64,000 nucleotides of DNA from Camelus ferus (lineage: Eukaryota). The translations under genes and the position numbers were made by a program. The notes below the pieces were generated by a model. It was given only the letters and a program-made list of their open reading frames with translations. It was not told the origin of the DNA and searched no databases. Below, one piece after another: positions 1 to 64,000 of the stretch (the first letter of the stretch is position 1; every line of letters starts with the position of its first letter). Location: contig NC_045696.1 in NCBI RefSeq assembly GCF_009834535.1, forward strand, positions 8,000,001 through 8,064,000. Direction: 5' to 3'.

Positions 1-114
1 GTCTTATTGTGGGTCTCCCCTAACCAGAATGCAAGTTCCAGGAGGGCAGAGAGCTTTGTCTGTTTTGTTCCCTGACGTTTCCTCCGGGACCCACGTGTTT
101 GACAAACATTTCTT

Positions 115-240
115 TTTCCTTTTTGAGTGGGGAAGGTATTTAGGTTTACTGATTTATTTTTTAGAGGAAGTACTGGGGATTGAACCCAGGACTGTGTGTG
201 CTAAGCATGCAGCTCTACCACTTAAGCTATTCCCTCCCCC
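115..240 (-). mobile_element. tRNA-derived SINE (camelid vic-1-like), inserted into an L2 3' end
   Basis: tRNA-like head with A/B boxes and AT-rich tail; 16-bp TSD TTGAYAAACATTTCTT at 99-114 and 241-256. Confidence 0.88.
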
Positions 241-1559
241 TTGATAAACATTTCTTGAATGATGATAAACAGGGGAACTAGTGAACGGATGAGGACTTGT
301 GCTACTTTCACAATCCCCTCCCACCCTCATGTGTTCAATGATGCCCCCTCTATGTCTGGCCACTGGGGGCGGAGCCAGCATTCAAGGCCACTGTGCAAGC
401 CTGACAGGGACGTGGACCTCTCGGGGGAGGTGGGGCAAAGCCAGCAGCAGAGACTCCAAGCTGAGGCAGCCCTACCACTGGGCAGATCCAGTGGGGACAG
501 TGACCTCTAGTGGCCATGAGAGTGCGTGTGCGCACAGGTGCCTGTCCCCTCACTATGCGGGAAGGTGTGGGACCTGGTTTACCCTCCAGCCATTTAATTC
601 TGTTTCTGCCTTCTGTCCTCTTTCCTTTCTCTTACCCCTGCCCTCTGACAGAGTAGGCGAAGTTGACGTGTTTAGAGCTGTGAAGAAACTTCTTCAGATG
701 AAGAAGTTTGTCCAAGGTCCTGTCTCTCTGTTAGACACACACACTGCCCCCCCCCACCCCAGATGACAGGGAGCTGAGACTGAAATAGAGCAAAATAACA
801 CAAAAGGGAAGAGGCAGGAGAAGTGGGGAGTTCACTTGGGAAAGGGGGGTGGGCCAGTGCATTCTCCCCACAAGGACTCGGGACCTACGCTATTTAAATG
901 GCTACTGATAATTATTTCGGTAAGAAGGGTCAACACCACCATTAAAACGCAGGAGTGAGCACTGTCAGCAAGGACAACAGAGGTGTGGCCACAGCGGAAC
1001 AAAAATGAGTAAGGAGGACTGGATCGACTTACCCTCCTGCTCGCCTTCTGTCTTTCCCCAGGAGGGCTCTTGCCGTGGCGGACACCCCGCCTGAGGAGGC
1101 CCCTTTCCCAATGGCTCGGGCCTGGTCACCCACCATGGGCCCCGAGGCACCACATCCCTGCCCCCAACTGCCCCGGTGCCCCCGGCGTGGAGCAGAGCCT
1201 CCACCTCTGCCTTCCTCCTGCCAATGCGCAGCCAGGGCCACAGCAGCCCCACTGTCCCACTCCCAGACGCCAGCGAACGCGCATCACAATCTCCGCGCAG
1301 TCCTCCCTACCTGAGCAGCAGGAATTCATACCTGGCAGCAGAGATGCTGAGACACCTGACGATGCCGCGCAAAAAAACAAACAAAACCCCATCCAACTAG
1401 AGACCCGGGATGGCAAGGAAGTTTCTATGCACAGCGACTGCTGGTAAGGAATACTGCCCGACCCTCAGGCCAGGCTCCCATCCCAGGCCTCCCCAGTAGC
1501 TACCCAGATAGAAGCGGGGGGGCTTCAGGTCAGGACACTGAGCTGATATCACCTGCGTT

Positions 1560-1565
1560 TTTATT
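1560..1565 (-). terminator. Candidate distal CHAF1B polyadenylation signal AATAAA
   Basis: First canonical minus-strand AATAAA I found past the stop (about 1.9 kb downstream); a proximal variant AATAGA near 3274-3279 is an alternative. Confidence 0.35.
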
Positions 1566-3500
1566 ACTGATTCTATAATTTACAGCCAAGGTGACAGCTG
1601 ATAAACAAGCAGCTGTGCCTATAAACCTGCTCCTGCTGAAGGTGTGCTCCCCCCCCAACTGACCCCCCTCCACCGAGTGTGGCTGGGGAAGCGGCCCCCT
1701 CACCAAGACAGGGGACCCACGTCACTCCTATCTGCACAGGGGTCAACCATTACAGACACACCTCGCTCCAGCTGCAGGAAATTTAAAAGGACCTTTTCCT
1801 TTGGAGGGCTGATGGCACCTCCTACACGTTGTCCTTTGAGTCAAGCAGCCCTGGTGAGGACGTTCTTCTGTCAATCAGTGACAAACCAGAGAGGAGCAGG
1901 AAGACGCGCTCAGTGCAAAGGCGCTGAGCCCCGAGACCGCCTCAGGGAAGCGTCCCCACTCTGCCCTCCAGTCCTGGCTTAGCGGCAGGATCACTCGAAG
2001 AGCCTTAAAGAATCCTGAGGTTGAGACCGTGCCCCGGCCCGAGGAGGCCAGGTCTCGGGAGGCAGGACCCTCGGGAGGCGTCGGTCTTTTTGGCAGCTCT
2101 TCGTGACTTCAAGGTTGAGAACGACTGGTCCAACAGCTGCTGCTGGACATTTTTAACTGTCTTCACGTTGATGGTGACCCACACCTGCGTTATTACAACC
2201 ATGCATCCACTCACCGGCCAGCTCTCTACGTTGTCAGGTTGTCCCCAGTTTGCCACTTTCCCACGTAAAGGTAGGCAAACTTTTTCTGGTTAAGTAGATT
2301 GTGGATTAAGCAACAAAGTGATGCTTTTCTCCAGCTCCTTTCCTTGCTGCTGACTTGCGAACACGTTCTTCCCTCCTCAGTGGCTTCGAGTCAGAGCCTG
2401 GATCTGCCGGTTCTGAACTCACTCTCTGATCTTGTTCAGACGGAGAGGGGCCCTGGGTGTGGCCTCACCTGCGTGACTCACCGTGTTCATTGTGCCAGCG
2501 AGACGGCACCCAGCGCTCAGCTGTCAACCTCTCTGCCCTGTGAGGCAGCCGCAGGGGCTTCCAGGGTCCCGCCCGGCGCCCCCTCCTGGCCCATCACCCA
2601 GCGTCTCCCGCCCAGAGAGACGACTCCCAACGTGTGCCTCCTGCTGCAGGGACAGCACCTCACGCGTCTCGGCCCACAAGCTCCATCCACTCCCAAGACA
2701 GAAAGGAATGTGCCATCGTCCCAAGGACCAGAGAGAGCAGAGGCATCAACTGCTAAGTAAGGGTACTTCTTTGGCTTTGAAAAATCAACCTGAAAAATTA
2801 ACCTGTTTGGAGACCAAACTGTATCTGAAGTAAAATCCCAACTCTTCCCCCAGCCACACCAAAAAATAACAAAAAAAAAAATAAAAATTTTAAGAAGGAA
2901 ATATGCCAAAACAGTCACAAGTGGTCCTTCTGGTGGGGAGATGATGGGTGATTTCCCACCTCCATCCTGTTTTTTCTACTTCTCTCTAGTTCACTAACTT
3001 TCTAGGATAAGCATTATACCTTTAAAATCAGAAAGCGAATACAACAAACTTGTAAAAGGGAATCAACTATTTGGAAGCTAAATTGATCTAATAATCAAAC
3101 ACTCTAAAATTCAACAGAATAAGTCTTCTTAAATTACTTTCTCCTCTAATTCCGGCTGTAGGAGTCCACCCGTAAAGTGTCTGGACTTTGATACAAGCAT
3201 TCCAAAGGGGAGTTACTGATTTTCACACTAGGTGATGCTCCAGTCCCACAAACTTGTCAAAAACAGCGTTTAGTCTATTAAAATGTTCACATCTCTGAGG
3301 TAAAAATGTATTTTGAATACAAGAGCAAGCATATTTCTAGAGAAATCAGTCCACGTGTATCTTCTGTTACAGAAATCACTTTACAAGGGTCTGTCAGGCT
3401 CCGTCTGATGCCACTGGTCTCAGGTGTCTTCGGCCTCACCCCTCCCTGGGCACACGGGGGTCCCCAGATCTGGCAGCCTTTGGGCATAAGACCAGTCTCA

Positions 3501-3592
3501 TCAAGGGTCCAGACCTTGGGTACCTTCTTTGTGCTCACTGAGTCTGGGCCGTTTCAGTTCTGGGGGACTGCCCTGAGGGTCTCCAAGCGTCT
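3501..3592 (-). CDS. CHAF1B: CHAF1B exon 14 coding part ([18 protein letters not shown]...GLDP*)
   Basis: tttcag|AGA; TGA at 3503-3501; 92 nt; KRPR NLS-like motif. Confidence 0.94.
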
Positions 3593-6500
3593 CTGAAACA
3601 TGAACATACACAAAATTGGCAAGTGAGTGAAGATTTCTTTAAGAGCTGACGTTTATAAAATAAATTCCATGCCCAGACAAGGAACTGAACTGCCTGGCCA
3701 GGTCCTTCATGGCTCTAAGGGGAAGGATCTATACCAGTGGTTCTCAACCAGGGGCAACCGTGCCTCCCGGGAGACAGTGGGCAGCGTCTGGTGACATTTT
3801 AGAATGTCATGAGTTGGGGTAGGGAATGGGTACCAGCATCCTATGTTCACAGGACGGCACCACAACAAGGAACGACCCACCCACGGCACCAGCGATGCCA
3901 AGGCTGAGAACCGGGGCTACACCACCTCCTGAACCCCCCATCTGCCTCACAGTGAGCGCTTCTGCGGGAGGAGGAGTCTCCCTGCTGAGAATACAGAGAC
4001 AGCCAGTGAGTTTAAAGATGCATCCTTGCTGCTTCAGAACTGACTTAAAGTTAGGTGGCGTTAATTTCCAAAAGGAAAGATAATCCATCTTTAATTATAT
4101 TAAACTAGTAACAATATCACTTACCTGACTGACTTTCTTCTGTGGAAGGGCTGGAAATTATAGTGGTTGGTATAGAATTTGGTGGAGTACCTGTCTTTAA
4201 GGGTTTTAAGTTTATTCTCCTTGATTAAAAAAAGAAGTAAAAGGTCATTAGTATCAAAGGAATTGTGTATGACATCAAATTTCAAAACTACCCAAAGGTG
4301 ACATTTTTAAAAATTTCAGCTGATCATACCACACACGGCATTGAATGTGTTTATCTGTCCACTTACTTAGTAACTAAGGACCATGGACTGAGTTAAACTA
4401 TCACATATATAGTAGTCAATTTAAACCTTAACCAGTCACCTAAAAGTTTCAAAACCTGTGTTTTGTTCATACCAATGATACGCTGAACACTGTGCTGAAG
4501 GCTTCATATATAAGCTTATCAGATATGGCTTCTACCATGGAAAGCTCCAAAACATACACGTTTCTTTTTGAAGTCCCAGTCTTTACTTTTAACCACTATT
4601 TTTTTTACATTATAACTGTAAGAAGATCACAAGAAATTAAGAGGGGGAAAAACTTTAATACTAAAAATATTTCAAAGAACACCTTCCCATTTACTTCCCC
4701 TACCTAAAAACAAAAAGAATTTTTTTAAAAACATTGCTAGTCTGAAGAAAGATTCAAAAAGAGCCAAACACTAGACCTAACCCGTACTACGGGCCCGCCA
4801 AGGAAATTGCATGATTTTGACAGGGCGGGAGAGACACAGCGCTTCCTGTCTGTCACGCGCACCCTTCCCGCCGCATCCCCTCCCCAGGCTAGGTGGCGGG
4901 AGGCGGGCAGAGAAGGCCGTATCCCGAGTCGGTGATTTCCAGGGAAGGACACCTGGAGGCTCACTGCTGCTTGATGATGGGCACCGTGGTGAGCAGCTCT
5001 GTCTGCAGCACCAGCCGCGAACTCGGGCATGTTTACCGGCCAGATGGACGTGAGCGGGGAAGAACACACAGGCAGCATCTCCTGGAGACTGCTCAGACCA
5101 GACCACTGTTTACCGTGAGCCCGTCTGCTGGACGTGGCTGAAACCACCTCGAGGAAGGGTTCCTTTGCTTTCCTGCCCACTGGAAAGTGCCCCTCACTGC
5201 TCTGGACAAGACAACACAGGTAAAGAATGGAGACATACTCTTGTCTCATGGGGCTTATAATCTAACGGGAAACAGAAGCACAAATCAGACATCTGCCGTT
5301 GACTGTGATGTGTTGTGCTAGAGAAAAGGGCTGAAGGGACATCCAAATGGGCCTTTCAGGAGTGTCACCAGGGGAGCAGGTGTCCAGGATGTCCCTGGAA
5401 GGGAAAGGCACAGAGGCCTCCAAGGGCCGAGCGTGCTCTGGCAACCTGGCTTTTGGGTCAGGCTGGAGAGGAAGGCACAGGGAGGAAGATAGCGGGGTGA
5501 CCGTGCTGGACGGCGGGCTGCCGCAGACCCGCCTGCAGGCCGCGCGCAGGCGCCTGGACTCAGCCGCCAGGGAGGAAGCAGACAACTGAGGTCTGTAAGC
5601 AGGGAGGGGGCGCTCTCAGATTCAAAGCTGGGAAACGCCTCTCTGGCAGAGTGTGGAACGTCACCTATTGAAGGGCGGGGGCTCTCAGTCTGTGGTCTGT
5701 TTTGTGACCGCAAGGACAGCTTCTCTTTCTGTCCAAGTTCTCACCGGGGTGTTGACTTGCTCCAGGCCTGCAGGGTGTTCAGAGTGATCCTCCGGGACGG
5801 GTGGGCCTTCACATTCTGTCCACTGGGCTGCAGGGTCTTCTCCTCTGAAGGCCCCGCCAGGAAGCCTCTGGTACTAGGAGTCGTCGCAGGGGTGTCCTTG
5901 GCTGCCGTGGGGGCCGGAGGCGGTTTCGTCTGAGGGGGCGTTGCACAGGGACTGCTGGGGTCTTGGGCTCTGCTGGTGGGGGTTCCCTCTACCAGTCTGG
6001 GTCCTGGCGAAGACCCAGGGTGTGTCTGACTCTTAGTTTTCTTCGCTGTATCAGGAGTTCTCACACTCAAAACCGGTTTCTCCTTCAAGGGTATTCCGAG
6101 CTCATCCTTCTCAAACGTCACAAATGAACAATAACCATCCGTGGAAGAAATGGCCAGGAAGGCCCCATCACTGGACCTTTGTTCCCAAAACAGAAGAAAG
6201 AGTTAAAAACGTTACCAAAGTCCACGGGTCACTCTCAGCTCTCTCGTTACTAGTTAGGAAATAGAAGTTCAAGCAAAATCATGAGCTCTGTTTGAAGGCA
6301 GAGTCAAGGGGAAAAACATGATGGAAAAAGGGTTTGTGTGAGCTCCCTCCTCACACCCTTCCCCTCCCAACCCACCTCGAGTTTCTCAGGGACCCAACCT
6401 CTCTTCGTTGTCACTGAATTCACCAGAATAAAGTTGGGATGGCTTTTCCCTCCCCATCCAAGATAAAAAGAAAATTAGAAGAAGATAAAGAGTTATAAAG

Positions 6501-9500
6501 GCAAGGAATAGACGGTGGGTGGCCAGGCCCAGGCTGGGCCTGAGCAGGCAGTGGGAGGCTGCATCAGGGAGCCCAGGGGAGCTGAGGACCCCAGGCAGAA
6601 AGGCGAGGGCAGAGTGGCCCCTTTCCTCGTCTGTGCAGCAGGGCCCGCAGGCCTGGGCCTCCTCTCGGAGGGCCTGGCGAGTCCCCAAATAACCAGGTTG
6701 CACTGGGGACTTTTCCTTGGTTGATAAGAAGCAGATAAACCCCCTGGGGCAGTCTGAATGGCACCAACACCCACAACAGGAAGCAGTGTTACAGCAGTTA
6801 GGAATGGCTTTCCTTTTAATGTTGATTCTTTAAAAAAAAAAAAAGTAAAATAAGGGCTAAAAGAGCCAACTGCAGGATGACATGCTCCCTGCCCTGAGGG
6901 GCTACTCCAGGACAACGTACACTGCACCCCGCCATCCACCTTCCCTCCACCAGCCACTCACCAGGAAATATCACTCAGGGTGTGGTAATGTATGTTAGAC
7001 ACGTAACCAAATGGGAACAGCTGCTGGGTGTCGTACAAAAGCACAGAGTCTTCGGAAGCCACGGCAAACACCACGCGGTAAGGCAGGCTCACCAGCTCCA
7101 CACCTGGCTCTTGTGACAGGCAAAACAGGGACAGAGGAAGTAAAGCAAAAGCCACGTTCCCAAAGAAAACAAATTCTACCCCCACCCCAGCCTTTTCCCT
7201 GGGGACATAAATGACATAATTTTACTAAAGACTAGTTTGCTATGTGCTTTACAAAAGAATTCAGTTCTTTTAATGATTTTGTATAGGAATATATGAATCG
7301 AGGAGAACCAAGCATGAACCAGTGAGGACACTGTGTTATGATCCAACAGTCAATGGGCACCTGAGGTCCAAAAAGAAGAGGAGAGAAAAGATGTGTGAAT
7401 GAAGCAGGTCACCCTGAGGGGTCATTGCCTGATAAGGAAAACATCAGTCACATAGAAACATTTTATCAAGTGATGTTTTAATGCTGTCAAGTTGATTACA
7501 GTCATTCACATAAAGGATGAGAAACTTAGAAACAGCTTCGGCATCCGGCCAGGGACCTGACTAACCCTTCACCTGAATCAATTAAAACACCAGACAAAAT
7601 ATATGAAACAAGGTTTTTTAAGACACTGTCCATCAGGTCATGGAGGACAGCAATCCCTCAGAGATGGGAAGCAAGAGAGGTGAGCCCTATGCTTTCCTCT
7701 GCTTATGCTTGGAGTTTCCAGTCCCAGCAAAGGTGGAGGGAAGCCAGGTGGCGCCCAGCAGATGCCCTGAGCTGGGATGCCAGGAGGCTGGAAACCCCCA
7801 GGGTGGAGCAGCAGAGACAGAGAGCTGGCGCCCTCTGGAGCCGTCCACTGAGTGCTAACCAGTGCACGCGTGGGAAGAATTGACCAGGGTCGAAGTGAGA
7901 ACCACGGGAAAGGAAGAGCCATCCCCGAAGCTCACACAAGGCCAGAAATCAGCCAGAGTGGAAAATCTCCTTGTTCACAGGCATCGATTAGAGCACTCAC
8001 AGGGCTTGGCCTTGGTAGCAGGGAGATTAGCCCTAGACCTAATGCCCCTGTGATCCCACCCGACAGAGCTTAATAGCAAGACCCCTAAGACGCAAAATGT
8101 TTCTAAGTAACTTCACTGCATCCCAGAATAAAGCTCAAGAATATAAGAATGAAAACATATCCAGCATCCACTAAGGTAAAATCCAGTATCTGGCTGGCAT
8201 CTAGCAAAAAATTAACCAGTCATGCTAAGAAGCAGAAAAATGTGACCCACAATGAGGAGGAAAAAAAATCAGTAAGAACTGACCCTTTGTACATGAAGAC
8301 ATTAAAAGAGTTAATACAAAAACTGTATCCCATGTGTTCAAGAAGCAAGAGGAAAGACGGAAGGGGTTAAGCAGAGATATGTAAGAAAGACCCAAGCTGA
8401 ACTCCAGAGATGAAAACTGCACTGTCACAGAGAGAAAGTACCTGGACGGCACCCAGGGCAGGTTACCAAGAAGAAAAGATCTGTGAACTCACAATATAGC
8501 GATGGAAACTATCCAAAATAAAGCCCTGAGAGGAAGAAAACAAGCAAACAGAGTAGCAGTAAGCCATGGGCAGCTTCAAACAGCCTCACAGATGTGTAGC
8601 TGGAGTCCCTGAAGAAGAGGAGACGGGATGACAGAGAAAATATTTGAAGAAATAATTGCTGAAAATCCCCAAATTTGATGAAAACTATGAACTCATAGAT
8701 CTAAGAAGATCAATGAGCCTCAAGCACAATAAACATGAAGAAAACTGCAGCAAGGCACAACATATCAGATATGTTGTTCAAAGCCAACGACAAAGAGAAA
8801 AATCTTAAAAGCAGCCAGTGGAGGGAAAAAAGTTAAACAAAAATCCAGCTCATAATTTTACTGCATAGGAAACTGATAATGAGCGACATTCAATCTGCTT
8901 CCGTTGAGAAACAAAACTAGTACTTTTCCTTTAAAGTAGCTTTAAGCAAAGAAAGTATAGTCTAGACAAGGCAAAAAACTGACATGTAGTTTGATAACAT
9001 CAGTCTTTGCTCTTAAGACTGAACTGAACCAACCCACCTGATCACTTCTCCCCAACCCCCATCCCCCAGTGACCTGCCTCAGAGAACATGACACACCCCA
9101 CGGCTCTGACGCACCTGCTTCCACCACCGGCCTCAGCTCGAAGTAGACTGGGCAGCAGCGGACAGCCAGCGTCGCCTTCCCAGGACATGGAAGATGGGCA
9201 ACGGGTCTAGAAGATGAACCGTGGTTTTAGAAAAAGGCACCATCACTCAACAAAAGCAAAACAAAAACAAAGGGTAAACGTTGCAAACATTTCTTCAGTT
9301 GCATACCTTTTCAGATTTTTCCTGGAGAAAACATATGTTGTATTGGTTACATTTTCACCGGACTCCACACATCCAGCTGGAGAAGCGGGGAGAGGAAGGC
9401 AAGGCCAGGCATTATTAAATGCTCACCAGCAAAGACCCAAGAGCATCCGGTTCTGGTTGGTAAAACATTTTCCCTGAAAGATTATCTCCTGGACAATCTT

Positions 9501-12500
9501 TTTGTGACTGAGAGCAAATACCAGCACCGTCACTTGTGTGGGTTCAGCCCTTACGGAGTTCTACCCACCTGTCTTCTCCCCTGATGTCACCTCCCCGAGG
9601 GGCTCGGCTGCCCCAGAGCCACTTCCAGGCGTGGGCAGGAAGCAGAGCCCCAGCCGCAGAGGACCCTGACCTGAGAATCCAGCCAATTTCTGCTGGTGAG
9701 GCGCTGTGGTTAGACCCCCAGCTCTCTGTCCCCTGGATGCTGACATCAGTTGCCACCCAAAGCCTGTGATTCTGGCCTTTTCCCATCTGTCTGCTAGAGT
9801 TTGGAGGCTGCCAGGAGACCAGCCCTCTACTGACATTTCCAGCCCCAGCAGAAGCTGCTTTCACCCTGGGGAGCAGCCTGTACTGAGAGCTCTTCCACAC
9901 TCACCCCAGGCTGTACTCAGAACTGGGTCAGACCCTGTCAGAGAATGACCATCACACTCAGTTGCTCTTGGGAACATCTCCCTGTCTTATGTTAACATTT
10001 CCTGATACATACACACATATATCATCTCCGCGTAACCAGTTCACACCCGCTACGCAGGCAGCAGACAGCGCCAGTGGTCTTTCTACCCCCTCCCCACCTT
10101 ACCCCATCCTTACACCCCCAAGCCATCCATTTCGACAAACCACTAGGTCATTTTTATTTCCTCCGCGCTCACATAATTGTTATAAGCAGTTATAACTCAA
10201 TCGCATATATAATCACACGATGGGGTTTATTAAGTCTGTTTTATACAATGGGGTATTATTTCTATTTCTGCTCATTTTGCTTTTCTCGGTCAACTACTCG
10301 TGAAAGTTAACTTGTATGGCACTAATGTGTTTTCTTTAGTAGCTGCCTGATGCTCACCAGCATGAAAATACCACAACTGATTCACCCATCCTTTGTTACT
10401 GAGGATTGTTTTGTTTTTGTTTTTTTTTTTTTACAACTACGAACATGCTTGCAATAAACATCCTTGGACATATACTCTCGTACTAGGTTTTAATTTCTTC
10501 AGGAAGTGAATCTCAGGTGAGGGGTGGACTGGCTGAAGGGCATGTGCACTTAGCGGTTACCAGACAGCCTTCCACGGGGGCATCGCAGAACCAGGCGCAC
10601 AGACATTGGCACCGCTGCCACCATACCCTCAGATCAGAAGCTTTGTCCACACACCTGGCGTGAGCAGCAAAGACCCATCCGGAGTGAAGCTGAGTCTGCG
10701 GAAGAACGACTTCATGCTGTCGTCATGGAACATCCGGTAACTTCTCGCCTGAAGGGCACGAAGTTGAAACATTATTCCAGGTCTCTGCATTCACAGTAAA
10801 GGCTCACCAATTCCTATTTTTTTTTTCTTTACATGTTATCATTTATTACTAACATAATAAGTGAAACTGAAATTTATTACCAATCAAATAATCACGCAAG
10901 ACTGCAAAAGTGATCACTCATGAACTGATCACCCATTTTTGATAAGGAAAGCTCTATGTGTGTGTGTGCCTGTGCGGTTCTGCGATTATTAAACAAACAA
11001 ACCTCCGTACCAACACACACCAGTCTGTCAGCAGTGCTTCATCTGGGGACTGGGACTGGGACTGAGACTGGGAAAAGGCAGGAAAAGGACTAGGAGCCCT
11101 TTGCTGGTTATCTGTGTGTATATATTTAGAATTTCCATAGGAACAAACCCCTTTTAAAAAGAAAACAGCTGATTACTAAACTAGTAAATCCTATCACCTT
11201 TTCAAACATTTTGTGGAGGGTATATAGGTAATTGGGTTTTTATTTATTTGTTTTTGATGGAGGTACTGGGGATGGAACCCAGGACCTCATGTATGCTAAG
11301 CACGCGCTTTACCACTGAGCTGTGCCCTTCCCCCTCAACAACATTTCTTGAACACCTGTGTGGAGTAGTTTTTGCTACCATGTATTGACACTTTATAAAC
11401 GTTACGCATTTAACTCTCAACCCCGAGGAACCAGGCTTTACTCTCCTAACCACACATGGGACCCCTCGGCGTCAGCCAGCTCACAGACCACACTGCCTCA
11501 CCCCACTGCCCTGGGACTGGATTTGCACCCTGTCCCTTCTTTGTTCCAGCACCCAGCTTGCTCCCTTTCACCCAAGTGCCTGCCTCTGTCGTCCCAATTC
11601 CTCTAGGACGAGGGTGCCAGCTTCATTTGCCAGTTCTCTCAAAGATAAAAATCCTTCCTACTCCTGAGTCCCCAGCCAAGGGCTGGGGCTCTGCTGTCAG
11701 AGGTCCCCATCTACCTGCCAAGAAGGGGTACTGCCTGTGGCCGGACCACCTGATGCTCACCCACCCGCCTTCCTGTTGCCTCGTGCCAGGATACTTCTAG
11801 CCAGCAGTTCTCGACCCTTGCTGCACCACAGAACCCCAGAGGCCCTGCCAACCTCAAGTCAAATGAATTGCATCTCTGGGGGTGGCACCCAGGCACCCAT
11901 ATTTTCAAATGCTTCCTGGGTGATTCCACAGAGCAGGCAGAGCTGGAAACCACTGTCCTCCACCACCAACCCTCTCCTAGACCCAGCTCAGCCCTCCGCA
12001 CTGAGACGTGGCAGTCGGAGAGGATGTCATGCTGTAGTTCAGGCATTTGGGTCCTTGAGACCAGGAGTTTAGCTACAAGATATGGAAGAGCTCACAACTT
12101 CCTGAGTCCCAGCGAAAGCACTGCTACAACGGAATGTCAAAACATCGTATACCTCTCCTTCGGCACCTACTCCAGACAGCATCTTTGAGACATTAAAAGC
12201 CACACGTTTCTTCTGTGTGCTGTATACCCTCAGGATCCTAAACAAAGAAGAAAAGTCTGATTTATCTCTTCTAGTAAATGAATCCTGTTTCACACAGAAA
12301 GAATCTAATGCCAAAACTGAAGATTGCTTCAATGGTTTTCGGCCTGCAAACCCATTTACGAATGATTTCCACACTTAACTGAATGACAGAGGCAAATATT
12401 AACAACCAAAAGGGTATCACTAATGAAGTGGGGAAATATGTCACATTTTCATTTTTTATTGAATATTTCAACTTGTCAAGTGACATGAACTTTAGGCCTG

Positions 12501-15500
12501 GCGTTACTTTTCAAGTCTTAGACACATGGCCCCACAACTATCTTTATGACTGCCATGAAGTTAATTTTGTGTGGAACAGTCTCGCCCTCAGGGATTTGCA
12601 AGAGTAAGGAAAATACCAGCAGGTAAATTGGTTGTTGGTAATTCATATTATCCCCTGAGCTAATCAGACTGTTTCACTCCTATTGCCTGAATAAAACACA
12701 CATATTGGAAAATAAATGACATTTAGAATGTTACAGGAGAGTCTATGAAAAATGAAGTCTAACTCTTCCTTAGTGCTTTCATTCCAGGGCCATCTGAAAT
12801 TCAGTTTGTTACAGTTAAACATAGTTGGATAAATGTTCAAAAGGACCATTAGGACTGATGAGTGACATGTCCGTACATCTCATTTAAAAAAAAAAAATTC
12901 TTCGTTCCTAGAACACAGTTAAATTATTGTGTTTAATTAGACAAGTAAATACAGCAAAAAGATCTCCTTTCAGAAAAGACAAAGATATCTTATTTTCATA
13001 TTAATTTAAATGGAGTTTTTAAAATCACTGCAGTAGTAAACTCTAATGTAACAATGAAATAAATATCCAACCTTACCACTGGGTACTTCTTGCTTAAGTA
13101 AGCCCTATTTTTAAACGACTTTTTCTTTAAAAGTTGCCGGGAAATTCAAATTTAATTCAAAGCTCTTTCCGCATTCACTCACCTATTCAATAAAGATTTA
13201 TTACATACTAACTTTGTGTAATGCTCTTGTCCTAATTAGTTTCCAATTTCTTATTATGTTGTAAGAAAAACAGTAAAACAAAATGCTTCATATGAAAGCA
13301 AGAACAAAAAAAAAATCAGAGCTAAACCATGGTTCACATTGGTGAAGCTGTAATAAAAATATCTCTGAAGAAAATTTCAGGCAAACAGAGATGAAGACAA
13401 TTTGCCCAATATGAACTTACCTGTCACAGCTCAGGGTAGCAACATACTGGCCCAAAGGATCCCAGGTTACTCCTTGTACGTAACTTTTATGTTCATTAAA
13501 AATTGAGATCTTTTGTCCTACAAATAAAGCACACAACAGCATTACCAAAGCCTACTCAAGTACAAATGGTATAAACTATAACTTAAGGATTATTTCTTTA
13601 TGCCATTCCATCATTCAGCAGGCTGAAGACTCTGCACCAAGCTCCCCATCAGGCCCTGGGGACCTCGGATGACTTCACACAGCCCCTCCTCCCAGGGAGC
13701 TCACGGCTTCTAGGGGCACAGAGCCACCGCCAGGCATGCGCACTGCAATGCGCCATGGAGGATGAGGGGCGCTGACAAAGCGGGGGGTGAGGGTCAAGAA
13801 GAAGCGAGCTCTGAGTGCAGTTCTCCAGGTCAGACAGGACGCAGGGGGCCAGTGAAGGGGAGAAGAGGGTATTCTGAGCAAGTCCACGGGGTGAACGTCA
13901 GCTGAGGCACCTGGAGCACTGACACATAACCGAGACCGCCAGTGGGTAAGAGAAGTGTGTGTGCGAGGAAGGGGCTCTGGGTGCTCAAGCGTGGCTCAGA
14001 GGAACGCTGAGCTGGGAAGTGACCTGCATTATAAAGATGAAGCTGATGTTTTAAGAAGAGCACAGAAAGTGTTACTAGTTGGGAGGTGATGGGAGACCAA
14101 GTGAGAGATGAGAGCCTGAACAATGCAAGTAGGGATGGAAAAGGGAAAATGTTTACTTTGGGGAAAATATTTAGAAGGTCAAACCAGCAGCACGCAAAGA
14201 TTACCTGGATAAAAAGAGGAGGGAGTTAGGAAGCCTTGGCCATTCTTAAAAAAACAAAAACCACAGCCGCCTTCTCTGGGGAGCGGGCTACACCCCCCAC
14301 TCACTCCCCCAACCATCTCACCTTCCACTCGCTCAGCCCTCCGCAGTGGGCTTCCGCTCCCCACCGCGGGCCACATCTCCCAGCCTGAAAGTTGCCAGTG
14401 ACCTGCCAGTGACCTTCATAGGTAAAACGTACCGCACAAATTTCAGGCTAACTTTCCTCCCTGCTCCCCATCTTGAAGCCCTTTTCAGGGAGTCTGCTGA
14501 GACTGGTAGCTGGGGGTGAAGACCCGTGGAGGTCTGGGGGGAGCTACTTGAGAGAACAGGAGGGGGACCTGACCTCACAAGTGACAGGGAGTGAGGACAC
14601 CGGGACCCCACCTGAGGCTGGTGAGGATGCATTTGTAGCGGCCCAGTCTGCAGGGTGCTGCTCGGCTCGGGACTCGGAAACCACCAGTACTGTAACGCCG
14701 ATCCTGGGCTGGGGTCTGTCTTGGTGGGTCCGATGGAAGAACAGGGCCCGAGGGAACTGACTATGTTCCTAAGTGGTCACCCTGGAGAGCAAGCTGGGTA
14801 GAGAAAATACTGGAGCCAGAGGGGCCAATAGACTAGGAAACAGGGCTCAGGGGACCTGAGGGCTCCAGGAAGAGAACGAGTGGGAAGCAGGGATGCTGAG
14901 AGACCTGGAGGAGACGGTCCTGGTGAAAGAACAGGACACCTGGCTTAAGATGTCACTGACAGAGCAGCTGAATGACAGAGGCCTTCAAAGAAGCCCAGCC
15001 AAAGCCCTGTGGACCAACTGACGTGACAACGGTGGAATAAGCAGGGGTTCCTTTTAAAGGGCCAGCTTGAAGATTATGATTCAAAACTCTGGAGGAACTA
15101 AGGTGATGGGCAGTCACAACATGTGAAATTCCTTCAGTAAAAATGTACTGACTTTAAATAATTTTGCCTGTTATACAATTTAAAAACACGACAGAGGTCT
15201 AGGACGCGGTCTTGATTTCTACTGGCCAAAACTGTTCTTTCCTCCAGCGTACCTAACCTCAGGAAATGCCACCAATATTCACATGGTCGTCAAAATGCTT
15301 GGAGTTACAGCCAGCGCATCGGCAAATCCTGCCAACTCTTTCTTCAAATTATACCCTAACTGAGGCGTTCCTCACCCCTTCCATCAGTAGCTCCCCAGCT
15401 CAAGCCGTCGGCACCTCTCTCCTGAATCACTTCCATAACACCAACAGGGTCCCCTGCTCCCCTCTGTGTTCTCCTAGATCAGTTTGCCACGTACCACCCC

Positions 15501-18500
15501 AAGACATCTTTTTAAAACATAAATAAAATCACATTACTGCTCAAAACCCTTCAACATCAAGCAGTCACACTTAGGATACAACCAGAAACCCTTCCCATGG
15601 TCTATAACCCGCTGCAGCCCGGCCTCCGCACCCCTCCGGCCTCAGGTCCTCCCGTCCCCCTGCTCCTGCACTCGGTCGATTTCCTGTTCCTTGGACACAA
15701 GTGACTCCTGCTGCAGGGACTCTGCACCTTCCGTTCCCACAGGCTGGAGCATTCCTCCCCGAAATAACTCCCATGGCTTGCTCCTTGACTTCATTTCAGT
15801 CTCTGTTCAAACACCAAGTGCTCAGAGAAGCCTTGCCCAGTCCCCCTATCACTCTCCCACCCTTCGTAGCACTGTCACTTCCTGGCATTATACCCGTCTG
15901 TTCACTCGTCTGATGCCCCAACAGAATGTAGCCATTGTGTTCACGTATTTTCCAGCACCTGCAAGAGTGCCCAGCTTGCTGGCAATGTTCAAGGCCATTA
16001 CCACTGGCTTCAGAGGGTGCTGGATGGACTGTCCATGGACACTGTAATTATCTAATATGTGGCCAGATTTGAGAAAAAGAAGACAGTGACACTGGTCCTC
16101 CGTTTTGCCAAAGATCGGGAACCGATTAGAAAAACTGTGACAGAGATGAGGCAAGACAGAGGACGGTTCAGCCAGATGGCACAAACCTAAGAAGAACAGG
16201 GGCTTCTATGGTGTAGACAAAAACTAGGCAGAGCAGCAAGGCAGCCCCAGGCGATGCCAACGCCACCTCCTGACTCCTGAGCTGGGCACTTGGGCGGCAG
16301 GAGAATCAGCAGCCTGCACACTAAAGAGGAGGCGAGGCAGTGGTCTGGGAGAAAACATCAAGCTTGAGTGAAGGACCACAGGGGTGAAAAGTGGGCAGGT
16401 ACCAGGCACCACTGGCCTCTGGCATCTCACTGCTATTTTCACACAACTGTGACTTCTCACACGTCTGCTGTCCCTCCAACTAGAGAGCAGGTTCTTTCAA
16501 AGCAGCGAGGTGTCCTTGGCTTTCCCTAATGTCCCAAAATGGAAGCCTGATCCGACAGACCCCAACATCGAGCACTCAGTGCCCCACTGTGATTATGATG
16601 GCTTGATCATCTTCCCAAGACCCTGAGTTCATGAAGGCGGGGACCAGCCCTGTCCCCGTTGGGTCTGCATCCCCAGCACGTGGGAGTTACCTTGCTCTGC
16701 TAACTCCTGACGCCACTGCCAAACCTCAGACGTTCTGACAGGGCCCTTAAAAATGAGGTGGCTCCAGGACACAGGGGCTAATCCCTAACTTCTCCAGCCA
16801 AACACTTATTTCAGATCATGAGAGAAACTCTTCTGAAGCCTTTAAAAGTTAGGCTTTTTAGACACTTAGAATATTCCTTCCCCCAATAATAGCAAAAATG
16901 TATCAGCTACCTTTACTGACATCCCACATGATGGCCGTGTTATCCACAGAGGCAGAAGCCATTAAATTGCCGTCAGTTGCCCAGCAAATATCATACACAT
17001 CTTCTAAGTGGCCCCTAGACTCCAAAGAGGAAAAAGAGGAGAAAAAGCAATTCTTATCTCAAGGAGAGAAAAAAATGTCAAAAATTTAAAGGTAAACTCA
17101 GCGAGCATACATCAGAACGGGATTTTAGACATTTCTACTGGAGCTATCTCAGCTGTAACTATAACCTATGACTTTCAAGGGTATTTGTATCTTTAAAACC
17201 GATCCCAGTTTACTACGAAAATTTTATAACACAAACTAGGAAAATTCGTTTTAATCGTGTTTTTATCTTTTAAACTAATCTTGTATTACTGCCATGCATA
17301 AGGAAAAGTTTAAAGCGAGATATGAAACTCAAAGTGCACAGCAGTTTAATGCAGTCAGACGGTGATGACACTCCGCTCCCACGTCCCTCCCTGGGTTACC
17401 TCAGCGTTTTCACGACAGTCCAGTTCTCCTTGTTCAGCTGAGCCTCATCCTCGTCCTGAAAAACTATCTGTTCCGGCTCCTTGTTATCATTCACCTTCCA
17501 CAACAGAATGACAGCGTCTGTGGAGCAAGTCGATTAAAGAGAAGCCGTGCTTTACCGCACGTGCCTTCACGTCTGGAGTTTTAGGGTGTTAAACAGTATC
17601 TATGTTGTTCGATAGACGCTACAGTCATGACGATTTACTTCTAAGAATCTGGGCAGGAAAAGCAGGTTTGTCTTCTGAACAAAAACTCCAGAATCAAACT
17701 CATACCAGATTAGAGCTACACAAGGTCGCCTTGAAACAGAAGGGTCCCCAGGCCAGCAAAGCCCCACTGCAAACCAACTGACTGCAGATCTACAGCATAA
17801 CCTGTAAGTGGCTAAACAGGAAAAAAAAAAAAACCAGAGCCACCGACGTAAGGCTTGGCAAACCATTCTGAGATGTGTAACCTACAGCAAGTAAGTCACT
17901 TATCATCCTGATGCCTCGGTCTCCTCTCCTGTAAAATGGGAATAACGGTATGCCTACCTCACAGGGCTACTGTGAGGATTAAATGAGTTAATATGCATAA
18001 AGCACTTACAACACAATGCCTGGCATGAGTAAGCCTGTGTACGTGTTAGCTGCTCATATCATGGACACATCAGGTACCCTAGTCTGATGTCATCATGTGT
18101 CTGAGTCCTCCACTCCCCACGTTCTGACTCCACACTCCTCACACAACCTTCTGGTCACAACTCGGCCTCCCTTTGAGGAATGCCCAAAGGAGAGTGAATC
18201 AGCTGGTTCTATGGACACGTGTTCCTTCTAAATTAACTGGAACCCTGGGAGCTTGGCTGAGATGAGGTTGGCCCTGACAGATGGACACTCTCTACGTGCT
18301 GACTAAGAGCAGATTGCTGGGCCTTCAAGGGCAAAGGACCTGTGCTGCCCTGTACACCCCACAGAAGACAGCCTGCTGGCCTTCCCCAGGTGATGTTCCC
18401 ACTCCCCGCCTTTCCCTCTGCACACACACTGGACCTCAGGGCACCGAATTTAACAAGGTCTCTTTTCCTCCTTCTGCAAACAACATCTGAGATTCCTGCT

Positions 18501-19750
18501 TTATTTTTATTCTGGCTTCTAGACTATCCTAGTTTTAAAGCACGATAAAAAGACTTACTTTTTCTGTACAGTTTGATGCCATTTAAGCACAAGTAGAAAA
18601 TGTGACTCAATCTACTTCCACTAAACAAACATAATTTAGAGGGTCATTTAGACAAGACTCCTTAAGCCTATTAACTCATTAATTATACAGAGACATGGAA
18701 CGGACTGTGATCACTTACAGATACTAAACTAACAGTCCCACAAGGCCAGAGCAGTTGCTTTGGGACCCTGACAGAACATTAAGCACCTTCTCAGTTGTCT
18801 CCAACCAGCCTGGAGGGAGTAAGTGGGAAAGAAGCCATTTTCATTTTACAGGTCTTTGCAGTTTAAGCTCACTGGCCTCCACCCCTTCAGGCTCCCCTCA
18901 CCACTATTTTACTAAACTATCTAAATGGCAGATTCAGAAGCGACCTCTACAATAAAACAGTATATCTAGCTCAAATCTCACTATTTAACATGAGACACAC
19001 AGGTATTCGGTTTCTAAAGAATTTCAAAGTAAAATACTCACCATCTCCTCCTGATGCTAAAATGTCCCCATTTGGAGAAAAACGCACAACATTGACAGCT
19101 TTCGTATGGCGAGCAAGATTGGACAAAAATTCAACAATAGCCTTTCCATCGGGTCCTTTTTCTACCTTCCAGATCTGTTGATATGAAAACATTTCATTCA
19201 GAGAAACATAAAGTGAGCACCCACCACACCGTGCATACGAAAGCAATACCATGCTTATTTTCAGAAAGAAAACTTAGATTTTCTGTTGAAATGAAAAAAA
19301 TGGAGGAACTCCTATCTGAAACATAAACCTACAGCCCCACTGCCTGCTGTCCACGCTCTTTCTAGTGCAGAGTGTTCCCCAACAGGAACCTGGCTCAGGA
19401 TTCTCAAATAATGAGCATCCAGTTACATCAGTCTAGGGACCAGGCCCCAAGGAAGAAAGCTGCTCTCTTTTGCTTTCTTTGTTGACTCAAAGCCCATGAG
19501 ACTTTATCCCTCTGGGCTAGATAACTAAGTAGTGTGTGCTTGTTGACGTTAGTTATAAATAAAAGAATTGAGAATGCTGCTTCAGTAGTGCGTGCCTGGG
19601 CCTTTCCGTCTTCGCCCCGCTTACCCTGACAGCGGTGTCCACCCCCGCGGACGCCAGTCTGTGGATCCTCCCGGCAGGGCCGTGCTGGAAGTCCAGGCTG
19701 TACACAGGCTCCTTGTTGTGCCAGGCGATTTCACAAGTGATGACTTTCAT
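3501..19750 (-). CDS. CHAF1B: Chromatin assembly factor 1 subunit B (CAF-1 p60), full spliced CDS span: 13 coding exons, 1680 nt, 559 aa
   Basis: N-terminus [26 protein letters not shown]40 repeats, B-domain motif RRITLNTL and C-terminus ELKRPRL...LDP*. Exon lengths 126+133+118+104+97+85+94+70+92+142+432+95+92 = 1680, all GT-AG and in phase. Confidence 0.98.
3735..3914 (+). mobile_element. MER20-like hAT-Charlie DNA transposon remnant
   Basis: CAGTGGTTCTCAACCAGGGG...GGCTGAGAACC termini; internal similarity to the MER20 consensus as recalled. Confidence 0.7.
4125..4219 (-). CDS. CHAF1B: CHAF1B exon 13 ([13 protein letters not shown]...EESQS)
   Basis: atcaag|GAG...CAG|gtaagt; 95 nt. Confidence 0.94.
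5745..6176 (-). CDS. CHAF1B: CHAF1B exon 12 ([15 protein letters not shown]...[17 protein letters not shown]): last WD repeat, S/T/P-rich linker, ASF1-binding B-domain
   Basis: acaaag|GTC...CCG|gtgaga; 432 nt; matches ORF 5741-6121. Confidence 0.96.
6962..7103 (-). CDS. CHAF1B: CHAF1B exon 11 ([10 protein letters not shown]...LSDISW)
   Basis: gccag|GTG...CTG|gtgagt; 142 nt; an alternative in-frame AG lies 6 nt upstream. Confidence 0.93.
7540..8830 (+). mobile_element. Old L1 (L1M) 5' region / ORF1 remnant
   Basis: GGAGTCCCTGAAG...AAATATTTGAAGAAATAATTGCTGAAAA...ATCTTAAAAGCAGCCAG, typical of decayed L1 ORF1; boundaries approximate. Confidence 0.65.
9115..9206 (-). CDS. CHAF1B: CHAF1B exon 10 ([30 protein letters not shown])
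   Basis: ttctag|ACC...CAG|gtgcgt; 92 nt. Confidence 0.95.
9307..9376 (-). CDS. CHAF1B: CHAF1B exon 9 ([10 protein letters not shown]...KNLKR)
   Basis: ctccag|CTG...AAG|gtatgc; 70 nt. Confidence 0.95.
10655..10748 (-). CDS. CHAF1B: CHAF1B exon 8 ([31 protein letters not shown])
   Basis: cttcag|GCG...CAG|gtgtgt; 94 nt. Confidence 0.96.
11212..11334 (-). mobile_element. tRNA-derived SINE (vic-1-like)
   Basis: Reverse complement of GGGGAAGGGCACAGCTCAGTGGTAAAG...GGTTCCATCCCCAGTACCTCC plus tail. Confidence 0.85.
11802..11955. mobile_element. MER5-like hAT-Charlie remnant
   Basis: CAGCAGTTCTC...GGTGATTC...GAAACCACTG termini. Confidence 0.6.
12153..12237 (-). CDS. CHAF1B: CHAF1B exon 7 ([14 protein letters not shown]...AEGE)
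   Basis: tttag|GAT...GAG|gtatac; 85 nt. Confidence 0.95.
13421..13517 (-). CDS. CHAF1B: CHAF1B exon 6 ([21 protein letters not shown]...SCDR)
   Basis: ttgtag|GAC...CAG|gtaagt; 97 nt. Confidence 0.96.
15230..15990 (+). mobile_element. L2 LINE 3' remnant
   Basis: Pyrimidine-rich L2-type motifs (CTGCTCAAAACCCTTCAA, CTCAGAGAAGCCTT, TCCAGCACCT); boundaries approximate. Confidence 0.55.
16911..17014 (-). CDS. CHAF1B: CHAF1B exon 5 ([11 protein letters not shown]...WDVSK)
   Basis: gtctag|GGG...AAG|gtagct; 104 nt; GH...WD repeat. Confidence 0.96.
17400..17517 (-). CDS. CHAF1B: CHAF1B exon 4 ([11 protein letters not shown]...VVKTLR)
   Basis: ccacag|ACG...GAG|gtaacc; 118 nt. Confidence 0.96.
17865..18050 (+). 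mobile_element. MIR SINE
   Basis: Core CTGTAAAATGGGAATAA...ACCTCACAGGGCTACTGTGAGGATTAAATGAG. Confidence 0.8.
19042..19174 (-). CDS. CHAF1B: CHAF1B exon 3 ([10 protein letters not shown]...LASGGD)
   Basis: caacag|ATC...ATG|gtgagt; 133 nt; WD40 repeat. Confidence 0.97.
19625..19750 (-). CDS. CHAF1B: CHAF1B exon 2 coding part (start codon; MKVITCEI...DTAVR)
   Basis: ATG at 19750-19748; donor AGG|gtaagc; 126 nt. Confidence 0.97.
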
Positions 19751-20348
19751 CCTCTAGAGTCTTGAAAGGGAGAAAAAAAAATTCCTCAGGAACCATCCTT
19801 TTGTCAAAGACAGAGGAATGCTGAAAATCGTTGGTAACGAGTTGAGTATTACAGCAGGAACGATGTTCTAAACGCTTATTAGGAGCGAGGAACCCTGCTA
19901 ACCATTAAAAATGCACGCTGTACTGGGAGAGGATGTAATGTTGACCTCTGACGTAACACCTCGCAAGTTCCACCTAAAATGATTCGCTGAGTTTTACGTT
20001 TATTCTCCTGCTACGTCCGGAAAAGTAAAATGGTTCACTCAGGCAGTGGAAATCAAGGGGCCGGATCAGGCTGCACGACCCCAGCGGCTTAGGGGAGGCT
20101 AGGGGGCGAGCCTGACAGCTAGGAGCCCGGCAGCCCCGGGGGAGGAGCCTTCCTAGGGGAGGGGACCGCCCGGAGGAGGGGGCTGCCGGGTAAGAGGACC
20201 GCCCGGAGGAGGAGGCCGCCCGGGCGAGAGGACCACCTGGGGAGCCGTCCGAGACCGCGGGCGAGAGGGGAGCCCCCTTTCCGCCGCTCGAGAAGGGGCT
20301 CTGGGCCCGGGAAGCCGAGACCGAACCTGGTGGGGGAGGAGGCAGCAC

Positions 20349-20396
20349 GGGGCCGGGGCCGGGGCCGGGGCCGGGGCCGGAGCCGGAGCCGGAGCC
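20349..20396 (+). repeat. (GGGGCC)5(GGAGCC)3 hexanucleotide repeat
   Basis: Read directly. Confidence 0.95.
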
Positions 20397-20546
20397 GGGC
20401 CCCGGGCTGGGACCAGCCGCGAGAACGCGCGCTTCCTGGGAGCTATCCCGGGTCCTCACGGCTGGCCCTCAGCGGAACCCTCAAACGCCGCCCGGCCTGG
20501 AAGGGAAACCGCGGGGACGCGGGAGTCAGCGCGGGGAAGGCCGTAC

Positions 20547-20615
20547 CTGCAGGGACGCGGTGGTCAGTCACCCGTGCCGCCAGCTCCCGCCGCCGCGCTC
20601 GCCGCTTCCCGCGCA
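20547..20615 (-). other. CHAF1B: CHAF1B non-coding exon 1 (5' end approximate)
   Basis: Donor CCTGCAG|gtacgg at 20547/20546 inside the CpG island; would splice to acceptor ttttcag|CATT at 19820; TSS not determinable from sequence. Confidence 0.7.
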
Positions 20616-21116
20616 AGCAGGCCCCGCCCCGAGTGGGCGTGACTCTAGAAACACCCCGCCTCCGCACGGGCGGGATTCCCGGGAGGCCCCGCCCCCTCCG
20701 CCGAGGACGATCCCCCTGCATCTGAGTGGTCCGAATCTGGGCTGGCTTCCGCTGGCTTCCGCAGGCTCTGTAATTCCCTGCTGGTCCGACGTTTCCGTGG
20801 AAGAATAAGGGAGTTCTTTGATTCATTTGTTCAGTCATTTCTTCCTTTGTTGATTTATTCTTTTAGCAAACATTACTGAGAGCCTGCTGTAAGCTGGACC
20901 CTATGCTGGCCCTGAATACACAGCAGAGAGCAAAGCTGACTCAGACTTACCCTCAGAAAATTGACACTCCGGTAAAAGGAAATGAAGAGCCATCCTGTAG
21001 GGCCGGTTGGGAGTCTGTAATTCTAACATCTGCGCCAAGACTATGAAGTGTTTCACTGGTGTAGTGAATATTAGACAAATGTATCAGGCCATGTCTAGGT
21101 CACTGGTGTTTCAAAC

Positions 21117-21811
21117 ATAACAGGGAACCCTCCTACACTGTTGATGGGAATGGAAATTTGTGCAGCCATTATGGAGAACAGTATGGAGGTTCCTTAAAAA
21201 ACTAAAAATAGAACTACCATATGATCCAGCAGTCCCACTCCTGGGCATATATCTAGAAAAGATGAAAACTCTAATTTGAAAAGATACATGCACCCCAATG
21301 TTCATAGCAGTACTCTTTACAATAGCCGAGACATGGAAGCAATCTAAATGTCCATGACAGATGAATGGATAAAGAAGATGTGGTGTATATTTACAATGGA
21401 ATATTACTCAGTAATAAAAAAGAATGAAATAATGCCATTTGCAACAATATGGATAGACCTAGAGATGATCATAATGTTAAGTCAAAGACAAATTGAAAAA
21501 GTGATACAAATGAACTTATTTACAAAGCAGAAGTAGACTCACAGACATAGAAAACAAATTTATAGTTACCAAAAGGGAAGAGGGGAGGGATAAATTAAGA
21601 GTGTGGGATTAGCAGATACACACTACTATATGTAAAATGGATAAACAACAAGGACTTCTTGCATAGCACAGGGAACTGTATTCAATATCTTGTGATCACT
21701 TATAACGGAAAAGAATCTGAAAAAGAAAAAATATTTACATGTATAACTGAATCTCTTTGCTGTACACCTGAAACATTGCAAATCAGCTATACTTCAATAA
21801 AATAAATAAAA
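21117..21811 (+). mobile_element. 5'-truncated L1 (ORF2 end, 3' UTR, A tail), artiodactyl-type
   Basis: GGGAACCCTCCTACACTGTTG...CCCAATGTTCATAGCAG...GCTGTACACCTGAAAC...AATAAAATAAATAAAA. Confidence 0.88.
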
Positions 21812-23134
21812 CACAGAGACAGTCTTTGGACCTCCTGTAGTCATGTACACAAATAATAATAAAAAGAAAAAGTGAAAAGGAGCGTGAAAGGAACAATGTG
21901 CTTGTACAGTTCTGAAGACAAGGTTATTTTCGATCTGAAGGCTCAAAGGAAGTTTGTAGAGAAGGAGGCATTTAAAATGGACTTCAAGTGATATAGTTAT
22001 TGACAAGCAGCTCTGGAAAATGGGGATTTTGAAGAAATGACTGTTTTCAGCTCTAAAACAGGAAATGTATTAGATGAGCCTGAAACACCTTATTATCCTA
22101 TAAAGCAAGAAAATCACCAAAGACTACAAGGATTATGTAGTAAGGACATAGGAGCCAATCTGAAGAGACCTGTAGCCAGAGCAAGACAATTTTCCATTGG
22201 AAAATGGCCACAATGGATTGAAACACATAAAATGTTAAATTCAAAAGTTGACAATGTTATTAACAACAACAACAAAAACCTTGTTGGTTACCTTTGGAAG
22301 ATATTTGGGAAACAATACCTGAGTCAAACATTTATCCTGCCTATTCCATATGAATCATATACCTGAGGATAACTAAATAGGTTTTCTCTATAGATTTCCC
22401 AGCAATTCAAAAGGAATTGAAAATATGAGTATCACCATTTCACAGCTTCTAATAAAATAATGGATCTAGGTGATTGTTAATGAATGCTAAAAATCATTAT
22501 GTAAAAGAATGATAGGGAACTTCATAAAGGATGGATTTGGATGACAAAACTAACTCACGAATTGATCTTAATGTAGCAAAAAGAGACAAATACACATATG
22601 TACCCCTTGATGTGATGCAATAGGATGAACATAGTACTGCCTAAGAACTCAAAAAAAAAATCAAAAAGAACTTGAATGTGATTAACTCTGTAGATCCAAC
22701 TACTAGTTTATAGAAAATATAAGAGATTTTTTAATTAAATCAGTAACAAAATGAGGGAACTAAAGGAAAAATATTCTGATTTCTTCAATAACTAAAAAGA
22801 AAGAAAATAAAGGAAGAACAACTTACAAATCTAAAGAAACTTTAGAAACATATCAACCAAATGCAGTATGTTTTCTTTTGGATCCCAACTTGAAGAAACC
22901 AGCTGGAAAAATAATTATGAGATGACCAAAGAAATTTGAATACTAAATAGATTTGATATTGGAGGATGATTAATATTTAAGGTACAATAACAGTATTATT
23001 TTTGTGTTTTAAAATCCTATTTAAAATCTGAAATGAAAAATTTTAAATCTCACTCAGTGATAACACTACATTATTTACAGATGATATTATATACTATGTA
23101 GAATTTGCTTCAAAATATAGGAGGGGCAAGAGAA

Positions 23135-24598
23135 CATAGAAGAACAATAGAGAAAATCAACAAAACCAAAAGCTGTTTCTTTGGAAAACATCAACAAAAC
23201 TGACCTTAGCTAGGCTGATTAAGGAAAAAAATTCAAATTACTAAAATTAGAAAAGGAAGTGGTGACATGAAAAGTGATGTTATAATAAAAAGGATTATTC
23301 TTATGGAAATAAATAGAATACTGTTATGAGCAATTGTATGCCAGAAAACTGGATACCTATATAAATGGACAAATTTCTGGAAACACAAAACTTACGAAAC
23401 TTAATCACAAAGAAGTAGAAAATCTGAATAGACTTAAAACTAGTAAGGAAATTGACTCAATAAAAACCTTCCAACAAAGAAAAGACCTGGATAGATGGAG
23501 TCACTGGTGAATTCTGCCAAACATTTAAAGAATTAACACTAATCTTTCCCAAACTCTTTCAAAAAATTAAACAGGAGGAAAACACTTCCTAACTTATTCT
23601 ATCAGGCTGACATTACCCTGATACCAAAGCTAGACAGAAACCACAAGAAAAGAAAAACACAGACCAATAATATTATGCATATATATGCAAAAAAACCCAA
23701 ATAGTAATAAGCCAAATTCAGCAACATATTAAAAGGATTATACACTATGACCAAGTGGGATTTATTCTTGAAATGCAAGAATAACTCAGCATGTAAAAAC
23801 CAATCAACATGCCATCCACATTAATGGAATGAAGGGGGAAAAACTCCACATTATCATCTCATTTGATGCAAAAAAAACATTGAACAGAATTCAAGATAAT
23901 TTCATAATTAAAACAACAACAGAGGGGAAGGTATAGCTCAGTCATAGAGCACATGCTTAGCATGCACGAGGTCCTGGTTCAATTCCCAGTACCTCCATTT
24001 AAGTAAATAAATCCAATTCCACCCACCCCCCCCCCAGCAAAGTGTTTGGCTCTCTAAACTATGTGCATATATAAGCTTGATAAAAATAAATACTAAATAA
24101 AATAAGCTTTAAAAAAAAACACAGTAAACCAGGAATGGAAAGAATCTTCCTCAATGTGGTAACAGTAGTGTATGAATAACCCACAGCTAACAGCATACTC
24201 AATGGTGAGACTGAAAGCTTCTCCCCTAAGAGCAAGAACAAGACAAGAATGCCCAATTTCACCATGTCTATTCAACATAATATTGGCAGTTCTAGCCAGA
24301 GCAATTAAGCAAGAAAAATAAATAAAAGACATAAAAATTGGAAAGGGAGAAGTCAAACTATCTCTTTGAACATGACATGATTTTATATGTAGAAAACCCT
24401 AAGTATTCCACATACACAAAAATGTTAGAATAAATGAATTCAGCAAAGATGCAGGATACAAAATCACATAAAAAATCAGTTCCATTTCTAAACTAACAAT
24501 GAACATTCAGAAAGGAAACTGAGAAAAAATTCCATTTACAATAGCATGAAAATAATACTTAGGAATAAATTTAACCAAGGAAGCGTAAGACTTGAACA
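23135..24598 (+). mobile_element. L1 ORF2 fragment (reverse transcriptase region), decayed
   Basis: ATTACCCTGATACCAAAGC, GACCAAGTGGGATTTATT, ATCTCATTTGATGCA and GACATGATTTTATATGTAGAAAACCC motifs, with frameshifts. Confidence 0.85.
23922..24035 (+). mobile_element. tRNA-derived SINE (vic-1-like) nested in L1 ORF2
   Basis: GGGGAAGGTATAGCTCAGTC...GGTTCAATTCCCAGTACCTCC; L1 sequence resumes at about 24115. Confidence 0.85.
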
Positions 24599-25516
24599 AT
24601 GTGTCAGACTGTGTCACTTCTGCTGGCAGCTAGTTGGACAACTCACACTCCTGGAACTCTGAGGATCTCATAGCAAGTTTCCGTTCTTCAGTCTATGAAC
24701 ACTTCCCCCAGAAGTGACATGCATAAAGTCATACAGCAAATTGGGAACAATGCTTTCTAGTCTCAAGTGTCCCCACAAACACGTTTGAGAGATTCTCCAC
24801 TAAGGGAGTCACAAGAACATGGGACAGCTGCCTATATAGAAAAAGAAAGTAAATCCAAATTACTTCGTCAGCCCCGGTTCAGATCACAGTACAAACTTTC
24901 AAAACATAGGCCACACAGTACAAAACACCGGCCACAATTTTCAATAGCACTGAACAGGAAACCCATAGATTAGGAAGACTGTTCGACTCACTTTGTACTT
25001 TCTGAGTATAAAGCACCATTACACTTTGTTATGAAGGTATGGCTGAGTTCTGGATAGTATTTACATATTGAAGACACATATTAGCCAGATTGAGGTAAAA
25101 AGTTCTTTTGAGTCTATTCTATATATTGTTACCATGTTGAGTCTTGACTGCTTTGCAAGAAATTAACACTGAACCTTGAGGTTAAACTTGTTATACGTGT
25201 TTGAAATAGGAAATTGTATTTACTCACAACCCATGCTTACTAGCACGTTTGTGTAGGAAATTATTTGTGGTTCACACTCCAGTTTCATAATGGTTAAATT
25301 CATTCTCCATGACCACACTTACCTATCTTTGAGCGGCTTGAATTTACCAAGACTGTCTTCTCTTGTCTTGACATTCTCCTGAGGCCAGTATATGTAAATT
25401 AACTTTGTGATCATAAAATTAATTCTAAAAATAATATATATTTTCCTCTATGCCAAGTGGATGGATAGTAATGGCATTCCTTTCGTGATCTGCGGCCAAT
25501 GTCCAAAAGACAAATA

Positions 25517-26261
25517 CAGCTGACCCCTGAACAACATGCGTTTGAACTGCATGGGTTTACTTACATGCAGATTTTTCAGTAAATATATTGGAATTTTGGA
25601 GGGAGATTACAATGAAAAAATAGATGAACTACATAGTCTAGAAAAATAAAAAAAATTAAGAAAAAGGTAAATGTCATGAATGCATAAAACTTACGTAGAT
25701 ACTAACCTTTCATAGGCACAAGATATTTAGTATACAATTTCTGCATTAATTTTGTTTTGTAAGTTTGCTTTCAAAGAATTACATTACCATACAGTATGCC
25801 TTTCTCAGAATTGGAGAAAATGCATATCAGCCTATCATCACAGCCAAGTCGTTTTTTAAAAATATTAATGTTTCCAATACTGTGTTATGAATATGACTGC
25901 AATACTGTATGCCGTAACAATTTTATGACTAGTGTACAAGCTAGGCTACCTTGAAGCAACTGTATGGATTACACTAGGCTACCACAAAGGAAGGTGAGGG
26001 TCCATCTTCTTAACAGATGACAAACTTCGGCAGTACAGTAAACATATTTTCCTGATGATTTTAACTTTTTTCTCTAGCTTGCTTTATTGTAAAAAATATA
26101 GTATATGATACATATATGACATACAAAATGTTAACTGTTTATTGGTAAGGCTTGTGCTCAACAGTTGATTATTAGTAATTTGGGGAAAGTCATATTATAC
26201 ATGATTTTTGACTGCATGGGAGTCAGCACCCATAACCCCTGAATTGTTCAAGGGCCAGCTG
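25517..26261. mobile_element. Tigger2-family (TcMar) non-autonomous DNA transposon, 745 bp
   Basis: TIRs CAGCTGACCCCTGAACAA (25517) and TTGTTCAAGGGCCAGCTG (26261); TA at the 5' side, TG at the 3' side. Confidence 0.8.
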
Positions 26262-27214
26262 TGTATAAAGGCATGAATCCGGCAGGTCTCTGACTCCAAT
26301 CCAATGAGTCTGTTTATGTGACACTGTGCAAAGTACAATTTCACCTCCTGTGGATTTTCCGAAAGCTAGGAGTTGTCTGGGCAGTTTGTGGCCACATAAC
26401 GGGCATTTGGCTTCTTTAAAGCAGTAAGACAAAAAACCCAACAGAAGAGAATAGACAGAGATGATTTGGTACACAGAAAAAAGGAATTAAAATGACCAAT
26501 AAAACATATGAAAATATGTTCAACCTGAGACGAAGTGCAAGCTCCCATTTTTTCACATATCAGACTAGCAAGTTTGACGGACAGAAAAAAACACGCTCAA
26601 ACATTTGTTTTTCATAGGAGTATAAATACAACCTTTTTGGATGGCAACATTTATTAAAATTAATATAGCATACACTCTTTGACCTACCAATATTCACTAC
26701 AAGGAATTTACACTCTGGGTATACTTGAAAAAGCCTGTGATATGTATTAATTTTCACAGCAGCATTTTTTGTAATATCAAAAGATGAGAAATAAATGAGC
26801 GTTGGGAGCATACTCGTATCAGTACTAAAGCTGTTCAAAAGAGTAATATGGAATTACCAATTATATGGTGTAATACTTGTGTAAATTTGATACAAATATA
26901 TAATCAAGTATAAAGATATAAAATTTAATATAAACTGAATGCATATATATGAATGTGTATGTGTATGCAGCTGATATTTTCTGGAAGGACATCGAAAAAT
27001 AACAGTGGTTACCTTTAGGGAGGCAGTGGGGAAGTCTTTTCACTTCTTATGATTCTGCTGCACTTACATTTCTAACTTGGGCACCAGCTCCGCTTCCCTC
27101 TCCCCATCCTTGCTTTCCCCAGTGAGAAAGTGGCCATGCAGATCCTGAGTTTGTTTCAAGACCCACTTGAGTTCAACACTTGTAAATATTCAACACTGGA
27201 GGGTATAGATCAAT

Positions 27215-27380
27215 GGCTTTAAGCAATGGTGCTGCACTGGAAGGCCTTTAACAAAACAAACACCTGATACTTTGGTCCAGCCCCAAAGACTCTTAATTAG
27301 TATGGGTTGCATCCTTACATTGGGGTTCCTAAAAACTCCCCAGGTGATTCTAAAATGTAGGCAGTGGCGAGAACCACCGG
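27215..27380. mobile_element. MER5-like hAT-Charlie remnant
   Basis: CTCCCCAGGTGATTCTAAAATGTAG...GAGAACCAC. Confidence 0.55.
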
Positions 27381-28307
27381 TACCCATCACTTTAATTATT
27401 CCTCCAGGACAAACAATGACCTAATGGGCTGTGTGACAGTAAGAATCAAGTGTCTGAGATCGTGGGCAGAGTCACCAGCAGTACCCACCCACATCAGGAA
27501 TCTGAGGCCCAAATAAAGGACACATGGATATGCCACATCGTTCCTGCTATGTGAACACAGGTTTTACTGATTTTGTAGCCTTAGCTGACTAAAGCAGGTC
27601 CTGTTTGGAGGGACTGTGGACTGTTCTGGTTTACATTCTCATACTGTTTTTGTTTTAAAGTAGTAATGAGTTTAAGCAACACTGTCCTCCCACACTAGCC
27701 TTTTAACAAATTTAACTTAATAAAAAAGGTATCTCTACCTTAAAATTACATATGCCATGAAAGCCCATGTTACTCTTCTGCTAAACTCCTTGTTAGCCAC
27801 ATTTTCAAAGAATCGTATCTTGGCAATATTTTCTTAAAGAGTGAGTAATAGGTATTTCCAAAGAATCATTTTAGCAAGCAAGTTTCTCTTACAAATTCTA
27901 TGATTAACTTTTCCATTAAGCCAGTTAACAGCCATATAAAATCTGCATTTTTACAAGAATACAGCTGACCAAAAGGAAGGAGAAAATAGCAAATTCCAGA
28001 AATAACTGCTACATAAATATTCACAACTTAGACATGCTATACACAGTTATCATTTAGGCAAGGTTTCTTTAGGTTAAGAAAAAGTTTCTTTTTGAGCGTA
28101 AAATGTACACACACACTCTCAAGGTGAGCTCAGTTGTAGTCTTAATGGAAACAAATAGCATTAGTCTTCTAACTATAACTTCTAATTAATATAGTAGAAT
28201 GAGCTCAACTTGAAGGTCCTAACAGATACAATTTTAACTTTCAAAATGTATCTTGAATGTAGAATTCCTTTAAAGTAGTACCTGAAGAGTTAGCCATCAT
28301 ATATATA

Positions 28308-28429
28308 TTTATTTTATTACAAGATATTTTAAAATTTGAGCAGATACAATTGTGACAGAAAACCAGCTTCATACCAAAAATACACTTTCAATTACTTTAT
28401 CAAGCAAATAAAAACAATCTTCATTTATT
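28308..28429 (-). terminator. MORC3 distal polyadenylation signal cluster (AATAAA at 28424-28429, 28313-28318, 28308-28313)
   Basis: Canonical hexamers 1.2-1.3 kb past the stop, at the end of an AU-rich 3' UTR with no recognisable repeats. Confidence 0.6.
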
Positions 28430-29606
28430 TGCTTATTTAAGAAATTAATGTACAGTAGAAATTTAATATTGTACATGACACATGTAATTAAGCATACAAA
28501 AAGAACATATATTGAATGTTCAGAAACAAAAGTAAAAATAAATAGCAATGATAAAACTTTGAAAAAATAATGCACATTTTAGTTGTGGAAAATATGATTC
28601 TTAATTATATATATATACATAATTATACTTAATAAAGTCATCTCTTTCAAATTGCACAAAACATGGGACCAATAAAGCATAATTTTTATGGCATGTAATA
28701 CCATGATCCTAGGAAGTTTGTTGCTTAACTCCTGGATATAAAACACTTAGGTCTGTAATATAATATAAAGATCTGCAGTACTGTTGGAGAAAGACTGTCT
28801 TCCTCAACTCACATTAACCTGTAGTAATCCTACAAAAGGCTGTACAGGAAATTTCACAAAAAGAAATGTTAAACAATTATTGTGCCCACTCCATGCGGAC
28901 TAAGCCAAAAATGGGCTTCAAAGTAAATGTGGCGGGACATAAAATACTTTTGATACTTTTTTTTATACTAAAGATCATTTCTTCTTTCTGTAAAACACTT
29001 TTGTTTAACCATGATTGGCAATCTCAGCACAAAAAAATCCTAGCAAAATGGATAGAGTTTCTACTTACCTTATTTCAGGAGGTAAGAATTTATAGAAAAG
29101 CAGCATTAATGCTCAATTCACTTGCAACTTATCAGGACTGTTAGTCCATTTTTAAAAACCCTGTTTTAAACTTCTCTGTAAGAAAATCAAAGGGAACATT
29201 TCCATTTGTGTTATGGCACAGCCCTCAATTCAGAGAAAAATACACTTTGGGGAACCAGAAAACTGCACAAAGGTTAGGGGCAACCTGAAAACCTATGGTG
29301 AAAAACACTTGAGTCCTCCAGGGTAATAAAAAAATATGCAGACTTAATTACAAATATTTACATTTCAAAGCAAAATCATGAATTGGCTAAGTAGCTGCTC
29401 AATACCAATGATTCATGGGCATTTCAAAAGTGGGATAATGTGTCCACAATACTTGTGTCCACACTTGAATGCATAGAATACAGAAAAGATCGTGGTTCTT
29501 CAGTCTGTTTACCTATCATATCTGTAACAAAGTTGTTTACACTCTGAAAGCTGTACAACCAGAAGGGCTGAGCAGGTATTTTTATTATCTCACATAGAAC
29601 ATACTT

Positions 29607-29760
29607 TTAAGTACTACTGATTTCACTCATTTGTTCGACAACTTGTCCTAAAATCTCATCAACTACATCAACATCATAATTCACTTGCTGAAGATCGAGA
29701 TCAGGTACAATCATGGCCAGCAGCTGTCCTACGTTAACTCGAAGAGATCGAAGTTTGAGG
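29607..29760 (-). CDS. MORC3: MORC3 exon 17 coding part ([19 protein letters not shown]...EISST*)
   Basis: ttgcag|CCT; TAA at 29609-29607; 154 nt. Confidence 0.96.
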
Positions 29761-32700
29761 CTGCAAATACAAATATTTCACCTATTAGATGAACATTATA
29801 AATAACAGTTTAATAGTCATGTAGGGCTTAATATTTAAGAAAAACATTAAAACTGAATCTCTGTAGAATGATATACAACTAAAGGAAAAGCAAAACTTCT
29901 CTAGAGAACAGAATTTAATAATTCATTTAACTTAATTCATAATTTAATCTAATAATTAAGAATTTATCAGTTGATAAATAGAGTGTTTCATAAAACTAAT
30001 CACTCTATTTGGTTCCAACTAGTACAATTTTAATATGAGACTGGAGAAAATGTGGACTGGTAAAATACATTTATTACAATACATTATTTACAACTGAAAA
30101 TTTTGTTATTACCTGGAAAACAATGGTGATATTATACTAAGTGAGAACATTGAACAAGAATGCATCTCTTTGAATTTCAGCTTCCTTTTGAGGAAAGTAA
30201 ACTGAATTATTCACTAAAACATGTACTGTGAGATATCCATAGTTGTATAAAAGGAAAAAGAAATGGTTCTGTGGTCAAATAAACTTATAAAACTTTGGGT
30301 TAAATAATGTTAAACAGGACTTTATTTTAAAATGCAGGATTTCTTTGAACCTATCATATGCTAAAGTTCACTGACTATCCATTTTACTATGCATTTATTA
30401 TAAACATTGGGAAATCCTGGATTAGATTATCATTCCTTCCTGGTGCACATACATGTATGTGAGTATCAACATTCTAGACTTTAAATACCTACAGCCACAC
30501 AGCAGCCTTTGCTTCGAAGCTGAGTGAAACACGTGGATCAAGTGTTAACGTATGCTCTTATTCTGCCCCCTTCAAAATGTAAGTCCATTTTATTTTAGAT
30601 ACTGATCTTTCCAGGGTGGAAATCTCTGATGGGGCAAGATGCTCATCTTTGGGTTGACAAGGCACAAAAATGTTATTTTAAGCATGTTTTGTGAGCTTAA
30701 GATTCCACTGGGTCTTTGATAAAATTTTACATCATTCCCATACCAGTGGTTTTCTTGTCCAAGCTTTCCCACTCATCTTCGATCAGAGGCCCATTTCTAT
30801 ATGACAAGTAGACAAAAAGATCAGTATGATCCTTTCATAGTCTACTGACTGTCCTGGCTAATTCCTCTTGTCTGCGGGACACGTCACAGATCCCTATGTT
30901 AGTGTATAGAACAGCACTGAGAGAAATACTGAGTTCCATATGCTATTTAAAATGTTTGAATAGCCACATTAAAAACTAAGATGAAACAATAAATGTTGTT
31001 ACATATTTTATTTAACCCAATGTAGCTAAAATACTATCATTTCATCATATAATCAAAATACTGAGGTATTTTATTTTATTTTTTTAAATACCAGGGTATC
31101 AAAATTCAGCATGTATTTTACACTTAAAGCACATCTCAATTCAGACTAGCTAAATTTCAAGTGTCAGCAGCCAAATGTGGCTATACTGTTTCGGAAAAAG
31201 CACAGGTCTAAAAGCTCGTGAGTTACTCAAAGTTTAGTGTACAAGTGAATCATCTAGTTGATTGTTTGAAAGTTTCCAATTTAATAAACTACTCCAGGGC
31301 CCAAGGATCTGCATTTTTATAAGCATCACAGATGCTTGTGGTTCCCATTTTCAGAAACACCAGTTAGGATTTTTTTCTGACCCCCTGCCTTCCGTGCTGA
31401 TAGGTACTATTCTATCCTTTCTATTTCCATGAACAGATTTAACGAAATCCTTCAAAAAACTTAAGCTAAAAAACCAAGTAATAATATATCTAATGTCAAG
31501 TGAGGATAGTAGGAGATTATTTCTCAACAAGAGTACCTTTTAGGTATGAAGTCTTATATTAGCAGGAAGAATTGCACAATTTTAGCCCTTAATGACAATT
31601 TCTGAATAGTAAGTTATCAACAGACCACCAACACTGTCAGAACCCCAAGCCCATTTGAAATCTTACTCAGAGAAGGTTATCATTCATTTACTGTTTTCTT
31701 ATTTTCACAGAACTTCTTCCTAATTAATCCCCTGTACCATGTAATTCTGTGATCTCCTAAAAGTTAAAATTGAGGAGGGCATGTAGTAAAATGAGCTAGC
31801 AAACCATAATGAAATGGTGCCAAGTACAGAAGTAAAGGAAATCACGGTGAAAAAGTAAGTTTCATGAAACAGTCCACTGTCTTCTAGTCACTGCCTAATT
31901 CAACCCGTTCTTCAGTATCTGGTTCAATTTTCACTTTTCCCCAAGAAGCATTCCAAATCACTCTGACCAGTCAAGAGCTTTATTCCTTTGACATTCCTAT
32001 TCCACTTAAGTTGAGCCTAAATTGTTAGTTCCTTGAAGGGACAGATGATGACATGCACTTCTTTTGTAACTGTCTATCATAATGTTGGGACCACAGCAGT
32101 TAACTTTTTTTTATTTTTGAGTTTATTTGAGCAAAAATTCATTCGAATAGGGCAGCAACCTTCTAGCAGATAGAAAGGAATTTCAGTCAGTAACTTCCTT
32201 TGAAAGAACAATCTGTTTGATGTGTGCTAGCAACTAAGTTATCATGCTAACCAGAACTGTAGACCTAGAGAAATGCCTCATTTAATATTACCTTTCCCCA
32301 TCAGTATAATTTACAGACTCCTCAATGTTACTTGAAGTTGAAACATCTGCTCCCATCTGTTGACTTGTAGATTTTAATTGTTCGATTTCATTTTTCAGCT
32401 CTTCACACTGTGAACGGATTTGTGATTTTTCCAGTTCCAATAATTCAACCTGACAAAAAAATTACTTAATTAATTTTATAACCGTAAAATTTTAAAATAC
32501 TATTGTCAAAGTGCAGATGTAAGCTAAGAAATGTAGAAAATCTTGCTTGGTGAAAATTACCATCAAAAAAATCAGATTAAAAAAAAAACCCAAAAAACAC
32601 ACCACAAAAAAAGCAATAGCTTTCTATAAAGATTCACTTGTTCAGTTTCACCTCTGTCTTTCCACATTAAAAGAATAAAAAAAATATTAAAGCATGACTA

Positions 32701-35700
32701 AAACAAGTGGGACCTAAAAACCAAAAAAAACAAGATAAAAATGTCTAAATTATGTTGATATCATAATGACTTTCATTTCTTGCACACTCATTAGCTAAAG
32801 CTAAAACAGCAAAAAAGTTAAAACAGAAAGCTTGTATTGATTTTTATGTATTTTGTCATCTAGCTAAGCCAACACATCAGGAGAAATGTTTAAATGAGCA
32901 GATATGTTGGTATCACTGCCAGGAAGAAGGGGAAATACAGTACTATACGGTCGTTTCCAAACTCTTTTTAGCAGAAAAACTCTCCTTTCGAACACCATGT
33001 AAATATAATACATAAAATGTTTTTTAAAAGGAGCTACCCAAATTTGAATTGGGGGTTCCTTTCTTCCTCAGTAAAAGAACACCTGAATAAAGACTACATT
33101 TCCAGGGGGAGGATATAGCTCAAGTGGTAGAGTGCATGCTTAGCATGCACAAGGTCCTGGGTTCAATCCCCAGTACCTCCATTAAAATAAATAAACAAAA
33201 AACTAATTACCTACCCCCTAAAATAAAAAATAATAATAATAAAAAAGACTATATTTCCAAGTTATCCACTGGCCAGGTGACTAAGTTTTGACAGATGGCA
33301 TGTAAGCACCTTTTAGGAATCGCACCTTCCTCTTTCCTGCGACCTGGAATGTAGCTATATGCTGGCTGGGCCCCAAGGGCCATCTCAGATCACAACTGCA
33401 GGTGGAGAAGCAAAGCAACAAAGTAGGAGCCTGTGTCTCTGATGGCTGTGCAGCTGCTATCATTATTTGAGGTTTTATGTCACCTGCAAAGGAACCTGAT
33501 CATAACCAATACAGGATACATCTGTAAAATGAAGTATCACCATCCACCTCAGATGGTTATTTTAAGACTTATTAATAACAGGCACAGAACTCCCATGGTA
33601 TTAGTAAGTAAGCATCTAAGTGGGAATGAGAAAGATGGTCCCTCACTGCACAGCAATGTCCTATACACTACAGGACATTTACCAGACCTGGTCCCCATCC
33701 ATTAAATTCCAGCAATGTCCATCTCCAAAACCGTCCTACACATTTCCATATGCCCCCAGGGAGGACCATTTCCAGGTGAGAACCAGTGGAGTAGCAGATA
33801 GTCGATAAACAGAAATATTAAGTGATTTATTCTAATCTAGCCAATAGCAGTTAAGATTTAGATACCCCTGGATCCTCATGACTCCCATTATGCTGAGTGA
33901 TATAACTCACCTCACTTTTATACTGGTCCCTCTCAATACTGCATTTGTCCAGCTGTCTAAATACATCATCCAACTGCACAACCATTTCGTCCATCTCACT
34001 TTTATTCTCACTATTGGAACACTGACTGCATTCAGCCTTTACTTGTTGCAAAGCACTACACTGTTTTTTCAGCCTTTCTATTTCTTCCAAAGCTTGCCGA
34101 TACTGGGATACAATATGGTCTGGACTTTCAGACTTGCCATTAATACTTGCAAGTAAAAATACAGCATCAGTTTCAGTAGACTGATGGCAAGTTTCCTTCT
34201 TCACGTATCTGTCGTTCATTTCCAGCAGCCTCTGCTGTAACACTTTGATTTGGTCAGTAAACATATGACACTGTCTTTTATAATTTTCTTTCTCTTGGGT
34301 GACAAGAAGCAGCTCATTTCTCAGTTCACTTAACTGGCAACCAGCATCACCAGCAGATTTATCAAATGTTTCCTGGGTTTCATGTGTCTTTCCTTCAGCC
34401 CCCACACAAGGCGGCAGTAGAGTCGTGTCATTTCTTACGTCTATCTCATCTTCGACCGCTTCTTCCTTTTTAACCACTAAACTTGGTACTTCAGTCTGGG
34501 TGGCTGCAGTAGTTCCCTGATCGCACCTGGATGCTGAAGTGCCTGTTGAACCAGTCTGGCCACAAGCTTCACTGTCACCCACAGGCTCGATCTGAACTCC
34601 ACTTTGCTCCAGGTGACTCTGCTGCAATTTCACTTCAATATCATCATCCACTGCAGGCTTGGGAGTGCTGTTTTCTTCTAAGATGATGACATCTTCATCA
34701 TCATCGTCATCTTTGTAATTTTCAAATGCTTGATTACTCAATCTTCGATTCTTTGCATTCAAAGTTGATGAACGAGTAGAAAGTCTCCGTTTCAGGCTAG
34801 AAAATATTTTAAGTATAAAATGTAAGATTATAAAATGTAGACATGGACAAAAATAGATGACCTTGAAGTAATCTAACTATCTTGAAATTCTAAGAAATGC
34901 CCATGTTCATTTTTTTTTTAAATGATGTATCTCATAGTACTGCCCAACGACTTAATGAAGTAGACAGTATTTTCTCCTTTTACAGATGAAGAAACAGACT
35001 ATTGAGACCTCTTAAGTATCAGATCCATATACTGCCAAACATCTCTTCATTTGATGTCCTCCGGCATTTCAGTCTACACATGTGCAAACAGAATGCTACC
35101 ACCCATCCCAGGCTGCTCTTTGAATCCCAGAGCTCAGTGAGTGGCACCGCCATTCCAGTTTGCCCTCCATAGTATTTTCTTAATCAACATTCAGTGATCC
35201 AAGGTGAGCCACAAAGTAAACCTGCATGCCCTATCCTTTCATGTAAAACAATTTCCCCTGTATTAAAAATTGCCTCACTTTCTTCATCTGCTTAATTTTT
35301 CCGTGAATTTATCACCAATTAATTACTTTTTGCCCCACTCAGAGGGCTTGTTATTTGGACTTTATGTGTTAGACCTTATTTCTCAAGAGTTTCCCCTTTC
35401 TTATATGGAGAGGGAATAATCTCCAATAAAATCTTGAGAAAGGGTACACACAACATAAAAAATGTGAAATTTTCCATGATGAAAATATCTTTATTCATCT
35501 CTCAAGTTCATTGCTGGCTTGATTTTTATATAGACTTCTAGGTTAGAAATCACTTTCTCAAAACTTTAAAAGCATCATTCCATTGTCATCTGTCATTCAC
35601 TGTTCTTCCCACTCCGATTCCTGATCTCTTGCATGTAGCCTGGGTTTTTCCTTTCTGGAAGGAAAAAAACCTCTCTTCTCAGGTGCTCTAAAATTTCATG

Positions 35701-38507
35701 ATGATATTTCTTATCTTTTTCCAGACATTATGCTGGGTATTTAGCATAAACTAAATCTTTCTTATATTATTTCCTCCCCTTTGTTCTCTGATTCCCATTC
35801 TGAAATCTCCTTATTCAGATGTTGGCCCCTTATGTATTTCTTTCAACTATGTATCTTTTCCTTCTAAGAGATTTATTTGTTCAGTATCTACCCACCTCCC
35901 AATAAATTTCACATGGTTCCATCTACTCCCTTTGTTTCACTTTTGTACATCTGGGGATCCTTGGCTATATTTATATTTCAGACTGGAAGCAGTGAGGTCT
36001 GAGCGTGTGATTCCAAGGGTGCTCAAGCTGTCATCATTGTTTAGGGCTTTTCTCTGGGGAGCCTCTGGGGAGCCCAATGAGGGAATGAAGGGAGAGGATT
36101 TCTCATCATTCAGTTATTCATCCCTTACTCCTTCTGTTTCCAAAACAGTGGCTCACTCACATCTTCAGCAGCAAAAATTGCTCCAGAAAGTAAATTTCCT
36201 ACCTTCTGTCAGAGAAAGAGAAGCAGCATTGCCGGACTTTGCAGATAAGAAAGAGGTTTAGGGAACTACTCTTCCTTAAATGTTCATACAAGCCCCTGTG
36301 GTCACCTCTATTTTCTACCGTCAGAAGTATCCAACCAAATTCTGAGACTGCCTAGGGATCTATGGAGTTAAGCATTTAATTAGAAGTTGCCCTTTTATTT
36401 TTCTTACCAGGCTAATTCCTATTTGTCTCTCTTAAGACTTATTTTAGGTACCACCTTTCCAGAGACTTAAGCTCTATGAACTTGAGAATGCTGGCTTTAA
36501 AAATTAATGAATAATTTCCCTCTATTTTCTTCTTCCATTTTAAAAATAAGTTCCATTATCTTGTCTATAAACGCTAGAGATTCTCTTACTTTGTCTGGAA
36601 TCATCTTTATAAAGAAAAGCCAAGTGTATTATGAGGACGAGTTAAAAAAAAATTCACATATGTTCTCAGTTAAACAGCAATGCGCCAGAAAACAAATCCT
36701 CAAAATGTAGGCTACAAAGAGCAAACTATTTAAAAACATGCTTTCCTTGATACATAGGTACACAATACATTTACTATATATATGAGCAGTTATTCTAATC
36801 TTTTCTGAATCTTCAAAAGTTCTTTTGAGAATCTGATGAAGGCTATAAAACCTCTCAGAACATCTGACCCCACTATTTCAGAGAATCTTGTATCAATGTT
36901 TCTCTTTCAACAACTATCAGATGTAGTCAGTCTGATGTACTAGTTTATTGGCATCATGCTCTTTCTTCTTCACCTGTGTTCATTCTAATCCCTTTGAAGG
37001 GGCCACCTGGGCAGAGTACTGCTCTTAGAATTTCAGGAACCACCTTAAGTACCACCTCATCATAAAGCCTTCCCTGGCCATTCCAGTCAAGAGAGCTAAC
37101 CATTCAACTCACACCACTTATACATCTCTCTTCCTTCTCCATCCACTTACCCAAAGTACACAGCATGGCACTGGCTAGACTAAGAACTTATGGGTCACAT
37201 CTGACGTTACAATATCGTATTCTTAACCACTTCATGTTTTTCTTTACTCAGATAATGCTAATTTTAAAAGTAGGAATTTTCATACTATACAGAATTTCAA
37301 AGAGTTGATAACTTCCACAATGAATACAACTAATACTATTTTAATTGATTTAAATAGGTGGCATAAGTGAAGCGGAGGTAAGTTTAGACAATAAAAGCAA
37401 AGTAATGTGCCCTTAAGATCTTTTATATGCATATAAACTACACTTACTTAGAAGTACATTACTGCCATAGAAGTGTCACGTAAAGGCTGTGTTTAATACT
37501 CATTCCCCATACCTGTTATTCTCAGGTTCAGACTGGGGTGAACCTCGATGATTTATAAGTCTTGTTGCATAAGTATTTGCTGCTTCTGAAAGGTGTCCTC
37601 TTGGAATACCTTCCTTAACAGGAGAAAAGCTTTGACTTGACACAGGATTTGTTGGAAATAATAGTTCAGCAGGAATCTGTTGAAGGGAAAAAGAAAAATG
37701 TTCTTAAAGGAATTTTTTTAAATGTGCCATGTCTAAAACACAAGATACTATTTCTCATATCCCCTTATCCCAGAAGGCACTGAGAATCACCCTAAGCACA
37801 TAAAGTCATTGTCACCTGAACCAAATCCAGTCTGCAAATGAGCTAAGAATTTTCAAAGGCATGAAGAAAACAAAGAAAAAATATTCCACAGAGACTGTAT
37901 GTGGTCCACAAAGCCTAAAATATTTACTACTTGGCCTTTTATAGAAAGATTTGCTGACCCTGGACTATATATAGAACTTATAGAGATGGGGAGGGTAGCA
38001 GCTCAGTGGCAGAGCACATGCTTAGCATGCAAGAGGTCCTGAGTTCAAAATCCAATACCTCCATTAAAAAAAAAAAAAGCTTATAGAGATATAATAAAAA
38101 CTTATTTTTCTAATGGAAAGAAATTGAAAATAAATAAAGATACTGCCTTTAAAAACCAAAGTGAGCCCACTATTCTTTTCTCCCAGTTCTGTTCTCATCC
38201 TCAAACCCTCAGTCTTTATACAAGAAAACACTTCAGTGTAATTACAAGCACACATACCCATCTGCAGCAGACCAAAACTTACACAAGAAGTACAACTACC
38301 TACTCATACACTCAGAAAGCATTAAGCATTAAGAAAGATAGGGGTATGGGATTAAGACATAAACTACTATGTATAATATAGATAAGCAACAGAGATATAA
38401 AATGAACAAATGGGACCTAATTAAACTTAAAAGCTTTTGCACAGCAAAGGAAATCATAAACTAAATGAAAAGGCAACCTACAGAAGCGGTGTATGTGTAC
38501 GTACACA

Positions 38508-38559
<52 letters not shown>

Positions 38560-39007
38560 TGGAATATTACTCAGCCATAAAAAAGAATCAAATAATGCCT
38601 TCTGCAGCAACATGGATGGAACCAGAGATTATCATAATAAGGAAGTCAGACAAAGATAAATATCATGATATCACTTATATGTGGAATCTAAAATATGACA
38701 CAAATGAATTTACAAAATAGAAACACTCACAAATATAGAAAACAAATTTATGGTTGTCAAAGGAGAAAGGTGGAGAAGGGTAAATTAGGAGTTTGGGATT
38801 AGCAGATATTATCCTGCTGATAGGTCCTATGGTATATCCAGGTAATTGGTAATACACATGTCTCATTTTCCCTGTTAGACTATAAGCTCATAAAGGGCAG
38901 TATTCACCTACGATTCAATCTGTGTGCAGTTCAAAGACAAATATTATATGGGATATGCAAACAGGGCACTATATTCAATATCTTGTAATAACCCATAATG
39001 AAAAAGA

Positions 39008-39044
<37 letters not shown>

Positions 39045-42000
39045 AAAAACTCAATCACTGCTATATACCAGAAACTAACACAATATTGTAAATCAACTAT
39101 ACTAAAATTAAAAAAAAAAGAGAGACAGAATGTGAACTGAATGAACGAGATTGCTTCAATTCGTTATGTTAACTCCCAAGCTTAACATTGAGTATTTGTT
39201 AAATTAATTACAACCCAAGATAAGACACAGCTATAAAGTGGAAGGCTTAATTACCCGAGGAATTGTTTCAAGTTGCCTGATCCTGAATTTTTCTTTGTCT
39301 CTTAAAAAAAAAGGAAAGAAAAAAGAAACATATTTAAATTTATTGCATTATTATTTTTAATTGTTTTCCAAGGACATACTTGCCATTTCACAACTAAGTC
39401 ACTCAGATAATGTTAACTGACCTCTGCTTCAATTTCATTATAATCAGTGGTAAGCCCTAGGCAGGGGACTAATTCCCATCTCATCTCAGTTACATCCCTG
39501 ATGTCTGCCTCAAACTCTCCATACCCACCAGCATTATTCTCAGACTTTGAAGAAGGGTATCACACTTTCTAACTGGTTTCTTTACTTCTAATCCTGCTAC
39601 TGGATTTATCTTCAAAAACAGTGCACTGTAAATCAAAACCATATGGAGGATGGTTTTTGTGAACTCAGCCTTCCGTGTGCAGTATGCTGGCTTAATGTTC
39701 ACCATGGTTCACTATCATTACCCAGCTTTCTCTCTCTCACCTCTATCTTCCATTATGCACATCACATATTTACTTTAATTAAGCTGAACAAATCATTGTT
39801 TCCTACCCAATCCTACCCACCCTTCAAGGCCTATTACCAAATGTCCTTCATAAATTTTCCTTATCCATTTTTCCATCCCCAGCCAGAAATAATTTCTCCT
39901 TACAGGCTTCCTAACAGGACTGGACGGTGCCTTTTATGGTAGTCGTCAACTTCTAATTGGTAATACACGTCTCATTTTCCCTGTTAGACTATAAGCTCAT
40001 AAAGGGCTGTATTCACTTATGATTCATCTGTGTGCAGTTCAAAGACAAATATTATACTGGATATGCAAAATATCTTTCTTGCAGATAGGACAGCAATAAA
40101 GAGCAGGTGAAAAAACAGCAGGTTTCCACAGTATAAACTTAAAAAGCACTCAATGTGATGCACTCCACATCATAATCTTTTTTTGGAGGGGTCATAACCT
40201 TTTTTGGCTGTACTAAGTTTATTTTGGAGAAGCATCAACTAATGCTGCATACACATCACTGCTGAAGTTTGGGTATTATTCTCCCACCATACATTAATAC
40301 AACACTCACTTCTTTTTGTAGGTTTTCTCATAAGTGGGATGCACCAAATCTTCATCTTCAGGTTCTTCTGGAACATCACAACTTCTAATCAGAAAAATCA
40401 CATGGGAATAACACGTCACCAGCGCCTATTCATACATCCTGAATAGTACTTTCTGCCTTTCCCAAAAGGGTACTACCAACTATATGGTACCTGAACTGTG
40501 GGTCAGGGTTATTGGAGCAATACCATTTTTCCGGAAGTTGATCTATCCCATCTGGTAATTTTCGCCACTTTAGACAGGAATCACATTGAACCCATGTCTG
40601 ATCAGGACGTTTCCTGTAACAAAATAACAAATATTAGCATGGAAATAGGATCTAAGTACTTCATTAGACCTTCCATATCATTTCTACCACAAAGTGCCCC
40701 TTTTATTTAACTCTGTCCCTGAAAATTCCGTGACATAACTATTTATGTTGGTCAGTAAGTTAAGTTTTTAAAAACAATTCTGGTTACCTTCGAAGGTTAA
40801 AGGTGACAGACCAATTTAAACAAAGATACTTAAATATCTTGTTTAATAGCATACTGTTAAATTTGTTTCATAATAAAAACTCAAACCTAAGAAAATAATA
40901 CAAACGCCTTGCTCTGAAATTTATATTCAGTTAGCACCTGCAGTGTCAAATCTAATACATTTATTAACACAATAAACTAGTCAAGTACAGAAAACAGGCA
41001 AGTTGTATTACAATTTAAGCAATTTTTATAATTGCATGACATTTTAACTCTATGATAGCATCTCTCTGAATAACCCAAATTTGTACATTCTTTTAGTTTA
41101 TAAAAGGCTTTCATATGTTTATCATTTGAAAATTACAATGATCCTGAAAAGAATTTATGTAGACTCATTTAACGACTTCATCTTAATACCAATAATTTTA
41201 ACTCTAGTTTAAAAAAAATGCATTTACACATTTTATTAAAAAAAAACAAACAATCCAGAAATTTGTAAAGTAAACATAAACTTGTTTCAGGAGGTTACTA
41301 CTGTTACTTTTTTTAATCCTGGCAGGCTTTTTCTATGCTTATAGAATTATGCATGTGTATACGGACACTTTAAAAAAAAACAGGAAATTAATACACTGAG
41401 TTGCATCCTTTTTGTTTTTCATTACGTATCTTGGACATCTTTCCATAGGCACCCTGAGTTGTTATCATTTCAGAGGACTGTTACTACATACTATATACTT
41501 TACTGAGTGCTTATCTTTAATTCTTACAAGTTGAGGAGGTAAGTGCTATTACTGTTTCCATTTTACAAATGATAAAATGGAAGCTTACAAGAGGTCAAGT
41601 AACATGTTCAATGTCACACAGCCACTTAAGCAGCAGAACTAGAATTTAAACTTAAATCTGGCTTTAGACTCTTGATCCTATCTCCAGAATTTTCAAACTA
41701 TAAGATGCAACCCATCAGTGGATCATGAAATCAGTTTAATGGGTAAAGACCAGCATTTTTTTCAAATATGGGTAAATGCTGTTTCATGACTTTTGTGTAT
41801 ATGTGTAAATGTATATATTCATTCGTTCATTTTACAGTGTGCTGATTCGAGCCGTAGGATTTATTTCTATGGGTTAGATTAAAAAGTTTACGCACCCTAC
41901 GCAAGAAGTGGTATAGATCAGTGGTAGAGTGCATGCTTAGCATGCACAAGGTCCTGGGTTCAATCCCCAGTACCTCCATTAAAAAAAGTTTACACAGTAC

Positions 42001-45000
42001 AATCACCACCAATATCACATCTTGACATTACAGTCAGTTATTTTTAAATGTACTTACTGTATATCTTCAACAGGCAAATTTAGAGGATATTCTGCATTTT
42101 TCTTCACTTTCATTTCATTCCAGTAATCATTGAGCTTATCTCCTAGTGCTGTTATTGTAAGCCTTAAAAAAAATTATAAAATCAATTTAAGGAAAAAAAT
42201 AATAAAAATAAAATCTTCACCAAACACAGAGAAAACATAACCTAGTAATGATCACATGAACACAACGGGGAGCGCCAAAAGGTACAGTTAATTAAGAAAC
42301 TCAAAATAATGGCAATTTTCTATAAGGACCTTTATAAGTTCATATAACAGAGCCAGGATCATCTAGGAAACAAGACACCAAATACTAATAGTTTGGGTTC
42401 TCTGTTGAGAAACAATGTTGCAGATCTATTACAAGGAGAACCACAGGCTTTCTGGTTCCAACCAACCAACTTATGAGCTTCAATACAAATTACAACTCAG
42501 CTGTTTGGTTTATAAAAGTACACCATCATTACCAGAAAGTGTACTTCAAAATAGCTTCTGTCCCACAATTAAGACTTTCACATTGCTACAATAATGTCAG
42601 TTAAAAAAAAAAAAAAAAGGCAAATCAACAGTACCTATTGAGATAAATATGACTAGGGCCACAACCAAATAAGCACTTGTTAATGAGTTAAGCACCTACT
42701 GTGCGCACACACAAGATACAGTGTAACATTTTAAATTTAAAATACAGCTTTTAAAAATCAAGACTTCAAATTTTGTACTGACAGATTAATATTAGACATA
42801 TCTATCCCCACTCACTGTCCCTATTTTTCCCCACCAGGAAGCCCCATTATCACTATAACACATAAACATCCAAATAAGAACACTTCATTCTCCCTCCCAA
42901 ACATGCTTCTCCTATCACTTTTTCAATTCTTCCTCATCACCTCTGTTCTTCAATCCATGAGACTGCACCCATCCTGTGGAAAATATACCCAGGAGTGGAA
43001 CTGAAGGGTCACAGGGGTGGACACTGATGTTCAGCTTTACTCAATAGTCTCATGGTTTTCAAAAATGATCAACAATTTTCACCCCCATCAACAATGTACA
43101 GGAGCTCCCACTGCTGTACATCTTACCAAACTAAAGTACTCTGGTTTTCACTTCATTTTTGCCTTTCTCTTTTAGGTCTGAAACCCATTTGGGATTTTTT
43201 GCTTCATGTGAGAGGTAGACGTTGAAAAGTTCACTTTATCTATACAGGGAACTGACCCAGCATTTTTAGAAAGATGATCATTTTCCCACTACACTATAAT
43301 AAAACCTTTCATAAATCAGCTGACTATATGTATAAAAAGTGGAGATTTAGGTTTCTCTATTCTGTTTCTCTAGACTATATTTTCATTAATACCACACTTT
43401 ATTAGTCACTATAGCTTTTTAAATTGAAATATAGTTGATTTATAATGTTTCAGGTGTACAGCAAAGTGATTCAGGTATACATATACATATATATATATAT
43501 AACTACAGCTATTTAAGTGTTGATATTTAGTAGCATAGATCCTCTAGATTTGTTGTTCTTTAATTATTGTCTTAACTATCTTTGGTCTTCTTACTTTGCA
43601 CATAAAGTTTAAAATAAGCCTATTAATAGTGACACCCATTCACACCTGCTGGAATTTTTTTTTAACTGGAATTGTATTTAGCTATTTAGGAGAAAAACTG
43701 ACATTTTATAATATTCAGCTTACCAACTCCTCATGAACTCAGTATACCTATTTATTTAGATTTGAAATTTTACTCCACAATGTTGCATCGTTTTCAGTAT
43801 ATTGAGGTCTTTGCATATTCTATTTACTCCAAAGCACTTGATTTTTTTGATGTTATTACGTACGAATTTTTAAAAATCTCATGTTCTGTTCTGTTGTTGC
43901 TGCTGGTAAACGGAAATACAACTGATTTCTGAATACTTCTCACCCAGCAACCTTAGAATCTGTATTACTCTGCAGATTATTTTGGACTTTCTATATACTT
44001 GATACTGTCATCTACAGAAAACAATTTATTCCTTTCCAATCCTTAGAACTTTTTTGGGGGGGGCTTATCTGTACTGGTTATTTCCTTAAGAACAATGGTG
44101 ACTAAATAGCTAATATCCTTATCTCATTCTCATTCTCATTCTTAAGAGGAAAGCCATCAACAATTCACCATCAGGAACTGGTGTTTTTTCGTAAATACTT
44201 TGAATTGCTAACATGTCCTTCTGCTATTGGTTTTGAAAGAGTTCCTTTTTTTTCCCCCCAAATCACAAATGGGTATTGTGGTTTATCAAGTGTTTTTGCT
44301 GTACCTATGAAAACAACCATGAGATTTTTCTTCTTTAACATCAGTGTGATGAATTACATTGATTTCCGAATATTAAAAACCACTCACGCCACCCTGGAAT
44401 ACAATCCACTTAGTTTTAACATATTATCCTTTTTGCATGTCACTGGATGGTATCTGCTATTCAATTAAGATTTTATATCTTGATCATGAGAGACATTGAC
44501 ATAAATTTTCTTTCTTGTAATGCATTCATGAGTTCACTACCAAAGTTATACGGTCTCTTAAAACCTTGAATGACTGGGTAAGACTAGTGCCACCACTTCC
44601 TTAAATGTCTGAATTTAATATGAATTAAAAATGTGATTCAATTTCAAAGAAATATTATCCATATCTTAAATGGTAAAGAAACATATTCACGCTATCCCTT
44701 TGATGTTTTTCTGTCTGTAGATCTGTAGTAATGTCCTCCTTTTCATTACTGATATGATTACTGCTTTTCTCCTTTTTTTCCTTAGTCTCCCCAGATGCTT
44801 ACAGACTTCATTGATCTTATCAAAGAACAAACTTTGGGCTTTTCGACTGTGTCAATTATTGATTTACTGTCTTCAGGTTCAAATTCACTCTTCTTTGTGA
44901 TAGTGGAGCTTAATCCTGTCAAAATTTATCCTTTGCCAGCCTGAGGAAAGTTACACTGGGTCAACAGGGAAAGGAACCTACCAGGGGAGAGCAGCACGAC

Positions 45001-48000
45001 ACGGGCCCTTCAGGTCTGGTACTCCATTTTTATCTGGCCAGAGCCCATGGCCTCCCAGAGGAACTCCAGCTGTGCTCAGTCCACGCTTTTCCCTCCCATG
45101 GTCTGCTGCTGGCTCCAGCAGCCCAGGACCTCTAGCAACAGAAACTAGTTCCAACATACTCACACCCTTGGGCAAAGTCAGGTCTCCTCTGCAGAACAGC
45201 TCCAGCCCAAGTCAGCCGACTCCCTGGCCAAAGGCAGGCCCCATCTACAGACCCAAACTGGACAGGCCTCCTGGCAAGTTTCTTGCCACAACAGGTAGCC
45301 TGTTCCTGCGCTGGTCATGACCTCTACAAAGAGAGCTGAATTTCCGACTTTGGGGACCAGGGGCCCTCTCCCAGGTCCTTTATTGTCTACTCTTTTCAAC
45401 CTAGAGGTAACAGCTGCTCTTTTCTGTCTGCTAGTTCTGGGTATCTACTGTCCTCTTCTACCTTTTTCAGTAATCACCTCCTACTATCCTGGTTAACAAT
45501 TCCTTGTATTTACTCTGTTGAAATAACGGGTAGCTTCTGTCTCAGGACTGTACTCTGAATGACATATTTATTGATTTTTCTCTATTGTGTTTCCTAACTT
45601 GCTGATTTTGCTCTTACCTTTATCATTTCCCTCCTTCCACTTTAATTGTTCTTTACTTGAAGAGCCTATAGCATTTATCTTTGTCTTTACCACAAATATT
45701 TATATGAAGTTTGCACTCTATTTCACAATATGTACTCATAAGGACAACGGTTTGTCCTTCCTAAATTTACAGGTAAAACTGATAATCATATTTATTTTAT
45801 GGCTTCTGACCACTCTTAAAAGATATGAGTATTTCTGTCTAAAGAACATAGGATTAAATTATCTTCAAGTTCCCATCTAAGATCAAAGTTTCTGGATATC
45901 ACACAAAAAAATGTTGCTACCAAAAAAGCAGAAACTTCCTCTATTTTCTACAAATCTCAGAAATACTTCATCAATAAAGACAGAAGAGAATGTACTTCTA
46001 TTTGTGATGGAGTAGAATATAATCCCTAGGTTGGAAGAAGATGACTAAATGTGTTTTCTATGCAAGCTCCCTTAAAATAGAAAGAAATTCAGCTTAGAAA
46101 AAGTTATGAAAGTATTTCCAAAATAAATTATAAAAACTCAATAATTTAAATAGGTAACATACCTGTATTCATTCGTATAATCAAAATCTTGTTTATTGTG
46201 AGTTGGCTTTAGGAAATAACAGTCTATAATTCCCACTACTCCAACACCCATGTTGTTTGCCTGAAAAATAAAATGAAACTGGCATTTTAAACGTAAGGCA
46301 TGATGCTCAAAACAATGACCCCTTCACAAAGATTTAAGATCTGCACAAAACATTTTCCTATATTCTATCTCATGATTCTCATGGCATTTAGAAAAGCAGT
46401 GTCTGGTAGGTAATTTACTTTTCTGGGAGGTAATTCCTAAATACGTAAAAGTCTTCCTCCAAAACCACTTCCACTGTTGTTAGGTATTCATTCAAGACAG
46501 TTATTATCATTCCCAATTCTGTACAAGAGAAAAAGAACCACCTCTACTGGGATGCAAGTTCTTAGACAGTGGAAACCACAACTAACTCTTCCCAACATCC
46601 ACAGTGTAGCAGAAGCTTTGGCACATAATATTTCACAAGTTTGCTAGATAAAAATTAAAGTCATCAAAGTCATCAGAGGGAGGGTATCACTCAGTGGGTA
46701 GAGTGAACACTTAGCATGCAGGAGGTCTTAGGTTCAAACCCCAGAACCTCTATTAAATAAATAAATAAACCTAATTATCTCCCCCCAAAAATTAAAAATA
46801 AAAACAAAATAAAAAACAAACAAAAGAAATTCTTTAAAAAAATTAAAGTTGTCTATCCGAAGTTATACATACAGTTGCAAATTGTGATAAAATAAAAACC
46901 TAGGTCGGCTGAATTAATTTTTAAAATCTGTTAGCTAAAACATTGAACTCAAAGTACATAGTCATATTCTGATTATCTACATGTGATTAACATGTATTTT
47001 GTTCACAACTGTAACTGAACTGATATACAAAGAGAAAAAATGAAATGAAAATTTTCACAGCTACACCTACAGAAAAAAACACAAACCTAATCATAATGCT
47101 ACTCTACTAAAAACTATCAGTGGTTCTTCATTTCATACAATTTGGAAGCCACATATGCACCCCAATGTTCACAGCAGTACTATTTACAATAGCCAAGACA
47201 CGGAAGCAACCTAAATGTCTATCAACACATGAATGGATAAATGTGTGGGGGTGTACATACACACAAACGGATTATTACTCAGCCATTAAAAGGAATGAAA
47301 TAATGCCATTTGCAGCAACATGGATAGACCTAGAGATGATCATACTAAATGAAGTAAGTCAGACAGAGAAAGACAAATATTATAGGGTATCACTTATACG
47401 TGGCATCTAAAAAAATGACACAAATGAACTTCTTGGGTTGGAAAAATCAATATTTACAAAACAGAAATAGACTCACAGACATAGAAAACAAACTTATAGT
47501 TACCAATGGAGATGGGGGAAGAGATAAATTAGGAGTTGGGGTTAACAAATATACACTACTACATACAAAATAAACAACAAGGTCCTACGGAATAGCACAA
47601 GGAATTGTATTTAATATCTTGTAATCACCTATAATGGAAAAGAATCTCAAAAAGAACAGATTATATATATATGTATAACTGAAACATTTGCTGTACACCA
47701 GAAACTAACAACATTGTAAATTAAGCACACAATTAAAAAAGGAAAAAAGTTGGCTATAACAAAGTCAAATTTAAACTAGAAATTATCTATAACGCAAATT
47801 TAACTGGGTTGGAAAAATGAGCGATGTATCTTACTGAAGTCAAATTCATTAAAAAAATTTCATATTCTATAGCAGACACACTGTTTCTTTTGAATCTCAA
47901 AGCATTGAAAAAATAAGGTCTATTAGCAAAAATGCATTTCCAATGACCAGTGAAATTCAGAACTTTAATTATAGAGTATTTCTGGCAAAATTTACTAGTC

Positions 48001-51000
48001 CAATTACAAATGAAAATTAGAACTTTAAATAAAAGTTACTGATAGCTCATATCATGGGTGTCAGATTTCTGGCTTTATTTTTTGATTGAAATTAGCAACT
48101 AAAAAGAAAAGCCCAAAGCTCATTTACTATTTTTCTTTAATTGAAGTACAGTTGATTTATAATATTATATTAGTTTCAGGTATGCAACACAGTGATTCAA
48201 TATTTTTATGGACTGTACTCCATCTAATGTTATTAAAAAATATTATAAAATATAAAATCCCTGTGCTGTACAATATATCCTTATTGTTTATTAATTTTAC
48301 ACATAGTAGTTTGTACCTCTTAATCCCCTACCCCTATTCCTCAACCAAACCTCATCCCCACTGGTAACCACTAGTTTGTTCTCCTTATCTGTGAGTCTAT
48401 TTCTATTTTGTTATATTCATTTACTTGTTTTATTTCAGATTACATATATATATAACAAAAAGTATCTGTCTTTTTCTGTCTGACATAATTCACTGAGCAT
48501 AATACCCTCCAGGTCCATCTGTGTTAATCGCAAATGGCAAAATTTCATTCTTTTTTATGACTAAGTAATATTCCACCATGTGTGTGTATGTGTGTGTGTA
48601 CATACCCACACTGTTATCCATTCATCTGCTGATGGACACTTAGGCTGCTTCCATATTTTGGCCATTGTAAATAATGCTGCTATGAACATTGGGATACTGT
48701 TTTTATTTTCTTTGGATATATACACCCAGAAGTGGAACTGCTGGATCATATGGGAGTTCTATTTATTTACTCTTGTAAGAATGCTATATATTCTGGGCTC
48801 ATAACACATAAAATGTGTAAGAGTTATAACCCCTGTTGAATAATATTCAAGATACACCCACACTATTATACTGTGTAGAGCACTTATCGTTCTACAAAAA
48901 ATTTAGAATGAAATAAAATGAATAGAAAATGAAAATCATAGAATTGGAAAACAAAATATGTCTAGACTTAAAACTTTTAACAAAGATCAATTCCAGAATT
49001 TATCACTAAATTCTTAACACACACATACCAAAAAAAAAACCTTTCTGTGTAAAGGATAAACTGATACAGTGGGCAATGTTCGTCATCCTAAACTGAATCC
49101 CACAATAACGGGAGTGGTTTAGAATGAACACTCTAACATATTCAGAACTAACCCAGGAAAGCAAATCACCTATCTGGTATTATTTCTTAGGCTACTGAGT
49201 CAACACTACTTAAAACGAACCAATTTCATTCCAGCACGAAATAATCAAGGATCCTTATTTAAACGTAGTGAAAAGATGTGCACCTGTGCCTGAGATCCAC
49301 ACTCATTGCTAGGTCTGGAGCAAGTTACCAAACTTATTAGCCCTAATTTCCTCATTTGTAAAACAGAGATAAAATATTCTGACCTCCTCATCAGATTATT
49401 CAAGACCAAATGAAAAATTAGTATAAAAGTATTTTAAGTTCAGGTTCCATACCAATGTTATTAAAAACACTGACATTTAAACACATTTTGCCCAGTAACA
49501 TGTTATCCTAACTTTTATAAAAGCTACAGACATTTTCAAGATATAAAGCTTACCCTTAATTGACATCCAACTTTTTCATAAGCTTTGATGAGCCTATTTC
49601 TGTGATACATCATTATCCCATAATGATCTTTATTTCTGCAGTTGAATCCAAAAGTAATTCTCACTGTTTTATTAGTCTTAAATGTTAAGGAAAATTCTGA
49701 ACACACCACCTCACTCCCTTCAAATCACTCTATTTCATTATTTGAGTCCAAAGCTGCATTAAAAAAGGGCAAAGGTAGAAAGGATTAGATTCTATATCAG
49801 GATAAAAGGAGAAAGGGGGAAGGGAAATATACTTGATTGACATCTATTTCTATATAGCATCATAAAAAGGATACTAAAAATTTGGGTCGATAAATATCAC
49901 GTTCAATGTAGGCAAGACTCTTCGAAACTAGCTGGGTCTTCACTTTCTGTCCACGTAAGATGATCTGCATTCTTGGCTTTAGATATAATATACTGCAGTA
50001 AGCCTGCAAAGACACACAACAATATCTGTCCTTTCCAAATAATTATCTGTGGATTTGTTCAACATACACATGTATTTGAAAAGAAAGCTACAACCTTGCT
50101 TGGATAAAGGACCAATTAACTAGACAATAAAATACTATAAAGGTGTATTAGTTAATATCTGAATAGTTTTTATTAAAAATAAACTCAATCTACCAGAGCC
50201 AGTAAAAATGATTTGCAGAAAACAATCTACTGACCTACATAGATGTTATGTTAAGTGAAAAAAACTTACAAAACAAGCATGTATGGTATGATCTCATTTT
50301 AATTTTAAAAAAATGTTTCTGTGTATAATAAAAAGTACTATATTTTGACTCTTCTGTCAATACATATACTGCTATTACAATTTTAAAAGCATCAATAAAT
50401 TTTATTTGGGGAAAAATAAGCAAAATCTAATATGAACATAAGGGACTATTATAAGCTTCCAAAGGAAAAAAAATCATAAATAATGCACCAACATTTAAGC
50501 AGAACAGCACTTTTTCAAAGCTGAGCTGTAACAATCAGCAGTCATCTAAATGTGTTTTTAATTCTTAATGAATGAAGGTTTAGATACTTTAGAATCTTGA
50601 CCAAACTCTGCATCCTAAAACATGTTAAAATATGCTCTTCTGTGCCTGCCTCCAAGCTATCAGAAGTCTCTGAAGGAGATGAATTGAGTAACTCAATAAG
50701 GATAGACAGAAATTTCAACACAAAAAAAAATTTGTACATATCTCTTACTTTTCTTCCCCCCTAACTTCTGATTTCAAAATTAGTGGTTCTGTCATTTACA
50801 AAATTCATTAATGATATTTCAAAACATTTTATGTCATGCTATACTAAAACTACACCATCTGCTCTAGACGCCTCTGGATATTCTTGAGCAAGATTTCCTT
50901 AACAACTAGGACATACTTCACCAACAAACGGGGGTATATAATGGAATAGTAATACCTGCCACTTAATTGCTAGCATCTCAGAAGAAGTTACTTAGGAAAC

Positions 51001-54000
51001 TTGTAAATGTCAAATGTATCCTCAACTTGGAGTTATGAAAAAATTTCAGCACAAAAAAGGGGAAAAGTTAGTGTATGTCATCATAGTGACAATGTTATTA
51101 TCATATCAACATTATCACACTGAGATCTTACTGTCTTCAATCTTAAAAACATGCCCATCTCTAAGGTCAAATCTCAGAGATATTTATCACAAAATTATAT
51201 TAACGTACATTATTTGTAGGCTATACATAATTTATTGCTTTAAGATAGCAATTAATGTGTGTGTGTATGTATAGATTCTAGAATATTTTAAATTTTAAAA
51301 AAGAGACATACTCTGAATTTTTTATCTAGAGTAACTTTACGTTTTGATTGAATTAATCAATATGGCCATCACAGGATATATACTGATTCTAGTATTTCCA
51401 ATTCAAATAATTAACCACATCATGAAAGAACTTTTATAAGCACTGTTAGACCTGATAACTTTGCAATTAAAAAACTGGTTTCTAAGTAAATAAAACAACC
51501 AGTGCACACATGACAAATTTAATAAATGGGTTCATGTCTGAGATACTTTCACTTAGAGACTGCTGGCAGCATTTATAACACAAGTGGGTAACATAATTTC
51601 CATTATTTGATGATTTCCTCATTCCCACAAAGAGAGTGGAATACATACCCTTAGGGAATAGTCACTCTCAGGGGCAATTTGGTCCATCCTTTCTTGCTTC
51701 TTGTACCCTTTCTTTCCTGCTGTCTCATCTAAATCTTCTGGAATCCTGATGTCATATTTATCCTTATCAAAATCAAACTCTGTTGCACTTTTGTAGCTAT
51801 AAAAATAATAATTTTTTAAAAGAGCTAAATTTTAACTTCACCATAAGCAAGCAAATAACTATTAGTTAACAAAGATATAAACCTTACTGTTAATTGACAT
51901 CCAACTTTTTCATTAGCTTGGAGTCATGGTCAGGGTAGTTGGGGGAACAAAAGCAAGGGGGAAAAAAAGAGAGAAAGAAGGAAAAAAGAAAAGGAAGAAA
52001 AAAGAAGCGAAGAGAAGAGAAAAGGAATCCAGGAAGGTACAGAAAAAGTGTATTCACCCACACTGCTGGTGGGAATGTCAAGTGGTAGAAGCACTTTCTG
52101 ACTGTTTCTTAAAAAACTAAACATGCAACTATCATGTGACCCAACAATTTTACACTCTTGGGCATTTATCCTAGAAATATAATCGTATTTCCACAAAAAC
52201 CTGTATGCACATATTTTATAGCTTTATTTGTAATAACTGAAAATTGTAAACAATGCAGATATCCTTTAACAGATGACTGGTAAACACACTGTGGTCCATC
52301 CATACAATGCAGTATCACTCAGCAAGAAAAAGGAAAACAAATGAACAAACACAAGAACCTGGATGAATCTGCAGAGAATTATGCTAAATGAAAAAAACCT
52401 AATCCCAAAAGGTTTCACACTGTATGATTCCAGTTATATAATATACTTAAAATGACAAAGTTACAGAAATGGACATGTTAGAGGTTGCCAGGGATTAAGG
52501 AGTGGATATGGACAGAAAAGGGATCTCTGTAGTGACGAAAACGTCCTGTATCTTGACTGTACCAATGTCAATATCAATAGTACTACTGTACTACAGTGTT
52601 CCAAGATGTTACCACTGGGGAAAATGGGTAAAGGGTACATGAGATCTAGTATTTCTTATAACTACACATGAATCTACAATTATCTCAAAAAATTTTTAAA
52701 AATGGGGTGGGGGGAGGGGAGACAAATGAAAAAAGACAAAAGAAAAAGAATACAGAAGCTCAGAAAAGCACAAGAATTAAAGAATTTTAGACATCACTAT
52801 TTGTAGTTTATTCCTATGGTCTAATATTTCTTAGATTTCTCAATATCACATTCATCCTAAATTTTAAAACCTTATTTGCAAAGGATTTTATCCTCACAAG
52901 GACTTAGGAACACAGAAGTCTCATCTGTATTACTTTCATTAACTATGCCATAAAATGAGGACCATCCGATGTTTCTACTCTGTGTAACAATGGATGGATG
53001 TAACGAAGTCGTTCCCACACATGCACTTTACTTCCCAAATGGTTAACAATTAGCTGAACATTTACCTTCTGAGATTCCAAATAATGATCCTTGTCCCCTT
53101 CTTACCAATGATAGCATCGAGTTCTGCCAGTAATTTCTGTTCCGTAGAAAACAGAGAATGTTCCAGAATTGCAGCAAGGCTTGCTTTTGATTCTGTCGAA
53201 TTAATTATCTGTCGTATATCCTAAGTTAAAGACTTAGACCAATGACATACTTTTCACAATTATAATATGGAAACCAACACAAACAGAAAAATCATTTCCT
53301 AAACTATTTTCTAAGTTTTACAATGATAGTCTGACTTCAACTGAACACCAAGAAGAATAAAATATGAGCAAGCCTATTATTATTCTTAACTAATTTAATG
53401 ATTTCCAATATTTGAATGTGTTTATACAGAAGACATTTTCCTAAAGATATCTTGCTTTTCATGGTTGTTGAAGAAAATTTCGAGTCAGATCGTTAAGTCT
53501 TAATAGACCACGGTAAGACTGAAATGAAGAAGAGAGCTACGGGAAGCTCAACATAAAATGCGATCACTTTATGTTAAGGATTTCCATGGCACAATTCCAA
53601 CAGAGAACAGAAAAGAATAAATGTTTAGCCTCAGATGTAGGGCAGAGGCAGTGGATAGGAACAAGAGCTAGAATGGAAAGCGTGATTGAAAAACAAGAAT
53701 CTGGAGGGGAGGGCAAAGGATGGAATGGTTCATAATATTTCTTCAGAGTTTCAATTTCGAAATCAAAAGGATATGGTTTTTGTTGAATGCCACTATTGGG
53801 ACAACAACATGTTCTGCTTTTATGACTTCCAAGTAGGTCTGAGACAAGAAGCCCACGCTCATGCTTTCTCCATTTTTGGTAAAAACAATTGCATCTTTAC
53901 CCAAACGCATAGAACCTGACTTGAAGCCATTCCCATACAATCCAACTGGGACGTGACCATTCATGGTGACTTTGTCACTGAAGCCAAAGCTAAAAAGAAA

Positions 54001-56891
54001 AAAAATTAAATAATAGGTATAAACTTCATTTATTTCAATTCAAAAGCTGTAATATCAAGTAACAAGCCTAAATTTGAATGCTGGCCTCATCCTTCCTAGT
54101 TGTATAATCTTGGGTAAATTACTTTTAATCAATCTGTCTTAATCTGTTTTCCCATCTCTGAAATGAAGGAAACCAAATCCACATCACAGGGATGCAAGGA
54201 CTGCACATAATGAACAGGAGCTCATTGCCTGGCACATCCTGGCTAAATGGCCGAATTATAATTTAGGCTCCTGTGATCTTGAGATGACACCCCACGAAGT
54301 CTCTTCCTCTAAGTGTGAATGATTCTCTTATTCTCAGCAAGCCTGCTGTACTATGATTACCGATGGAGTCAATGTGACTGTTTGGCAGTATAAGGAGCAT
54401 TTGAGGGACAGGAGAAAGGTCTCTGCTGCCAAATCCTCCTTCTACCCTGTACCTGTACCAGTATCTCAGGTTCCATTTCAGGCACATTTGGCTTCATCCT
54501 GACATTCTGTTCTGTGACTCTAGAGTCCAAGGCCTATGCCTATGCTACTTCCTCATCCTCTGACTCATTCAAAAATTACCAGTCCCCCTTCCCCAAAGTA
54601 TTATGTTTCATTAGTTCAAACTAATTCCACAAAAGCATAAATAATTGATGTTAATGTGCTACAACTCTAAAGGAACAGTGGAATTTTAGGTAAGTCAGAC
54701 ATGGGGAGGGGTGATGAGAATGACAGGGATTGCCTAATAATCTAACAGCAGTAGAAAATGACAGAAGACTTAGAGAATAGAGCATACCAGGTATACATTT
54801 TATGTTTAAAAGATAACTACAGGCAATACGTATGACACATGAAACACCTGAACAAGGTAAAAGCAAATGATTTTATCAAGTGTGACACTTTTACATACCT
54901 TAGCATTTTATGTAATTTGTCTGAGGTCATACCATTCCCATTATCAGTGAATGTCAGGCATATATGGTCATTTATCACTGTTTTGTCAATCCATATCTGT
55001 TTAGCATTCACATCAGGATCATAAGCATTATCTGGGAACCAGAAGTTTTGAGAAATTTTGATTTTGCATTTAAAGAAGAGCAATTAGTTCTGAACAATCC
55101 TTTAACAAGAAACAGGACAATGTGTTTTAAGGAAATTTGAAAGTTGAAATGTTTAGGAATTCCTAAGACTTTACAACATGAAATCTAAACTGTACTGTGC
55201 CATATATCATTCATTGACTATTACAGAATTAATTCTATCCAAAGCCCTCCATTTGTTATATAGAGAGCCAAGCTGGTACCCACTACACTGAAAAAGTGTA
55301 AAGCAAGAAGTATCACTGCACTAAACAGATGAACAAGACAGGAAGGTCTTCTTCTGCCCGAAGAACTAGCCTAGCTATCATAAGGGAAACTGAGAGCTGG
55401 GTGTCAACAGCACTACAAGTTGACATGGAAGGTCCACAATGTGGTTACCTGAATAAATGGGGAAAAAGTATGCTCATCTACGTACACAGATGCAGGTTTG
55501 CCTTCTATATACAGTTCTTCAAATTGTGGCCCTTTTCAATCCAACAAAAGTTTCTGATGGCTTGTACATTTCTCTCATCTTTGTACCCCTTCACATTTAA
55601 CACCCTTGCCTAGCATACTTGTTTCTCTCAGAATAGGTTAAGTATGAAGGAATATATGACAGAAAAACAAACAAACAAAAGTTCAGCAATAGCTAATAGT
55701 AATAAAATCAACTTGTGAACTAAGATCTGAATATCCCTAACTGACGAAAAATACTTCTTGAGACATATTTTGAAGTCTTTATTATAACACAATGATTCCC
55801 AAATTATCCTTCCATAAGACCACAATTAAAATCAAATAACCTTTCATCAATCACTTTAACTTCATAAAAAAAGCTTAAAATTTGATACACCACAAAGAGC
55901 ACCATGACTTTCAGTTGCTCTAATCCAAAGCTAGAGAAGCACTATGTATGAATGAACAATCCCAGGCTGAGGAGCTCCTCCAGGTTGCCATAAAAAAGAA
56001 TGAACATGAAAAGCTGCAACGTTATTTAATGTGCACTTCAGAGTTTACATGTGAACAGCACACGTTAGCTGTGAGACTTTAGAATATCTAGCTATATCGA
56101 AGAAAAGAAGGGTCCTGAAATTTTCTTTCCTTTTCTTACACATCCAACATAGGACCCTTCTTTGATATAGAATCTATATCTAAGAATTCCTGAGGATATA
56201 GTTTTCCTTTATTATCTGTTTCTCAAATAGGCTTAAATTTTAAAATTCATGTATATCAATTTAATTAAGAAAAAATCATGACCTATAATGCAAATCCGAT
56301 CACAATCTTGCTTTTCTCATGTTCATTAAAACATTTTTAAATACAATCTTATATCTTGATCATTCTATCTATTGGAAAAACCAAGAAATTATCACAAATC
56401 TAACATATAACATTAATCCTTCTATTTACTAACAACAGAAAAATGAATCCACCGTTATAAATATTTTCCAACTATTAAAAAAATATATAACTCTAACTTT
56501 CTGGCAACAGTCCTATTTCTTTTATAATCAGAATAAAAATATTTTCAACATAAAAGCCATATGAACTTCGCAAATTAAAATACTTTGATTTGATAGGAGT
56601 ACAGGGAAATAATTTGATAATAGTATAGGGAAGGCTGAGCAGTGATTAATTTGACATCCACTTGAACAGTTGTTACACTAGGTAAGCTTTACCAATGTTA
56701 TCACTGAGATACACTTGGCTTTTTAAAAAAGCACATCTGCATAACACTTTTCAATAAAAACTTTTTAGAACTTCAATTTGCAAGCAACAGATTAGATATG
56801 AAACATCATTTTACATACCTATTAATTCAGCAACCGCACTAAATGGCCAAGTGTGACTAGTAGAATTTGTATGTAAAAACTTCGGGCAAAG
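29607..56891 (-). CDS. MORC3: MORC family CW-type zinc finger protein 3 (NXP2), coding exons 2-17; 5'-partial, exon 1 outside the window
   Basis: GHKL ATPase motifs ([35 protein letters not shown]), CW finger ([11 protein letters not shown]...WYC), coiled coils and C-terminus [11 protein letters not shown]. 16 exons total 2778 nt and stay in frame. Confidence 0.98.
30910..31205. mobile_element. MER33/MER3-like hAT remnant
   Basis: TAGCCACATTAAAAA...GCACATCTCAATTCAGACTAG...AGCCAAATGTGGCTA. Confidence 0.6.
32292..32449 (-). CDS. MORC3: MORC3 exon 16 ([19 protein letters not shown]...TDGE)
   Basis: tgtcag|GTT...AAG|gtaata; 158 nt. Confidence 0.95.
33105..33243 (+). mobile_element. tRNA-derived SINE (vic-1-like)
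   Basis: Intact head and A-rich tail; 16-bp TSD AAAGACTAYATTTCCA at 33089-33104 and 33244-33259. Confidence 0.9.
33911..34796 (-). CDS. MORC3: MORC3 exon 15 (LKRRLSTR...DEDVIILEE...YKSE): SUMO-interacting motif, SUMO sites, TQT motif, coiled coil
   Basis: ttctag|CCT...GAG|gtgagt; 886 nt; contains most of ORF 33851-34762. Confidence 0.96.
37513..37676 (-). CDS. MORC3: MORC3 exon 14 ([11 protein letters not shown]...SEPENN)
   Basis: caacag|ATT...CAG|gtatgg; 164 nt. Confidence 0.92.
37815..37962 (+). mobile_element. MER58-like hAT remnant
   Basis: CCACAAAGCCTAAAATATTTACTACTTGGCCTTTTATAGAAAGATTTGCTGACCCTG. Confidence 0.65.
37988..38078 (+). mobile_element. tRNA-derived SINE (vic-1-like, short form)
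   Basis: Head plus poly(A); TSD CTTATAGAGAT at 37977-37987 and 38080-38090. Confidence 0.88.
38340..39120 (+). mobile_element. Rearranged L1 3' fragments (ORF2 piece and 3' UTR) with internal (CA)n tracts and a foreign insert
   Basis: AATGGGACCTAATTAAACTTAAAAGCTTTTGCACAGCAAAGG; ATGGAATATTACTCAGCC; CCAGAAACTAACACAATATTGTAAATCAAC followed by an A tail. Confidence 0.8.
38503..38557 (+). repeat. (AC)n microsatellite
   Basis: More than 20 uninterrupted AC units. Confidence 0.95.
39255..39300 (-). CDS. MORC3: MORC3 exon 13 ([15 protein letters not shown])
   Basis: tttaag|AGA...CGG|gtaatt; 46 nt; restores phase. Confidence 0.9.
40310..40384 (-). CDS. MORC3: MORC3 exon 12 ([24 protein letters not shown])
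   Basis: gattag|AAG...GAA|gtgagt; 75 nt. Confidence 0.94.
40491..40613 (-). CDS. MORC3: MORC3 exon 11 (CW zinc finger [17 protein letters not shown]...PDPQF)
   Basis: ttacag|GAA...CAG|gtacca; 123 nt. Confidence 0.96.
41480..41680 (-). mobile_element. MIR SINE
   Basis: CCATTTTACAAATGATAAAATGGAAGCTTACAAGAGGTCAAGTAAC...GTCACACAGC. Confidence 0.65.
41905..41987 (+). mobile_element. tRNA-derived SINE (vic-1-like, short form)
   Basis: TCAGTGGTAGAGTGCATGCTTAGCATGCACAAGGTCCTGGGTTCAATCCCCAG; flanked by AAAAAGTTTAC direct repeats. Confidence 0.85.
42058..42162 (-). CDS. MORC3: MORC3 exon 10 ([18 protein letters not shown]...VEDIQ)
   Basis: tttaag|GCT...ACA|gtaagt; 105 nt. Confidence 0.95.
42980..44880 (-). 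mobile_element. Old L1M ORF2/3' remnant
   Basis: T-rich decayed L1 antisense motifs (ATACCCAGGAGTGGAACTG, TGACATTTTATAATATT, GAATTACATTGATTTCCGAATATT); boundaries approximate. Confidence 0.6.
44896..45564 (+). mobile_element. Probable ERVL-class solo LTR inserted into the old L1
   Basis: GC-richer 669-bp block with TG...CA ends; 3' end TTCTGTCTCAGGACTGTACTCTGAATGACA resembles LTR16/33-type termini; no clear TSD. Confidence 0.45.
46163..46260 (-). CDS. MORC3: MORC3 exon 9 ([32 protein letters not shown])
   Basis: tttcag|GCA...CAG|gtatgt; 98 nt. Confidence 0.96.
46676..46840 (+). mobile_element. tRNA-derived SINE (vic-1-like)
   Basis: Diverged head, (TAAA)n and A-rich tail; AAAATTAAAGT on both sides. 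Confidence 0.82.
47150..47745 (+). mobile_element. 5'-truncated L1 3' end
   Basis: Closely similar to 21117-21811; ends GCTGTACACCAGAAACTAAC...AAAAAA. Confidence 0.88.
48128..48765 (-). mobile_element. 5'-truncated L1 3' end, inverted relative to 47150-47745
   Basis: TTAATTGAAGTACAGTTGATTTATAAT...GCTATGAACATTGGGA. Confidence 0.88.
49554..49676 (-). CDS. MORC3: MORC3 exon 8 ([20 protein letters not shown]...VGCQLR)
   Basis: ttaag|ACT...AGG|gtaagc; 123 nt. Confidence 0.94.
49677..49874 (-). other. MORC3: MORC3 intron 7: U12-type GT-AG intron (198 nt)
   Basis: 5' GTATCCTTTT; consensus branch TTTTCCTTAAC followed by ATTTAAG|; no polypyrimidine tract. Confidence 0.93.
49875..50003 (-). CDS. MORC3: MORC3 exon 7 ([15 protein letters not shown]...YRPKFL)
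   Basis: tgcag|GCT...TTA|gtatcctttt (U12 GT donor); 129 nt. Confidence 0.95.
51649..51796 (-). CDS. MORC3: MORC3 exon 6 ([19 protein letters not shown]...DYSLR)
   Basis: ttatag|CTA...AGG|gtatgt; 148 nt. Confidence 0.96.
52040..52700 (+). mobile_element. Old L1M (L1MC/MD-like) 3' end
   Basis: CTGCTGGTGGGAATG, CTTGGGCATTTATCCTAGAAAT, CAAGATGTTACCACTGGGG. Confidence 0.75.
53066..53213 (-). CDS. MORC3: MORC3 exon 5 ([13 protein letters not shown]...IWNLR)
   Basis: atac|GAC...AAG|gtaaat; 148 nt. Confidence 0.94.
53214..53774 (-). other. MORC3: MORC3 intron 4: U12-type AT-AC intron (561 nt)
   Basis: 5' ATATCCTTTT, branch TCTTTAAC (53232-53225), 3' terminus TATAC|; these ends keep the reading frame. 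Confidence 0.93.
53775..53989 (-). CDS. MORC3: MORC3 exon 4 ([25 protein letters not shown]...AFNKN)
   Basis: ttttag|CTT...ACC|atatcctttt (U12 AT donor); 215 nt. Confidence 0.95.
54899..55031 (-). CDS. MORC3: MORC3 exon 3 ([12 protein letters not shown]...LHKML)
   Basis: cccag|ATA...AAG|gtatgt; 133 nt. Confidence 0.96.
56819..56891 (-). CDS. MORC3: MORC3 exon 2 ([24 protein letters not shown])
   Basis: tttcag|CTT...TAG|gtatgt; 73 nt. Confidence 0.96.
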
Positions 56892-58594
56892 CTGAAACAA
56901 ATCAATGATTCACATAAATTAATTAAGGTCTTAATTTTGAGAAAAGAAGCCAAAATGACTTTCTATTTCAGTATTAACAGAGACCAAGCAAAACTTAGCT
57001 GTTTGCCTCAGGATATACCTGGAAGATATAACCTAGCTTAGATTCCTGGAAGATATGGCTGTAAATCAACTAAACAGTTTCTCATCAAGATTTGCTGCAA
57101 AACCTTTGCCTCCTTGTGTCTATCAGTCCAGAGCCATATCATACAGTGCCCAGCCCCAATGCTATCCACCCTGGAAGCCCGACCTCAAAATTACCATGAG
57201 ATAAAACTAAGACTTTGTCAAAGAGGTGTTTTCTCCTTTAGTGCATTAGAGTTAATAAACTTAGCTTTGCTTATTAATCAATGGACTTTTCTCATGGTCT
57301 CTCCAACTTCATTACAGTTGAACTTGTGGCAGTGGAATCACATATATCTATAAAGCCTTCAAACAATGTCAAACAACAGTTCAAATGCAACGAAACTTCT
57401 TGATCTCCATTTTATGTCTGATTTTACATGGTAATACAGTATGGAAGACTATGTCAATCAACCTCATGCTATAGGAAACTAAATTTCTGAGTAATATAGA
57501 CATCAAATGTATAAAAGTGTACAGAATGGTTTGAAAAGGCTGAGGCTTGAAGATTTCAATATGGAGTATCTCCATGGAATGAGGACATTTTTGTGTTCAT
57601 TTTGAACAGATTATCTCATATTTAAGGGGAAAAAGGAGGCACTTTAAGTGTTTCCTGTGAAGAGCCCTAGAAATTTGATAAGATTATAAATTGAACCAGC
57701 TGTCTTTGTATTGTTCAGCTGCTGCCACAAGGTGTCAGAAAGAGGTCTACTTTTCTCTGTTCACCCTTGATTTTAGACAATTCCCAAGCATGTGTTTAGA
57801 GTACACATGTGAGAAATGGTATTCGGTAGAAGAGTGGTCTTCAAACTGGAGTTTATGTAATTTGGACTTTCTATGGTATACAAACATGTAATATGGCATA
57901 CATTATGTAATAATGGAGTATAAGTAATTGAGATTTTCTAAAAACAAAGAGCTTTTACAATGAAAATCAATTTCCAAAACTTCACACTGCACAAGAAAAC
58001 TTTTTTCAAATTCGTTTATTTGAGATTTTACCTGAGGTCAGCCCTTGGGAAGATCTTCCTGTCCCAATTCCTCCCCTTACACAACTATCATCCCCCCATT
58101 TAAAAAAGAATGTCGTATTCCTCAACGATTCTCAATCTTTCTATGGGGCATGACCTTGGGGTGTAAAAATCTCTGGTACCAAGGGAGAAAATGATTAATC
58201 AACACTCGAAACCCTTAGTTTGCCTCTATTTTATTCATTTGTTAGATGTGAAGTATGGAATTAGAAATGAGGTATTTTGGTCCATATCATAATACTTTGA
58301 TTTCACATGTGGACAGGAATGTCAATTTTATGTCAATAAATTCCAATGTCAATGTCAATTCATTTAATGAATTCATCCTATACACCAACTCCAAACTGAG
58401 TCCCAGAGGAACAAAGCAAAGAAGGCATCAGTAGGAAATAATAAATCTAAACAGTGGCTTTTGGGATAATTAAGCACAAGCATTATTTTCAACTATTCTT
58501 AAGTCTCATCTCTAGAACGTGTAATTAGCTGGAAAGAAAAACACCCTTGAACAGCCAACACACACACACACATAGCAGGCAGACTATGGAGTAT

Positions 58595-58770
58595 CTAACT
58601 AGAAGTGTAATCTTGAGCAAGAAATGTAACCCTCTGTGCCTCAAGTTTTATCATCTGTAAAAATGAGGGTGATAATAGTATCAGCTTACCCAGTTGTTAA
58701 AAGAATTAAATAATTTCATATTTGTAAATGCTCAGAAGAACACTTGGGACATAATAAGCATAATAAGCAT
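58595..58770 (+). mobile_element. MIR SINE
   Basis: CTCTGTGCCTCAAGTTTTATCATCTGTAAAAATGAGGGTGATAATAGTA. Confidence 0.7.
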
Positions 58771-59971
58771 GTGTTTAAATAAAAAGTGTACCTTTAAAAG
58801 CACAATTGAGCTCATGTAAAAATAAAAAAATCTTTAAGGGCCTCAAGAAGGAATTAAAAACAAAAATAAGTTTTGAAAATGGGAATGCACTGGCGATCAG
58901 AGTGGGGTGCTTAACTGGAATACAAAGAGTTCAATTTTAATGGTGCCTAGGGACAGAAGATATGGCTGGCAGAAGAGAAGGTGGCACTTGGAAGTAACTG
59001 GCCCTATGCCTAACAGGAAGCTTGTATGTTTTTGTTTGGATTCTGGGTTTAAAAAAAAAAAATTTAACATAAAGTCCTTTAAAGAGGCATGCCTTCACTT
59101 GGGTTCAGTGTTTCAATTTATACAACATGCAGAACTACTGTGAGACACAGCCTCGACCAGACTGCATAGGATTCCCCCAGGTCAGAATTTAATATTTGAG
59201 TACACAATCTAAAGTAACATTTAAGGAAACAATCTATCAGAAGAAAACATTAGTCAACAAGATACATAAGTATTAGGATTCCCCCTCCACCCTCCACAAA
59301 CACTAGGTGAAAGAACTATCAGCCCTAATAGAAATCCCTAATTAGGGAAATAACTAGACACTTAAAAAGGAATTCTCCCCAGCAAAAAAGCACATAAAAA
59401 TGAGATGCAATGAAGGCCACACAGTTATTTTAAAGAATCAACAGAACTTTTAGACTCAACACATAGTTACAAATTTTAAAAAATCATTTAAATATAAAAC
59501 TTTATAAACATGAAAACCTGAACACATGGAGTGTACCTCTACTCCCTCCTGAAACCACTCTACAATGATGGGAAAAGAGGTATAAACCCAAAAGAACCAA
59601 AAGAATCAAAGAAGTGAGTAATAACAGTAGACAAACTTAGTAGTTCAGAAACTGGAAAGCACAGACCCGTGATAACTGATTTATTAGCCTGGAAAGAGCT
59701 AAATTCAAAGCCTGTAGGACATGGGAAAACCAACAAGCAGGCCAGGAACGTTGGCAACCCCAGACTTTTATACCTTTGAAGTCAAAGGTACTAAAAGTTA
59801 CATGAAAACAGACAGACTGAAAGTCTCTGAAAGAAGCAGTTAAGATTCTCCAGACTCATCTTTTACCCTCAGCTACCCTCAGCAAACCATGTTAAGACTG
59901 AAGTTCTCTGGAGAAACTGATGGCAGCGGACTCAGAGACAACTGAAAGCAGGTGGGTTAAAAGCAACTCAG

Positions 59972-61337
59972 CAAATAGTCCAGAAACAAACCCTCTCATA
60001 CATGGTCAAATGGTTTTTCACAAGGGTGGAATGACATTCAATAAGGGAAAGATAGTCTTTTCAACACATAGTGCTGGGAAAACTGGGTATTTATAAAAAA
60101 GAATGAAGCTGTACACTTACCCTATACCCTATACCATAAACAAAAAAACTAACTCAAAAATGAATCAAAGACCTAAACATAAGAGCTCAAACCACAAAAC
60201 TCTCAGAAGAAAACATAGGGGAAAAGTTTCATTATACTGGATTTGGCAAATTTCTTGAATATGACACCAAAAGCACAAGACACAAAAGAAAAAATAAATA
60301 AATTGAACTGTACCAAAATCTAAAACTTCTGTGTATCAGAGGACACAATCTACAGAGTGAAAAGGCAACTTACAGAATAATGGGGAAAAAATCTGCAAAT
60401 CAAGTATCTGATAAGGGGCTAATATGCCAAATATACAAAGAACTACAACTCAACAACAAGACTACAACCCGATTAAAAAATGGGCAAAGACTTTGGATAG
60501 ATATTTCTCCAAAGATGCTCAACATCTCTAATCATTAGGGAAATGAAAACCAAAACTACAATGAGATACCAAATCACACTCAATGGGATGGCTATTATTT
60601 AAAAAACCGAAAAAACAAAAACACAACAACAAAACCAGAAAATAACAAGTGTTAGGGAAACTGTGGAGAAACTGAACTCCTGTGCATCCTTTGAGGGAAT
60701 ATAAATGTGTAGGTACTGTGGAAAACAATACAGAGGCTCCTCAAAAAATTAAATATAGAATTACCATATGATTCAACAAGTCTACTTCTGGTTATATACT
60801 GTTTATATACTGAAAAGAACTGAAAGCAAGTCTTGAAGAGACGTTTGCACACCCATGTTCATTGCAGCATTATTCATAATAGACAAAAGTGGAAGCAACA
60901 CAAACGTCCACTGATGGATACTTGTGTTGGATAGATAAACAAAATGTGGTGTATTCATATGGTGGAATATTATTCAGCCTTAAAAAGGAAGAAAAATTTG
61001 ACACATGCTACAATATGAATGAACCTTGAGGACACTATGCTAAGTGAAATATGTCAATCAAGAAAGACAAATAACATACAATTCCACTTATATGATATAC
61101 CTAGAGTAGTCAAATTCACAAAAGGTTAAATGGTGGCTGCTAGGAGCTGGGGGAAGGGGGAATGGAGAGTTATTTTTTAATGGGTACCAAGTTTTAATTT
61201 TGCAAGATGAAGAGTTCTGGAGATTGGCTGTACAACAGTGTCAATGTACTTAACACTACTGAACTGCACACTTAAAAATGATCATGATGGTAAACTTTAT
61301 GTTATGTGTATTTTATCACAATAATAAACAAATAAAA
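59972..61337 (+). mobile_element. L1 (L1MA/MB-like) ORF2 3' part and 3' UTR
   Basis: CCAGAAACAAACCC...AGAAGAAAACATAGGGG...CCCATGTTCATTGCAGCATTATTC...TTATGTGTATTTTATCACAATAATAAA. Confidence 0.88.
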
Positions 61338-63274
61338 ACGAAGTCAGCAAACTGAACAATGTGATATTCCTATCTCCTTTCCTCTGCTGAGCTTCCAGAA
61401 CTAGCAGCCAGGTTTATATATGCCATGGCAGGAGACTAGAGGTAGAATTCATCTCTGGAAAACTGAATTTCTAAAATTTCTATTTGGTTCTTTTACAACA
61501 GTGTCAGGCCATTCTGAATAGCTTCCTCCAACCCTCCACCACTTTAAAAAATTTACTTTAAAAGTTTTAAGTTACTTCAAACATACTCATTTTACAGTCT
61601 AGCACTTCCATTCTTTAGGGTCAACAGATACTGCCACAGGGTGCCCCAACAACAGCTGGCTTTTTCCCCCTAATCACCCAACACTGACGCCCACCAAAGA
61701 ACTAACTGTACCCATGTATGAACATCTTTCGGTCAACATTTAGTGTCTCGCTTGGAAATACAAGCAGAAATCTATTCACCTCCAAACACTTGAGAATGTG
61801 TAAAATTAGAATCAAAAACAACACACAGTGAAAAGAACATAAATAGAGGCAATGCAATGAGCAAAAGACACTTCAAAAATACTATGATTAATATGCCCAG
61901 TGGTAAGAACAAATATTTTGTTGAGAGAGATTTTAAAAAGACATTCAGAGAATAAGACAGTGTTTACAATAATAAAATATATAAGAGAAAGCTAGGGGAT
62001 CAAGTGGAGATATCTCCCAGAAAAGAAAAGAAAAAGCAATGGGAAGGAAAACAGGAAACAAATGAGAACAGAAAAATAGAGGGAAAATTTTTGTCAAATA
62101 AAAAAGAAAAATCTCCAGATATTAAGGACTTGATTTTCCAGCCTAAGCACCAGTACAAAGCATAGCACTCTATTAAACAATCAAGCATGCCGTTAACATC
62201 CTGAGAGAAATCATTCCTAATCTAGAATTACAAGCCAGCCAAATTATATGTAAGGAAAGAGCAAGGGCAGCATAAACATATTCCCAAGAAAAGACGTAAG
62301 AATATACTTCCCATGAACTCTGTTCTTAGAACGCTATACCTGTTTTTGGAAAAACAGAAAGGATTCACTGCTGCCAGTAACAAAAACAGCAAATATTTAC
62401 TGTGTGCTTATGGCACACACAGGACCTTTATAAGACCTTTAAATGTATCTGCTGGTTTAATTTTTAAAACAACCCCTTAGGTGGTAAGACTGTTACTCTC
62501 ATCCTTTAGGTCACACATCCAGTTGTCAGTCAGAATCTGAATCCAGGGAGGGTTCCATAACCCACACTCTCAAGTCACTAATTTATTGTTGCCTGCCAAA
62601 GGAGTAACCCCCAAAAGCGGAATATGTGGTGGAATGGAGACAGAACAAAAAGGGGAAGGAAACTTCCCTCCAAAAATGATAAAGGGAAGTCCCCAAATTA
62701 CAACTGAGCCAACCAAACTGACAAAATATTGGGTGTGCTTAAATACACCTGGAAAAGATTTTCCAGTTCTCTGAAAGTTTGGATGAAATAGTGATCAGTA
62801 CAGAGAAAAACTAAACAAAATACAAATTGATTAGTAACTTCAGGGAAAACAAAAAGCTATATAGCAAAGAAAATGCAACCATAGTTCTGGTTGGCTCATT
62901 TGTGAATAATGTGAAGAGTGTTAACCAATCATATAGTAATTCAACCAAAAAAAAGTGACATACACATTAGAAGGCTGAGAGGAGGTGAAGAGTGTATGTG
63001 TCAGCTAAATCTACAGCAGGATTTCTGTGAAACAGCAAGACAGTATCAGAATTTTACTTAGAAAGATGGAGGCAAAAAACAAAAATTTAAGTTTCTGTCA
63101 CTCTGTGTTCCTTTCCGGGATCCGCAGACTTCCTAATGATTTTTTAAAATTTGCATACATTGTGGTTCACCTTTTGTGCCTTAGGTTCTAGGGCTTTTGA
63201 CAAATGCATAAGCTCATTAATTCCTAGGTCCTCTCCTAATGCAAGCATTTGAGTGCTACAACAAAGGAACGAAC

Positions 63275-63455
63275 ATGCCTTTATTCAAAGAAACTTTATT
63301 TATGGGAACTGAAATATCTATGTCACAGAATTTTCACGTTACGAAATACTTTTCTTTGATTTGTTTTCCCCCCAACCATTTAAGGATAGTGTGCCATACA
63401 AAAACAGGTGGCAGGTTGGATTTGGCCCATAAACTGTAGTTTGCCAACTCCTGTC
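63275..63455 (-). mobile_element. MER58-like hAT remnant
   Basis: AAAAACAGGTGGCAGGTTGGATTTGGCCCATAAACTGTAGTTTGCCAACTCCTG. Confidence 0.65.
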
Positions 63456-64000
63456 CTAAAGCAAAAGACCAGTGGAAATGCCAGTCCATAAACTGCAGAT
63501 GGGAGATTTCTGTCAATAAGATTCCAAAAAGCCCATATTACTCACAAAAGACAGATATAGCACATAGACAGCTGCTACACCCAGAGAGCCAGCTAACAAC
63601 ACTAGTCTCTTAAAACTATCTTGACCCTTATCCTTGCTCCCTTTGTTTTCTCAGTCTTGAAGAGACAGAGACGGCAACTTGGGAAGAGCTGGGGAAGGGA
63701 GAAGAGAATCCAACTGCAGAAACAGCAAGGAAAAAAAATAAGTTCACTCCTTTTCCTCACCAGTTTTCTGGGACAGAATTTGGCCCAATCTGAGAAGGAG
63801 CAGGCTTTAAACCGAGTAAGAGCTTTCAAAGTAGTTAAGGTCAGATTTAACACTACCTGAGGCTAAATGGAAAGCGTTAGAATCTGCTCAGATTCACCCC
63901 AGTGAGTTAGCAAATAATGTTTAAAGCCCGTGGTAAGAAAGAATAAAGTTGCTCTCAGTATTCCATCTACGTATTAACTATCTCATTCAATAAACCAGTT

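Follow-up and report, generated by a model that had tools for sequence, protein, structure and literature searches.

Exons 5 to 7 of camel MORC3 lie between two minor-class introns and match the block of human circMORC3

The MORC3 locus of Camelus ferus is probably the camelid orthologue of an arrangement already known, in which the block of exons that yields circMORC3 lies between the gene's only two U12 introns. It is likely that the minor spliceosome would make this circle, and most likely that the circle is a low-level, untranslated by-product. The minor introns of MORC3, the exon 5-7 circle and its U12 link are already known; the feature is genuine but, being known, of modest interest, and it has little import for gene annotation because both the introns and the circle are in print and in circBase. 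The initial annotation had proposed that a U12-bounded cassette forms a stop-free circular RNA capable of rolling-circle translation. Its sequence observation is confirmed and its interpretation partly supported.

Results

Exon borders were set by tblastn of the dromedary MORC3 protein (P0003) against the window, the whole 64,000-nt stretch of contig NC_045696.1 analysed here, which carries the gene on its minus strand. Residues 9-938 of the protein were covered by 15 tblastn pieces, 14 of them at 88-100% identity and the one spanning intron 7 at 50%. Pfam matches of the protein were PF13589, PF17942 and PF07496, and near-identity across the exons combined with GHKL ATPase, S5 and CW zinc-finger domains identifies the locus as a MORC3 orthologue. 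Exon 4 was 100% identical over 71 aa, and the codon at the exon 4/5 junction, CGA, agrees with the dromedary protein (...NKNRQ...). Arg-Gln occupies this junction in 85 of the 89 proteins (of 120) matched by a regular expression and in 6 of the 31 remaining, a protein-level comparison in which CAG and CAA are indistinguishable. The features of the block, in the order of transcription, are as follows.

53775..53989, minus strand: MORC3 exon 4, 215 nt, its last base the first of a codon (from sequence and tblastn)
53214..53774, minus strand: MORC3 intron 4, 561 nt, AT-AC minor intron
53765..53774, minus strand: A-type (AT-AC) U12 5' splice site ATATCCTTTT, directly after exon 4 (motif match)
53225..53232, minus strand: U12 branch-point sequence TCTTTAAC of intron 4
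53209..53217, minus strand: acceptor cluster ATACGACAG, with three candidate 3' ends (AT, AC, AG)
53217-53216, minus strand: AT end of the cluster, at the position matching the human 427-nt circle
53215-53214, minus strand: AC end, the linear splice site and the 425-nt circle form
53210-53209, minus strand: AG end, the 420-nt circle form, within the exon 5 start GACAG (53213)
53066..53213, minus strand: MORC3 exon 5, 148 nt from the AC site (mRNA) or 143 nt from the AG site
51649..51796, minus strand: MORC3 exon 6, 148 nt, with ordinary GT-AG introns on both sides
51687-51685, minus strand: in-frame ATG in exon 6, context AGGATGG
49875..50003, minus strand: MORC3 exon 7, 129 nt, its 3' end a codon boundary
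49677..49874, minus strand: MORC3 intron 7, 198 nt, GT-AG minor intron
49865..49874, minus strand: G-type (GT-AG) U12 5' splice site GTATCCTTTT, directly after exon 7, the predicted back-splice donor
49692-49684, minus strand: intron 7 branch motif TTCCTTAAC, 8-9 nt ahead of the 3' AG
49678-49677, minus strand: intron 7 3' AG

Intron 4 has the A-type 5' splice site, ATATCCTT, right after the exon, and a TCCTTAAC-like branch in the usual place, about 10-15 nt before the 3' end and without a pyrimidine tract. The branch A lies at 53226, separated from the terminal C of the AC end by TTAGGATATAC; the three candidate 3' ends, AT, AC and AG, lie 10, 12 and 17 nt from it, the last in agreement with the spacing of about 17-18 nt given in the initial annotation. 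Intron 7 combines a GTATCCTT donor with a TCCTTAAC-like branch close to its 3' AG, as expected of the G-type. Each U12 donor motif lies right at an exon end, and each branch motif is 8-12 nt ahead of an intron end. The human counterparts are closely similar (exon borders marked by a slash): the intron 4 donor is CC/ATATCCTTTT with the branch sequence GTCTTTAAC (score 0.90), the intron 7 donor is A/GTATCCTTTT (score 0.96) with the branch sequence TACCTTAAT, and in the acceptor stretch ...GATATAC/GACAGA camel equals human from GATATAC onward. Human MORC3 introns 4 and 7 are scored as U12 (AT-AC and GT-AG, respectively) in the CENATAC paper (PMC8280824). The motifs at exact exon ends and the published class of the human introns bear out the earlier description of exons 5-7 as U12-bounded.

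Counts over the whole window were rejected as U12 evidence, since neither the donor nor the branch motif exceeds chance. RTATCCTTT had 3 matches against 1.82 expected, with at least three in 24 of 100 shuffles, and TYYTTAAC had 17 against 18.6 expected. Both minus-strand RTATCCTTT matches fall exactly at exon ends.

Counted from the AG site, exons 5-7 sum to 143+148+129 = 420 nt, over a genomic span of 3334 nt (3339 nt when measured from where annotated exon 5 starts). As the initial annotation had stated, the resulting circle has no stop in frame 0 (over 3-4 turns), and the ATG at 51687-51685 is in frame and in the context described; a further in-frame ATG has the context AGAATGC. The other two frames contain 20 and 36 stops over three turns. 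A length divisible by three, a stop-free frame and a start codon, the sequence marks of a rolling-circle open reading frame, are found together in the AG form only, the 425- and 427-nt forms reaching a stop after 58 and 60 codons. That the 420-nt form alone stays in frame all round is a consequence of exon lengths, and its open frame is unsurprising because these are coding exons whose summed length is divisible by 3. The repeated unit corresponds to about residues 156-295, which lie outside the Pfam HATPase_c_3 match (30-141) and cover S5 (249-383) only in its first third.

The catalogued human circMORC3 mentioned in the initial annotation is on record. The human exon 5-7 circle is hsa_circ_0001189, and the mouse record is mmu_circ_0006475. 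The human circle spans 5929 nt, while the distance from the annotated exon 5 start to the exon 7 end is 5934 nt; its start therefore lies 5 nt inside exon 5, as predicted for the 420-nt junction. Human back-splice reads at the AG junction also exist: CIRI found 5 in HeLa cells without RNase R and 8 with it, with a junction ratio of 0.033 in untreated RNA that rose to 0.119 after treatment. In human blood this junction was checked by Sanger sequencing (junction tetranucleotide TAAT) and the circle was RNase R-resistant; the same study reports a second circle of 427 nt, its start 2 nt upstream of the AC site, and a minus-strand circle call that we infer to be a strand mis-assignment. Its text makes no mention of CIRI, find_circ or CIRCexplorer. 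The AC junction (425 nt) is among the circular events at annotated U12 sites listed by Szabo et al. 2015 (PMC4506483), with 10, 3 and 2 reads in three tissues; this list scores annotated borders only, and its MORC3 entry runs from 37717005 to 37711071, exon 7 to exon 5.

Discussion

Minor-class signals, the sequence mark of a U12-dependent circular RNA, are present in camel at both the back-splice donor and the back-splice acceptor, and suggest the following route. The ordinary introns 5 and 6 would be removed first while both minor introns linger; the minor spliceosome may then bring together GTATCCTTTT, the donor after exon 7, and TCTTTAAC, the branch site in intron 4, and the second splicing step would take place at ends 10-17 nt past the branch, namely the AG (420 nt), the AT (position -2, 427 nt) or the AC (position 0, 425 nt). 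Such ends may be used because the donor begins with G and the 3' end is picked by its distance from the branch. Natural G-type minor introns include GT-AG and GT-AT ends, and a GT-AN class is recognised. Human introns 4 and 7 both show retention when CENATAC is depleted or when ZRSR2 or RNU4ATAC is mutated; for intron 4 the log2FC on CENATAC depletion is 2.9. Several observations count against a minor-spliceosome origin: the AG lies farther from the branch A than the linear site does, the human circle is scarce, and AT-AC-flanked circles were not in excess over noise in Guo 2014. The literature searched held no experiment on the MORC3 circle under minor-spliceosome inhibition. Pairing between introns 4 and 7 was absent among the 25 longest of 37 inverted pairs in 49400-54100, and intron pairing is therefore not an obvious driver of the circle.

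The block could instead be spliced linearly only in camel, with two plain minor introns and any circle negligible noise. The flanking introns are short and have no pairing repeats, and the human circle is rare, all of which would suit such a reading; yet the donor, the branch motif and the acceptor bases equal the human ones, and camelid loss is unlikely because circles are on record in human and mouse, so that we regard linear splicing alone as rather improbable. Somewhat less probable still is an origin of the 420-nt circle in the major (U2) spliceosome, with GTATCC serving as a weak donor and the AG in exon 5 as a cryptic acceptor. GT and AG do flank the junction, and TTAAC, 17 nt upstream of the AG, could act as a U2-type branch, but no pyrimidine tract precedes the AG, and the other two circles have AT and AC ends adjoining the same branch site. 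Of the 9 positions of the U1 consensus the donor fits only 3, and AT is not a 3' end for the major spliceosome, which together make a U2-type back-splice unlikely. Equally doubtful is a lariat route, in which exon 4 is joined to exon 8 and the excised lariat carrying exons 5-7 is then spliced internally. The sites needed for skipping are both minor-class, an AT donor could in principle be joined to the intron 7 acceptor, and AT-AG is a named A-type class; against this, no skipped isoform was seen, the loss of 425 nt would shift the frame, and the same back-splice chemistry would still be required.

Continuous translation of the 420-nt circle, as proposed in the initial annotation, into concatemers built of a 140-residue MORC3 unit is very improbable. 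The frame is open over 4 turns from either ATG, and Fan et al. 2022 (PMC9242994) demonstrated rolling-circle products of three other human circles. Eight supplement files of that human mass-spectrometry study, however, contain no MORC3 entry, and the study finds an endless host-frame open reading frame in 14% of human circRNAs; moreover, such a unit would be a domain fragment, neither the 425- nor the 427-nt form stays open, and abundance is low. Just as remote is a stronger version of minor-spliceosome manufacture, in which the circle is an obligate product, the first intron base sets the 3' end and some of the AG form is translated as concatemers. The choice among AG, AT and AC would then decide what is encoded, an endless frame being confined to the AG form. 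If this were true, loss of CENATAC would free the intron 4 branch site for back-splicing, because its effect on the G-type donor is much smaller than the slowing of the A-type intron 4.

The interest of the locus lies in its combination of a G-type donor with the acceptor of an A-type intron, which makes it a natural case for testing 3' end choice by the minor spliceosome. The three human junctions lie 10, 12 and 17 nt from a single branch site, which is consistent with choice by distance, an explanation that was not found stated for the MORC3 circle junctions in the available text of the literature searched. CIRI and find_circ favour GT-AG flanks, and reads of one acceptor form might be scored as another because detection tools are biased in this way. 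Circular RNA callers that depend on GT-AG flanks, or on annotated borders, would each catch only part of the locus.

Comparison with known systems

A circMORC3 from fish (MORC3-84aa, PMC10775979) shares the host gene family and a claim of translation. It was rejected as a precedent, being another circle, of 424 nt, made of exons 12-14 with retained introns and with a finite, IRES-driven open reading frame of 84 aa. The camel circle has in common with the rolling-circle circRNAs of Fan et al. a length divisible by three, a stop-free host frame and in-frame starts; the two differ in that MORC3 is absent from the eight supplement files of that study. A 2026 review of non-canonical splicing, in its available part, contains nothing on minor-class circles. 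The CENATAC paper uses the same two MORC3 introns, with the same exon borders, as its example of A-type versus G-type retention; in its available text the sole mention of MORC3 is the legend of the intron-retention figure, and circles are not mentioned.

The U12 circular RNAs of Szabo et al. (PMC4506483, available part) resemble the camel locus, with TATCCT one base into the intron at the donor and an acceptor beside a U12 branch. Minor donors there tend to circle to un-annotated acceptors near the mRNA acceptor, as in RANBP17; the camel MORC3 donor and acceptor differ from that description in belonging to different subtypes, G-type and A-type, and this mismatch offers a reason for the acceptor shift that the available text does not state. 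The closest known system is circMORC3 itself (hsa_circ_0001189 and mmu_circ_0006475), which has the same host gene and the same exons 5-7 as the camel block. The human genomic span, 5929 nt, exceeds the 3334 nt of the camel circle predicted here; the donor, TCTTTAAC and ATACGACAG are shared, and the human start 5 nt inside exon 5 is predicted likewise in camel.

MORC3 in the window

The translation of one exon (71 residues) matched 1206 of 1225 candidate proteins at E <= 1e-10, and nearly all those with a source name among the 120 matches listed were MORC3. The dromedary MORC3 protein (P0003) was 100% identical to this translation, and tblastn with P0003 returned 15 pieces in the window (residues 9-938), 14 at 88-100% identity and one, across intron 7, at 50%. 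These protein matches and tblastn pieces indicate that the window carries camelid-like MORC3 from exon 2 to the last exon, with exon 1 outside.

Features of the MORC3 block, with the basis of each call
53989..53775, minus strand: exon 4 (sequence, tblastn)
53774..53214, minus strand: intron 4 (sequence)
53213..53066, minus strand: exon 5 (sequence, tblastn)
51796..51649, minus strand: exon 6 (sequence, tblastn)
50003..49875, minus strand: exon 7 (sequence, tblastn)
49874..49677, minus strand: intron 7 (sequence)

Elsewhere, an ORF at 5741-6202, inside a GC-rich (about 50%) minus-strand region (1-20800), resembles the C-terminal part of CHAF1B, a putative identity; the strongly GC-rich sequence near 20000-20800 is a possible promoter of this CHAF1B-like gene. 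Three plus-strand tRNA-model matches (39-41 bits; 23927-23997, 33109-33181 and 41907-41978) lie in MORC3 introns, antisense to the gene, and are probably tRNA-derived repeats.

Minor introns flanking exons 5-7

Exon 4 is followed directly by ATATCCTTTT, and intron 4 ends in ...TCTTTAACTTAGGATATAC, which places the branch A (53226) 12 nt from the terminal C; exon 5 begins GACAG. The codon split across the exon 4/5 junction (C + GA) yields the Arg-Gln of P0003, so MORC3 mRNA uses the AC end of intron 4. Exon 7 is followed directly by GTATCCTTTT, and intron 7, just 198 nt long, has TTCCTTAAC 8-9 nt upstream of its AG; introns 5 and 6 are bounded by ordinary GT-AG ends. Neither RTATCCTTT (3 matches vs 1.82 expected) nor TYYTTAAC (17 vs 18.6) exceeds chance in the window, and the weight of the donor motif rests on both minus-strand matches sitting exactly at exon ends. 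The exon 7 donor agrees with the U1 consensus at 3/9 positions (hand count), and none of the 25 inverted-repeat pairs listed joins introns 4 and 7. The U12-type signals that the initial annotation read at the exon 5 acceptor and exon 7 donor are present in the sequence, and the human counterparts of the two introns are published as minor introns.

In the accessible part of the CENATAC study (PMC8280824), MORC3 exemplifies an AT-AC plus a GT-AG minor intron in one gene: hg38 chr21:36337947-36338773 is AT_AC (acceptor end GTCTTTAACTTATGATATAC, then GACAGA) and chr21:36344708-36344911 is GT_AG (donor GTATCCTTTT). Both score high as U12 introns, show basal retention of ~0.16-0.20 in human cells, and are retained upon CENATAC depletion or ZRSR2 mutation; according to excerpts from the supplement of a second paper, both are also retained in RNU4ATAC patients.

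Many public MORC3 models, across many species, read through or misplace the AT-AC intron, giving HILL/NILL downstream of exon 4 or D/N/Y-IRQ upstream of exon 5 (P0026, P0038, P0045, P0053, P0056, P0066, P0071, P0085, P0087, P0096, P0098, P0100, P0104, P0105, P0107, P0111 and P0119), an annotation artefact of minor introns. Among the 31 matched proteins outside the Arg-Gln pattern, the donor is translated as HILL or NILL in 11, HHILF being one variant, and the acceptor as D/N/Y-IRQ in 8; such read-through models are indirect signs of the intron's conservation. In the same genome, a MORC paralogue on another contig (C37, loci L002, L006 and L004; three exons compared, 55-64% identity) carries ATATCCTTT and GTATCCTTA where the corresponding exons end, so the two-minor-intron block predates this duplication; the paralogue's AC acceptor has no AG within 5 nt.

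Other features were seen in these introns. A perfect TCCTTAAC (53573-53580, minus strand) lies in intron 4, ~200 nt past the donor, and its branch A is followed 7 nt later by an AG. A 21-nt direct match (53710-53730 vs 49766-49786; 76% identical) common to both minor introns, downstream of their donors, is probably due to chance. In intron 5, 51872-51922 copies the exon 8 3' end and donor (49538-49588; 51 nt, 90% identical), keeps a GTAAGG donor-like site, and could be a decoy or pseudo-exon.

The 420-nt circle and its neighbors

The proposed back-splice from exon 7 to the AG inside exon 5 holds up arithmetically: 143+148+129 = 420 nt, with no stops in frame 0 over three turns (vs 20 and 36 for the remaining two) and the ATG at 51687-51685 in frame. 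The 425-nt version, starting at the annotated AC, is interrupted in all three frames, by 18-19 stops each in three turns.

Human circMORC3 is indeed catalogued, as hsa_circ_0001189 (hg19 chr21:37711076-37717005, exons 5 to 7), conserved with mmu_circ_0006475, among 41 MORC3 circles in circBase (PMC6954084, in part). The linear junction from 37710244 to 37711071 (131 reads) in the available files of Szabo 2015 (PMC4506483) gives an hg19-hg38 offset of 1,372,298 and an exon 7 end at 37717005. In human, the annotated span from the start of exon 5 to the end of exon 7 is 5934 nt, against 5929 nt for the catalogued circle, so hsa_circ_0001189 starts 5 nt inside exon 5, right after the predicted AG. 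Independent human data agree: Additional file 1 of PMC4506483 lists chr21:37711077|37717005 in HeLa with RNase R (8 junction reads, ratio 0.119) and untreated (5 reads, ratio 0.033), both filed as CIRI-only finds, and excerpts of a 2024 blood study (PMC11659586) report hsa_circ_0001189 coordinates, RNase R resistance and Sanger junction letters TAAT.

A second circle in the blood study, with coordinates chr21:37711070-37717005 and junction letters GTTA, was assigned there to the minus strand. On the gene strand this joins the exon 7 end to the AC ending intron 4, its 3' end following an AT two bases upstream of the annotated end (427 nt). The minus-strand call is probably a strand mis-assignment, since the AT and GT flanks read AT-AC on the opposite strand; CIRI, find_circ and CIRCexplorer are not mentioned in the available text. 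Additional file 23 of PMC4506483, covering circular events with annotated U12 donors and acceptors, lists MORC3 37717005 to 37711071, the 425-nt AC junction, three times (mononuclear cells, 10 reads; temporal lobe, 3; spinal cord, 2). Because the Szabo method scores annotated borders only, reads of a neighboring form might be counted there.

Proposed mechanism

A single U12 branch site precedes the three 3' ends, by 10, 12 and 17 nt; GT-AG and GT-AT are natural G-type ends, with a GT-AN class recognized (PMC8280824, accessible part). Together with the poor U1 match, the lack of pairing repeats and basal retention, this points to a minor-spliceosome route in which major introns 5 and 6 would be removed first, the exon 7 donor would then pair with the intron 4 branch site, and the G-type donor would favor an AG within reach. 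Our literature search found no experiment measuring circMORC3 after minor-spliceosome block, and the available part of an older survey (Guo 2014) found AT-AC-flanked circles not in excess over noise.

Translation and significance

Of the three forms, only that of 420 nt has an endless frame; read from the strong ATG in this sequence, those of 425 and 427 nt run into a stop after 58 and 60 codons. This endless frame is not special, because host-frame rolling-circle ORFs occur in 14% of human full-length circRNAs (Fan 2022, PMC9242994, in part), and MORC3 has no entries in 8 supplement files of that proteomic study; the suggested rolling-circle translation is thus unsupported. The repeated unit (~residues 156-295) does not overlap the Pfam HATPase_c_3 match (30-141) and reaches only a third of the way into the S5 domain (249-383), so a rolling product would be a domain fragment. 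The significance of the sequence observation is modest; the circle and its U12 link are both already on record. Fish circMORC3, considered as a translational precedent, is a different circle: it comprises exons 12-14 and encodes an 84-aa protein, whereas the human circle comprises exons 5-7.
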